DNA of 64,000 nt from Convolutriloba macropyga. Lineage: Eukaryota. The notes under the pieces are model-generated. The model was given only the letters and a program-made list of their open reading frames with translations. It had not been told where the DNA came from and did no database searches. Location of the stretch: contig NC_134476.1 of the NCBI RefSeq assembly GCF_964194025.1, positions 61,752,001 through 61,816,000 on the forward strand. Reading direction: 5' to 3'. The translations under genes were made by a program, and so were the position numbers. Shown piece by piece: positions 1-64,000 of the stretch; within the stretch, counting starts at the first letter, position 1; each line of letters opens with the position of its first letter.

Positions 1-225
1 CTTGGACAAAAAGTGGAGATTCTGTCAGGTTTTTTAAATGTTTCTTGGGTTGGGCTTTTTGTTTCTACAAAACTACGAATTGACATTGGGCCAATACATT
101 ATCTGCATCATCTGAAGGCTGAAAGCTTGCTAATTTTTAGCCGGCAACTAAAAAAGTTTCTTAATATCAATCGAAAACAAGCATAGGCTGATCAGTTTTC
201 TTCGTCGTAAATGAAGTGAAGTAAC

Positions 226-301
226 CTGTCGAGTGAGAGGAGAGACTTTGTGTAGGTTGACGAAGTTGGCCATGGCTTCTGCATTCGTCATCATGATTAG
301 T
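226..301 (-). CDS. BBS1: BBS1 exon 6 (gene continues beyond left edge)
   Basis: ttttag|A CTA ATC...CGA CAG|gttact; encodes (K)LIMMTNAEAMANFVNLHKVSPLTRQ, like vertebrate BBS1 ..EMEAFVNQHKSNSIKRQ; phase fits exon 5. Confidence 0.85.
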
Positions 302-2892
302 CTAAAACATTCGTAGAGATACACGTATACTACAATCAACAAGAGCCAGTTGCCATTTAATACAGAATAAACTAACGGAAAAGGGAGAGTCGGCTGATCT
401 GTTTAAACAGCCTCAAAAACACCGAGTTTAAGATATCACATTCGCATTTATGAACCACAAATTACCCCACAAAAATTTCACCTCAACTACCTTAGCTCAA
501 AAACCTCTCTTAAACAGTCAAGTCACAGCATTAACGTACAGCATTTAATACCAACGGCATTTATTATTTTCAATTCAATCCAACTAAATCATTGACTTAA
601 GGACAATAGCCAGAGCCAAAAATTATTTCATCAGAGCTAACATGATTTGTGACATCTTGTAACATGATTCTTTAACCCGATTAAAATAATTACATGGTTG
701 AGGAAAGTACAGCAAACTTTTAAAGCAGTGTTCTAAATTTTTTAAAGATGAGAAAAAAAAACTTTACTTAATTGAGCATTTGCGACTTTAACAATAATTG
801 CTCAAATTTATATATTTAGTGTAGATTTGTATATGGGACAATATTAACAACAAAGGGTACTGCTGTGCAGAAAAGTAATTAACTCTAGGCGCTTCGAATG
901 CAAAATAATTACAACAATTTCTATACTTCGTTTCAGCGAACGCTTTCGATTATGATTCTCGCGTCTCTTCTGTTCCTACTCCAGGAGCTTTAGAAAAAGT
1001 TCTGAGACAAAAACCTTATCGCATTGATGTATATATTTTCTAAAAAAAAGTCACGACGATTTCCAAAAGAACAACATGACAGTAAAATTGACCATGGCAT
1101 CATCAACAAACGTCAGCCAGGATAACAAGTGCATGTAATTAGAAGGTTTAACAGCTCAACAATTAACTGTACCAATCCACCATGTAGGTAGGAACTATAT
1201 GCTCAACTGGTTTTCTTCTATTCATTCATCTCTGGCCAATCGATACACTCATCGTACAGAGTCGCAAGTAGCATCATTAGAAAGCTCGCCTAGCGTATAA
1301 TATAAAATTGAAAAGCTTTTTAATTTTTTTCCAAAGTGTTATAGATCAATAAAGATTTGTGGTTGATATATGGTTGATGTGGCAAATGTAGTTGATACAT
1401 TGAGTGTTTTTTAAATCATAGTATCTATTTAACATTTTTAATAATTAAGTGATTTTGGAAGAGCAGCAATAGCAGGTCTAGTTTTGGTCTAATCGTGGAT
1501 TTGTAGAATATAAAAGTTGTCTTTTTCAGCTTTTTTGCCGTTTTAGTTACAGGTCGGTATGATTTCAGCACAAAGCACATTATTGAGAATTGCGTGCAAA
1601 TGAGACCCAATAAATCCAATAAAACTTCAATGAAACGATCATTCTTACGAAAAGTTTAGGGTAACATTTTATTTGCATGCAATTATTACGAAATTTTGAG
1701 TTCTGCCTGTATTTGTGGTCATTTTGTAATTTTATGACTTATTCTCACTTATAACAGTTCCAACTGGCTTCCTAAAGAGTTATAATTTAATCTGTTTTTA
1801 ATAGAAAGCTCTTTAGTTAAAGATGGTTATGACTTCTAAAAGCATTTGCCTTCAAAAAAATAATGCATTTTTGAGCTATACCGCTTCAACTCATCTCTGA
1901 CATCTTGTAGCTTAATCTCAGTAAAGAGGGGTCACATCTTCTTTTGAATAAAGTAAAATTTGGCCTCAATTGTGGTTTTACTCTGAAAATGGTTTCTGAC
2001 ACTAAGAGTTATAGTTTTTTGGTAGGTTTGTGAGGTTCTTTTTAGTTCTCTTGTCACGTCACATTATCACGCTAATGACAGTTCACATAATTACTGAAAG
2101 ATGACACAATTCGACATATAAAACGTTTTTAAATAAATTCTGGTTTTGAGGGGTTTTACAGAGTTATCTCTGTTATTTTTTAATTATAACAGTATTTTTA
2201 GTTCTTTTCGTAGTCGTATCACATAATCTGATTAAAAGGAAAGTCTCAAAGGCTTCTAATGGAGTCACATACAAACCTATCGAATGATTGAAGCTGATAG
2301 ATAATAAATTTCATGAGTTAGAATTCTATTGTTTTGAAAAACGTAGGTGTTTTTTAAACTTTGCCCTTGCTGTTCTTTTCTTGTCTATTTGCGGATAATA
2401 TGTGAATTTTCTTACTTCCGGATTTGGTTATGAAAAATGAGCGTCAAAGTTTTTGAGAGAGAGAAAGAGCGCATGTACCAATAAACAGTAGACCTGGTAA
2501 CTAATATTATTAGAACAAAGTATAACATGGGGCTCTAAGAAATTGGAAATTTAAATAAAATCCAAAGAATCGAGAGGAAAAACTCACCTCTTTGACTTGA
2601 CCAGAACACCATTAGAAGATAAGCAACCATAAAAACCAGACAGTTCAACAAAATTAGAAAAATCAAGAGCACTCCAAGTGGTAGCTATTTTTTCGAATCA
2701 CATGTTGAATGACAGCTTTGGATCAAATGCAGTAAAAACAAAACCCTTACAAACTAGGAACATTCGTGGAAATATGCGGGCCGGCAGAGGCAGGAAATAA
2801 TGAAATTTTGGAATAGGTGAAACAATTTGATATTTGCAAAAATATAAGATTCGCTCTATCTACTTGGTCTCAATGTATCCGCCAATGTAACA

Positions 2893-3611
2893 AAGATGCT
2901 ATTGCCAATAATGGCTTGTATAATTTCATCATACTTCAGGCGTTAAAATCTTTATATTGAGCCAATATCTAACTAACCATTATTTGCAACCAAATTGCAA
3001 AAGAAAGCTGGGTGAACATTAAAGACAGAGGCATGAACAAAAAAATTGCCCAAACTCATGGAGCTGATGTCCCCAAGTGCTGTTAAAATTTATCTACTAA
3101 CTCGCAAAAATCAATGAAAAATAGCATGGCCCCAATAAATTGAATAACTGCATAACTTAAAAAATTGCAAGATTCACTACATATTTTTTTCGAAATGGTA
3201 TCAACAACAAAGAAACCTCAAAAACTGGAAACCAAGAAATGTCCACGAAACCAAGATGCTATTGCCAATAATGGCTTGTATAATTTCATCATACTTCAGG
3301 CGTTAAAATCTTTATATTGAGCCAATATCTAACTAACAATTATTTGCAACCAAATTGCAAAAGAAAGCTGGGTGAACATTAAAAACAGAGGCATGAACAA
3401 AAAAATTGGCCAAACTCACGGAGCTGATGTCCCCAAGTGCTGTTAAAATTTATCTACTAACTCGCAAAAATCAATGAAAAATAGCATGGCCCCAACAAAT
3501 TGAATAACTGCAAAACTTAAAAAATTGCAAGATTCACTACATATTTTTTTTCTAAATGGTATCAACAACAAAGATACCTCAAAAACTGGAAACCAAGAAA
3601 TGTCCACGAAA
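2893..3611. repeat. 360-bp tandem duplication (2 copies)
   Basis: aagatgctattgcc... recurs at 2893 and 3253 with few substitutions. Confidence 0.95.
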
Positions 3612-4560
3612 AACAGTTTTTAAGGAAGCACTTCTTCAATCAAAATTTGACCAGCTTAAATACCAGAACACTTTTAAAAAAATTGTGAAGAACTGTGCAA
3701 TTTTGGGCTCAAAACTTAAAGAAAAAACTTTTCACCTTGATTTTAAGCCTTCATAGCATCTTCAGCACAAAATAAAATTGAAATACTACTAAAATAGCAT
3801 AGGGCCTCTAATGAAACTTAATGACTACTCGGGCATGTTTCGGGCACCTTGCAATTTCGATAATTTACTAAATTAAAAACAAAATCTAAAAACCATAAAA
3901 ATTCAAAAAAAAAATTGCTGCCAAATGTTTCCAAACTATTAATCAAAAGGCTAGCAGAAAAGTTTGGACATTAAGGAGATATATAGAAAAAAAATATCGC
4001 AAAAACTGTTTAAAAACTTGAAAAAATTAACAAATAATACTAAGTTTCTGTGACTATGCACTCAGAAACGTTTCCCTGCTGCTAGAGTATATTCAGCAAA
4101 TCATTTATGATTTTAAAAGTTCTATTTGCTCATAAAGTTAAAAAGACAAAAAAAATTCCAAAAGCGAAAAAAATTGCATGTGACTTCAAATTTTGATGTT
4201 TAAATCGGCAGTAGCACAAAATGAAGGTCATGAAAATCGCTGAACATAAAAATTGTTTACCTCAAAGCCAAGAGATCAACAAAAATTGACCTCGGCAAGA
4301 AGCCAACCAGAAAAAACTGCACTTTTTTGGATTTAAAGACGTCGAAAAATGATCTTTTCACAATCAATGTTTTCCTTCGAATCAACTTCAGCACAAAATG
4401 CGCTTGAATGACAACCAGCATAAGCCCTCTAAAGAAACTTAATGCCCCCTGGGCTTTACCTTTAATCACATTTTGAATGCTGAAAGTCATCAAAGAATGA
4501 GTGAAAAGAATTAGTAAAAAAAGACAGAGCACAAAATTAATCCAAATTTTGAACAAAGCT

Positions 4561-4689
4561 GGATCTATTCTGCACCCCTCCCAGCATATAACTTTTACAA
4601 CCCCATCCCACGTGCTATTTTTGTACATAGTAACGCGCTATGTAACTGGGGGAACGAAAAACATTGGGGTCCGCAACAGAATAGATTCC
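4561..4689. mobile_element. MITE-like foldback element (also 6306-6434; related copy at 61322-61469)
   Basis: TIR GGATCTATTCTG / CAGAATAGATTCC; internal hairpin TACATAGTAACGCGCTATGTA. Confidence 0.6.
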
Positions 4690-4717
4690 GCAAGCTAATG
4701 AATTCATAGTCCCTCAC

Positions 4718-4872
4718 TTTTGAGACTTTGTTGATAGAGGCAAAGCTGTATTAGTTTCTTGTCCTCCTGAGCTGGCGGAACCTCCATTTGTAGCTGCCGA
4801 GTTGTTGTGTAACGTGGGATCAAGTCTCAGTGCCTCCAGTCTGTCTCGTAACTCACTCGCCGAGATCTGACC
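4718..4872 (-). CDS. BBS1: BBS1 exon 5 (copy a)
   Basis: catag|GGT CAG...CAA AA|gtgagg; GQISASELRDRLEALR...LPLSTKSQ resembles BBS1 IDPLTLKEMLESIR..PLSIQS; 155 nt, phase 0 to 2. Confidence 0.8.
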
Positions 4873-6462
4873 CTATGATTTAAAAACCAAAATGAGACCA
4901 CAATTCAAACAATCATTCATCACCAATTAAGAATCGCCATTTACAAAACTATAGAACTTCCTACACTACACAAACTCTGGCGAAGATTCTGCTAACGACT
5001 AACAGACTACATAAAGCATTGAAAAATTTAAGGTCGTGCACCTAGCGTCTATTAAATTGCACCTCTTAAGAACGAGTGAGGGCGACACGCAATCAACATC
5101 ACACAAACAAATATATTATGGTTATGAAAACCACCTTTACTAGTTTATATGTTGATTAGATTCATCAGAAATTGTCAAGTAGACAGTATATATTCACAAC
5201 ATGCGTAAACTCGAATAGCTGTCAGTATAATTTGATCAGCTTGAGATAATAGAAACAGAAACAATCAGCACATAGATCAAACCTTCCCAGCCATCTCCTA
5301 AAAGGCAGAAAAGGTAAAATCAATAACAAAGTCAGTAATCTCTTAAGCTGCGGCAAGTGTACCTCATGGAGTCGGGACAAAACACCCAATGCCAAAATAC
5401 CCAAAATAAACCAATATTTTACCCCAATGTAGAAAATATGGGAACGATTATTTAGCATAACATTGTCTAAGTTAGTTCTAGAACGTATTTAATTATATTT
5501 GTCAGGTTTTAAATGTAAAACTAGGTGCATTCGGCCATGCCTCAGCGGCCCATGATATGAAAACTATCACAACCGAACGTGGGATCCGCTTAATATGATA
5601 ATTTATCCGCTTAATATGATAAAACTTGATTGTAATACAGCCTGCAATCGGATTATTAAACGAAAAGATCAAAGGAAATTGGTATAACGACATTTCGTAT
5701 ATTGGCTCATTGGGTATCTAGGCACTGGTCGTATTGTCATGTAACGTACCTCAGGTAGTTACTCCTGAGGAGTCATTTTAAGGTGAGCAACTTTCTGCTC
5801 AAGTTTGACGAAGTGCAAAAGATACTTCACAGAATGGCCTGTTGAATAAAAGTTTCGATTTCACTAAGTACAAGCTTACCGGAGAAAACAAAAATTAAAT
5901 TATTCAATGCAATTGTATTTGCATGTGACTTCAAATTTTGATGTTTAAATCGGCAGTAGCACAAAATGAAGGTCATGAAAATCGCTGAACATAAAAATTG
6001 TTTACCTCAAAGCCAAGAGATCAACAAAAATTGACCTCGGCAAGAAGCCAACCAGAAAAAACTGCACTTTTTTGGATTTAAAGACGTCGAAAAATGATCT
6101 TTTCACAATCAATGTTTTCCTTCGAATCAACTTCAGCACAAAATGCGCTTGAATGACAACCAGCATAAGCCCTCTAAAGAAACTTAATGCCCCCTGGGCT
6201 TTACCTTTAATCACATTTTGAATGCTGAAAGTCATCAAAGAATGAGTGAAAAGAATTAGTAAAAAAAGACAGAGCACAAAATTAATCCAAATTTTGAACA
6301 AAGCTGGATCTATTCTGCACCCCTCCCAGCATATAACTTTTACAACCCCATCCCACGTGCTATTTTTGTACATAGTAACGCGCTATGTAACTGGGGGAAC
6401 GAAAAACATTGGGGTCCGCAACAGAATAGATTCCGCAAGCTAATGAATTCATAGTCCCTCAC

Positions 6463-6617
6463 TTTTGAGACTTTGTTGATAGAGGCAAAGCTGTATTAGT
6501 TTCTTGTCCTCCTGAGCTGGCGGAACCTCCATTTGTAGCTGCCGAGTTGTTGTGTAACGTGGGATCAAGTCTCAGTGCCTCCAGTCTGTCTCGTAACTCA
6601 CTCGCCGAGATCTGACC
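6463..6617 (-). CDS. BBS1: BBS1 exon 5 (copy b, from 1745-bp tandem duplication)
   Basis: Identical to 4718-4872 at +1745 offset, both splice sites intact. Confidence 0.7.
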
Positions 6618-7893
6618 CTATGATTTAAAAACCAAAATGAGACCACAATTCAAACAATCATTCATCACCAATTAAGAATCGCCATTTACAAAACTATAGA
6701 ACTTCCTACACTACACAAACTCTGGCGAAGATTCTGCTAACGACTAACAGACTACATAAAGCATTGAAAAATTTAAGGTCGTGCATCTAGTGTCTATTAA
6801 ATTGCACCTCTTAAGAACGAGTGAGGGCGACACGCAATCAACATCACACAAACAAATATATTATGGTTATGAAAACCACCTTTACTAGTTTATATGTTGA
6901 TTAGATTCATCAGAAATTGTCAAGTAGACAGTATATATTCACAACATGCGTAAACTCGAATAGCTGTCAGTATAATTTGATCAGCTTGAGATAATAGAAA
7001 CAGAAACAATCAGCACATAGATCAAACCTTCCCAGCCATCTCCTAAAAGGCAGAAAAGGTAAAATCAATAACAAAGTCAGTAATCTCTTAAGCTGCGGCA
7101 AGTGTACCTCATGGAGTCGGGACAAAACACCCAATGCCAAAATACCCAAAATAAACCAATATTTTACCCCAATGTAGAAAATATGGGAACGATTATTTAG
7201 CATAACATTGTCTAAGTTAGTTCTAGAACGTATTTAATTATATTTGTCAGGTTTTAAATGTAAAACTAGGTGCATTCGGCCATGCCTCAGCGGCCCATGA
7301 TATGAAAACTATCACAACCGAACGTGGGATCCGCTTAATATGATAATTTATCCGCTTAATATGATAAAACTTGATTGTAATACAGCCTGCAATCGGATTA
7401 TTAAACGAAAAGATCAAAGGAAATTGGTATAACGACATTTCGTATATTGGCTCATTGGGTATCTAGGCACTGGTCGTATTGTCATGTAACGTACCTCAGG
7501 TAGTTACTCCTGAGGAGTCATTTTAAGGTGAGCAACTTTCTGCTCAAGTTTGACGAAGTGCAAAAGATACTTCACAGAATGGCCTGTTGAATAAAAGTTT
7601 CGATTTCACTAAGTACAAGCTTACCGGAGAAAACAAAAATTAAATTATTCAATGCAATTGTATTAAGTCACGTACGTTATTCAGGTTAAATTTTGGTGGG
7701 GTTGCAAAAAACATTAATCAAAACTTTGGAAAAACAATTGAATTGGGCAATTAAAACCTGTTTTAATAGGAGAAGGTACGATCGGTTCACAGATCTCAAA
7801 CTTAAAAATTTTATCCAATTCTTTTCCTTTTAAAATATCGTTGCACAAACTATTTTTTCTCTTACTCAGCAACGATCTTCCAGTATATAAACA

Positions 7894-7897
<4 letters not shown>

Positions 7898-7938
<41 letters not shown>
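7898..7938. repeat. (TC)n microsatellite
   Basis: Direct reading. Confidence 0.97.
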
Positions 7939-7940
<2 letters not shown>

Positions 7941-10032
7941 AATGAGAATAAAATAACATGACAGGTCAAATAAAGTTAGGTTTGATTTAGGTTTGATATA
8001 AGGAACAATAAATTTTTAGCTGATTCTTCAGTTGCACTAACCATTCCAATCAATAATATTCTGCCCTCTAATATCAGACTGAAAACAACATCGAAAGCTT
8101 CCTTGAAAAAGGAATTAAAAGAAAATTTTTGAAGGATTTTTTGAAGGAACCAAGAAAAATTGATGTACAAGATGTCATTGAAAGCATACGAATTTAATTT
8201 TTATTTTAGTTCCTTAAATTACTAATTGAGTGATTCTCTTTTCAATTTTACATAACGATATATTCAAAACTTAACATTGCCTCTTCACTATTTGCATTTT
8301 ATTCTTATGTGTATTAAAGAAAATTAACATTTTTAACGTTTTTTTAATGAGCGAACAAATTTATAGTTATCATATATAGGAAATAAAAAACATTAAACAG
8401 CTTACGACAATCGAATTAACAAGAAGGATCGGCTCGTAAATTCTGCGCATTGCAAACAAAAACCTGACACACTCTGCAAAAAAATCAAAATGTGTTGAAT
8501 TAAGAGCGCTTGCCGTCAAAAATGCAATCATGAATGAAATCGCATTTAAGGCAAAAGTATTTTAAAACGAAAAGGTTGACGTCAAAGCACCGATTGACTA
8601 GATGAAGTTATCATAAAAACTTTTTGTTTTAGCCATAATTTTTTTCAAAAACTATATTGACTGCTGAAATGGGTCACAAACTAATTTGGCGTATTCGTAT
8701 TTGAATTGCACTTTTCTCAAGGTGCATGAAATTTTTATTCAGATCCGTACAATAGGTGTCACAATACAATTTTTTTGACAAAATATAGCGAGACCAGAAC
8801 TGAAATAAAATCTAAAGCTCTGCATCAAAAGCTTGAAAACCCTTGACTAGGCCATTCGACCAAATGTACAAATTGTGCATCTAATTAAAGAATAAAGTTT
8901 TACAAAGGAAGCAGATTAAACAAGACCACAAAGGACCGTTCTCAAAACTAGCAATTGATGGCTTTCTCAAGTTAAAAACAACAGGCACGAAACAAAAACC
9001 GACATTTAAGCAGCCTGAAAATAGTCAAATTTTCTTCACTAGCTGAAGGCAGACTTATATAAAACGATCAAAAAACACAAAAATTATTACTTAAAAACTT
9101 TGTTAAGATTGTTACGATCTGATTTTTGACTTCCAAATGCAATTTTGAACAATGAGCTACAAAAAGCGGCAATCTAAAAGCCATGTAAATGCCGCAGTAT
9201 GGGACGATAAAACACTGCCGATAACAATTCAAATAAATGCACCAAATAAGTTATCAAGTGTTCAGCTTCATACATACACAAACTAAAATGGATTGTTGGA
9301 TTTGCTTAGCGAAAAGTTTCAATTATTATTATCGCGTTCCCTTTGCTTCTCATCGAGCAGCCTTAACAAAACCAAAAACCAACCAAAAAAATAAAAATTT
9401 AACTCACGTGATGCGTATATTTTCTACAAAAAAATTGAAGATTTTCCAAGGAACATGACAGTAAAAATTATCATGACAGCATCAGGAACCATCTACCAGG
9501 ACATCAAGAGCACGTAAAAAGACAGTGTTCATCAGTTCAGCTAGAACATTTGAACAATGATTGCAAGCACAACATAGGCGAAAGATATTTGGACGTCAGC
9601 CGCGAAATAGCCTGTTGAAGCCCCCTAGTAGGAGAACGACCAATAGCCGACAAAATACAAAATATTTTCAATTTTAATGTCAGACGATGTCTTTAGCGCC
9701 CAGAGGGCATTAAGTTCTCTTAGAGCCTTACGGCCAAGCACTTTCTAAGAATGCGATTAACCAAAACGGTTTTGAGGAGAAAAATGGCAAAGAAGACAAC
9801 AGGACTAATATAATTGATACAAGCTTCTTTTGAGAGCAATTGAAAAGGAAAACAGATACTCGTTGGCAAAACCAAAAAAATTAATTTGATTACAGAAAAT
9901 GTTTTTCCCAGTTCTGCATCAGCAGTTACTCTACAACTTCTTAATTCATTTTTTGAAAAAAAATTTAAAACACCCAAGACTGCTCATGATAACAAGATGA
10001 AAATGAAACAGCTTAAAATTAACACAACTAAC

Positions 10033-10157
10033 ATCTCTGGTGAGATTCCAGTAGTGTTGTTCCAGCTGAGAGACAGGCAATGGAGGTAGGGTGTACTTGT
10101 AGAAGGGACGCATGTTCTTGTACACATACACACTCTGCCCACTGGCAACTGCTATTG
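10033..10157 (-). CDS. BBS1: BBS1 exon 4
   Basis: ttttag|CA ATA...AGA GAT|gttagt; AIAVASGQSVYVYKNMRPFYKYTLPPLPVSQLEQHYWN matches BBS1 [32 protein letters not shown]. Confidence 0.93.
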
Positions 10158-11291
10158 CTAAAAGACACAACACTAGTTCAATCAGAGAAAAAAAACGCAT
10201 TGAAAGTTGACAAAAAGTTCTGATATGGTCATCTATTTAAACTGTGACGGCCTTTAACTTCGTAGTATTTCACCATTTTGACTTTGAGACTACTTTTCAC
10301 CACACTCTTCACATAGCAACAAGGGCGAAAAAAGTTATTTCATTTTTCGGTGCTATTTTAGTCGGTGTTTAACTTGAGTATTCATCAAAAGCAGAAAACA
10401 TCGCCATTTTAACTTGATTTATAATCACTCAAAACGTCAAAACCAACCATTAAAACTTAAGAAAAGAGAGAATACGACTCAGGATAGGCCAGCTTCGTGT
10501 TCATACTGCTTCAATTTAAATACAATCATTGGGGAAAATAAAAAGGAAACCCCAATAAGCATTCGAGATTTAAACTTGAGATGACAGCATTAATTGGTAT
10601 TCTTTCCAAGGTCGCTCTTTGTCTGTACCCGTAAACGTTATCGACTCCTAAAAGCGACTGCTACAAGTCTTCGAAGCATAACCGAATAACGTCGAGCAAA
10701 CTGCTCTCAAACTAGTGGGGGCTTCAAACTCTGAAGACCCACCCTTCACGCTATAAATTTGTCTCCAAAACAGTTTCGGTGAATCGCGTAAATAGGAGTG
10801 CTTTCCCTGTTTATCCCATTTTGAGGACAAATAGTCAAATGGGTCAGAAGAAAAATCGGACATGCGAAACATCGAATAAACATAGCTGGCAGATTGCCAG
10901 AAAATAGCCGCAATAGATTTGTAGATCGGCAGTCTAAAAAAACTAAAAAAGACAGACCAAAAAATTTTGTCTTTTCATTGAAGGCTGATCTGTTATAATT
11001 TGATTAAAAATCTGTATAAGTTATTGTTGCCTCTATTAGCTGATCTCAAATAACCTTCATTTAGAGTGACACACACCCACAAGTGAGGAAGTCATTTTTG
11101 AGAGTGAGGTAAGTCAAAAGTGACCAAAAATTAATCACGCACATGAACAAAAAAAACTCGCTCCACTAAGCGAAAAATGACGTCACACATGCAATTCAGT
11201 TGAAATTGCATGAACGAATGAACAAAAAGCAGATTTTAAATGGTTGTGACGTCATATGGTCGTAACAAAATCTTGACGACGAAATAAAAAA

Positions 11292-12917
11292 CATAGCAGG
11301 ACAAGTCCTAACGTACAATTCAAAGAATTTTCATTGACTAAATAGAAAAACTAGACCTATAATGGACTATGAGTAAACTGAGAAAACCATTCTAAATTAG
11401 AACAAAAAATTAAAAATTAAACAGAAAATCAATGTCAAAATGCCACATGTGAACAAAAAAAACCACTAGCGAGAAATGAAAATTTAATTCAAACAAAAAA
11501 CAAGGCCTAGAATGAGCTGATAATGGATTGGAAAAACCATTCAGAAAAAAATCCGATCCAAAAAATCGAAAAAACAGTAAAAATCAGAGTGAAATTGCCG
11601 CATGTGAACAAAAAACCACTACCGAATTTTTGTTCAAACACCGTTTTCTCACTCTACTTTAAAATTAGAGCAAAACAATTCACGCCGCAAAACCACTCGC
11701 TTTTTCTCTCCATTTCCTGTTTCGGCGTGACCAAAATCACTACTCCAATTTGACTTCAAAAATCATGAAAATGTGTGAACAGATCTTAAAAAAAAACATA
11801 GCCGGAAGAATTCCGGAAACGACTCGAAGTGAAAATCAATATAAACGCCATCCAACTACTCATCAAACAAAACGTGCCTTCACTAGTTTATGATTATCTT
11901 GAAACAAAGTCATGAAACAAAATAGTAAAAACAATAAAATCAAATCTGTTAAAATATGATAAAAAATCTGATCAAATTTTGTTATAAATTGAGATCCCGA
12001 AAAAATATCTCTGCCAAAATAACTTCATCAAAACAACTAGTACTTACAAAAACCACTTATGTGAATATTGAGAAAAATACTTTGGGCTAAAATTATGAAA
12101 AAAATAGCTCAAACAACTTTCACTGAAAAACTGGAAAAAATTACTAAATTCTTTAATATTTCAAAAACATATAAATCCAAAGAAAAATTCCCTTCAGCCA
12201 AAAGGGTATCCAGATGCTCGCAAAACAATAGGCAAGTCATAATAGGCAAAGAAACTTAGCAAAAAACAGAAAAAAAAAGAAAAACTGCAAAAAATTAAGA
12301 AAAATAGTTCCAAATTTCGCTATTTTTTGTCATATTCCTCAACAAAAAAATGATTCTCACCCACAAAACTGTAACCAATTGTTATCATAAAATTGCTCAA
12401 GTAGAAGGGGTTTCTTCAATACCCATTTGAACCAGTAAAACAAAATAATCGTCAAGAAAACGCAAAAATTAGCCCGAAAATCAGCAAAATACATTAAAAA
12501 CCTCCGAATTATCATAAAATTCATATGAATTTCCAGAAACCTTCAAACCACTCCCGAAACCAGTCTAAAATTAAAACAAAATCATAATCAAACCTCTGAA
12601 CCAAAATAAATGAAAAAAACTGCTTTAAAATGCCGCACGTGAACGAAAAAATTTCGCTCGCTTAGAGAAAATTTTTTCACACATCAATTTCTCGCTCTCT
12701 CAAAAACAGCGGTATGAACAAAAACCACTCTCTTTTCGCTCCGCTCTTCACTTTTGTTCAGCAGCAAAATCACTCCAAATTTTTTCACGCGTTTCATTTC
12801 CCGCTTCAAAAATCACTCCAATAAAATTGATTAAAAAAAAAGGACTTCTCCAATACTCCTCTTCGAGTCGTAAAAAAGACAGCGCCCCAATACAATTCAA
12901 ATTCTTTGAATTGTAAA
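11292..12917 (-). mobile_element. HINE family D nested in A
   Basis: catag-AGGAC-aa-GTCCT; perfect 15-bp ATIR TACAATTCAAAGAAT (11314) / ATTCTTTGAATTGTA (12901). Confidence 0.78.
11797..12873 (-). mobile_element. HINE family C nested in D
   Basis: catag-CCGGAA-gaa-TTCCGG; perfect 11-bp ATIR ACGACTCGAAG (11819) / CTTCGAGTCGT (12861); empty site seen at 39010 and 44540. Confidence 0.78.
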
Positions 12918-13232
12918 AAACCAAGAGAAGGCCAATAATAGCCCCAGCTATCGTTGTACGGCTATTAATAAAGACCACAGGACTAATGTAATTGCTACAA
13001 AATTTGTCTGAGAGCAATCGTACGCTTGATATTCTTAACTACACAGCACTTATACAGAGGTGTTTGTATTTATACCACTAACCTTTTATGCAAAGTCAAG
13101 GGAAAATTTATGGAAAAAGAAGCTCTAAAGCGGCCCCTCACACAGGCTTTCAGCCTTTTGGTGCTCGCGCGGTATACATGAATGATGACTGTATTCTTTG
13201 TATATCGCAAACGAATTTATTATTATTATTAC

Positions 13233-13404
13233 CTGGAGTTCTGGGCATGTTGTTGTCAATGTAAAGAGCACAGATGCCAGTAGGGAAGTCCAGTATCTGG
13301 TTCTCCATCTTCATCTGTGTGCCTTGGAACACCTTCAGCTTCACTGAGACACCACTCGACTCCTCAGCCGCCAAGTCCAGCTTGCCAAAGTCAGCTAGGA
13401 TCAA
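13233..13404 (-). CDS. BBS1: BBS1 exon 3
   Basis: ttgcag|TTG ATC...CCA G|gtaata; LILADFG...KLKVFQGTQMKMENQILDFPTGICALYIDNNMPRTP matches BBS1 LVVGDLG..RLKVLKG..EPRTP. Confidence 0.92.
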
Positions 13405-13829
13405 CTGCAAAACAAAATTGGGCTATACCAGAGAAATAATATATACCACATTCAATGTTACAATTAGCGTTAATGAAAAATTTTCAACCATCGAGGAATC
13501 ATCAACACAATTTACCGGCAATACTGGTAATGTACATCAAATTTTGATGTCATCTAGAAGTCTTATGTTACAGCAGGGTACATCCACCAACACATTAGCA
13601 TGTCCGTCATAAAAAAGGCCACACACGTTGTTCTGTATAGCTTTAACCCTCCCAATTTAATCGTCACAAAAAACTTTTCCAATCTTCAAGCCAAACTTTT
13701 CTTCTTTCGGATTTCCCGCAATCTAGATTTAATGTTATGAAATATCGCATTTTCGAATTTTTTAGCAATTCATTTCTATCTGTGTTGATTTGTGAGGCAA
13801 CTACCCCAAAAACTCCATTTAAAAATTGG

Positions 13830-16800
13830 CAAAAATTACTAATCACATCCTCGGAACTGTCTGGCTCAAAAACTAAACCAAAGCACGAAAAGGTTGAAAC
13901 CAAGACAACAAAAAAAATCTTATGAAAAGGCTAAAATAAAATGTAAAAATTTTTCCGTAGCAATTTAACATATCATTTTTAACTTAACAAACAGTTTCGA
14001 CTTTGGGATGGGACACCCAGCTGAGCCCATAACACAAACTATACCAGCTTGGGAACCATCTGTGTGCGCACACAATCTTAATTTACAATCGCTTGTCAAG
14101 TCAATCCAGAACTGGTCAAGCGATATTTTTCAAGAAAATGGTCAAGCGATATTTTTGCATAACAAACACTCACAAGTCTACAACAAATTTTCAGCCCTTT
14201 TATCCAGAGTAATTAAAAACTATCTATAAGAAAAGAAAAACTTCGAAACTAGAAAACTGAAAGATGTCCAAAAAAACTGAAAAAAAAACTGAGGTCAAAA
14301 CTCCATTTCTTAAAAAATTCTTCAAAAATTAATCCAACCTCTGTCCAATTGGTCCAATGAAGCATGTCGAACAGTTTACGCTGAAAACAAAAACTTCAGG
14401 CACAAAATACTCGCAACAGGCATCAAAAACTCGCAACATAGCCTGCAGACTGCCGGAAAAGAGCCGCTTGTGGCCCTCCATGGAATTGAAACAACCAAAG
14501 AAAGAAGATAGACAGATTGACCAACAGTCCTTTAATATATCACTAGACTTTCTGGGTCAGATTCGGATTGTCATTTTAATGAGACACATACGCTCTATAA
14601 GGAAAAAGCCCTATTAGAGCTTTTTCAAAATAAATATTCGAAATCAAAAACTCAAGACTCTAATACTCACGAATTAGGGTATATACGTGTGACACTACTT
14701 AGATGTGCACTATTGATCTTTAACTCGTAAATTTTCATACAAATTAAAGTTCATTAAAAGAGTTCAGAAGTCATTTTTTAGTGAGGTAAATCACGCAAAT
14801 GACATAAAAGCAGAACAAATGACTTCAAGCGCACAAATTATAGCTGCAAAGCAGAAGTCACTAAAATAGAAAAAGTCAAGGGTCGCAAGAATCATCGACG
14901 GATACGTTGAATTAAAAAAGACCACGATGTCCCCAATAATAGCTGCCATTGCTTCGCGGCTATTAAAATTCAAAAGGCAAAATTTCAGGTAAAAGAGGTC
15001 ACATCAACTATAATCTCACCTTTGTAAAAAATAGACCACGTATGTCCAAAATATTAATTGATTGGACCGATATTCTAACAGAAAGACAACTCAATCTGCA
15101 CGCGGGTCAAAAACGTTAAAAAACTCCAAAACGTAGAGTAACGCGTTGATTTTTTAAATCTAATTCTCTAGCTCTCGCGCGAAGAAAAGCCTCAACAAGA
15201 TTTAGTAGCCTGTTCTCTGACTTTATTTTCTTTTGGTTGACCTAAAAACTTGCCTTCACGTGCGGCATTGACTTTTGCATCCTGTTTAAATAAAATTCTA
15301 CCAATCATCGAACCTAGCCGGAACAATCCGGAAAGTAGTCGACTTGGCCACATACTACAAATAAAACAACCGCTAAAACAAAACCGAAAAAATCTGCAAA
15401 AACTACAATTCACATCCTCGCAATTTTTTGGCTCAAAAATTAAATCAAAGCACGAAAAGGTTGAAACCAAGACAACAAAAAAAATCTTACGAGAAAAGGC
15501 TGAAAAAAAAATTAAGTGAAAATTTTTCCGTAGCAATTTTAATATATCATTTTTAACTTAACAAACAGTTTCTACTTTGGGATAGTGTCTCCATACACCC
15601 AGCCGAGCCATAACACAAACTATACCAGCGAACCATCTGTGTGCACAAACAAAATCTTAATTTACAATCGCTTGTCAAGTCAATCCAGATTAAAACTGTC
15701 AAGCGATATTTTGCCTAACAAAACCCACAAGTCTACAACAAATTTTCAGCCCTTTTATCCAGAGTAAATAAAATTATCTATAAAGAAAGAAAACCTTCAA
15801 AACTAGCGAACTAAAAGACGACAAAAATTTTTAAAAAAAACCGAGGTGAAAACTCCGTCGTTAATTCTTACAAAACATTCCAAAAAAATTAATTCATTCT
15901 GTGTCCAATTGGTCCCATAAAACATGTTGGACACTTAACGCAAAACAAAAACTTAAGACGCAAGATACTCTCCAAATTTATCAAAAACTCGCAACTAAGC
16001 CAGCAGATTGACGGAAAATAGCCGCGATAGTCACTTGAGCCCTTCCATCGAATTGCAACAACTAAAGACATTAGATAAACAGACTGACCACCAGTCCTTC
16101 AATAGACCACTGGACTTTTTGTGTTAGATTCGGATTGTCATTTTTATGAGACATATACGCTCTATAAGGAAAACGCCCTAATAGAGCTTTTTCAAAACTA
16201 AAACTCGAAATCAAAAACTCAAGACACTTATACTCAAGAATTAGGGATACGTTTCGCACTACTTAGATGCGCACTATTGATCTTTAACTAGTAAATTTTC
16301 AAAAAAATTAAAGTTCATTAAGTGAGTTCAGACGTCATTTTTTAGCGAGGTAAATCACGGAAATGACATAAAAGCAGAACAAATGAATTCAAGCGCACAA
16401 ATTTAAGCTGCGAAGCAGAAGTCACTGAAATAGAAAAAGTCAATGGTCGCAAGAATCATCGACCAAGACGTTGAATTAAAAAAGACCACGATGTCCCCAA
16501 TAATAGCTGCCATTGCTTCGCGGCTAATAAAATTCAAAAGGCAAAAATTCAGGTAAAAGAGGTCACATCAACTATAACCTCACCTTTGTAAAAATTAGAC
16601 CTCGTATGTCCAAAATTTTAATTGATTGGACCGATATTCTAACAGAAAGACAACTCAATCTGCACGCGGGTCAAAAACGTTAAAAACTCCAAAACGTAGA
16701 GTAACGCGTTGGTTTTTTAAATCTACTTCTCTAGCTCTCGCGCGAAGAAAAGCCTCAACAAGATTTAGTAGCCTGTTCTCTGACTTTATTTTCATTTGGT

Positions 16801-18605
16801 TGACCTAAACACTTGCCTTCACGTGCGGAATTGACTTTTGCATCCTGTTTAAGTAAAATTTTACCAATCATCGAACCTAGCCGGAACAATCCGGAAAGTA
16901 GTCGACTTGGCCACATACTACAAATAAAAAACAACCGCTGAAACAAAACCGAAAAAATCTGCAAAAAATACAATTCACATCCTCGGAATTTTTTGGCTCA
17001 AAAATTAAATCAAAGCACGAAAAGGTTGAAACCAAGACAACAAAAAAAATCTTACGAAAGGCTGAAATAAAATTTAGTGAAAATTTTTCCGTAGCAATTT
17101 TAATATATCATTTTTAACTTAACAAACAGTTTCTACTTTGGGATAGTGTCTCCATACACCCAGCTGAGCCATAGCACAAACTATACCAGCGAACCATCTG
17201 TGTGCACAAACAAAATCTTAATTTACAATCGCTTGTCAAGTCAATCCAGAACAAAACTGTCAAGCGATATTTTGCCTAACAAAACCCACAAGTCTACAAC
17301 AAATTTTCAGCCCTTTAATCCAGAGTAAATAAAATTATCTATAAAGAAAGAAAACCTTCAAAACTCGCGAACTAAAAGACGACAAAAATTTTAAAAAAAA
17401 ACCGAGGTGAAAACTCCGTCCTTAACTCTTACAAAACATTCCAAAAAAATTAATTCATTCTGATAAGACGACAAAAATTTTTTAAAAAAACCGAGGTCAA
17501 AACTCCGTCGTTAATTCTTACAAAACATTCCATAAAAAATTAATTCATTCTGTTCCAATTCGTCCCATAAAACATGTTGAACACTTAACGCAAAACAAAA
17601 ACTGAAGACGCAAGATACTCTCCAAATTTATCAAAAACTCGCAACAAAGCCAGCAGATTGCCGGAAAATAGCCGCGATAGTCGCTTGAGCCCTTCCATCG
17701 AATTGCAACAACTAAAGACATTAGATAAACAGACTGACCACCAGTCCTTCAATAGACCACTGGACTTTTTGTGTTAGATTCGGACTGTCATTTTTATGAG
17801 ACATATACGCTCTATAAGGAAAACGCCCTAATAGAGCTTTTTCAAAAACTAAAACTCGAAATCAAAAACTCAAGACACTTATACTCAAGAATTAGGGATA
17901 CGTTTCGCACTACTTAGATGCGCACTATTGATCTTTAACTAGTAAATTTTCAAAAAAATTAAAGTTCATTAAGTGAGTTCAGACGTCATTTTTTAGCGAG
18001 GTAAATCACGGAAATGACATAAAAGCAGAACAAATGACTTCAAGCGCACAAATTTAAGCTGCGAAGCAGAAGCCACTGAAATAGAAAAAGTCAATGGTCG
18101 CAAGAATCATCGACCAAGACGTTGAATTAAAAAAGACCACCATGTCCCCAATAGTAGCTGCCATCGCTTCGCGGCTAATAAAATTCAAAAGAGGCAACAT
18201 TTCAGGTAAAAGAGGTCACATCAACTATAATCTCCCCTTTGTAAAAAATAGACCTCGTATGTCCAAAATTTTATTTGATTGGACCGATATTCTAACATAA
18301 AGACAACTCAAAATGCACGCGGGTCAAAAACGTTGTAAAACTCCAAAACGTAGAGTAACGCGTTAGTTTTTAAATCAACTTCTCTAGCTCTTGCGCCAAG
18401 AAAAGCCTCAACCAGATTTAGTAGCCTTTTCTCTGACTTTATTTTCATCTGGTTGACCTAAACACTTGCCTTCACGTGCGGCATTGACTTTTGCATCCTG
18501 TTTAAATGACAATTACCAATCAACGAACATAGCCGGAACACTCCGGAAAGTAGTCGACTTGGCCAAATACTACAAATAAAAAAAACAACCGCTAAACAAA
18601 ACAAA
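13830..18605. repeat. Three-unit tandem array (~1.56-1.65 kb unit), each unit with a ~530-bp family-A HINE
   Basis: gcttcgcggct at ~14951, ~16515, ~18166; third unit has an internal ~85-bp duplication near 17375-17550. Confidence 0.92.
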
Positions 18606-21600
18606 ACCGAATTAATAGCTAGACCTAGAATCATATATAAGGGCAAGAAAACAATGAACAAAAGAAATTCCTTTTACAATTGCTCCCAAACTTTTCTAAA
18701 ATGTAGCGCTAAGCACCACTACTGTCAACTGAACTCTTAATACCCTGATTTCTTTAATTACCAATAATACGGAACGAAAAATCAATAACAAGAAAAGACT
18801 AAAGAACGCAAAAAAAGTCATTAAAAATAGGAACTTTAAGGACAATAAAGTACCCTTTAAACTATCAGTAAAGACTAAGAAGCCCGTAGGCATAAATATT
18901 AGCCTGAGAGTATCGACAAATTCCTGATAGAAAGAATAGACAGATCATATCACAAAATTAGTCCAAAACTTGATCAAGTTCAACAAAAAGAAAAACAATT
19001 TAAAACTTACAAATCAACTCAAAAGATCCGATTTTGATTGAAAGGGACAAATTGCAAGCTAAACTTCCCTTTGGCCCAAAATACTGACATAAATCTTCAG
19101 AAAAACTTCTAAAAGAACAAACTTTCAAATAAAACAGCTTCTAAATGGATCTGAAAGTTTTAAAAAAATGTTCAAGACGCACAGAAACAAAGTAATGCTA
19201 AAAAAACCAATTTTACCAAAAGGTTCTCCTAAAAACTAAAAACTGCTCCAAAATCTCTGACTATGAACATGAAATTTTTGATTTGACAGAAACTTTCTCA
19301 CCCTTAATTGCGCTCTCGCTCGAAAAGCGGTTTGGACAATATAATCTCTTCTTTAAAAAACATCTTAGAAGTTATTCACTTTTCTAACTTCTAGTTTCGA
19401 TGTTCGCGCCAATTTGATCTTGAAAATGGCTAGTACCTAATACAGAAAATCAGCTTACTTCCAATAAAGATGCAGTACCCTAAATTGAGTTCAAAAATTA
19501 ATTATTTATTCAAAAAAAGTACACAAACAGATAAATTTTCTCTCATGCAGTTACGAATAACAATTCTTTACACATTACCGGCTAGAAAAAATACGCTCGG
19601 AAACTTTCTTAAAAAACCGCTAACAAAATTGCCAAAAATAATTAAACTTTTCCCAATATCAAAAAAAATTAAACAGGAACATAGGAGAAAGTTTTTTGTG
19701 ACCACCCCAAGTCTTGTGTTTGAATATAAAAAATTGCTGCTACAACATATACAAGACAATGAATATCTCATATATCAAAATAATTGTCCTTGCTCAGCTT
19801 TCAGCGAATTCTTTTGACTTTTCCGTGAATCAACTGATTTTTTTGCGCAGAGAAATGCAAAGAAAAAAATCCAAAATGCCCGAATGGCTTAATAGCCGTT
19901 TGAAGAATTTACGAAGCAAGCCAAACGAGGCACACTCCAAATGGATAAGAGAAACAAAACAAGAAATTACTTGAGTAGTTGAGAAATCGAAGACAATTGC
20001 TTGAGCGGGAAATAAAAATGGCAAAAAAGTCCAATCTGAATAAACTAATTTTTGTTTAGGAAATTCTCGACAGACTCTCAAAATTCTCAATAAGTTGAAA
20101 GGCAAAGCTTCAAATTCAATTAAAATACCGCTTCTGAGCTCATGTTTCAACGACAAAAATGAACCAACAGAAGAAGGTAGTGCAATTCTTTTCAATAATT
20201 TCTTCGCTACTATTGGATATAACATACGTAAACACCTTAAAAAAAGCCTTTGACTCCAAATTTTTTAATCTGAAGAAACCTTTATGTTTTTTTCCACCAG
20301 ACAACTAGAATCGAAGTGATAGAATTGTAGCGCAGCTGAACAACAAATATTTGTCAGGCGATGATCAAAAAAATAATAATCTTATTAAAACTTCGGTGGA
20401 AATGGTAAGACAAAACTTAGTCTTCTAGATTAATTTTTCTTTACAGAGGTGAATTTTCCCAAAGGAATTAGCAAACGCAAAAGTTTTCCCCCTACATAAA
20501 GGAGATTGCAAACTAGAAGAAAACAACTATCGACAAATTTTACTTTTAAATACCTGGAGTAAAGATTATGAGCCTGTTGTTTTTAATCAGATTTACTATT
20601 ACTTCGAATCACGACAACTCTTTTACTGCAAACAAACTGGCTTTAGGTCTAAACAGAAGAGTAGCTATGGCGATCTTTTGTTTTTTGGGATTCGAAGAGT
20701 CCTTTCGGTTGACTCGAAGAGACGTTTTTGGTGTTTTTATTTTTACGACTCGAAGAGGCGTTATGCTTTTCTAGTTTTTGGGACCCCGAGAGCTGTCATG
20801 GTTTTTTGTTTCTTTGCCCAGCAAGGCTAGATTATGGACTACTGGTTGTTCAACCGGCAAAATTGATAGCAAAAGTCAAATGGAAAATGTGGGGGTTTTA
20901 CTGCTATATTTGCTGCTTGTTCAACAGGTAAAATTGATTGTAACTTTACTCACTGGCACCGTCAGCTAGAGTTCACTTATGTAAATTGAAAGTATTGCTT
21001 GAAATGAGAATTGAAGAGGGGCGCAAATCGATCTCAGGCTAATTAAGTTGGAAATTGATTGTAGTTTAATTAATATCAAATAGTTTAATGTTGAAGAAAA
21101 AAAGAATTAATTTCGTTATTGTAATACAAGTCAACAATAAGAGGAGAGATAAAGAGATCATGCGGATCTGCTATTTCAATCTGTCACTAACTACAAATTA
21201 ACATAGTCATTTAACAAGTAGGATGTATTAAATACCTATTAGCATCGTTTAAATTGAGTACATCTCGAACTAGCAAACAATTGGAGTAGTTTTCAAGATA
21301 TGTATATCTAAAGAAATTAATGGGAAGTCCAGCGAGAAAAGAAATTTGTTACTATAAGAGATGATCCACAGATTGACTAGTCATCATACTGCAGTCGAAA
21401 TAATTTTTTGATTTTCAAATAATCAAGATGGTTGATTTTTATTCGAATATGAACCTTGTTAGTTCATAATTATTGACTGAATAGGAGTTGTTTTACTTGA
21501 TGGCAAAAATTGGATCATTTCTTTCCAGAAGACGCGTTGTTGATGCGTTGTTTGAATTTTGAGAAAGTGAGAATGGGACAGAGCTCCTCAAACGTTTTTT

Positions 21601-21722
21601 TTTCACAACTAAAGAAAGCTTTTGACAATTAACCGCGGTATCTTACTTCATAATTTTGAGAGATACGGACTAAGAGGTAATTGTTTGGGTTGGTTAAAAT
21701 CATATTTCGAAAAAAATATATC

Positions 21723-22113
21723 AAACATAAACCGAAAAATGTCGGAACAATTGCTCTTGAACGACAGGCGAGGCAATTAAATTCAGTGGCTGTAGCCTAG
21801 ATCAATTTTTCTTTATGGGTGCAAAAACTTCTCCCCAGCCGGGATTCGAACCACTGACCTCCCGATCCACAGCCACGAACACCAACCACTGCGCTACAGA
21901 TCACACAACTCTCCTATTCTGCAACCGATTTTATATTAGCTTTACTTCAGAGCAATAGAGATCACTCAAAAATGAAGAACGAAAGCGTGAAAAAGTCACT
22001 TAAGTCAAAGAATGTTCTAGAAGAAAAGCGCAAAATTGTCAAGCGAAAAAAATGCATAAAAAAGACACACACGTTTACAATAATTGCTAAGAACTTTGTT
22101 CAAGAGCAATTAA
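21723..22113 (-). mobile_element. HINE family B copy with internal tRNA-derived A/B-box cassette
   Basis: Hairpin CCGA..TCGG, ATIR AATTGCTCTTGAACGA / TTGTTCAAGAGCAATT; splits the LINE RT at an A-run. Confidence 0.8.
21831..21902 (-). pseudogene. tRNA-derived sequence (Pol III A and B boxes) inside HINE
   Basis: TAGCGCAGTGG...GGTTCGAATCC followed by TTTTT; acceptor stem does not pair. Confidence 0.7.
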
Positions 22114-24484
22114 AAAGTTGAAGTAAATGGAGTATCAGAAACTTGGGAGAGATATTAACCCAGAAGCTCCTCATGGATCAAATTTAGGACCGTTGTTATT
22201 TCTCATTTATGACATGCCAAACGCCTATAATAGTGTTAATCAGGTCTTGAAGCAATCAACAATTAGCTCGAAAGGAACAAAATAGTACTAAACCAAGAAA
22301 AAACAGTTCAGATGAATCTGAATTCACTACACGCAGAAACAAAACTTTACCTGAACTCTGATAATATACCCGTGAAACCAGTGTGCAAATACTTAGGAAT
22401 AAACTTAGATTAAAAAACTGATTTCAGTCACGTATTCACTATGTGACAGAAAGACTCAGTAAGCAATATGGGATCGTTTCAGTTAGCAACGTGGTATGTA
22501 AGCTAAGACACTATATACAACAGAAAGCTGTTAGAATATAATATTACTAATGTTGCTTCTATTTTGCAGTATGGTGCTTAAGTTTAATGCTGCTGCAGCT
22601 ACTCGTCTCTAAACCTATCTCCCTGTTACAAAAAAGATAATTAAGCTTATTCACTTCAGAAACAAAAGCGAACACTGCGACGACACTAAACGAAAGATCG
22701 ATAAAATTCAATTCGGTTTCGAGGTGCTAAACTTTATAACAGACTGATTAAAATTGGAGTTATTTCATTATACTTCGATTTGTCTTCTGGAAAGAAATGA
22801 TCCAATTTTTGCCATCAAGTAAAACAACTCCTATTCAGTCAATAATTATGAACTAACAAGGTTCATATTCGAATAAAAATCAACCTTCTTGATTATTTGA
22901 AAATCAAAAAATTATTTCGACTGCAGTATGATGACTAGTCAATCTGTGGATCATCTCTTATAGTAACAAATTTCTTTTCTCGCTGGACTTCCCATTAATT
23001 TCTTTAGATATACATATCTTGAAAACTACTCCAATTGTTTGCTAGTTCGAGATGTACTCAATTTAAACGATGCTAATAGGTATTTAATACATCCTACTTG
23101 TTAAATGACTATGTTAATTTGTAGTTAGTGACAGATTGAAATAGCAGATCCGCATGATCTCTTTATCTCTCCTCTTATTGTTGACTTGTATTACAATAAC
23201 GAAATTAATTCTTTTTTTCAACATTAAACTATTTGATATTAATTAAACTACAATCAATTTCCAACTTAATTAGCCTGAGATCGATTTGCGCCCCTCTTCA
23301 ATTCTCATTTCAAGCAATACTTTCAATTTACATAAGTGAACTCTAGCTTACGGTGCCAGTGAGTAAAGTTACAATCAATTTTACCTGTTGAACAAGCAGC
23401 AAATTTAGCAGTAAAACCCCCACATTTTCTATTTGACTTTTGCTATCAATTTTGCCGGTTGAACAACCAGTAGTCCATAATCTAGCCTTGCTGGGCAAAG
23501 AAACAAAAAACCATGACAGCTCTCGGGGTCCCAAAAACTAGAAAAGCATAACGCCTCTTCGAGTCGTAAAAATAAAAACACCAAAAACGTCTCTTCGAGT
23601 CAACTGAAAGGACTCTTCGAATCCCAAAAAAGATCACCATAGCTACTCTTCTGTTCCTAAAAATAGACCTCTGCAGAAGAATCGATCAAGTCGGCTTATA
23701 AAGGTCCTTTTTCTCACAAAATAGGACATAGCTAAAAAAAACTCAGACCTTTCTTATCAATTGTCGTCTTCGAGTTGAAAAAGTTGCTTTTAAAAGGAAA
23801 GTGTAAAGATAACCCATTTAAGCCGGCCGATACGTTCTCAATCGAATCGTTCAGTACAATAAACGCTATCAAATTCACGTTCTCGAAACGTGATAAAAAA
23901 CCAGTTCATACATCAGACAAAGTCTCAAAATGTTACGACAAACATTGTCCGGAACGAAAGACAAGGCTTGAACATTGCACCAGTCTTTGATTGAGTACAA
24001 TAACAGTTTTTACTTTAGATAACCCTGACCAGCTGCTGATTGAAAAATTAACAACAAAAACTAAACTGAACTTGGACCGAATGTTATTAGGGCAAGTGTT
24101 CGGCTACGTAACCATTTCTAGTGTTAACCAGCACAATGATTTTAACCTACGGAAAGCCTAAATGCAGTCGATTGAGATACAGAATGGGAGGGATTCAACT
24201 TCCACCAAGAAAAAAGGCAAGAGTCAAAAAGTTCAGTTCTGACTGCAAACAATAACACGCAAAGTTGATTATATTTTTCTCACGGCGACTTTAAGCTAAT
24301 CTTCGCGTACGTAAGCTACATAATTTAATTCGGCCAACAATATTGAATGTCTGTAATCGTTTGCCTGTTTCCACTTCGATTTGATAAGACCTTTAAATTT
24401 TACATTGATTTGACTATTTCAACGTAACCTTAAACACACTGTGTTCAATTATCAGGTTGGGCAGTATCTCTTACTCTGCGTTAC

Positions 24485-24596
24485 CTTATAGTCGCCGTCT
24501 CTCGTGAGGTCAGCCAGAGCAATACAAGATGAGAATGTGTGGATTTGTGCCACTGGGTCGTTGAATGCAGTGAGGAACTTTGCATTGGTTTCCCTC
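24485..24596 (-). CDS. BBS1: BBS1 exon 2
   Basis: cacag|G AGG...TAT AAG|gtaacg; ETNAKFLTAFNDPVAQIHTFSSCIALADLTRDGDYK matches BBS1 [36 protein letters not shown]. Confidence 0.93.
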
Positions 24597-24667
24597 CTGT
24601 GAACAAAACAACCAATCATCAGGTAGAAAGAGTATTCGCTCCTGTCGAGCTCGGAATAAAGGTAACA

Positions 24668-25082
24668 AAACATAAAGACTAACATCAGAAAAATTGCTCT
24701 CGAATGACCGGCGGGACAATTATTTAATTCAGGGGCTGTAGCCAGATTAATATTTCTTTATGGGTGCCAAAACATCAGCCAAAGGTAGGGTTCGCACCCC
24801 ACCCTCCTGCGTCCGATTGCGTAACCTCAACTGAGGTATTAACCACTCGTCTTTCAGGGCCTTGTAATCCTCTCTCTAACAATCGGTTTTGTTTGAACAA
24901 GGGACTTTTTTTCGGAGTGAGAGCAATTGAAATCACTCAAAAATCACGAAGTGCATGAAAAAGTCACTTCAGAAGTCAAAGATTATTCTAGAAGAAAAGC
25001 GCAATTGTGGTCGAGCCAAAAATCCTATAACAAAAGACACACACGTGTTTACAATAATTGCTTCTCATTCGAGAGCAATTAA
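24668..25082 (-). mobile_element. HINE family B copy with tRNA-like cassette
   Basis: Perfect 16-bp ATIR AATTGCTCTCGAATGA (24692) / TCATTCGAGAGCAATT (25065); body similar to 21723-22113. Confidence 0.8.
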
Positions 25083-25199
25083 ACACTCTTAGTAATCTTA
25101 ATTCAAAACGAGCAATTTAATAAGCAATTCAAGCGAATCAAGTCTTTCACATCACTTTTTCGATTCTGGCGTTTTGTCCACCTTTCAGTATTACTCTGA

Positions 25200-25790
25200 A
25201 AAGTTGAAAGTAAGGAAAAGCAAAGCAAAGCATGAGATGTTTGTTTTAAATGAGCCGTCTGGAGAAATTAGTTGGTATTTTAAGGCCCAAAAATTATAGC
25301 AACAACAACTGCTGAAGCAGAGTTTGTCTGTTGTTGAGGCAAGCAAAGAAACTATTCACCTAAGTGGAATTCTGGAGGACTTAGGAATTACCCGTAAGTT
25401 ACCCAGGAAAATTTTTTGGGGATAATCAAGTTTGTATTCCTCTAAGCACGCGTTCTATACATCATGGAAAAACTACACACTTAACAATAAAACTGCACTT
25501 GGTGCAAATACTGGTAGAAAACCAGAAACTTGAACTGTTTTACTTGACAACAGAAAGTTCTGACTAAATCGATTGAAATAAAACAAACATATTTTGAAAC
25601 ATTTCTCCTTTTTGAAACCTAGCTCGAACGGAGGGATTTCAGCATGACTCGCAAAAGTTAAAAGCGAGAATTAAGAAAACAAAGCATAAACTTTGAGCTA
25701 ACTTCACATATCCAGATCAGACTGGGCGGGTAATCTATACTATTTATATAAGCTCTTACTGCATATGTTTGCCAACCATAATCGAACAAC
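25200..25790 (+). mobile_element. Ty1/Copia RNase H remnant, possibly with purine tract and 3' LTR
   Basis: Frameshifted ISW..KAQK.IATTTAEAEF..VEASKE..LSGILEDLG..DNQ..HHGKTTH..KLHLV..LFYLTTE..LTKS; GGAGGGA at ~25630. Confidence 0.8.
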
Positions 25791-26285
25791 ACTGAATTGA
25801 ATATTCAACTGGTGCGTACTTCTGCCTGCCCCTCTAACCCTGTCAATATGATTATTGATCAATTCAAAGCCGCTCACCATTTTATACTGATAAGTTTAAA
25901 AACCAACATTTTTCATCCTAAAACCGTCTTAATTAATAGGTTTCTTAATTAGGTTTAGTTAAAATTATGTCAAACAAACTTTTTGCGAGCATTCTACGTA
26001 TATGAGAACTAATAGCGCTTGTTGTTTTTTTGTTTCACTGATGGCAGATCAAGGATACGTTAGCTATATTCTACCAATTTGCCCGGTTCAATACCTTCTG
26101 AACAAGCAGATTACATTGCGTAATCAGTTCCAACAAAACGGTCAAATCTATGTCGTATTAAATACCAAATCCTTACAAAATAACTGCAATGACTTCCAGA
26201 ATCATTGCGTCTCTGCTATAGTGAAATAATCTGGTCTCTGAAGCTACTATCATCTGATGAAGGTAGTAAAAAGCATTTAACTTAC

Positions 26286-26440
26286 TTTAGCTTGTCCTCT
26301 TTCTCACTCAGTATCTTTGCACTGTCCAACACTTGCTGACTGTTGCTAGCTCCACTCCCCCCTCCACCAGATACGGTCACCGGAGACTGGGTACCCTTCA
26401 TACTTGAATTGGAAACAGGTGCCGTTCCAGATGCAGCCAT
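26286..26440 (-). CDS. BBS1: BBS1 exon 1 (Ser/Gly-rich N-terminus)
   Basis: ATG GCT GCA...CTA AA|gtaagt; phase 2 joins exon 2 in frame (..EDKLK RETNAK); alternative in-frame ATG at 26446. Confidence 0.72.
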
Positions 26441-29400
26441 GATCATCAACGTCAATTCATACAATAGACTAATTCAGCTTCTGAAAACTGTACGCATCGC
26501 AGTTTCTAATCAGGTCGCCGATTATTATTTTGCTAGAAATTGGAGCAATTTTGCTGCATTTCTGATCAAAACCAGATTGCTCTGCTGCTGCACATTAGTC
26601 AACTGAAATTAAGTTTCGAGTTCTTAGTTCATCATGAAAACTTCATTACTGAAACATCGCTAAAACTTTAGTGCTGTGCCCCCACTATACACACTATTGA
26701 GAATAGCTGAAGTGTACAAAAAAAACAAATATTTGGTCACTTTCAAATTAGGTGGCTTCCTAGAAATCTGGCCGATTATACACCATTTGTTTCGACCGCG
26801 GTACACGTTTAACGCAGACGTGTTAAAATGTACACGTTTTACAGCAGAAAAAATATTGTAAAATATTGAAAAATATTGAAAAAGAAGAAATTATTGTTAA
26901 ATTCATGAGACAGTCTTAAGAGCAATATCGTCATAATCGTATTTTCAACCATTTAGTCCAAAAATACAATTGGAAGAAGATATTGTAACAATAATGTGAC
27001 CTGAGAGCATCTCTCGTGCCCACTCGAGGAAACTGGTCTTTTGTAAAGATTTTCATCAGAAAATCCTTTTTTGTTTCTTTTACACGGCAACGATGAGAAA
27101 GAATTGACAGAGTAAGCTGAACAATATCAACAGTTGAATATACAAGACTAGCAAATGCTCATTTTGTTCGAAAAACCTGAAACAAATCAGAAAAATAGCA
27201 ACATTTAAGATGTTTTTGCGTTTTAAGCGCGGAAAAGGGGAAAATAAGCTTCTGAACAACGAAAACATCAGTTGATAGATTAACGCAGACACAAACGCAA
27301 AGCTTCCTTTTCAATAACTACCTGCAAAAAAAATCGTTTTCAAACCCTGCCAAATTGATCATTGATCGGTTCAAAGCCGCGCACCATTCTTTATTGATAA
27401 ATTTAAAAACCAAAATTGTTCATCCTAAAACTCTTAATTAATAGGTTTCTTAAAAAGGTTTACTTAAAATTAAGTTAAACGAACATTTTGCAAGCATTCT
27501 ACCTGCGAAAAATCATTTTCAAAAACACGTTTTAACAAAACAGTTTTCCGAAAAAAAAACAAGTTCTACGATTTCGAACTTTTTATCTGCTCTCGAACGA
27601 AGTTTGAAGCAATTATTGTTTAAATGCCTTTTTAATGAAAATTTTTGCTTAACCATTCTAGAACACTGTTCTAAAACACTTTCTAAAAGTGACTTTGAAT
27701 TTTTATTTTGATTTATTGCACGCATAAAAAAATTTCTAAGCCCCACCCCTATAAATTTAAATGCCCCTGCTGTCGTGCGCGAGTTATTTGTTCGACTTTC
27801 GACATTAGTGCGTTTATATTTTAAGTTCATTTTCTTGGTAAAATGTGACAGCCTTGAGTGATTGAATGCGATATTTAGACAAGATATAAAGCATGGATGA
27901 GAATTTTTTGTATAATTGCAATTTTGCTTTGACCTCATGTACCATCACGATGATCCCCATTCTCTTTGTTATAAGAGTCTATTTTCCAAATTAATCATTA
28001 ATGAGATAATAATCGATCCTCAGACTGTTGGGTTGTGATATACTTTTGACTAATTTACAAAAACCTCGTTCGGCAGGAAAACGAGGAAAAGGAAATAAAA
28101 ACGATTAAAAATAATGCATAATGATTCGAAATGGTGAGTGGGAGCGCCACCGATGTGCTCCCATAAGTAACGGTAAAATTAACCGAAAAAAACTTTGAAA
28201 ACATTTAAACATTGAGTACATTTATTACTCATCATTGAACTTCTTTCCTCTCTCACATCCTCCCCAAGTTTGTAATTTGTCAGACTTCCTCGGCAAAACC
28301 ATGTTCAGAAATTTGCAGTGAAATTTGACTGAAGCAGCAAAAACATATGAACTCAAAATCATTTCCTTCCAAAACGTACTATTACATTGATTTAATTATC
28401 AATTCTACTATAGCTCAAACAATACTTTCTCAACGGTTCATATTTGAAATTGTGTGAAGGCTCATTTGAAAAGGGAATCGGATATTTCTTCAGTATAACT
28501 ATTTGACAGCTGCAAAATCTTCAAAACAAAAACATCGATCGAACGTTTTTTCTCTTGATAGACAAAAGCAAAAATTTTCATTAATGCTTACAGCGGCGAA
28601 GATGTCAAATAGAACATAGAGCAAAAAAACCTAAGGAAAAAACTGAGTTATAAATTTCAGAAAGTGACTTAGATTTGCGCTGTAAAGATGATAAGCTAAC
28701 TGAATCCTTGATTCTATTAAGTATCTCATTATAGAGTGTATCAATCCGGATCTTTTGCCATGAAGAGATTGACTAGATGTCTCAGAATACTGACCAATAA
28801 TTTTTGAAATATTAAGGAGAATATAACACACGCTCAAATTGCGGTATATTTTCAGAAAAAGCAATTCATGTCATAAAAATTATTCATGCTACTCTTGTTG
28901 ATCCATCATAAGGTTTTAAATCAATATCACATTTGCAGACGACCTATATGAACAAAAAAAATGTTCTCTCGGAGATTAAGAACGAATCGAAACACGCCCG
29001 AATTATTATTGAACTCACCCAATGAGAGGAGTCTTTTCTGAAGCAATGCCATCCAACAGATGGGGACTTGAGCTCAGTTCAATAATGCGAGGAAACTTAA
29101 AAAACGAGAGTTAAAAGGCTGAGGAAGAGAGGAAGAAACATCAAAGATCGGAGAAAACATTAAGATTGGAAATAAGAAATAATCTGCAAACATTTAAAAT
29201 TTAGATCAAGATAAACCAAGATTATTTAATAATAGAGACCACGCAGATTGCAGTAATTCAAATTTTATATTCAGAAAAAAATCGAAATAAACGATTCCCT
29301 CTCCCGCTAGTATCAAAATGAAATAGGTGTTCATCAGGTCAACTCTTCATTAAAATTGAAGATATGTCTTCATTAAAAGTGATTACTCAAACTTCAACGA

Positions 29401-32137
29401 TTGCAAAATGCTGAGCACTATACTGTTTTCAGCTTGCAAGATGAAAAACTCCACAACACAAATTTGAAAGTAAATTTTTAGGGGCAAGCAATTATTCCAA
29501 AGACCACGAACTTCATTTAAACACCTATAAGTCTGACTAAAATGGCTTCTGCAAACCATACCATGATCGATGGAATTTCCCAGACACAATTCTATTAGAC
29601 AATCAAAAACATTAAGCACTAATTGAGAACTGAAGCAAAAATATAGGACTCATATTTGAATGTCAAAAATCAGGCAAGAAAATGGTTATAGGCATTCAAA
29701 CGATGGAATTCAAATACAACGAAAAATCAGCGCGCTGCGAAAAAAATTAATTCTGCTTTTAAATATTATTCCACCATCTAGTTTAAATTTTGACGGACCA
29801 ATATTTAATGGCATCAGAAAAACTATTATGATTAAAAATGTAGTTAATTGGGGTCTGTTGATCATGCATCAAATTATCATCTGAGCTGTGCCTTCAAAAC
29901 AAGTACTCAGTTTTCCACACAGCATTGAGGAGAGCTCTAATATATCTATACGAAAACAATGAAGGGATTAAAAAAATTCAATCAAATTATTTCAATCTTT
30001 CAATTTTAATAAGCAAACGAACAATAAGTTTTCAAGACTACAGATGTTTATCTTTTCTGTGGAAATCTTCTTTCCATCTCACATCACTGATGTTGAACTC
30101 CTTACCTGCAGTTTTGAGTGTAGCAGCGTTATGGATTTCCAATTCAAACAATCAGACTTGCTTATGAGTTTGATTCATTAAATTTCTCTTATTCTAATTA
30201 CGGGTACTTTCTACTCTTTCACTTCGAAATAATGATGGTTTTCACTGAAAACAGAATTAAAAGTTCTCTTTGTAAACTAAAATTTCAGTGACGAATGAAT
30301 GCCATTTTCCTATTAAAAAAAAGTTTTCTACAAAATGAGCAACATTAAGTATTTTTTGAAAAATGGACAAAAAATCGACCATCGTATTTGGGAGACTCTT
30401 TGTCCCATGTCACTTACTACACAAACAATAAAGGGATTTTGTTGAAGATTCCACAAGATAAAACAAAATAGACAAAAATATAACGATTGGCAGCGTGTAA
30501 TTATTTCGATAACTTCAAAGTTTTGTAAAACTTTGCAGTTTCAGAGAAAAAATCTCGCTGAGTTCAATTTAAAGATTCATCAACTAATAACACAACTAAT
30601 TTGCTCTATGAAAATTCTTATAGCTAATCTCGTTGATTTTGTTCTTTTTTTAATAAATCGTTCGTTTTAACTACAGCGAAAGTTCAAACAATTTAAAATC
30701 AGTCCAAAGAATATCAATTAACCTAAATTAGCATCCGGACAAGAACTGACAAGTGTGTGAAACTAAAAATCATAGTAGTTTAAGGCCTGAACTCCAATCG
30801 AAAAAAAATGTCCTGTGAGCAAAAGTAAAAAAAAATTAAAAAAACTAACATTTTCTCCAAAGAACCAGCGGTGTCAAAATGATCCAGAACAATGTTCACA
30901 CAATAGATTTTAATTTAACGCATTTTTGAAACGCTTGTTTGTTTAGAATAAGTTTGAAAATTAGTGAAGTCCAAGCCTACAAACACGTAAGTACATATTA
31001 ACAACCGAAAATATCATAGCATACAAATTCACAAAGCAGGTAACAGTGCGGACATAATCAATCACAGATTTTGAAAATAAACAGCCAAAATTTTCTAAAA
31101 TTTTATGAAAAGCGATAGCATGAAGGCCAGCAGCTGTTCATTGAAAGGTACCAAACTTCAGCTATACATCATTAGAGCGAAGTTATAACAATTAGTAGCA
31201 CGCAGGACAAAAGAAGAGAAAAAGATGCGAAGATAAAACGAAGCAAAAACAAGAAGTGAAATTGCGGCGCGTGAAAAGTCTCGAAAAACCAAAATTTGTT
31301 TGAACACAAATTTCTCACTCCACTTTAAAAGCAGTGGGAAATTTTATATTGCTGTTAAGTAATTTAAACGTGCTGTGTTAAAACAAAATTTCCCATCAAA
31401 AACCCAAAAGAATCACAATATTTGGTACCTAAGAGAAACCTTCCGTGACTTTTAAGAGACAAGCGTCTGTTCAGCTTTCTTCGATACTTGTGTCATCAAA
31501 TTTCAACTCTTTCTAGCCAAAACTTAGTAAAGAGTTACGCTGCAGGTTATCAGAAAGATGGTGGGAAACTAAAAAACAGAGCAAAAACCAATTAAAATTA
31601 GCTAAAATTTTGAAGCTTAAGAATTCAAAACAGTTTTAATGCCATTAAAATATAACCAACAAATTAACCCAAGCGTACGCTTTGAAAATATAATTGGCCC
31701 ACAAAAGAAAAAATCGAAAAAGACAAGTATTTTCGAAGATTGTGAACAAAAAAAAAGAGCACCAATACAATCCAAATTTTCTCAATTGTAAAGAAAAAAA
31801 AACGAAAACTGCAAAGGTTGCCACAATTTTTGTTGCAGTTTCAAACTAAATTTTATGTACCTAATAAATTGGCACAAAAAGACAATATTGCCTGTACAAG
31901 ATCCCTATGATCAGTGATCAATGTCAATTAAATGTCCATTTGACGAAAGAAAACAGGCAAAGGAACGTGAAAAACTGCCTCTTTTAGCGCTCAAAAACTT
32001 CGGAAACTGACCTTCCATTTCAAATTCAGGCTTTTCAACTATTTTCAGCACCCTTAGTAAAGCAAGTGTTTAAAAAACAGCTTAGGCACTCTAATGCAAC
32101 TTTATGCCACATGGCTTTATCCCGTTCCAAAGGCTCA

Positions 32138-32420
32138 AACATAACCAACAAACGTCGGGAAAATTTCTCTCAAAAGACCGTCGAGCATTCGCCTTCGATG
32201 GAACTACCCTTCAGACCATGGAATTGTCTCCTCGAAATAGTTTTGGTGAATCGCATACTTAAAGACTAGTAAGGTGTAGGGCTCAAAGAACTCAATGCCT
32301 TCCGGGCGTTACCTGTTTATCCCGCTTTTGAAGAGGAAAAGAAAAAAGTAAGACAAAAAATTGCATAAAAAGACCCCATGACTAATATAATTGATGCACA
32401 CATCGTTTGAGATCAAAAAA
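32138..32420 (-). mobile_element. HINE family B copy (subtype shared with 10674-10880 and ~56210-56430)
   Basis: cataaccaacaaacgtcgg-aaaatttctctcaaa ... tcgtttgagatc; shared internal cctgtttatccc block. Confidence 0.6.
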
Positions 32421-32489
32421 AATGGGTGAAAAAATTGAGGGAGCACCAATACAATCCCACTTCTTTCAATTGTAAAAAGACAGCGGCAT

Positions 32490-33150
32490 CGGGAGGGGCC
32501 AGGAGGGGCATCGTCAACATGGGAGAATGGGGCAAGTAACGCGGATAAATCTGTGCAGTGTGGTAATGTAGGACTGATGGTAGTAAGTCCAGCCATTTGG
32601 CTCTCACTACTGGTCTTTCTCATAGGTCAATCACTTTCAAGTCCGTGGTGTTCGTACAGCAGCTTACGCCATGTGGTCCTACTTGACATTTGGGACAGCG
32701 GTTATCAACACAGTCACAGATCCTACTCAAGAGTTTTGCAGAGGGCAGTATCCAAATTTAATGTGCTAATCGGATACGTGCAATTCGTGGCAGCTTTTCT
32801 TCTTGATGAGAGCGCATTTTTGTACTCTTTGCGACTTAATTGCTCTTTATTGTTTATGTGTTGTCTCACGCGCTCCCTATAAGTATCAATTAGTGTCGGT
32901 CTCATGTTCAATAACCAGTTGAAGTGGTTTGAAGTGGTACAGAAATCTCAGCTAAGATTTCTGTAAGAGCTTTAACAGGCAGCATTTAACCCTCACTGTG
33001 TAAGTCGTTGATGCCAGACAATTTTACACCGCAAGTAATTGTGAAGAGCAATGCTTTGTTGTGTTTGCAAGTGGTTCGAGTTTGTATTGCTTATTGTGGA
33101 AGTCCAAATGGGAGCACGGAAGTTCAGGACGCTCCGAATGATAGCTTTAA
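32490..33150 (-). mobile_element. Decayed 3' end of a non-LTR retrotransposon (I/Jockey-group-like)
   Basis: KAIIRSVLNFRAPIWTSTISNTN..LQTQQSIAL..DLHSEG.MLPV and C-terminal CPKCQVGPH..TDLKVIDL.ERPV. Confidence 0.7.
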
Positions 33151-34141
33151 GTTACAGAGTGACATTTAAAACCAAAAATGGTAATTAAAACCAAAGGAAG
33201 AAATAGCCTTTTTACTTCTTTCACTATTAAGGACCCCTTACACCAGCAATCACAGCCGCTGACCCTCATTTTTTTTACGTGTCGCATATGACCCCAACTT
33301 GCTTCTTCGTCCGGGGCAGCGTAATTTTTGAATGAGTAGCCGCAGAATTTCATGTTCGTTTCTGACAAGTCTTTTTATCAAGTTTTTCAAAATTGAATAA
33401 CTCACACACTTCACACGAATTGCTGAATTGCTCGCAATAAACTACCGGGGGTTGGCACCACAAACTCCCAAAGCCTTTTTGGTGAGTTTTTTTAAAGAAA
33501 AAAAAGACAGAACTAAATCTCATTGAGGGTTTTTTAAGATTATGCAGATTACCATTAAAAGAATAATAGGCTAAGATAATTGGTAAACAAGTCATTGACG
33601 TATACAAAATATGTGAGCAGGTAAACAAAAAAAAGTAGAATACAAAAATTTCTAAAAATAATTAAAGTTCAAGTCATGGCATCACTTGGTAAATGATGTG
33701 CAAAACAAAAACCGCATAACTTTTAGCATGCAAAAGTGCTCTAAAGAATTATTTGATAGCCATTGCTGTTGATAATACAAACAGCAATCTCGCTGATTTG
33801 ATTAACTTTTCATTGAAATAAAAGTTTTTTTTTTATCTGCAGCAACTTTTTAACTCCTCTTTTTTGTCAATAATCACTAAGACTCAATAGAGGGATTTTT
33901 CGTTAAAAAATCACATATCAATTGCTAAGTTATTTCAATTAATGAGTGGTTTCCAATTGAAGTTATCAATTTTTTAAATTGATTTATTATAATGGTTTTT
34001 TTTGCGTCTTTTGACAGGCATTTGAGGACAGAAAAAGGCTGAAACAAAATACAGGGATCTTTTGGCATAAATCGAATATGAAATGATTAGTGTTTTCTGT
34101 TCCAATTGATGAGTGATTTCAAAATGAATTTAGCAAATGAT

Positions 34142-34308
34142 ATTATTCATTTCAGTTGATTTAATAATTTTTCTCTGATTACAGGTGCCTATTGAAAAGT
34201 GTCAATTGACAGGTGTATTTTTCTCTGATTATTCATTTCAGTTGATTCAATATTTTTTTTTCTGATTACAGGTGCCTATTGAAAAGTGTCAATTGACAGG
34301 TGTATTTT
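34142..34308. repeat. 86-bp tandem duplication with CAGGTG motifs
   Basis: attattcatttcagttgat at 34142 and 34228. Confidence 0.9.
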
Positions 34309-36091
34309 GACTTTTTACTGAAGAATCGCTATTCATCCTTAGCAATTTTTTACATATTGACACTGTTCTGAATACCTTAAAGTAAAAAATTTTACCACGC
34401 TTGAGGCGATAAAAATATTTCTTTAATCAGTTTGTTTTTACGAAATTGATATATTTCTAGGACTTGTGTCCACTGACAGGTGTCTACTGATTTTTTTACT
34501 GAAAATTTTTAACGGATATTTAGGACAAAGAAAAGGAGTTCGCAGCTCTTCAAAAACACTCAATTCAGAACCATTAAAATAAAATTTGGTAACTTGAGCT
34601 GTAACCAAATTTTGAGGATTAACGAAACTATCTCTTAATAACTACTTGTATAAATTTGCTAAACAAAAATAAAAAAATATATAAAAGAAGGTTTAAATTA
34701 CCAGTTTTGAATTCTATTGAGTTTGTATGAGAAACAAATTAAGCTAATTTTGATATGGTTTAATATTAAGCTTGGAAAGACCTTTTCATGCTCATTTAAA
34801 AAAGCTTTAAACCAATTTTTACGCTCAATGAGTACAGTTTTAAATCACTGACATGCTCAAAAATGCGCATTGAAGTAATCTATTCCGAAATGGTATAATA
34901 TTACAAACCTTCTTTCTTATGCTCAATTAAGGAAGCTACATTTAAAGCGCGCATTAAAGAAGACACAATTGCAGACTACAGATACACTTAATGCGAAAAG
35001 ATACCCAATCTGAGGAAAATTGCACTACAAGACTGGTCACATAATTTCCAACTTGAAAGTGTCTCAATTTCGCACAAACCTAGGAACCACTTGTGCGAAA
35101 TAAGCTGCCAAACTTGACCCTAATGTTGCTCATTTTATGTATCTATTTTCCGAGCGAGTTTTACGAAGGCGGATATTTTACCTGTTTGTTTTTGAGGACG
35201 AAAAGTCAAACGGGTCAGACGAAAAATCGGTCAAGCACAAAATCGCATAAAAACTACCACAGGACTAATATAACTGCTACAACTTCGTTTGAGCGCAATT
35301 AAAAATATGTTCTTTCAATACATTACTCTGTACCCAATCTGCAATTTTACGCGATCGAAAGCAAATGATGGAACCTATAATTCGGCAGACAAACAAGCAT
35401 GTCTCATAACAAAACCACCACTCACCTAACAAGTCTCCATTTATGGTTCCTTGTGCTCAACGGAAAACTTCTACAACCAGAAAAATTAATTTTGGAACTG
35501 CAAACGGATATAAAAGTGATCAATCATATCAGTAATTTATAAATCTTTTAAGAAATTCAAGTAGTGATTTATTTAATAGCAGCAAACCATTTGACAATTT
35601 ACATATGTACATTGAGTTTGATGAAATCAATTAAATTAAATACGGATAACGAGACAAAACAATAATTAAGGAAGAGTGTGTGTGCATCACAAGCTGAGAT
35701 ATACAGGTGTAAATTGACAAGATTAGCAGAGATAGAACACAAAATTGAAATATTAACAACAATAGATGTACAGATGGAAATCTGAGAACAACAAAAAGGG
35801 TTGTTTGGTTAATGATTTCGAAGAAGATATCTAATTAATGAGATCGAGCAAGCTTCATATGTGAGACTTCAGCATTTGTTTAAAATGTTCAGATTGCTGG
35901 TTCACATTTATTTTCCTTGAAAAAATGCGTGACCGGGAATAGAATAATGCTAATATAAGCACACAAAGTAGAGAATAGAAGCAAGAAGGTAGATAACTAA
36001 ACAACACTTTCACTTAGACTGAACCTTGTTCATATTGCGAATACCTATGACTACTGAAGCCGTCTCTATTTTTCTGGAGAGAAGATTGTAT

Positions 36092-37195
36092 TCAGTCAAT
36101 CTTCTTTGCATCTTTAGATTTCACACCCACTTGAGGTTGTTTTGCTTCCAAAATTTCCTCTTTCTGGCTACTCATGACTGGAACAGCTACAATCTTCGGT
36201 TTAGTTGGTTGGAACACTCTTCGTCCAGACTTGATAAAGAATCGGAGGAACATGAGAAAGGTGATAATAATGAATCCTAATTCCACTTTATGGTTGACGG
36301 GATCAACAGCCTTTCTCTTCCATGAGGATGCAGGCATCTCGGTCAGTTCAAAAACCAAATCTTTCAGAGCTTTCACTTTGGGTGTTTGTCCCACTTTTGC
36401 CTCTTTCAGTTTGGCTTGAAAATCAGTTCTTCTATCTAAGGCGCTTTTAATGCTCTCTTTGAGAGAGTTAGCAGTGGTGAACATAGGCCATAACGTGATT
36501 CCAACTCCACTCAATTCTATGGACCTCGCCAAAGCACTCTCCCTCCAGACAACATCAAAACAGACCAGAATTCTCTGATAATGCAAAGCCACCAAGACAT
36601 TGTCAAGTGAACAGGTTCCAACGATAACTCTCACTTTTTCTTCAGTCATAATAGAATGAACGCTCATTGGAGTTACCATGATTTGTTTGCTACTCGCAAA
36701 ATTAGGCAGAGATTTGTTGGTCCAGATAGTCTTTAGCGTGTTGTCCAACGTAAACGAATCGTGAAAAAATTTCCAACCAAACCGGCGCAGAAGGCTTTCC
36801 TCACCCGTGAAATATGCAAAATCTACAGAATCATCACCACTTGGTTTCATGAAGTTGTCAAGTCTGTTGCTTTTCGGCTTTCCCTTCTCGACCAATGGCA
36901 TAAGTCCCATTGGAATGAAGTGCTTCGTCTTTTTGTTATACTCCACAAGTGGAGGTGAAAGAGAACCCACTCTTGGGTACGAAGACCAGAAGTGAGGCAC
37001 ACTTGAATGCGACTTGTTAGTCTGCAAATCGGCATTACATTTGTTTCCAATCGATATTGTCATTCGCACATCCGGGAGGTTCTTGAACAAGACCAGAATG
37101 ACGTCATGAGTCAGGGTCTTGATGAAATCCGGCGCTATCGAGTAGAAGAAGCGAGGTATGAAAGAGTACTGGACTCTAGTAGGGTTCGCAGTTGC
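36092..37195 (-). CDS. UDP-glycosyltransferase-like protein, exon 5 (C-terminal domain, TM helix, KKxx)
   Basis: tatcag|GCA ACT..; 368 open codons; GT-B C-domain-like spacing, TM segment GFIIITFLMFLRFFI, C-terminal AKKID dilysine motif. Confidence 0.8.
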   Translation of the reverse strand, partial: ATANPTRVQYSFIPRFFYSIAPDFIKTLTHDVILVLFKNLPDVRMTISIGNKCNADLQTNKSHSSVPHFWSSYPRVGSLSPPLVEYNKKTKHFIPMGLMPLVEKGKPKSNRLDNFMKPSGDDSVDFAYFTGEESLLRRFGWKFFHDSFTLDNTLKTIWTNKSLPNFASSKQIMVTPMSVHSIMTEEKVRVIVGTCSLDNVLVALHYQRILVCFDVVWRESALARSIELSGVGITLWPMFTTANSLKESIKSALDRRTDFQAKLKEAKVGQTPKVKALKDLVFELTEMPASSWKRKAVDPVNHKVELGFIIITFLMFLRFFIKSGRRVFQPTKPKIVAVPVMSSQKEEILEAKQPQVGVKSKDAKKID

Positions 37196-38173
37196 CTGAT
37201 AAACGAAAGTTAATTACTTTTTTAAAGGATGCTCAATAGTTTCAACATACACTATGGTACCAGAAAGCTACATACACCCGCAGATATTTAAAATGTCAGC
37301 AACTACAAAATAAATCGCATTTTGAGTTCAAATCATACTCTGATTTCTCTAGTAACACTGAATTCTATAGTAACAATTCCTTGGGCTTTCAGCTTTCAAC
37401 GTCTAAGCGAACAAAAAATTTGGATTGTTTTTATACCCGGTACTTACGACATCTGCATCAATTTCGATCCCAACTAACCCCACTTTCTAAATTTTCTCGA
37501 TTTTGTTTTCTCTTCAAAAGCAGGTAGACGCTTTTTGCTATTTGACCCTTTATTTTTATTAATGAGTGTAGTAAAAGAACAAAGCGGTTGAAGCATTTTT
37601 ATGTTTAAACAGAGAAAACGAGAACGAAATCACTCTTTGAGCTTCATAGATTCACGCAACTCATACACACAGAAAACGAATCATGCTTAAAGAACAGAAA
37701 TGATGCCTCACGAAGCTCTCTGATACCATAGTGCAACTACACTGAAGGCTGCCGAATATCGCTATCATTAATATTCTCAATGACCTCCCATAGTTATTGC
37801 AATGATAATACCACACCATTTTCATCAGTTGTTACCAACATGATCTTGTCAATTGAACTCCCACCAAATCTCAGCAATAATAAACAGAAAAGCGAAATGA
37901 AACACCAGATTATTAACAAAGCTTTGATTCAATAGATAATTTAACCAAATCCTACAATAGTTTAATCATTTTTTCTCCAACCAACAACTGGGCTTCCACG
38001 ACATAAGTATCCAATTGCCCGTTTTCATTCCCAATTTCGGCGAGGTAATTAAACGCCCAGAGATAGGCAACATCTTCTTATAGCGATCAATATGTGAATT
38101 AACGTGCTAGATTCGTTTGAACAGGATCAAGACGAGTATATTGAAGAAACACTTTTCTACTGAGTGTGTGTAC

Positions 38174-38315
38174 CTGTGGGAAACCGGAATTGTGCATGAG
38201 TAGGACTGGGATGTCGTGCATCTCTGCGACTGCAGCAGCACATGTGCTGTAAGAGTCAGCCACCACCAACTGAACACTCTCTCGCTCCATCAGACGCTGC
38301 ATAGTCTCTGCCGAC
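38174..38315 (-). CDS. UGT-like protein, exon 4
   Basis: ttaag|G TCG...CCA CAG|gtacac; ETMQRLMERESVQLVVADSYSTCAAAVAEMHDIPVLL resembles the UGT 'M..L...FDLVI.D...CG..VA..L.IP' segment. Confidence 0.78.
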
Positions 38316-38559
38316 CTTAACACCATAATACAATATGCACACCACATACCACACTAAACCAACCAACCAACCATACTGATCACACAAGAGAAATGTAGCT
38401 CAATGAATTCAGATTGGTATCTATTTTATTCTACATAAAAATATAATAAAATGAATAAACTTTCCAAACTGAAAAATATTTGCATCTTTTCAAAACGAGG
38501 AAGAGTTAAGAACACATCATTAGTTTTGGATAAATTAAATTCAACCACTATCAACTGAC

Positions 38560-39095
38560 AAAACATAGCCGGCAGATTGCCCAAAATAGCCGTAATAGAC
38601 GCTATTGGTTTTCCATGGAATTGAAAAAACTGAAGAAATGAGATAGACAGATTGACGACCAGTCCTTCAATAGACCACTAGACTTTTTTGGGTAGATTCC
38701 GACAGCCAATTTTATGAGACACATACGCTCTATAAGGAAAAAGCCCCAATACAGCTTTTTCAAAATTAATAATCAAAATCGAAAACTCATGACTCTTATA
38801 CTCAAGAATTAGGGCATATAGGTTTGGCACTACTTAGATGCACACTATTGATCTTTAACTAGTAAACGTTCAAGCAATGTTCACTCTACTTTAAAATTAG
38901 AGTTAAAAAATTTAACACCGCAAACCAGTCGCTTTTTCGCTCCACTTTCTGTTTCGGCGTCACCAAAAGCATTACTGCAATTTGACTTCAAAAATCATGA
39001 AAAAGCCTGAACAGATCTTAAAAAAAACAGCGCCCCAATAAAATTCAGACTCTTTGAATTGTAATAAAAACCACGCCCAAAAAACCCCTAATAAA
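38560..39095 (-). mobile_element. HINE family A copy containing a family D fragment
   Basis: aaacatagccggcagattgcccaaaatagccg; body matches 14440-14730; D end at 39025-39065. Confidence 0.65.
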
Positions 39096-39474
39096 ACAAT
39101 CCCCAGGAAAAATTCAAAAAATTGTAACTACATACACTATGAACAAATTAGTATGAACATCAGCAAAAACTTCATCAACAGGACATTTTTTCTCAATTTG
39201 CTTTAGAACCTCTGAAAGAGGAACATTTTTCATTTCAAAATGCATATCAGAAGCTTCCTGAAGTAAATTTCAGTCGATTTGCGTAAAAAGGCAGAAAAGT
39301 CGAAATCATAATTTTTCGCAACGAAAATTCTTAAAAAAAATAAAGGTAACAGATTAATCTTAACTCTCCTTTAATAAAAATCCAAAAAATAATCTGAAAA
39401 ACAAAACTGAGCTAAGACCCACAAAACATAGCACAAAAATACCTAGAATATTGGAGGCTGCTAAACAATTGGAA

Positions 39475-39780
39475 AATAAACAGTTAATTTCGGACAACTG
39501 CCCTCAAACGACATGCAGGTTTTGATTACAGCGTGCTGTATTCAAGGGACTAAATTGATGGTACGAGACCTTATTATAGTCCACTTCAAAGATTTAAAAT
39601 CAAGAAGGAAACAAATTTTGATCCGGCACAAGCAAAGCAATTCAGATCACACTTAAATCAACAAGTCAAGCGTAAAAACTCATCTCTAGAGACAAATGGG
39701 TGAGACAAAAAAACGATAAGGCAACAAAAATAAACCAACGGGACCCCCAAAATTGCTACTAACTTCGTTTGAGAGCAATC
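39475..39780 (-). mobile_element. HINE family B copy
   Basis: ATIR tgccctcaaacga (39499) / tcgtttgagagca (39765). Confidence 0.6.
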
Positions 39781-41586
39781 AAATCGATGCAGAAAAATAC
39801 CAGAAGAACTTCAGTAATCAGATCCTTGACTCCTTATTTCGTCTAAGTATTAGCGATTCAAGTTATTCGCGAGAAATAACCAGAATAACTTGAATTTCAA
39901 TTCATTGAATATAGAAAATGTCGACAAGATACTTAAGAGCAAGTGATGAGGAACAAAATGAGGAATATAACAACAGGAGAATTTGAGAACAAACCTTTTC
40001 AATATCACTCAGTGTGATATTGAACTTTTCATCAGAAAACATTTGAAAACCCAAGAACCTTAAAATGAAGCTTCATCGCCAAACCATTTTTGCAAACCAA
40101 CTTATAAAACGTGCAAAGAAACTACGCAAAAAACTATTAGGTGATGAAAACGAGCAAAATAGACAAAAATCGACAAGCTGGCCAAAACTTGATGCAATTT
40201 AAAGATATCTTTTACCAAAACAACAAATAATCGGACATAAGGAATTAAAATCATGAGAAAACAAAAAATGAGAAAAAAATAGCCTTAAAATTTGCAACCC
40301 AAAAAAAATGAAGCCAACACTATTGCTAAATACACATTTGAAATAGCAAAAAAGCAATTATATCTACATTAAAATGATTCCTTTAAATATTATAAAGTAC
40401 GCCACAAAAGGCGAACTGAATTGCCGGAAAATAGCTGTGACAGCTATCTCAAAAGACATCTCAAAGACAAAACAAAAGATTGAGCCCTAAAAGAATTGTA
40501 AATACTTTTTGACTTAGTTTTATGTTGACTAGATTTATGTAATGTAAAACTGCCTTCAAATAACAGTGAATGAGAAAGAGATACATAAGTAAAAAGTCGA
40601 TTTGAGAGCAAAAAGAAGTCATCTTGAGGGCGAGGAGAGAAATATGACCAAATTTTAGTCTAAAGCTCAACACAGTCTTAAAATTCATTAATTAATAAAA
40701 GCTGTTTGTCAGCGTGACGTCAATAAACCGTAACAAAAATTTTGAAAAAAAAATAGAAAACCAAAAGCGGGCCAATTACAGCTTCTTTCAGCAATTTCAG
40801 CAGTGAAAATTGCTCCGAAAAAGCCACAGATTAACAAATTTTCCACGCTCAGCCAAAGGTTTTCAGAGGTACATTTCTCGCACTTTTTAATAGCGGTATG
40901 CAAAAAAGACCACTCTCCCTACTGTTCAATTTACTGTTTCAAAGTTCACCCCACTTATATAAAAAAACACGTTCTTCGCAATTATTCTAGTCTTAAAAAC
41001 TGCGGAAATATGAACAGCCCGCTGATTAGTCAGAACAATTTTTCAAGCAAAGATATCTGTGCATCTGGAGCAATTCATCCGGAACAATCGACTGTCGTCG
41101 GAAAAATTGCTGGCGAACGACAGACGGGGGTTCAATTGTATCCTGGTTCAGCCGGATGTATTCCATCACTGGGTTGCAATTTAGGTCACGCAAAAATCGA
41201 TAAGTCAAGCGCGAAAAAGTCACTCGAAAATCAAAGCGTCCGACGAACATCAATTGTTCAAGAGAAAAATTACATTAAAATGATCAACAGGACCCAAATA
41301 ATTGCAACAAACTTTGTTATAGAGGTGATTATAATTCACCATTGATTAGTCTCTATTTTCCGCTAACAGAAACGGTAGCTAATTCTCATGTCAAGGACGA
41401 TGATCATCTCCAATTGTTGGTTAAAATTTTAAAAATCTCTATCAAGTCATTAAATGGATAACTTCCATATAATAGTAAAAGTTGATAATACTGTAACTTT
41501 GCATACGAAAAATCCATATTTTGTAATGCGGTATAAGAAATTGAACTTAACAACAGGACCACAATTAGAATTGTTGTTTGCCTCAC

Positions 41587-41664
41587 CTGACGACTTCGTC
41601 CATTCTCTCTTGCACCTGATCACTGTGGTCAAGTAGTGCATTGTAGAGGCCAGTCCAGGGCCAC
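41587..41664 (-). CDS. UGT-like protein, exon 3
   Basis: ttgag|G TGG CCC...GTC AG|gtgagg; phase 2-2 links exons 2 and 4; GAG acceptor is unusual. Confidence 0.55.
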
Positions 41665-41864
41665 CTCAAATTAAACATACACTTCAAGTCTTGGTTGCAG
41701 TAACTGCCTTTCAACATAGCAAAAATGTACAAACAGAACAAGAATCATTATTACATACCAGACACAGTTCTGTCTGGACGAGTTTAAGAGTTCGTATACT
41801 AACGAGCAAGTTATTCATCAGGTTAATCTAACTCAAATCAGGCCAAGACTATTCACAGTTTAAA

Positions 41865-42050
41865 AATCTAAACCGACAAACGTCGGCAGAACAGCTCTCG
41901 AAGGACTGTCGAGGCAAACGATTTAGAAGACGTATAGTCTAGATAGATAAACTTTATGGAGCAAAAACTTGTGAATGGTCAAGCAACAAAATTTTGCATA
42001 AAAAAACACGTTCACAATAACTGCCTCAAACTTCCTTCGAGAGCAATTAA
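41865..42050 (-). mobile_element. Short HINE family B copy
   Basis: CCGAC-aaac-GTCGG hairpin; perfect ATIR GCTCTCGAAGGA (41894) / TCCTTCGAGAGC (42033). Confidence 0.75.
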
Positions 42051-42110
42051 AAACGGTGGAAATATGCAACTTTTCAGTAAGAAAGTGCAGAGACTGGTTT
42101 ACTGGCAAAC

Positions 42111-42278
42111 CTGTTCTCGTCAAGTGGAAATTTCTTTTCAGGTACGAGTGTTGTGTTGACCCATGGCTTGTCAGAGAAGACCTGAACATTGGGCAGTTTA
42201 ACTGAGTCAGCACAAGACTCATCTGTGATGAAGTAGTTGTTCACGTCTCCATTGGCCATGTTATATGCCACTGATTTG
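42111..42278 (-). CDS. UGT-like protein, exon 2
   Basis: tatag|C AAA TCA...AAC AG|gtttgc; KSVAYNMANGDVNNYFIT resembles UGT 'K.VA.EL..RGH.VTV'. Confidence 0.65.
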
Positions 42279-43118
42279 CTATAATCAAAAGAGCAGTCAT
42301 AATTCTGTATATTAACACTTATTCAACATTATCAGTGAAGTGTTTTGGCTTAATCGGAATAGAAAGTGACAGCCCAAAGTGGGTACCACGAAGAGGAGCT
42401 CGGGAAGGGCTAAAAGAACCTTGATTTTTTGGCTTTTGAATAAAATTATTACAAGGAAATTTTCTCTTCGTTTTGTTTTCCAACAGATTTGTGTATTGAA
42501 ATATTTATAGTTAAATCATTAATTGAGTTTTCTAGCAATTATATCAATATGATTTAATATTTTTGTATCCGCCTCAACCCCACCCCACCACAAACTTTTC
42601 ATTTTTGCCTAACAGCTCCCTATTTCAAGGTGCAATAAAAAATAAAAATTATATAAATCAAAAGTAATCTCTAAGAGCTACAATAGGTTTAAGGTATGCT
42701 CTTATAAGGTATCAAGAAGAAGAGAAGGAGCTCGCGAAAGGTTAAAATATTTTCAATTTTTGTCTATTGAATACAAAATTATCAAAATTTGCTGTTTTCT
42801 TTTCAAACGAATTGTATATTCAAACATAATTACAGGCAAATGATTTAATGAGAATTTTCTAGCAATTAATATATAACTATCGGCCTCAACCCCACCCCCC
42901 CCCCCCCCCCCCCCCAAGAACTTTATTTTTCCCTTTTCCTGTCTCACTTTCAATTTTTAAAACAGCTTCCTTTTTTCAACGTGCAATAAAATTAATAGCC
43001 TTTGTATAGAAATCAAAACTAGCTTTCAAGGACTTTCTCTTTCTTCTTTATGATCAACAACAATATGATCACGCACAAAATATACACCGTAACTTATTAG
43101 AATAAGTCATTGAGTTAC

Positions 43119-43240
43119 CTGAACTCTGTATCATGTTTGCAAGATGTTACAAAAGCAATCGTAGCTGACTCAACTGAAGGCCAGTAAACGCACATCGCAA
43201 CATAACACAGCCAATACAGGCGACCATAAGAAGGCTCCAT
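43119..43240 (-). CDS. UGT-like protein, exon 1 (signal peptide)
   Basis: MEPSYGRLYWLCYVAMCVYWPSVESA|TIAFVTSCKHD; donor AG|gtaact; the five exons sum to 1614 nt = 537 aa, typical of animal UGTs. Confidence 0.7.
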
Positions 43241-43569
43241 GTCGCTGAAGTTAACCCGAATTAAACCCGGTAGTCCATTAAATGCATTATTACATTTAGT
43301 GATCTGAAATTTGGCAAAAAATATGACATGATTGACAGCTCTACTGTCAATAAAATGTACATTTGAAATTTGCGCTTTAACGAATTCCATTCAGTTAACC
43401 AGTAACTGTTAAACTCAACTAAATTTTAACAGTTTAAATTGTTCTGCACAATTTTCACTTCGTTCAAGAGTAATTAAAAAGACGCCCTTCTACAATTAAA
43501 ATTCTTTGAATTATAAAAAACCACGATGAGACAAAGAATAGCCTGGCCCTAGCTTCGCGGCTATTAATA

Positions 43570-44645
43570 AAAAAAGCTGTCAGATTGTCAGAAAATAGAC
43601 TCAAAAGATAAAAGAAACTGACCAAAAAAGTAATTTCTTTTTTATTAAAGGCTGAGAAGCCCTCAAATACCCTTCAAATAGAGTGCCCCGCACTCTGAAT
43701 TAAATTAAAGAAAAGTCAAGTTCAGAGTGAGGAAGTCATTTGTGAGATTGAGTCACGTGTGACCAAAATCTTAGACACGCCAATGTACAAAAAAATCGCT
43801 CCAGTCGTCACGCACGCAATTCAGCTGAAATTGCATGAACGAATGAGCAAAAAGAAGATTTAAAGTGATTTTGACACCATATGGTCGTAACAAATAACCT
43901 GTTGACAAAATATCGCAGATATATTTTTATATTTTAATGCTTTACGATTTAATATTTTAATGTTTTACATATAATATTTTACGATTTAATGTTTTAAGAT
44001 TACAAAGAGGGATTAATACCGCAATTAATCTGACGCACAATTCTTTATGGAACGCGCTTCCGTCACATATATTTTCCGGTGAAAAGCAGTCTTCATTTTT
44101 CAACTTTCAGTTTATAGAAAATAACTGACCGGAATTTCCAAACAATGCACCGCCTTTTCGTCCGCTACAATCAAAAGTATGTTTCACGCGAACAATATAT
44201 CAACCTAGAAAAAGTGAAATCTGATAATAAAAAAGGGTTAATTTACCCAAATTTGGTACCGGTAGACACCCGTAATGCATGAATGGATTAGGAAAACCAT
44301 TCACAACATACCAAAAATCGAAAACAGTAAAAATTAATGTCAAAATGCCGCATGTGAACAAAAAACCACAAGCGAGAAAGCAAAATTTAATTTTAAAAAA
44401 TTCTCACTAAACTTTAAAATTAATGAAAAAATTTAACTCCACAAAACCACTCGCTTTTTCGCTGCATTTCTGGTTTCGGCATGACCAAAATCATCATTTC
44501 AATTTGACTTCAAAAATCATGAAAATGTGTGTGATCAGATCTTTAAAAAAAGACAGCGCCCCAATACTATTCAAATTCTTTGAGCTGTAAAAAACCAAGA
44601 GAAGGCCAATAAGAGCCCCAGCTATCGCTTTGCGTCTACATTAAA
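43570..44645 (-). mobile_element. HINE family A containing family D
   Basis: Body matches 10920-11285 (A) and 11520-11790 (D); stacked D then A ends at 44550-44643. Confidence 0.7.
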
Positions 44646-44938
44646 TTTTGTAGGATTCTTATTCTTATGAAGTTGAAGTGTTTTTTTTCAAATTCTAACC
44701 AAAACAGTCCGAATCATCGATGAAAGCCATTGCGTTGCCGCTAGTTAAGATTTATTTCTCAATTCGCCTCTTGAACGTAAATAGTCTCAGCTGCTGCTTA
44801 TAATGAGTTCAAAATGATCAATTCCAAGTTGAATTCAACTGCATCGTTACACCAAAAACAAAGTTTAACTTAACATTCGATTTCAACTGGTACCTCAAAA
44901 ACAGTAACCACAGCAGCTTTATGAAAAAGGCATATTCG

Positions 44939-45715
44939 TCACTCTTTTTCAGCCAGCTTTTCTTTTCTGCCTCCCCTGATGAGACCAGTTCTTCTGGCCG
45001 CAATCAGACCGACCTTTCGTCCAGGTGGAGTTGAACGCTTAACAGTACTTGGAGATCCAATATGCTGGTGGTTACCTCCACCGTGCGGGTGCTCCACAGG
45101 GTTCATCGCCACACCTCTCACAACTGGCCAGCACTTTCTCTTAGCCTTGAATTTATGGTATGCGCGACCTGCCTTCAACAGAGGCTTCTCAGTACGTCCA
45201 CCACCAGCAACAATTCCAATCATGGCTCTGTTCTTTGAAGACACAATCTTTTTAAGACCAGAAGGCAGTCTGATTCGTGTCTTTTGGGTGTCGGTGTTAT
45301 GCGAGATTACTGCACAAAAGTCACCCGATGCCCTCGCCAACCTACCGCGATCACCTGTTTTCTCTTCAACTGAACAGACTAAAGTACCCTCTGGGATGTT
45401 GCCAATAGGCAGGACATTTCCAGTTGTCAAAGCTGCTTTCTTTCCCGCATAAATGTACTGGCCAGTAAATAACCCTTCGGAAGCAATGAACAGCTCCTTC
45501 CTCTTTTTGAACTTGTATGGATCTCTGAACTCCACGACAGCCAAGGGGGCTCCTCGTCCAGGGTCGTGGATGATATCCTTGACCAGTCCTCGCATGTAAC
45601 CCTTGCGTTCACTGTAGTCCAGGTTTCTCAGCTTGGGAACACCCTTTCGATGTTTCACGTGGGCTTTGAAAATGGAGCCAGCTCCCTTTCGCTGAGCTCG
45701 AATGACTCGCCCCAT
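44939..45715 (-). CDS. RPL8: 60S ribosomal protein L8 (uL2), uninterrupted CDS
   Basis: [16 protein letters not shown]...[12 protein letters not shown]...[22 protein letters not shown]; 258 aa. Confidence 0.99.
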
Positions 45716-48689
45716 GAATTAAACTAAAATTATGCTAACATCAAACTAAGCATTTACCTCGTGTTGGTTAATATCAGTCAAAAACGCTGTGAATCAAAAT
45801 GAGCATCCCGAAAATGCACATGAATCAAGGAAAATCCATAGGAAACAAAAACGAACAAACAAAATTCCATAAAGATGAATAACTTTTGCCAGCAAATTTT
45901 ATTCATTAAAAAATGATTTGTACTTTTTAGGGAAAAAGTCACTTTTCTTAGAGGAAAAAGTCACCAAATCAAATTCTTCTTCGAATTGATACCATTTCGA
46001 ACAAAATCGGTTTTTTTACTGATAAATCAGTTTGGCATGCCTAAAAATTTAAGGCCAGAAGCCAGTTTTATGTAAACAATCATTTTTTCTTTTTCTTCAC
46101 TTTTGCTTAATGTGACTTTTCTTTAATTTTGGTAGAATGTACACAATCATTTTTCTTTTACTTTTTTGTTAATTTTTTCTTAATGTGACTTCTTAATTTT
46201 GGTAGACTTGATGAAGTTGATTATGGGGAAAGATGTAACGAGTGGAAACGCACTTCTATTATAGTAACGGCAACGTGTTAAAAACGTTTTTAACTGAAAT
46301 TACCATTTCACTGTCTGTTGCTCTAACTAAAAACCAAAACAAACAAACCAATTGACAACATAACAATGCGAATATGAGTTCCCGAAAATCACTGTCAGAT
46401 AACTGTCGCAGCAATTACATCAAAGACGCGATCGCCAAAAAATACAGCTGAAGTCCTTAGTTTAAAAATTACTGTGGTGAAGAACAGAAGATTTTTCTAA
46501 CAAAACAAATCAAAATCTTAGTTTCAAGCTAAACGTCAAAAAAAATCATTCAATGTAGTATTATAATTATCTAGCTTGGGCAACATCTGATGAGTTGAAC
46601 TTTTCTATGTTCTCTATTTAGATTTAAGTGGGTACAGAAGTCATTTGGTTTGAGTGAGATAAGGCATGCAAGTTAACACTCAATTTAAAGAGAGTAAAAA
46701 ATGAAGCCACGCTCACAAACCAAAACTACTGACTAGACACCAAAAAAATCGCGGTTTGAATTCTTGAAAACATTGAATGGTCGTAACAGAAATAGGCAAC
46801 CAGAAGGATTAAAAAAGAAAGTCCGGAGCAATCCAACAAAATCTTAATCTTAACCTGAATATCAAAGCTTTTATAAAAATCTAGTCTTTGATTGCCAAAC
46901 GAGCATAGGACCCCAAACATACAGAAAACCAGAAACAACATAAAATATTTTCCTAACTATACTAATCTTTTCTTTTTTATCAAACGACTGTACTAATGAA
47001 AGCGGAGGTAGTATAAAAAACTTGATTTTACAAAGATTTATTTATAAGTTGCATTTCTGTTTCATTTAATTGCCGCAGACGATAACACAGTTAACTTTCT
47101 TTCAAAAAACCACTTTCTACAAAATAAAAAACTATGCATGCAGTGAAAACCGACAAAAAGAAAAAATGAATACTGAAAATCAAAATCTAGCAACATCTTT
47201 CAACGTAATATCTAAAACTGCATCATCCCATTATTCTTTTCAGCATGAAGTATTTAGTATCACCTAACATACGCACAAAGTAAACAGTTATAGAAGCAAA
47301 AACCTGAAAAAAAAACAATTGCTCTATTTACTTCAGGAAAAACTAGCCTATTTAACATTTAAGTGCTTCCGCTCAGTAACAACGCCTACAAAACATTCTA
47401 AATTAACGGTTGAATACAAAAACCTATTTGAAAAACAAAAAAGGGAAGTGTCAAAACGTTCAAAAATAGTTTTAGATTCGGGCCGAAACAAACAACTTAC
47501 AAAAACTCAAAATTGACACAAATCTTAAAATTCGTTGAGATAAAAAATACTTAAAGACAATTGCTGCATAATACAAATAAAAAGAACAAACTTTGATAAA
47601 AGCGTTAAACTCTGCAAACAATACGGGGTGGCATTCCCATATTTGGCTTGAAAAGAGGCTGTAAAACAGTCTATGTGTTCAACGAATGATTGACCACATA
47701 ACACAGCCGACATTGATTGAACAAAAAAAACAGCCGACAAATTGCCAGAAAATAGCTTTTGGTTCATTGACGTCCACCGTGATTTAAACAGAAGAAAAGG
47801 TGAAAATTTGAAGGTTTTTTCAAGTGTCAAAGTGTTCTAATTTAGTCTGCAGTTTAAGTTGGAGTACGTAATTATACTTAATTCAGTATCTAAACTGAAG
47901 GCTATTGAGGAATGCCAATGCCAGCTAGCAGCCGCTCTATAAAATATGATAGGCGCTATGACTTGAAGAACGGGCTTCATCAGTTTATCCCCCTTCTTTT
48001 TTTGCTCATTCGACCTTAAAATATTTCACCGCATTGCGGTACTCGATGAGTGAAAGAATGTAAATTCCATTACGCTGAAACATGAGTCAGAAGTCATGAG
48101 TGAAAGTCGTGCCTTGTAGAAACGTGAATCAAAAACTATACTTAATAAAAAGAAGAGCACCAAAATAAAGTCCTTCGAGAGGTCAAGGGTCTATTAAACA
48201 GCTAATTAGCAAAGAAAAAGTAGAGGAATATTCGAGAAAAACGACCAATTTATTGCACTTATTTCATTAAAATCTGTACTATCAAAATAATTACGTTCTT
48301 CCTTCTAGAACCACAGTTCAAAGAATAGATGAAGTAATGATTGCATAACATAAATTTTTATGAAGAGAAATCGGAAAACAGGCTGTGATGTTTGAACAAA
48401 AACCACTGCATTTGTGTCTTTTCTTTTGACTTTTTGAAGTACATTAACCTAACCACTTGTTTTCGCGTGTGCCATTGACTTTTACTTCCTGTTGCAATGA
48501 CACAACCGATAAAAACACAGATATCACCATAACTCCCCGAGTCGTAAGCAAGGACGCTCATCCAATACGCCACTTCCAGTAGTAAAAAAGATTAAAGTCC
48601 CAGCATACTCTTAATAAATTGAATTGTAAAAAACAGGAAGAGACCAATAACAGCCTTGCTATCACTTCGCGACTATTAGTATTGATCAA

Positions 48690-49437
48690 AATAAACCAAC
48701 TAATGGCGGAAGAGGTGCTCTTCAACGACAGGCGAGGCAATTTAATTCAGGGGCTGTAGCCCATATAAATTTTTTTTGCGTGCAACATTTGTTGCCCACA
48801 ATGGGATTCGAACCACGTACCTCCCAATCCCTCACTAGAAGCACTAGTCACTCGGCTATCAGGCCCTTCTTTTGCTATGCTACAATCAAATTTATTATAG
48901 TTGTGGTGGCGGATTCACCCGGAGAGCTGACAACCAAGTATCGCAACTAATAAAATAAACACTGATAAACTATATTACATATATTTATATTCCTGATGGA
49001 ATGAACTCATATTCCTTTTGTTGCTATATTAATGTTGAGTTTCACCAATAGGTGACAACCATATTGTAAACTTGAGTCACAGCTTTGTTACACATTGTTA
49101 CCACAAGTGCCAACTGGTACTTAGTCTAAATCACGTAGAGCGTGAAAGCTGAACTGCAGTTCTGCCTAAAGCAAAACAAGAAAGAGTTGATAATTCAAGC
49201 TTCGAACTTGCTCTTTTGCTATCTTGAGTTATTCTACACGACAATAGTAACGAGCTTTACTTCGGAGTGAGATCAATAGAGATCACTCAAAAATGAAGAA
49301 CGAATGCGTGAAAAAGTCACTTGAGAAGTCAAAGAATGTTTTAGAAAAACAGCGCAAAATGGTCAAGCAAAAAAAGTGCATAAAAAAGACCAACACATTT
49401 ACAATAATTGTTATGAACTTCGTTCAAGAGCAATTAA
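48690..49437 (-). mobile_element. HINE family B copy with tRNA-like cassette, interrupted by a solo LTR
   Basis: ATIR tgctcttcaacga / tcgttcaagagca; A box TAGCCGAGTGA, B box GGTTCGAATCC. Confidence 0.78.
48902..49243. mobile_element. Solo LTR (342 bp) with 5-bp TSD ATAGT
   Basis: ATAGT-TGTGGTG...CACGACA-ATAGT; absent from the other family B copies. Confidence 0.8.
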
Positions 49438-49853
49438 ATAGTCAAGAAAAAACACATCTCACAGAACTTGCCGAGAGCTGTGTTAATAACTACTAGCCCG
49501 TTCGTAATAACCATAACGAAAAAAATCACCTCACGTGTAAATACAAATCCAAACTTCTGATGATAGAAAAAAATGAACAGAAAAAAAGATGGATTGGATA
49601 AGTTTTATTAGATCTGAATCAGTTCAATTTGCGCCTAAAAACAAATCGAAGTAACTCTGTCCAATAAAATTTACACACAATTAAAAGTCACACACTCATA
49701 TTTCCAACAACTGAGCACACTTCAATTAGTCTCAAATTTCGTTGCAAGAAACAAGTGCATGTAAACTGAGATTGCGTGAATCAATTATCCTGAGTTTTTA
49801 TCCCTCCTTTGAGTGAATTAGGAATTGAACGAGCGAGAGCAGCACAACTGTCA

Positions 49854-49952
49854 CTAGTACTCTGGCTTCTTTCTGAAGCTGGATCCCTCGACCAATCTGG
49901 CCTTGCCTCCTGTGGGTGTACATAGAACTGTCTGGCATCCAGCACACAACAC
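49854..49952 (-). CDS. RPS27: 40S ribosomal protein S27, exon 2
   Basis: ttgcag|GTG TTG TGT..; [32 protein letters not shown] (frame not shown in the ORF track). Confidence 0.95.
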
Positions 49953-50684
49953 CTGCAAACATACACAAAAAAACATAAGCAATTAACTTCAGAAGAATTC
50001 CACTCGAACGAATTGTGGGAGCTCGCATCTATTGTAGCTTGCTTCAGGCGTCGGTTTATGACGTCATTAGAGGCTATATACCGCTATAACCACTAATATA
50101 ATTTGAAGTGAAAAAATTACACCATTAACCACTTTTCATTTGACTTTTAGTAGTGAACTGCCGCCACTTGAGTTCATCTGTTGACATTTGCCAAAGGGCG
50201 CGAAATAAACTCGAAAAGTCAAAACTGTCAAGCAAAAAATTTTGCATAAAAAGACCAAAACTTTTGCAATATTTGCTTCAAACTTCATTTGAGAGCAAGG
50301 CCAACTTAATATGTTGAAAAGTTCAAGTCAGGACTCAAAAGTACTTTTTTCTGATCATGTGAAACCAATCTCAAATATCACCACTTGCCATCCATTCCAT
50401 GTCAACCCTTGAGATCGATAATACTTGCAAGTTCATATTTAAAAACAGCTCATGTTTGAGCTCATTTTGCATGCAAAAGGTTTAAAATAACTGGCTATAA
50501 AAAGCTTTATTAAAAATGTCAGCCTGAAAATCATCAGTCAATGAGAGGCTCTTACAGGAAACTGGAGATAAAAATATTAAAACCGTAGTAATAAATCGTA
50601 ATAAAATTTCGCATTTCAACACCGCATATTATTATTCAGTGGTCGCTTTTGAGTAATGCGTGAGGAAGGTGTAGAATACGACGG

Positions 50685-50731
<47 letters not shown>
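50685..50731. repeat. (GA)n microsatellite in RPS27 intron
   Basis: Direct reading. Confidence 0.95.
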
Positions 50732-50755
50732 AGTTAGTAGAGTAGGAAAACTAAC

Positions 50756-50908
50756 GACTGTCTGAGCGTGGCTGAATATTGTGGAGATGTTGAAGCAGCC
50801 AGGACACTTGACATCCATGAAGAAGGAGTTGGGTTTGGGCACTATCCTCTTCCTCTTGTGCCTGTTCTTCTCCAGACCCTTGTCCAAAATGTCATATGCA
50901 AGTGGCAT
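50756..50908 (-). CDS. RPS27: 40S ribosomal protein S27, exon 1
   Basis: MPLAYDIL...[26 protein letters not shown]|gttagt; total 83 aa with CxxC/CxxC zinc ribbon. Confidence 0.96.
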
Positions 50909-53291
50909 TCTTCACTACGATTATTAACACTTATCTGAAAAACACCAGTCAGTCTAACTCAGCAATAAACACTCTAAACTAACTCACACCAAATCTCTAA
51001 ACTAACTTCAAAATTGAACAAAAATTCATCTGACGGAGAAAAAATACCATGAGCAATTGCTAATTGAAATATGTTGCTTTGACGAAACGATCGAAATAAT
51101 GAAAGACAACAGTACAGCACGAGAAAACTACAAAAGTTTGAATTGCTGCAAAAGTCGAAAAAGCTTTAAAGCATTAAAGTTCGTTTCAATTTAAAGTAAC
51201 AGATGCGGACATAAAGGAAGAATTCCCTTAAAAAAGTGATTAAAAGCTTTCCTCGCATAACTAATACTTGAACATTGGAATAATTCTGGAAACGACTCGA
51301 AGTACGTAAACAAATTGCCTTTCAAATGACTATTATCTGGCTACAGAACGGCTAGTATCTCCTGACATTAACAACAATCTTAATTCAGATACCAAAGATC
51401 AGTACTCATCATTAAAAAAATAAAGAAATTTCAACTAATTTTTCAGATAGTAAAAGTACAAATACAGAAAACGTTTTTTCATGCAAGCTAAGCTATTTAT
51501 CTGACAACACAAATTTGGTCAAGACTTTTAATCTCTATTTATGAAAATCAACAGAAAAGCTCGAATGAAATTAAAAAATTGTATCAAATTGATATTTTTG
51601 TCGAATTCCATTAAAGAAGCGGCTTTGTATCAATCTAGCTTAACTCAATTTGCAGTAGACAGTACCTATAAGCATTTGACTTCAATTGAGTTACTACTAA
51701 ACTGATTAAAGTATTACAGAGGGCCAAAAATTTTAGATAAAACTTCAAAAACAGTGAATTAATGATGTGTAATGTTAGCCATAAGCAGCATTTTATCAAT
51801 TTATCTCATCAATCATTAACTGATTTTTTTAAAATTTGATGCCAATTCTTTTTTTTCAGAACTTTTGATGCCATTTGTTGTTAACTTGATTTTTTAATGG
51901 TCGGTATTAGCTTATCCCATTTTTGAGGACGATAAGTTGAAAGTGTCGGACTAAAAATTGCTAAAGCATAAAAACCACATAAAAAACCACCACAGGACTA
52001 ATATAAATAAGACAACACTTCATTTGAGAGCAGTTAATCACAAAATAGCTTAAGTTTGAAACTTAATCGAAACAAGAAGACCACTTAAATCCTGTCTCGA
52101 AAGCACGAAGTCATCGAACAAAAAGCGTAAACACAAATTTAAAAAAGAGCAGGAAAAACAATAAAAATTGCAGTTCTCATTGTTATTTTGTTTTGCTAGG
52201 GAACAATAATTTGGCAGCTTGATCTCCAAACAGAAACTTAAAAAAATGCTAGGAAATTTACTCACATTTTTAAGGTCCTCAAAACCACTATTGTGTTGCT
52301 TAATAGATACAGAATTCCGTTGATGCAGTTAATACACTAAAAATGCGTTTGTAAAAATTCAAATTCGTTCTTTTAATTTGTTCGTCCAGCTTTATTATTA
52401 ACATTAATTATATACGACTCCCATATTGACCTCGAAAGCGTTTGGAGTTATCTTAAATGACTTCAATCAAGTCAATGAAGTCATTAAGAGAGTATGGTAA
52501 GTCAGTTATGATCAGAAAACTATAGTGTGGTAGGTAGTGTTGATCACACACGTCAGCTTATCAAACTCACGCCAATTAGTTTAAAAAATGACCCAAACTA
52601 GCTAGAGAGTAGTGAAATAGCGGAATGAGATCATTTGTTCAGAAGTTTGCGGCGTGAAAAAAATGTAAAATGACAAAGAGCGTCAGACGACAAAACGAAA
52701 ACCAAGAACACCGCAATATAGCTACGCTCAGCTTCGCATTTATAAAAACAAACCTTTGAGAAGTTTGCATTGTTCGCATTTTTAAACTAACCGAAAACGA
52801 ATTTACTATTATTTTTGTCAGTTACCAATTACCAAGCAGTTATACTATACCTCATAAACATACGTAACGCTGAGGTACTGTAACGTCACAAAAAAAGAAA
52901 TCGTTCGAAAATTTGAATCAGACGAAATAGAAGTTATATACAGAAAAAGATAGGTCCCTAACATTAAAATTTATCTGACAACGCACAAATTTTCAAGAAC
53001 TGACTGACGACTTGCTACGAAAACTCGCAATATTTAAAGGTAAATACACTGACATAACATTGACGCAAAAGATCGACCGGACGTCACTCATCTCATTAAA
53101 GTACGCCAGATTGTACCACTTTTCAAAATTGAAACCACGCTTCGTCAAAACGATATATTCACATTCAATAGGAACAGTTTAAATTTTCACAAACATCTTT
53201 TGGGGATTTTAATGATTCACTTGAGCTATTTGATATGATAAAAACGGCTGGATAGAAACAATAAACTCAATTAAATCAGAGCACAATTTAT

Positions 53292-53440
53292 AAACATAGT
53301 CGACAGATTGTCGGAAAATAGCCGCGAAATAGACCGTTGAGGCAGGCAGATGTCGACGTAATTCCTGTTATAAAACTGAGTTTTGAGAGAAAAACTAATA
53401 TGCGACCAATAATAGCCTCGCTGTCGGTTCGCGGCTATTA
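53292..53440 (-). mobile_element. Minimal (~150 bp) family A HINE in VBP1 3' UTR
   Basis: catagt-CGACA-gat-TGTCG-gaa-AATAGCCGCGAA ... TTCGCGGCTATT; perfect 12-bp ATIR. Confidence 0.8.
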
Positions 53441-53450
53441 CTAATTCAAC

Positions 53451-53687
53451 TTAGGCAGCTTGTGTGACAACTTGTGCATTGCTAGCCGCAGCAGCAGCAT
53501 TGGCCTTCTGTTTCTTCTCAACATTGTAGTTGTAAACTCTAGCCATGCTGACTTCTGTGGTAGTGATTTGGTCTCTCAAGAAGAGAAGGTCTTCACTGAG
53601 AGTCTTCTCCGACTGCACCACTTGGCTCAAGTTCTCATTCACAATGTCTATTGCCTCGTCCAAAGGGTACTCTAACATCACGTTGGC
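53451..53687 (-). CDS. VBP1: Prefoldin subunit 3, exon 4
   Basis: ttgcag|ANVMLEYPLDEA...EDLLFLRDQITTTEVSMARVYN; diagnostic PFDN3 C-terminus. Confidence 0.95.
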   Translation of the reverse strand, partial: ANVMLEYPLDEAIDIVNENLSQVVQSEKTLSEDLLFLRDQITTTEVSMARVYNYNVEKKQKANAAAAASNAQVVTQAA

Positions 53688-54029
53688 CTGCAAACAATCA
53701 AGCACAAAATCATAAAGCAACAACAATTCTCGCAGGAATTTGCTCTATCAATATAGGTTGCCTATTCACTTTGCCTGAATCCGATGATCACGTTCGATCA
53801 ATATTGTGATTCGTCTCAAATATAATTTAGAAAATAGAATGAGCAAGGTAAGGTACGAATTACTACCACAAAGAAAAATTTGCCGAAGTATCCCTAATTT
53901 CCGTAAAGGAAGAAGTCCACTGCTAAATAATTCCTGTTTTGTGGGGAAAACTATCCAGTCAGTGCTAAATGCATTGGTGGTTTGAAGAGGATGCTGTTGT
54001 TTGCGTGTGTGTTTCCACCTAATACTTAC

Positions 54030-54128
54030 ACCTAGCCATAGTCCGACAGTGTCCACTGTGTCTAATGTTGCATCTGCATACACGTGTTCAGTCAAGAGAA
54101 ACTTAGTATGTAGTTCTACTCCATCGGC
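54030..54128 (-). CDS. VBP1: Prefoldin subunit 3, exon 3
   Basis: tttag|ADGVELHTKFLLTEHVYADATLDTVDTVGLWLG|gtaagt. Confidence 0.93.
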
Positions 54129-56313
54129 CTAAACATCAAACACAATTAAACAATGTCACAGTTGATAAAATATAGCCGACAAATAGACACCGCTGACCCC
54201 ACTGACCGACGTTCGGATTGATAAAGAAAAAAAGAAAAGGACGACAGCCTTGCACCAGAAAGAATATTAAATTGTATTTTAAGCTTTGTCTTGAAAAGTT
54301 ATTACTTGTTGATACAGGTCAGACTTGCATTGGGTAGCCCCGCCTATAGGGGATTTTAGACTCCAGTGGAAGACTTCAAAATTACTTTTGCCAATCATCA
54401 ATTTGTTGAAAATAGACGAATGTGAACTGCTCACGTCCATTGTCGAAAGCGCCCAATGGTATATATTGTTGGCACCAGTTGTCTATACAAAGCTATCGAA
54501 AAGTAGCTTTGTATAGACAAAACGGCTTTGCCTGAACTGGCTGAAAAAATTCACACAACTTTTGTTACGCCAGGTCTCATTATGTATTTGATATTACTGT
54601 ATCATTATGTATTTGATAAACTGACAGCATTTGATATTACGTAAAATCTTCAACGAAGAAAAGATTTAATTAAATGGCATCATGTAGAGCAATTCCATAA
54701 CTTGCCATCGAAGTATTAATTATTCACCGCAGACTATTGAACAACTGTTGAAAACATATTTTCAAGAGCATTTTCAAGCATTTGTTCACAAGAGACAAAC
54801 TTTTCGAACGCTATGTGATGCTAAAGTGTGCTCAAAAATTAACCTCGCTTTAAAACTCTCAAAAATCTGAAAAGCCGCAGGGGGTTGCCATTTTTTCTAT
54901 ATTGCTCTACGCGATAGATCTTTTTTCTCGGTTCTGCTGCGTTTCTTCATTATCTCAAACACTAAATATTTTCTCAAAGCTTTTGATAAAACAAAACTCA
55001 AAATTGTAAGATCTTCAGCTTGAACAAAGGAGAGTATCCAAAAATTAACAGTAACAAAAGTTTACAAATTGAGCCGGAGTCGATGACTGTAGAATAGAAT
55101 CCAGAAAAGATGAAATCCCTAAACTAGAATATCAAGGCCATACACTGATTAAGCCAAATAACAAACGTGGCTGCAATATCTTAGAAACATTTTTAATGAA
55201 GTAGATAAAACCCAAGCAATTAAATCAGTGGTGCAATAAAAAGTGGTACCAAACTCGATCTCACACGTCAGTCAAAAAATACTATCGGAGTTTTGATAAC
55301 TATAACACAACAATAGAGAAATTTTTATACAACTTTCAACAACTCCGAAGCGATTGGGAGGCCATTACTCGCCAAAAACTTTTCTTACAATCCGGAGAAT
55401 TTGTTTTGTATTTGGCATTGGTCTTTTCATAATAATCCCTTCACAGTTTTTATCACTCATTTGATGTCATTGAGAAGTCCACCTGATAAAGTAGTTTCAT
55501 TAACCCTGGCGTAAAGGTGGCCAAAAATAGATTAAAGCGTGCAATTTTTCAAATTAGAGACGTGGAGTAAAAATCTGTCTCAAGAAATTCTTAAAGCAAA
55601 TTTTTGTCATGTTCAGAACTTGGACTAAAATTTTTGCTGTTTTTCCATGAACTTTTTCATGAATGCTACTATAGTTGATACATATGTTCCAACAAAACGA
55701 ATTTGCAATTTTTAAATCCATTCATGCAAAAACGGCATTTTCAATGGTTTTATCTGTCTTAATGGTTTTCATGACTTCCACCAGAGGCCTTTCAAAAACA
55801 ATAGATGTTGTGCTCCACCCAATATTTTTGTCTTCTGACTTGGTCCCATTAATGAAAGATCTATTTTGATTTTTATATGTGGCATTAAAAACTACTTAAT
55901 ATTTTAAGCTGCTACTTTTCGATTATTTTAACTAGCTCTAATTGATTTCGAAATCTTGTCATTTTGAAATTTACCCCATTTGTTGTTCTTTTGGTTGTGT
56001 TATCACGCAGTCTCTCTTATTACAAGTCTCACTGGCTTTAAACTGAAAAGTTAGTAAACTTAAATCGTATTGTCAGTTGATGGCTAATGTCTTTTTAACG
56101 TTGTGGGCCTTTTTAACGCCCATTTTTGTCGCCTTCCTGCTCAGTCTTATTAAAGATACGCAATGAGCGGAGGTGGCGTGACTGAGGTGGTAAAACATTT
56201 AAGATTAAGATCAGCTCCTCACACCATGAAATTGTCTCCTCAATTTTGGTTAATCAACGGTTTTAGTGAATCCCGTTCATAGACACTGGTTAAGCTTAAG
56301 GCTTTAAGAGCCC

Positions 56314-56683
56314 CTAATCCCTTTCCGGCGTCACCTGTTTATCCCGTTTTTGAGAACGAATAGTTAAACATTTCAGTGAAAATATCGGTCGACCAAAAAA
56401 TTGCAATAAAAAAGATCACGAAACAAATATAGTTTGTGGAAACCGTTCTTTTTTTAAACTAAGACTGAGTAAACGACAGCAGTCGATAGAAAAAAAAACT
56501 AATCCCTTTCCGGCGTCAACTGTTTATCCCGTTTTTGGGAACGAATAGTCAACAATTTCAGTGAAAATATCGGTCAACTAAAAAACTGCAATACAGAAGA
56601 TCACGAAACAAATATAGTTTGTGGAAACCGTTCTTTTTTTAAACTAAGACTGAGTAAACGACAGAAGTCGATAAAAAACAAAA
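56314..56683. repeat. 185-bp tandem duplication of a family B internal segment
   Basis: ctaatccctttccggcgtca at 56314 and 56499. Confidence 0.92.
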
Positions 56684-59011
56684 AAGTAAAAAGATATTAA
56701 CAAAACAACAACATTCAATTAATTGCGGTTAAAATTGCCCCTACAAACATTTGGGTCTGCTCCTAATAATCAAACACAATCAGGGAAATTCAATTATACT
56801 ATAAACAGCATTATGGAATGCAGATTTAACAATTTCATTGCCGGAAAACAGCCGCAAAAAAGACTGCCGCAACTCAAGAGTTAAAAAATCACATAACCAA
56901 AAGCAAATTAGGCAGAAATCATTCTGAAATCAAATTTCATACAACTTCAAGAATAATAGCCGTCAAAATACGTCTGTCTTTTTTACCTGTGAAGTTTCCG
57001 TTCAATTAGAGTTCAATTTCCCAATTCAGATTTTAAAGTTGAATCGAGAGGTAAAAATACTGATTGCGGTTCTCAAGTACGTTTTAACAGTTTTCACGCG
57101 ATCAACAACTACACAGGACTTTGTAATAGATGACATCAAGCACACAAACTGTGCTTAAAAGTGGTAGAAAATTAGAAAAAGGTCGTACTTTGACTTCTTA
57201 CCGCGCGATCAAATGGTCATAAAAAGTATCAAACCGCAATGAGACCAATAATAGCCCCAAAATTGATTCGCAGCTATCAGTAGAAAAAAAGTAGAACAGT
57301 ATAAAAATAGGAAGTAACGGGCCATATTGACTCAATTTTCCTTTTAAAAAACGTAACATTGTTGCTGATCATATGAAAAGTTCACTGTATTCTCAATGAG
57401 GGCTGCCAGTAAACAATTGTTTTCAGAGCTTAATAAATGCTGACAATAAGAAACTCTCCTCGCAAAGCAAAAATGAAAAAAAGAAAACGCCTCAAAAACG
57501 TGTTCAAAACAAAAAATGATTCAATTAGTTCAGAAACAGTCAAGATAACTACTAAAAACATAGGAAGGGCAAAACGCTCCAGCTGTACAACTAGCCGTCA
57601 ACATGTTCAACTTGACTAAAAAACTGTTCAATTTAAAAAACTGCTTTGAAAACGCCGCAAGTGAACAAAAATTCACTCAATCGACAAAAAGATTTTTAAA
57701 GCTAAATATTTCGTTCCTTTTCAGAATAAACCATGAGCTTAAAACCATTGTTATTTTCTGCTTCTGATTTTAAAAATAAATTAACATGCACTTTTTTACG
57801 AGCCCAATACACTTTTACTTTTACTTGTTTGCTACTACTTTTACTTTTTACACCTCGAACTACGAAACTACACTACCAAAGAAACTACCAACAAAAACTT
57901 ACAAATTGCCAAAACTAATACTGTTGCAATCTTTTCTTCGACAAATTGGGGAAAAATGAATTTACAAAAAAGCATTGTCTAAACTATTTTTCGGAGAATT
58001 TCTGCGTTACACCCTACACTTTCTTTTGCCTTGGAGATCTATTTTATTTGCTATGTAGAACGTTTATTTTGTTCTAAAACTGTTAAGAAAGTTGTAGTTA
58101 AGGTTGTTTTGAGTAATCTGAAAATAAATTTTAGGAGACTTTCTTTTTCAATTATTATCAATTGATATTAAAAAAAATCCAAATACAAGAATTCTAAATT
58201 AACCTATCTCAAAAGCACATAACAAAAAGTAATGATTTTGTGTACCGCTTTTTAAAGAAATGTTGAATACAACATGAATTTGTCTAAACTAAAAAGCATC
58301 GGAAAAAATACTTGCAGCTGTTATAGATCATGACGCTGACAACATTGGTACAAACCTGATAAAAACACAAAGAAAACACAAGAACAGTTGCAAAGAAAAA
58401 TCGATCAAAAAGACCGACTTAACACCAAATATGGTCAACTATAAAATACTCTTGCAGCCCATTTAAAAAAACTTTGCGAAGAAAATGGACTGACAGAAAA
58501 CTGCTTTGAAAATGCCGCACGCTTGCTGAGAGAATTGATTCAGAGCTGAGAGAGATTTGATTTATCTCTCTCAAAAAAAAAATCCATGGAAAAACCTCGC
58601 TCTTCACTTTTCTACAACAGAATGAATAAATGCTGTGAAACAACTTACAGATTTTTAAAAGTCGGAAGAATTCCCGAAACTTCGAAAAGACTATTAGCCA
58701 AAAACTCAGCTCTGACCTTACTGGTAACATTCAGGAAACAAGCAAAGAAAACAAAAATAAAACTGTAATAAAAAAAAGCAAAATTTATAGAAAAATGATG
58801 ATACCTTTTGACTTAATTCTTTATAAGCAAAAACATTTACTGATATAAATGAGAAGCTTAAAGCAAAATTATTTTGAAAAACCTTTCGAAAACTGTTTTT
58901 TCACAGAAAACAGTCAAAATACATTTGAGCAATTAAAAAAATTTTTCATGGACTTTCCAGTGATACTGATTAATTAAATAATCACCGCTTCAGATATTGA
59001 GTAACACATAC

Positions 59012-59087
59012 CTGCGCATCTCGTTTCTCCTTGAGCAATTTGATCATCTCTTTTGTCTTGTTCAACTCTGGTGTCTGATTACGTAGA
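59012..59087 (-). CDS. VBP1: Prefoldin subunit 3, exon 2
   Basis: tttcag|T CTA CGT..LRNQTPELNKTKEMIKLLKEKRDAQ|gtatgt; phases fit neighbours. Confidence 0.88.
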
Positions 59088-59509
59088 CTGAAAACATCAA
59101 TATCTATTTCCATTTAAAAAATAATTCCATATAATCAATTTAATTCGCATTTATAGATATACCGAAATGATAAAGATAAAACGCCTGAATTTTTTTCTTT
59201 TACTGCCTTTCGGCAATTGCCAATAATAATGCAAGTGAACGCTTTTTCAAACATTATTCAAATTTGCCTTCACAAAATCAACGTCTACTTCCTCCGAAGC
59301 TTCAATGAACGGTAAAATTTCAAGTTACGCGTTTCCTTTAGCTCAAAACTCAAATATTTTAAGCTAACAGCAAAAAATGGTCGAGTAAGAAACTTTCATT
59401 TTTCAAGAGCAATTAAACTGTATTTCAAAGGATAGTTTGAAATAATGGTGCTGGTTCATCCTTCAATCTATCTTCACCAAATAAGACGTAGAGCATAATA
59501 AGAACTAAC

Positions 59510-59697
59510 TAGGCTCTCTTTGTTTGTAAACTGGTGTTCATGGCATTGTATCTAGATAGCTGCATGTCCAACAGTCTTAGCACCGACTCTGCATCCCCAC
59601 CATGCTTCTGCATGTATCCAGAGACATCCTCTATGAACTCAGCCTTCGGAATACCCAAGTGCTCTTTCGATGATGAAGAACTGGAACCCGAAGCCAT
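59510..59697 (-). CDS. VBP1: Prefoldin subunit 3, exon 1
   Basis: MASGSSSSSSKEHLGIPKAEFIEDVSGYM..AESVLRLLD..; donor TA|gttagt; total 199 aa; upstream in-frame ATG at 59727 possible. Confidence 0.9.
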
Positions 59698-61321
59698 GCC
59701 AAGACCTGAAGAGGTCGCCAAAAACATCACACGTTAAAGTATCTTTCAACCATTTTTTTCACAACTTTCTCAAAAACTTCACACAGAGATAAAACTTTCA
59801 CTATTCACAGCTATGTAAACAAAGAAATCTAACTACCGTGGATTGCTTAATTGTTCCAGCATGTAGTCATACAATATAGAAAGATAGAACATTTCCATAA
59901 CCTGATAAGTCAAATTGTAGGCGATCCATCTACATTTTAAGAAAACATATAAAAGATCAGCCGAAAAGAAAACCTTCTCAAAGAGCAACCTTAAAAATGT
60001 CTCACCAACTAATGGCAGCGCCATTAGAACCACTCTCGTAAAAATGTTAGTGGTGAGATTTTCTTCAATATCAAAAGATTTGTTTGCATAAACTTAAAAT
60101 CATTATTTTTCATATGTTTTGCTTACTATTATAGGCAGAAGTTACTATAAAAGTTGAAAATTGAGTTGTTAGCTTCAATTTTTTCGTTTCAATTGCAAAC
60201 CTCTGATCGTTTCTACTCATCGCCAAAAACATTCGCCTTCATTTGCCTGAAAACCAGCAAAATAAAAACGAAAAGAAAAAGGGACATTTCGAGAACCTCG
60301 AAATATTATTGAAAATCAGTGGCGTTAAAGATAAACACGAAACCTCAATTTATAGAAGTAACCGTAATTTAAAATCAGTAACCACTTCATAGTATTCAGC
60401 AATTAAAACAGCGAGAATTGCTTCTCAATAGCAATTAACGACAAAATCACTAAAACAAGGCAAGAAAACACCAATAGAAAAAGGCAAGATTCAGAAAATC
60501 ACTATAAATCTAAAAGGTAAATGTGGTCTTATTCATTAATTTCAGCAACACATTGGTACTATTAAGTCACTAAGACTGCATCAGAAATCTGATGAGACCT
60601 GCTATGATTGAAAATAAGAGAAGATAACACAGCAAATACGGACAAAATTCAAAGGTCCAATTTTCTGAAAAAACGGCATCGAAGTCAATTATTTTCGACG
60701 AACACTAAATTCAACAGATTCACTTGATTCCACTAAAAGGTATATGTGAGCTGTCATTAAAGAAACTAATATACAAGCCAAAAATACAAAAAAAAAAACA
60801 AAATTTAAAATTGAGTTTGTTTTTAGAGACCAACAATTTTAAAACGATTGGAAAGTCGCTGGTACATCCCCAGAGCGTGCAATGGTCTTTTAATAATGAG
60901 ACTCATGAATTTACCACACTGAGAACAAAAACATGCAAAGCAAGAAACAGGAAAAACAAAAAAGATGTTGAAGCCCAAAAAACACGATTTATCGACTGAA
61001 ATCAATATATTAATTCAATGAGAAAACAGAAAAAATCTTGAAAATTCAAGCACAGTTATCACTTTTTAGAGCATCTGCAGAAAATCAAAAGAAAATCAGA
61101 AGCGTGAAAAACATAGTGCAATTGCCCCACGTGAACCAAAAATATTTATCCTAACTTTAAAAGAAGATTGAAAAAAATTACACTTTGAACCTACCCAGTC
61201 TTTTTAATAATTCAAAATTGTCGCTCATTTCAAATAACTGCAAAATATGAAGTTGATTGAAAATTACACCAAAAGAGAACAGATTTAAAGCTAAATAACA
61301 ATAAAAAATAATTTTTAATAT

Positions 61322-61469
61322 GAACCTATTCTGTTTCGGCCCCACCCCCATCTTAGTCGGAATATATGTTTCATGACCCGTTATTTTTACATAGTAACGT
61401 GCTATATAACAACACATAATCGGTAACTTCGGGTCATTATAAACATTGGGGCCGAAACAGAATAAATCC
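61322..61469. mobile_element. MITE-like foldback element
   Basis: Perfect 18-bp TIR TATTCTGTTTCGGCCCCA (61327) / TGGGGCCGAAACAGAATA (61447); inner ATGACCCG/CGGGTCAT repeat. Confidence 0.75.
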
Positions 61470-64000
61470 AATTTCTTTTTATTTTACAATTTTACGCTCG
61501 ATTAACTATCTAATGGTACCGCTCATGTCTTTCCAAGTCAAATCTATTCATTGGTCAAAACAGACTTTACAAAAAAAGAGCATATACCTCCTCCTCCCTC
61601 CACGTGGGGTTGGAGTAACCAAAAATGAATTGATGGAAGCCAAAAATTATCGTTCTTTTAGCAGCAGCATTTTCTGCTATCTTAAAGAACATGCAAATAC
61701 AAAAAAATTGCAATACAAAAAAGTAAAGAAAAACACCCGCAAAACCAACACTAAATGTTGAAACAATAGACCAAGTTAGATTTCATACAATAAGATAACC
61801 TGTTTCTCATAACCTCACAAAGATTAGTTCAGTGTTATAAAATATTTCATAGAAAGCAAAAAAAGTTGCCGATAAATGACTAAATGTAAAGTTCATAAAG
61901 CAAAGCTCAAGATCATGCACGCCTTAACATTAACAGCTTAATACTCCGGTCAGGCTGAGCCCCATTAAATCTCGAATAACAAAAAAATCAAAACTAATTA
62001 ATACGATGAACGCCAGAACAAAAAAAATTAAAGTTAAACCAGGGTGAAATGCACTCCAAAAACAAGATCAAGTCCTGCACCAGGATGTGACAAAATTTTA
62101 ATAAAGTACTTTAAATGATGTTAGAGCTTATTACCGACCACTCTAATGATTTATATTGTACAGAAAACACCCATAAGGCAACAGATTTTACCTAGGTTTT
62201 TGCAGTAGACTATCATCAACTAATGTTGGCTCCCTAAAACTGTTTGTCGGATTGTAGCTCAAAAAAAGAAAAACAAAAGCGAAGAAAAAGTCGAACAAAA
62301 AATCAGATTAAGCACACAAAATTTGATGAAGGTATTTAAAAACAAAACCTCTCAAACAGAACAATGACAACAGATACCAAGTTTGGAGACGAATTGCACC
62401 AAACACTTCGAAAACAACTGGCAAAACTTTAAAACGTGAAAAAAATTCTAGACCAAAAAACAACTCCTTATTAAAAAGCACATTAAACATTTTAGAGATA
62501 CAACCAAAGCATAATGAAAAAGCAACAACAAAACAGGCAACAAAAACAGCGAACAAAAACTCACTGAAACCTATTATTTTTTAACAACGAATGGTCTCAG
62601 AGAAAAGAAAATAGCTACAAACTGCAACCACGAAATAGATTTAATTTCGTCTCACGTAAAAGAAACAACCAGGTCTGTCAATTGTGAGACTGCGAGACTA
62701 CAAAGCAAATAGACTAACAAGAACGGTAAAACAACAAGAACGGATAAAGAACGGTATCTGCTATTTTTTGAAAACAATGATCTCAAGGGAAGTACAAGTA
62801 TTGGCTACTCGTCTTAGCCATGAAATAGTTTGTATTTTATATCTTGTAATTCAGAAAGTAATGTTTTTCGTTACACGAGATTTGCAGCAACACAACATTA
62901 ACACAACAAGCATGCAAAATTAGACAAGATTCTTTACAAAAAAAGTTTTAAAGTCAAAAAAACACTTAAACAAAATTTCAACCAGATAAAACTGTGCCTT
63001 ACCGGAGAGCTAATGAGACCCTTCATTAACGAGACTACGTCAACAGTCAACAAAATGTTAAATACGGTCAAAACTCAAAGAAATCACTTTTTTTAACAGA
63101 GACAGCTGTAAATGGCTATCTGAAATGCAAACTTTCACTAAAAAATTTTGCCTCACTATAGAGCCAAAGATCTGTCATAAACGAGGCTAAGTTGGACGCA
63201 AAGTGCAAAGAGTCTAAGTCGTTCACTTTTACCACTAAATAAAATTGAATTGTGCCTCATTAGTGCCTGTGAGACTTGCCATTAACGAGTTTAAGTCAGA
63301 GGGCAACAACAATGCCTAAAATACGGGCTAAAATAATAATACGGGAAAAGTAGAGTCAAAGTTCTTAGAAACACTAGACATGAATTCTCACTAATAATTA
63401 GCTTCAGTTATTGATACTAAACGACAGGACAACAAAAAACTAAAAAGCTGGGCAAAACTAAAAACAACTGAGAATAATGAAAACAAATTGTGATGAAGTA
63501 GTTCGAACTTTTAGATATCAGTTGAATAAATAACACCTAATACGCTTCATTAATAAGAGCTAATAAAACCAGTCATTAATGAGACTACGAAACAAAACGC
63601 AAAAGTAAAAAAAACTGATATTTAAAAACAAACAGTACCAAAGTCATATAAACCATTAATTGCCCTGATGAATAACAAAAATATACACCATCACGTATGA
63701 CCTATTGAAACCATTAGTTAAAATCAGGAAAAAAACAGCAAGAACAAAATGAATTTACTATGCGAAAAAATTGCTGACAAAAATTTTGTTCGAACACCAA
63801 TTTCTTACTCTTAAGAGAGGAATTTGGGAAAAAATTATCCGCTTTACTATTACAGCATGAGTAAAATAAAAATTTCAATTAGAATTCTCATTCACGACAA
63901 AAATTCGAAAGTCTGAACCGATATTTAAAAAGACAGCGCGCAAATACAACTCAAATAGCTCGAATTGTAAGACGCAAAGATTAAACAAATATTCGTCTCG

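Follow-up and report, generated by a model that had tools for sequence, protein, structure and literature searches.

A four-deep nest of Helentron-like elements in Convolutriloba macropyga and the poly-T tract near the host 5' end as a probable insertion address

Introduction

How Helitron-like elements choose their targets is poorly understood beyond 'AT' or 'TT'. A 64,000-nucleotide stretch of the Convolutriloba macropyga genome (NC_134476.1, positions 61,752,001 to 61,816,000, forward strand; referred to below as the window, in whose own numbering all positions are given) contains four elements lying one inside another, and raises the question of whether such a nest is an accident of insertion or reflects a preferred address within the resident elements. 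The genome constitutes a natural experiment on this question, since its insertions run into the thousands and can be compared both with matching sites that are empty and with internal T-runs as controls.

Results

Four elements are nested in the same orientation

Direct reading of the sequence at 10678-13018 gave the order B[A[D[C]]], as the initial annotation had proposed, and the nest is confirmed. The strand on which that annotation had read the nest did not stand, since the elements read 5' to 3' on the minus strand. With the minus strand as the meaningful orientation, the stacked 'right ends' are therefore 5' ends. On the plus strand, the left ends lie at approximately 10678 for B (CATAACC...), 10881 for A, 11292 for D and 11797 for C, and those of A, D and C all start with CATAGC followed by a short hairpin. 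The right ends mirror this order, with C ending at 12871 (...CTTCGAGTCGT), D at 12914/5 (...TTTGAATTGT(A)), A at 12966-12969 (...CGGCTATTAAT) and B at approximately 13018 (...GAGAGCAAT). In all four pairs, the right terminus is matched in reverse complement by 8-14 nt beside the left-end hairpin. As had been claimed, each inner element sits in a T-run of its host, 30-50 nt from the host 5' end, at all four levels. This T-run is called the pad below, and the 5' terminal segment beyond it the head. The nest comprises the following features.

10678-10880, minus strand: 3' part of element B, with the terminus ...GGTTATG, a 5-bp 3' hairpin, the subterminal repeat TGAGAGCA, and a body reaching the B pad
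10881-11291, minus strand: 3' part of element A, with a CTATG terminus, a 6-bp 3' hairpin (CTGGCA/TGCCAG), the subterminal repeat AATAGCCG, and the body end GACGACGAAAT plus an A-run as the left half of the A pad
11292-11796, minus strand: 3' part of element D, with a CTATG terminus, the 3' hairpin AGGAC/GTCCT, the subterminal repeat TACAATTCAAAGAA, and the body end CAGATCTT plus an A-run as the left half of the D pad
11797-12871, minus strand: element C, complete (1,075 bp), with the 3' end CTATG, a CCGGAA/TTCCGG hairpin and the subterminal repeat ACGACTCGAAG
12833-12841, minus strand: C's own pad, empty
12842-12871, minus strand: 5' head of C, 30 nt
12872-12877, minus strand: right half of the D pad
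12878-12915, minus strand: 5' head of D, with an 11-bp hairpin holding the terminal repeat
12916-12920, minus strand: right half of the A pad
12921-12969, minus strand: 5' head of A, with the hairpin AATAGCC/GGCTATT
12970-12972, minus strand: right half of the B pad
12970-13018, after the pad half, minus strand: 5' head of B, with the terminal repeat TGCTCTCA and a hairpin

Over 40 full-length copies of element C share both of its ends (91-97% identity), and the D body contains an internal duplication of ~150 bp. The hairpin of the D head scored -8 kcal/mol (z -5.4), and at many loci the A head follows on a D head. An ORF search of the nest region gave no ORF longer than 89 aa, and the region gave no Rfam match; an RNA gene or coding sequence in the nest was rejected accordingly.

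End architecture of the Helentron/HINE type

The families have a common ground plan. On the 5' side, a T-run is followed by the 5' terminus, whose inverted repeat lies within a hairpin or next to one, then by a spacer of 10-16 nt that often begins with (T)ATTGG, and by the pad, a poly-T tract of about 7-10 T. On the 3' side, a non-coding T-rich body leads to the second, subterminal repeat copy and, beyond it, to a 3' hairpin, a CTATG or TTATG terminus and a T-run. The repeats shared by the 5' terminus and the 3' subterminal region are ACGACTCGAAG in C, TACAATTCAAAGAA in D, AATAGCCG in A and TGCTCTCA in B, and E and F are built likewise.

Several of the features that define HINEs (Helentron-associated interspersed elements, the non-autonomous Helentrons) were found. 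The inverted repeat is about 11-15 nt long and stands at or near the 5' end and, subterminally, about 25-30 nt inside the 3' end. A 3' palindrome is present, the stems of C, D and A (4-6 bp) stopping 5 nt before the terminus and the 5-bp stem of the B tail being placed further in; the A-like 3' hairpin is conserved across 8,561 copies. A 5' hairpin is also present, with a stem of 11 bp in D, 7 bp in A and 6+4 bp in B, and only a weak 4-bp stem in C. The Helentron/HINE-type end architecture suggested at the outset is thus borne out by the 5' repeat and hairpin, the subterminal 3' repeat and hairpin, and the T-run targets. The DNA features of Helitron2 are present as well (asymmetric terminal inverted repeats, 3' hairpin and T target); what sets it apart from Helentrons is a Rep-Hel protein lacking an endonuclease, and the elements may be of either kind.

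Two other assignments were rejected. Canonical Helitrons (Helitron1) have a 5' TC, a 3' CTRR preceded by a hairpin some 11 nt upstream, and an A-T insertion site, whereas the 3' end observed here is CTATG, the targets are homopolymer T-runs, and the 5' ends read ACGAC, (T)ACAAT, TTAATAGCC and others. In a cut-and-paste MITE, the repeat would not be terminal at one end only, with the other copy about 25-30 nt inside behind a hairpin; moreover, a fixed-length TSD is absent, and the orientation of D in A-like pads is absolute (5,717 vs 0), which cut-and-paste transposition does not predict.

The genome contains 90 Helitron_like_N matches and OTU-Rep-PIF1 ORFs of 2,468-2,515 aa. In the 20 kb around three Rep ORFs and at 12 further Rep loci, scanning revealed neither a CTATG-type tail nor a matching repeat. 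HINEs are defined by a partner Helentron (Rep-Hel-endonuclease) sharing their ends, and none with the same termini was found at the Rep loci scanned. No endonuclease domain was detected in the scanned part of the OTU-Rep-PIF1 ORFs. The Rep loci gave weak matches to the C interior (65-67%, about 100 bp), with no termini in common. A 'hairpin+ACTATG' candidate lying 1.7 kb downstream of one Rep ORF was dropped, as it came without a matching 5' repeat. Because no autonomous element with these termini was found, the Helentron label and the involvement of a transposase are drawn from the architecture, by which the region appears to be a four-deep, same-orientation nest of non-autonomous elements of the Helentron/Helitron2 kind.

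Empty sites exist for each level

The empty sites named in the initial annotation were confirmed by blastn of the region against the window and by direct reading. The window contains the following empty copies.

44282-44589, minus strand: D without C, with the pad (44545-44551) uninterrupted; this D copy itself lies in an A-type pad
44590-44638, minus strand: A head hosting that D copy, the reference empty site spanning 44282-44638
38868-39063: second copy of D without C
35177-35299, minus strand: B without A, an uninterrupted B copy with its pad at about 35249-35253
~14880-14967, minus strand: A2-type body end, pad (14914-14919) and head without D
52635-52734: F-type element with an empty pad

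In the empty B copy, the head is contiguous with the body (35249-35299). The A2 head type of 14880-14967 also adjoins D at loci L033 and L052. Genome-wide, 3,191 A/F pads and 5,092 D pads are empty.

Empty D pads mostly contain 7-9 A, and filled pads contain about 7-10 on one side and 5-7 on the other. With the A/T run roughly doubled at filled sites, the description of the target as an A/T run stood, but that of insertion with no TSD is limited to non-homopolymer sequence. The insertions examined were all in A/T runs, and duplication of non-homopolymer sequence was not seen; the doubled run would fit either Ts carried by the element or duplication of a homopolymer target.

Insertions that are outside pads or merely adjacent were observed at loci L044, L032 and L046 and at window 43567-43575, the arrangement at the last position and at L032 being a head-to-tail adjacency rather than a pad insertion.

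Pad occupancy differs between families

The genome holds 9,079 occurrences of the D head 15-mer and none of its reversed control, indicating that the nest pattern is far beyond chance. Tail motifs behaved likewise, with abundant genome copies (9,749 of the D 18-mer, 8,561 of the A-like 20-mer and 2,593 of C) and 0 for the reversed controls. In counts of exact patterns, which cover the listed families, a pad motif preceded about 64% of the 9,749 D tails and about 67% of the 2,593 C tails. By the same counts, D tails lay in A-like pads (5,717), D pads (407) and C pads (69); C tails in D pads (922), A-like pads (720) and C pads (about 105); and the 8,561 A-like tails in D pads (105), A-like pads (about 100) and C pads (about 25-35).

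In a position-ordered sample of sequence-checked D heads, 28 of 30 (about 93%) had an A-like head after them and a matching host body before them. All 10 of the sampled C copies were in D or C pads, and at locus L003 a C variant lies directly in an E pad. C occupies pads of D, C, A, E, F and A2, D occupies pads of A, A2, E, F, G, D and C, and the A-like, D and C families are nested within one another in every order. Of the A-like copies (families A, A2, E, F and G), about 3% are in pads and about 97% elsewhere. D and C are near-obligate pad dwellers, and the A-like families are generalists. The proposal that every family prefers pads thus held for D and C (about 64-67% in pads) and only to a modest degree for the A-like families; with only about 3% of A-like copies in pads, the preference is therefore real but family-dependent.

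As the proposed landing-pad role implies, pad use was far above that of equally long internal T-runs in the same hosts. The internal A6-8 run of D contains 7 insertions. The internal A9 run of C, equal in length to the C pad, contains 1, compared with 144 in the pad. The internal A10 run of E contains 13, of which about 8 are clean A-like or C-type insertions and none is D (0/13). No inverted D copy was found in A-like pads, compared with 5,717 direct ones. For the A-like families, the excess in pads was 4-fold to >25-fold over internal runs and about 1-4-fold over the genome-wide null of long T-runs (~3% observed vs ~1-2% expected), pads constituting ~1-2% of T-runs of 7-8 T or more.

Inner elements have moved independently of their hosts

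The inner ends were found to move independently, as had been anticipated: C occurs in six pad types and D in seven, and both orders were found. D parts are ~92% identical between host families, as compared with ~78% for the host parts, and short and long D variants are both present in A, A2, E and F hosts. In the D tree, the host label changed 11 times against a shuffled mean of 10.6, i.e. there was no clustering by host, and two cross-host clades had an SH-aLRT of 95; resolution of this tree is poor, with 11 of 15 inner branches below 80% support. D has entered at least five host families independently. A single ancient composite was rejected in view of the D length variants across hosts, the contrast in identity and the D tree. 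A fixed order, in which C would lie only in D and D only in A, was likewise rejected, since the reverse orders exist.

Dispersed copies of composites, which the initial annotation had suggested looking for, proved abundant at unrelated loci, making it plausible that composites move as units; repeated insertion into young host copies is the alternative. In E[D] copies, the host and D parts are similarly young, and the junction A-run lengths are tight for D-in-E and C-in-D. Pad copy numbers are inflated to some extent by amplification of whole composites. At loci L007/L009, three C bodies accompany two C heads, and recombination, therefore, also reshapes the arrays.

Discussion

We consider it probable that the window contains a nest of HINE-like rolling-circle elements in which insertion is strongly drawn to the pads of resident elements, almost the only address used by D and C. 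The same arrangement could in principle result from passenger amplification only, i.e. from a few chance insertions near host 5' ends, followed by multiplication of the composites with no target choice. The abundance of composites at unrelated loci, with young and similar host parts, the narrow junction A-run lengths of D-in-E and C-in-D, and the little-resolved D tree would agree with this. Such an origin is nevertheless unlikely, given at least 14 inner-by-host combinations in both orders with the pad used in all, D parts far more alike than their hosts, and both D length variants in four host families. The A-like insertions in D pads are dispersed, belong to three different tail subtypes and divide the A-run at 3-12 A, which fits independent events, and equally long internal runs hold 1-13 insertions. 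In addition, D and C outside pads are rare (no more than 2 of 30), which is unexpected from random insertion and later composite amplification.

It is very unlikely that T-run length explains the pattern, with a transposase preferring the longest T-runs regardless of hairpin and host element. About 2,000 D tails lie at E-type (GACGAAGT) pad motifs, as estimated from the first 100 matches listed, yet the internal A10 run of E, longer than the A7 pad, has no D insertions; some 35 A-like tails lie at E-type pad motifs as against the 8 or so in that run. The internal A9 run of C is of pad length and nearly empty, and the 64-67% of D and C tails in pads contrast with the small share of pads among long runs. 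What this account does accommodate is that outermost A-like elements lie in ordinary short T/A runs, that their pad share is near the share of pads among runs of at least 7-8 T, and that the E internal run collects A-like or C-type insertions at all. Least probable of all is an origin with no insertion, in which head stacks and body arrays would form by rolling-circle read-through, template switching or unequal recombination between T-runs. Read-through is the explanation of Helitron tandem arrays in the published passages on such arrays (PMC4067079, PMC5148889), and it would suit the tandem D-derived arrays with a 463-bp period, the partial D repeats at locus L050, the surplus C body at L007/L009, and the head-to-tail adjacencies in the window and at L032. 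Nesting is, however, perfect in the window and at 28 of the 30 sampled loci, where each head has its matching tail and the host body lies on the side where it should. Exact empty sites are available for all levels, and the mismatched 5'/3' pairs and truncated inner units predicted by read-through are exceptional here.

If, as we prefer, the pad is a favoured address, new copies would integrate strand-specifically into T-runs, as is usual in the class, with the A-like families (A, A2, E, F and G) inserting mostly outside pads. Pad insertion would spare both host ends and keep a matched 5'/3' pair at each composite level; with the host ends intact, every level would therefore be remobilisable in principle. 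Repeated rounds would generate matryoshkas, as well as self-nests that appear as body arrays followed by 5' head stacks. The enzyme would presumably be an HUH Rep/helicase transposase acting on single-stranded DNA, and we suggest, tentatively, that the host 5' hairpin, at a fixed distance from the T-tract, might recruit or position it.

The bacterial HUH elements IS200/IS605 and IS91 insert strand-specifically into single-stranded DNA next to a short sequence, with subterminal hairpins helping to read the target. They resemble the present elements in that the target resembles the flank of the element's own end, and differ in being prokaryotic and in using tetra- or pentanucleotide targets. Helentrons are not known to read their targets by DNA guidance, and the IS200/IS605 analogy serves here as a hypothesis for the preference for a hairpin plus T-tract. 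Pursuing it, D and C could conceivably be obligate hyperparasites of rolling-circle elements, whose target, a 5' hairpin with a T-tract 10-16 nt downstream, would be read partly by sequence carried on the incoming element; we regard this as rather doubtful. Comparison by eye of the D and C termini with pad flanks gave only a loose similarity (the C repeat ACGAC..CGAA vs GACGACGAA beside A-like pads), which is not evidence of a guide. If the proposal were true, one transposase could serve both generalist and homing non-autonomous families, and homing would build self-assembling, remobilisable composites, together with body and head arrays that seed satellite DNA.

Among known systems, the elements of the nest are most like HINE/DINE-1, described by Thomas, Vadnagara & Pritham 2014 (PMC4067079), and Cg_HINE of the Pacific oyster (PMC7492417). 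The likeness to HINE/DINE-1 extends to non-coding sequence, an inverted repeat of 11-15 nt at or near the 5' end with a subterminal 3' copy, a second short repeat producing a 5' hairpin, a short palindrome near the 3' terminus, and T-rich targets, the elements being bordered by strings of T on either side. The lack of an ordinary TSD in HINEs is matched here as far as non-homopolymer sequence goes. The simple repeat just past the 5' hairpin is a microsatellite in DINE-1 and Cg_HINE and poly-T here. The HINE literature compared describes nested and shuffled loci in general terms, without a fixed address, near-exclusive families or hierarchies in every order.

In FoHeli, a Helitron2 of Fusarium oxysporum, a single body is preceded by a stack of 5' pieces (31, 65, 73 or 85 nt), which was explained as self-insertion near the 5' end and later mobilisation that started at the outer 5' end (PMC5148889, Chellapan, van Dam et al. 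2016). Those stacks mostly duplicate the same family in few copies, matched outer 3' parts were not reported, and site preference was not tested. In contrast, the thousands of nests described here are complete, with outer bodies, and combine unrelated families in every order, and their T-tract was tested against internal controls. Tandem arrays and side-by-side insertions of canonical Helitrons are known from bat, maize and Drosophila DINE-TR1, according to the accounts of arrays in PMC4067079 and PMC5148889. As far as those accounts go, both systems form abutting rolling-circle clusters and head-to-tail arrays able to seed satellites, but the Helitron arrays involve terminator bypass and truncated inner copies, whereas body arrays here come with head stacks, as self-nesting predicts.

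The finding accounts for how composites become layered while several of their end pairs stay intact, which opens a way to new chimeric families, and for the stacked 5' termini of Helitron2 and Helentron elements. It also accounts for pseudo-tandem arrays, bodies and then heads, that resemble emerging satellites, without terminator bypass. With the preferred address being a T-tract whose distance from a 5' hairpin is fixed, a structural model of single-strand target choice becomes directly testable. Automatic repeat annotation will mis-define such families, and the finding bears on the poorly characterised DNA-transposon fraction of acoel genomes.

Anatomy of the Nested Elements

The window is AT-rich (~35% GC), with more A than T on the forward strand along its whole length (positive AT skew). 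On direct reading, the nest (~10678-13018) holds on the forward strand four left ends and, in mirror order, four right ends of the non-coding Helentron-like (HINE-type) families A, B, C and D, arranged as B[A[D[C]]].

Ends of the nested elements (forward-strand reading)
~10678: left end of B, begins CATAACC
10881: left end of A, begins CATAGC
11292: left end of D, begins CATAGC
11797: left end of C, begins CATAGC
12871: right end of C
12915: right end of D
12969: right end of A
13018: right end of B

Behind each left-end start come a short hairpin and a motif of 8-14 nt, in that order, and each right end terminates in the reverse complement of its own left-end motif. The end coordinates proposed in the initial annotation were accurate on re-reading, and its stacked "right ends" are 5' ends, the elements reading 5' to 3' on the minus strand. 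On that strand, the 5' end piece (head) runs from a terminus with an inverted repeat in or beside a hairpin, through a spacer, to a poly-T tract (the pad, an A-run on the forward strand) and the body; on the 3' side of the body come a second, subterminal repeat copy, a 3' hairpin and CTATG (TTATG in B). The pad lies 30 nt from the element's own 5' terminus in C, 37 nt in D, ~49 nt in A and ~46 nt in B, the latter three being the distances of C, D and A from the 5' termini of their hosts. DNA folding gave an 11-bp 5' hairpin in D (z -5.4), stems of 6-7 bp in the heads of A and B, a weak one in that of C, and 3' hairpins of 4-6 bp in C, D and A, ending 5 nt short of the terminus. The aligned heads of six families displayed a common layout of T-run, terminus with hairpin, (T)ATTGG-like motif, ~10-13 nt and T-run. 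Neither an ORF longer than 89 aa nor an Rfam match was found in the nest region.

The 3' hairpin CATAGCYGGCAGATTGCCRG, with 8,561 copies genome-wide, is common to A, E and F, three of the A-like families (A, A2, E, F and G). The pad-side body end in these three is GACGAA(AT/GT/AC) followed by an A-run, and their bodies and heads differ widely despite the common hairpin. A similar motif, GCC(G/A)CA(T/C)GTGAAC (CACGCACATGAAC in A), occurs inside the bodies of A, D (twice) and C with an A-rich tract behind it (broken by G in C), so that the families have a common internal module though their ends differ.

Sites of the internal motif
11130-11160
11440-11470
11590-11620
12625-12650

The initial annotation had also reported copies of D, A and B without their inner elements. 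These were seen again by blastn of the nest region against the window, by direct reading and with the part library.

Empty sites in the window
44282-44589: D without C
38868-39063: D without C
35177-35299: B without A
near 14880-14967: A-type element without D
52635-52734: F-type element with empty pad

Genome-wide, exact patterns found 5,092 empty (uninterrupted) D pads and 3,191 empty A and F pads.

Insertion into the Pad

The genome searched comprised 1.18 Gb in 4,694 contigs. It contains more than 40 full-length copies of C with 91-97% identity and identical start and stop bases; C moves by its own ends. Eight of ten fetched C loci lie in a D pad, and the others (L003 and L007/L009) lie in the pad of another C; at L003, the pad that directly holds the outer C-type element belongs to an E-type one. 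A 15-mer of the D head occurs 9,079 times, as compared with 0 for the reversed control. Among the first 30 D heads in order along contig C1, taken as an unbiased sample, the pad was uninterrupted in 20, held a C-type element in 9 and was deleted in 1. An A-like head immediately follows the D head in 28 of these 30 loci. The D tail (3' end piece) fell inside the fetched flank in 22, all with a host-type body end before it, and in the 18 loci used for the identity comparison and tree below, the body before the D tail matches the host head on the far side.

Junctions were counted genome-wide with exact patterns, whose reversed controls gave 0-7 matches, and 0 for all tail-bearing junction patterns.

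Tails found in each kind of pad
D tails (total 9,749): A-like pads 5,717; D pads 407; C pads 69
C tails (total 2,593): A-like pads 720; D pads 922 (head-side count 1,521); C pads ~105
A-like tails (total 8,561): A-like pads ~100; D pads 105; C pads ~25-35

By exact pattern, 64% of D tails and 67% of C tails lie in pads. Since the exact 6-8-base flank motif is kept in only ~2/3 of sampled copies, these shares correspond to nearly all copies, as the 28 of 30 sampled loci show. The A-like families are the opposite, with ~97% outside pads. All nine inner/host combinations of the three superfamilies are present; the nesting seen in the window therefore follows no fixed hierarchy.

Other T-runs in the same elements served as controls. 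The internal A6-8 run of D after CATGTGAAC, as frequent in the D sample as the exact pad motif, received 7 A-like or C tails, as compared with 105 and 922 at the D pad. The internal A9 run of C, equal in length to the C pad, carried 1 insertion versus 144 at the pad. The internal A10 run of E, longer than the A7 pad of E, gave 13 matches (~8 clean), none of them D, while E-type pads precede ~35 A-like tails and an estimated ~2,000 D tails, extrapolated from the share of the E-type motif among the first 100 matches listed. Pads thus outdo T-runs of equal or greater length elsewhere in these elements, which shows that they bear a mark beyond run length. Inverted D was found in A-like pads 0 times, as compared with 5,717 in direct orientation, and all nested pairs in all loci and all copies in the window have a single orientation. 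Taking the long-run null from the window (A/T runs of at least 7 at ~2.3 per kb), the ~20,000 pads represent ~1-2% of long A/T runs, an enrichment of 30-90-fold for D and C and ~1-4-fold for A-like elements. The proposal that the T-run pad is favored by other families therefore holds for D and C, and fails as an equal rule for all, given the A-like figures.

Independent Entry and Probable Movement of Composites

D parts are 90-92% identical across host families, as within a family, whereas host parts drop from ~90% identity within a family to ~78% between families. A maximum-likelihood tree of 18 D copies showed no clustering by host (11 changes versus a shuffled mean of 10.6), with two host-mixing clades at SH-aLRT 95 and most branches unresolved. 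The hosts A, A2, E and F each contain both short (~360 bp) and long (~510 bp) D variants. We therefore reject a single ancestral composite; D entered the homologous pad repeatedly, at least five times and probably at least nine. A-like insertions in D pads occur on all large contigs, with three tail subtypes and the run split at 3-12 A, a pattern as expected of independent events. Nesting as A[D[C]], seen in the window, recurs at locus L007, where the A part is only 82% and the C part 95% identical to those of the window; this pair therefore nested independently and is not one moved composite. At unrelated loci, E[D] copies have equally young E and D parts and narrow junction run lengths. The copy numbers surely also include composites amplified as wholes, alongside independent insertions.

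Target Duplication, Exceptions and Arrays

The initial annotation held that insertion leaves no target site duplication (TSD). No ordinary TSD was seen; filled pads have about twice as many A as empty pads, so that a homopolymer duplication is possible. Published HINEs are reported to carry terminal Ts (PMC4067079).

A non-pad insertion at L044:1496-2008 puts the 5' head of D[C] against an A body, ~293 bp in and beside an A5 run; the same A copy carries a second D in its pad. At L032, L046, L054 and window 43567-43575, elements abut or neighbor another element's 5' terminus outside the pad. The arrangement at window 43455-43605 is head to tail and not nested: behind a D head, an A2-type head and an A-run comes, with nothing between, the 3' tail of another A-type element, so T-runs beyond a 5' terminus serve as targets too.

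Self-nests comprise the 407 D-in-D cases, often in runs one body length apart, and C-in-C. The array at L009:1501-4047 and L007:1-2715 falls one head short of pure nesting: behind three successive C bodies (units 1-1045, 1-1045 and 1-1075) come two C heads, then one D head and one A head. Unlike self-nests, which have the full body period, the partial D tandem array at C1:8,799,275-8,802,557 (D heads at a 461-463 bp period) and the repeats of partial D body and head at L050:1205-1540 are satellite-like and derive from part of D.

Matches to the part library across the 64-kb window all lie on one strand. Along the first 11 Mb of C1, D-head strands form long blocks (26 runs versus 47 expected, z -4.45), which could be due to the way genes or introns point, to the direction of replication, or simply to strand-specific insertion into T-rich copies already present. 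The same strand of the window also bears CATAGC/CATAGT tails with hairpins from further families or subfamilies, at 18528 (hairpin CCGGA/TCCGG, a different repeat), 53295 and 38563. Among the elements lies an intact intronless uL2/RPL8 ORF of 258 aa (window 44939-45715, minus strand; 571 bits against PDB chain 11he_L8). It falls in a 90%-identity cluster in which the named members are from the acoel Symsagittifera roscoffensis, a species with several uL2-like paralogues, and may have arisen by retrocopying or belong to a duplicated family.

Discussion

Strict strand specificity, T-run targets, hairpin ends and the lack of an ordinary TSD fit single-strand HUH-type rolling-circle transposition, which has been established in Helitrons and is inferred for Helentrons (PMC4067079, PMC5148889). 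In the aligned heads, pads have one visible feature in common: a 5' hairpin whose distance from the T-tract stays at 10-16 nt. This host hairpin would presumably be where the transposase itself binds the resident element. D and C may owe their much higher specificity to another partner transposase, or to target-reading sequences that they carry themselves.

The anatomy is like that of HINE/DINE-1 and oyster Cg_HINE, including the simple repeat right behind the 5' hairpin (PMC4067079, PMC7492417). Stacked 5' termini of 31-85 nt, with a self-insertion model, are described for Fusarium Helitron2 (PMC5148889), and oysters have shuffled and nested Helentron loci (PMC12628747). The Symsagittifera roscoffensis genome paper handles repeats only summarily (PMC9911081), and we found no description of Helitron-like elements of that species. 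The literature likewise yielded no control-tested intra-element insertion address, no families confined to one and no nests of several families in all orders.

Uninterrupted ORFs of 2,468-2,515 aa encode an OTU protease, a Helitron Rep and a PIF1 helicase (L023-L028).

Loci of the OTU-Rep-PIF1 ORFs
C4:51.23-51.25 Mb
C2:35.74-35.76 Mb
C10:43.50-43.52 Mb

Copies on C4 and C2 have flanking ~1.2 kb tandem repeats, and C10 has at least five such Rep matches within 400 kb. The search for Rep-helicase ORFs flanked by the ends of these families, as the initial annotation had envisaged, linked no Helentron with such ends at the Rep loci examined, which leaves the HINE membership of the families incomplete.

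The finding is of interest to transposon specialists and ordinary to others. Self-nesting of D in D and C in C builds arrays of bodies followed by stacks of heads. Insertion into the pad spares both ends of the host, so that composites, which the initial annotation suggested might move as units, may stay mobilizable at each level.
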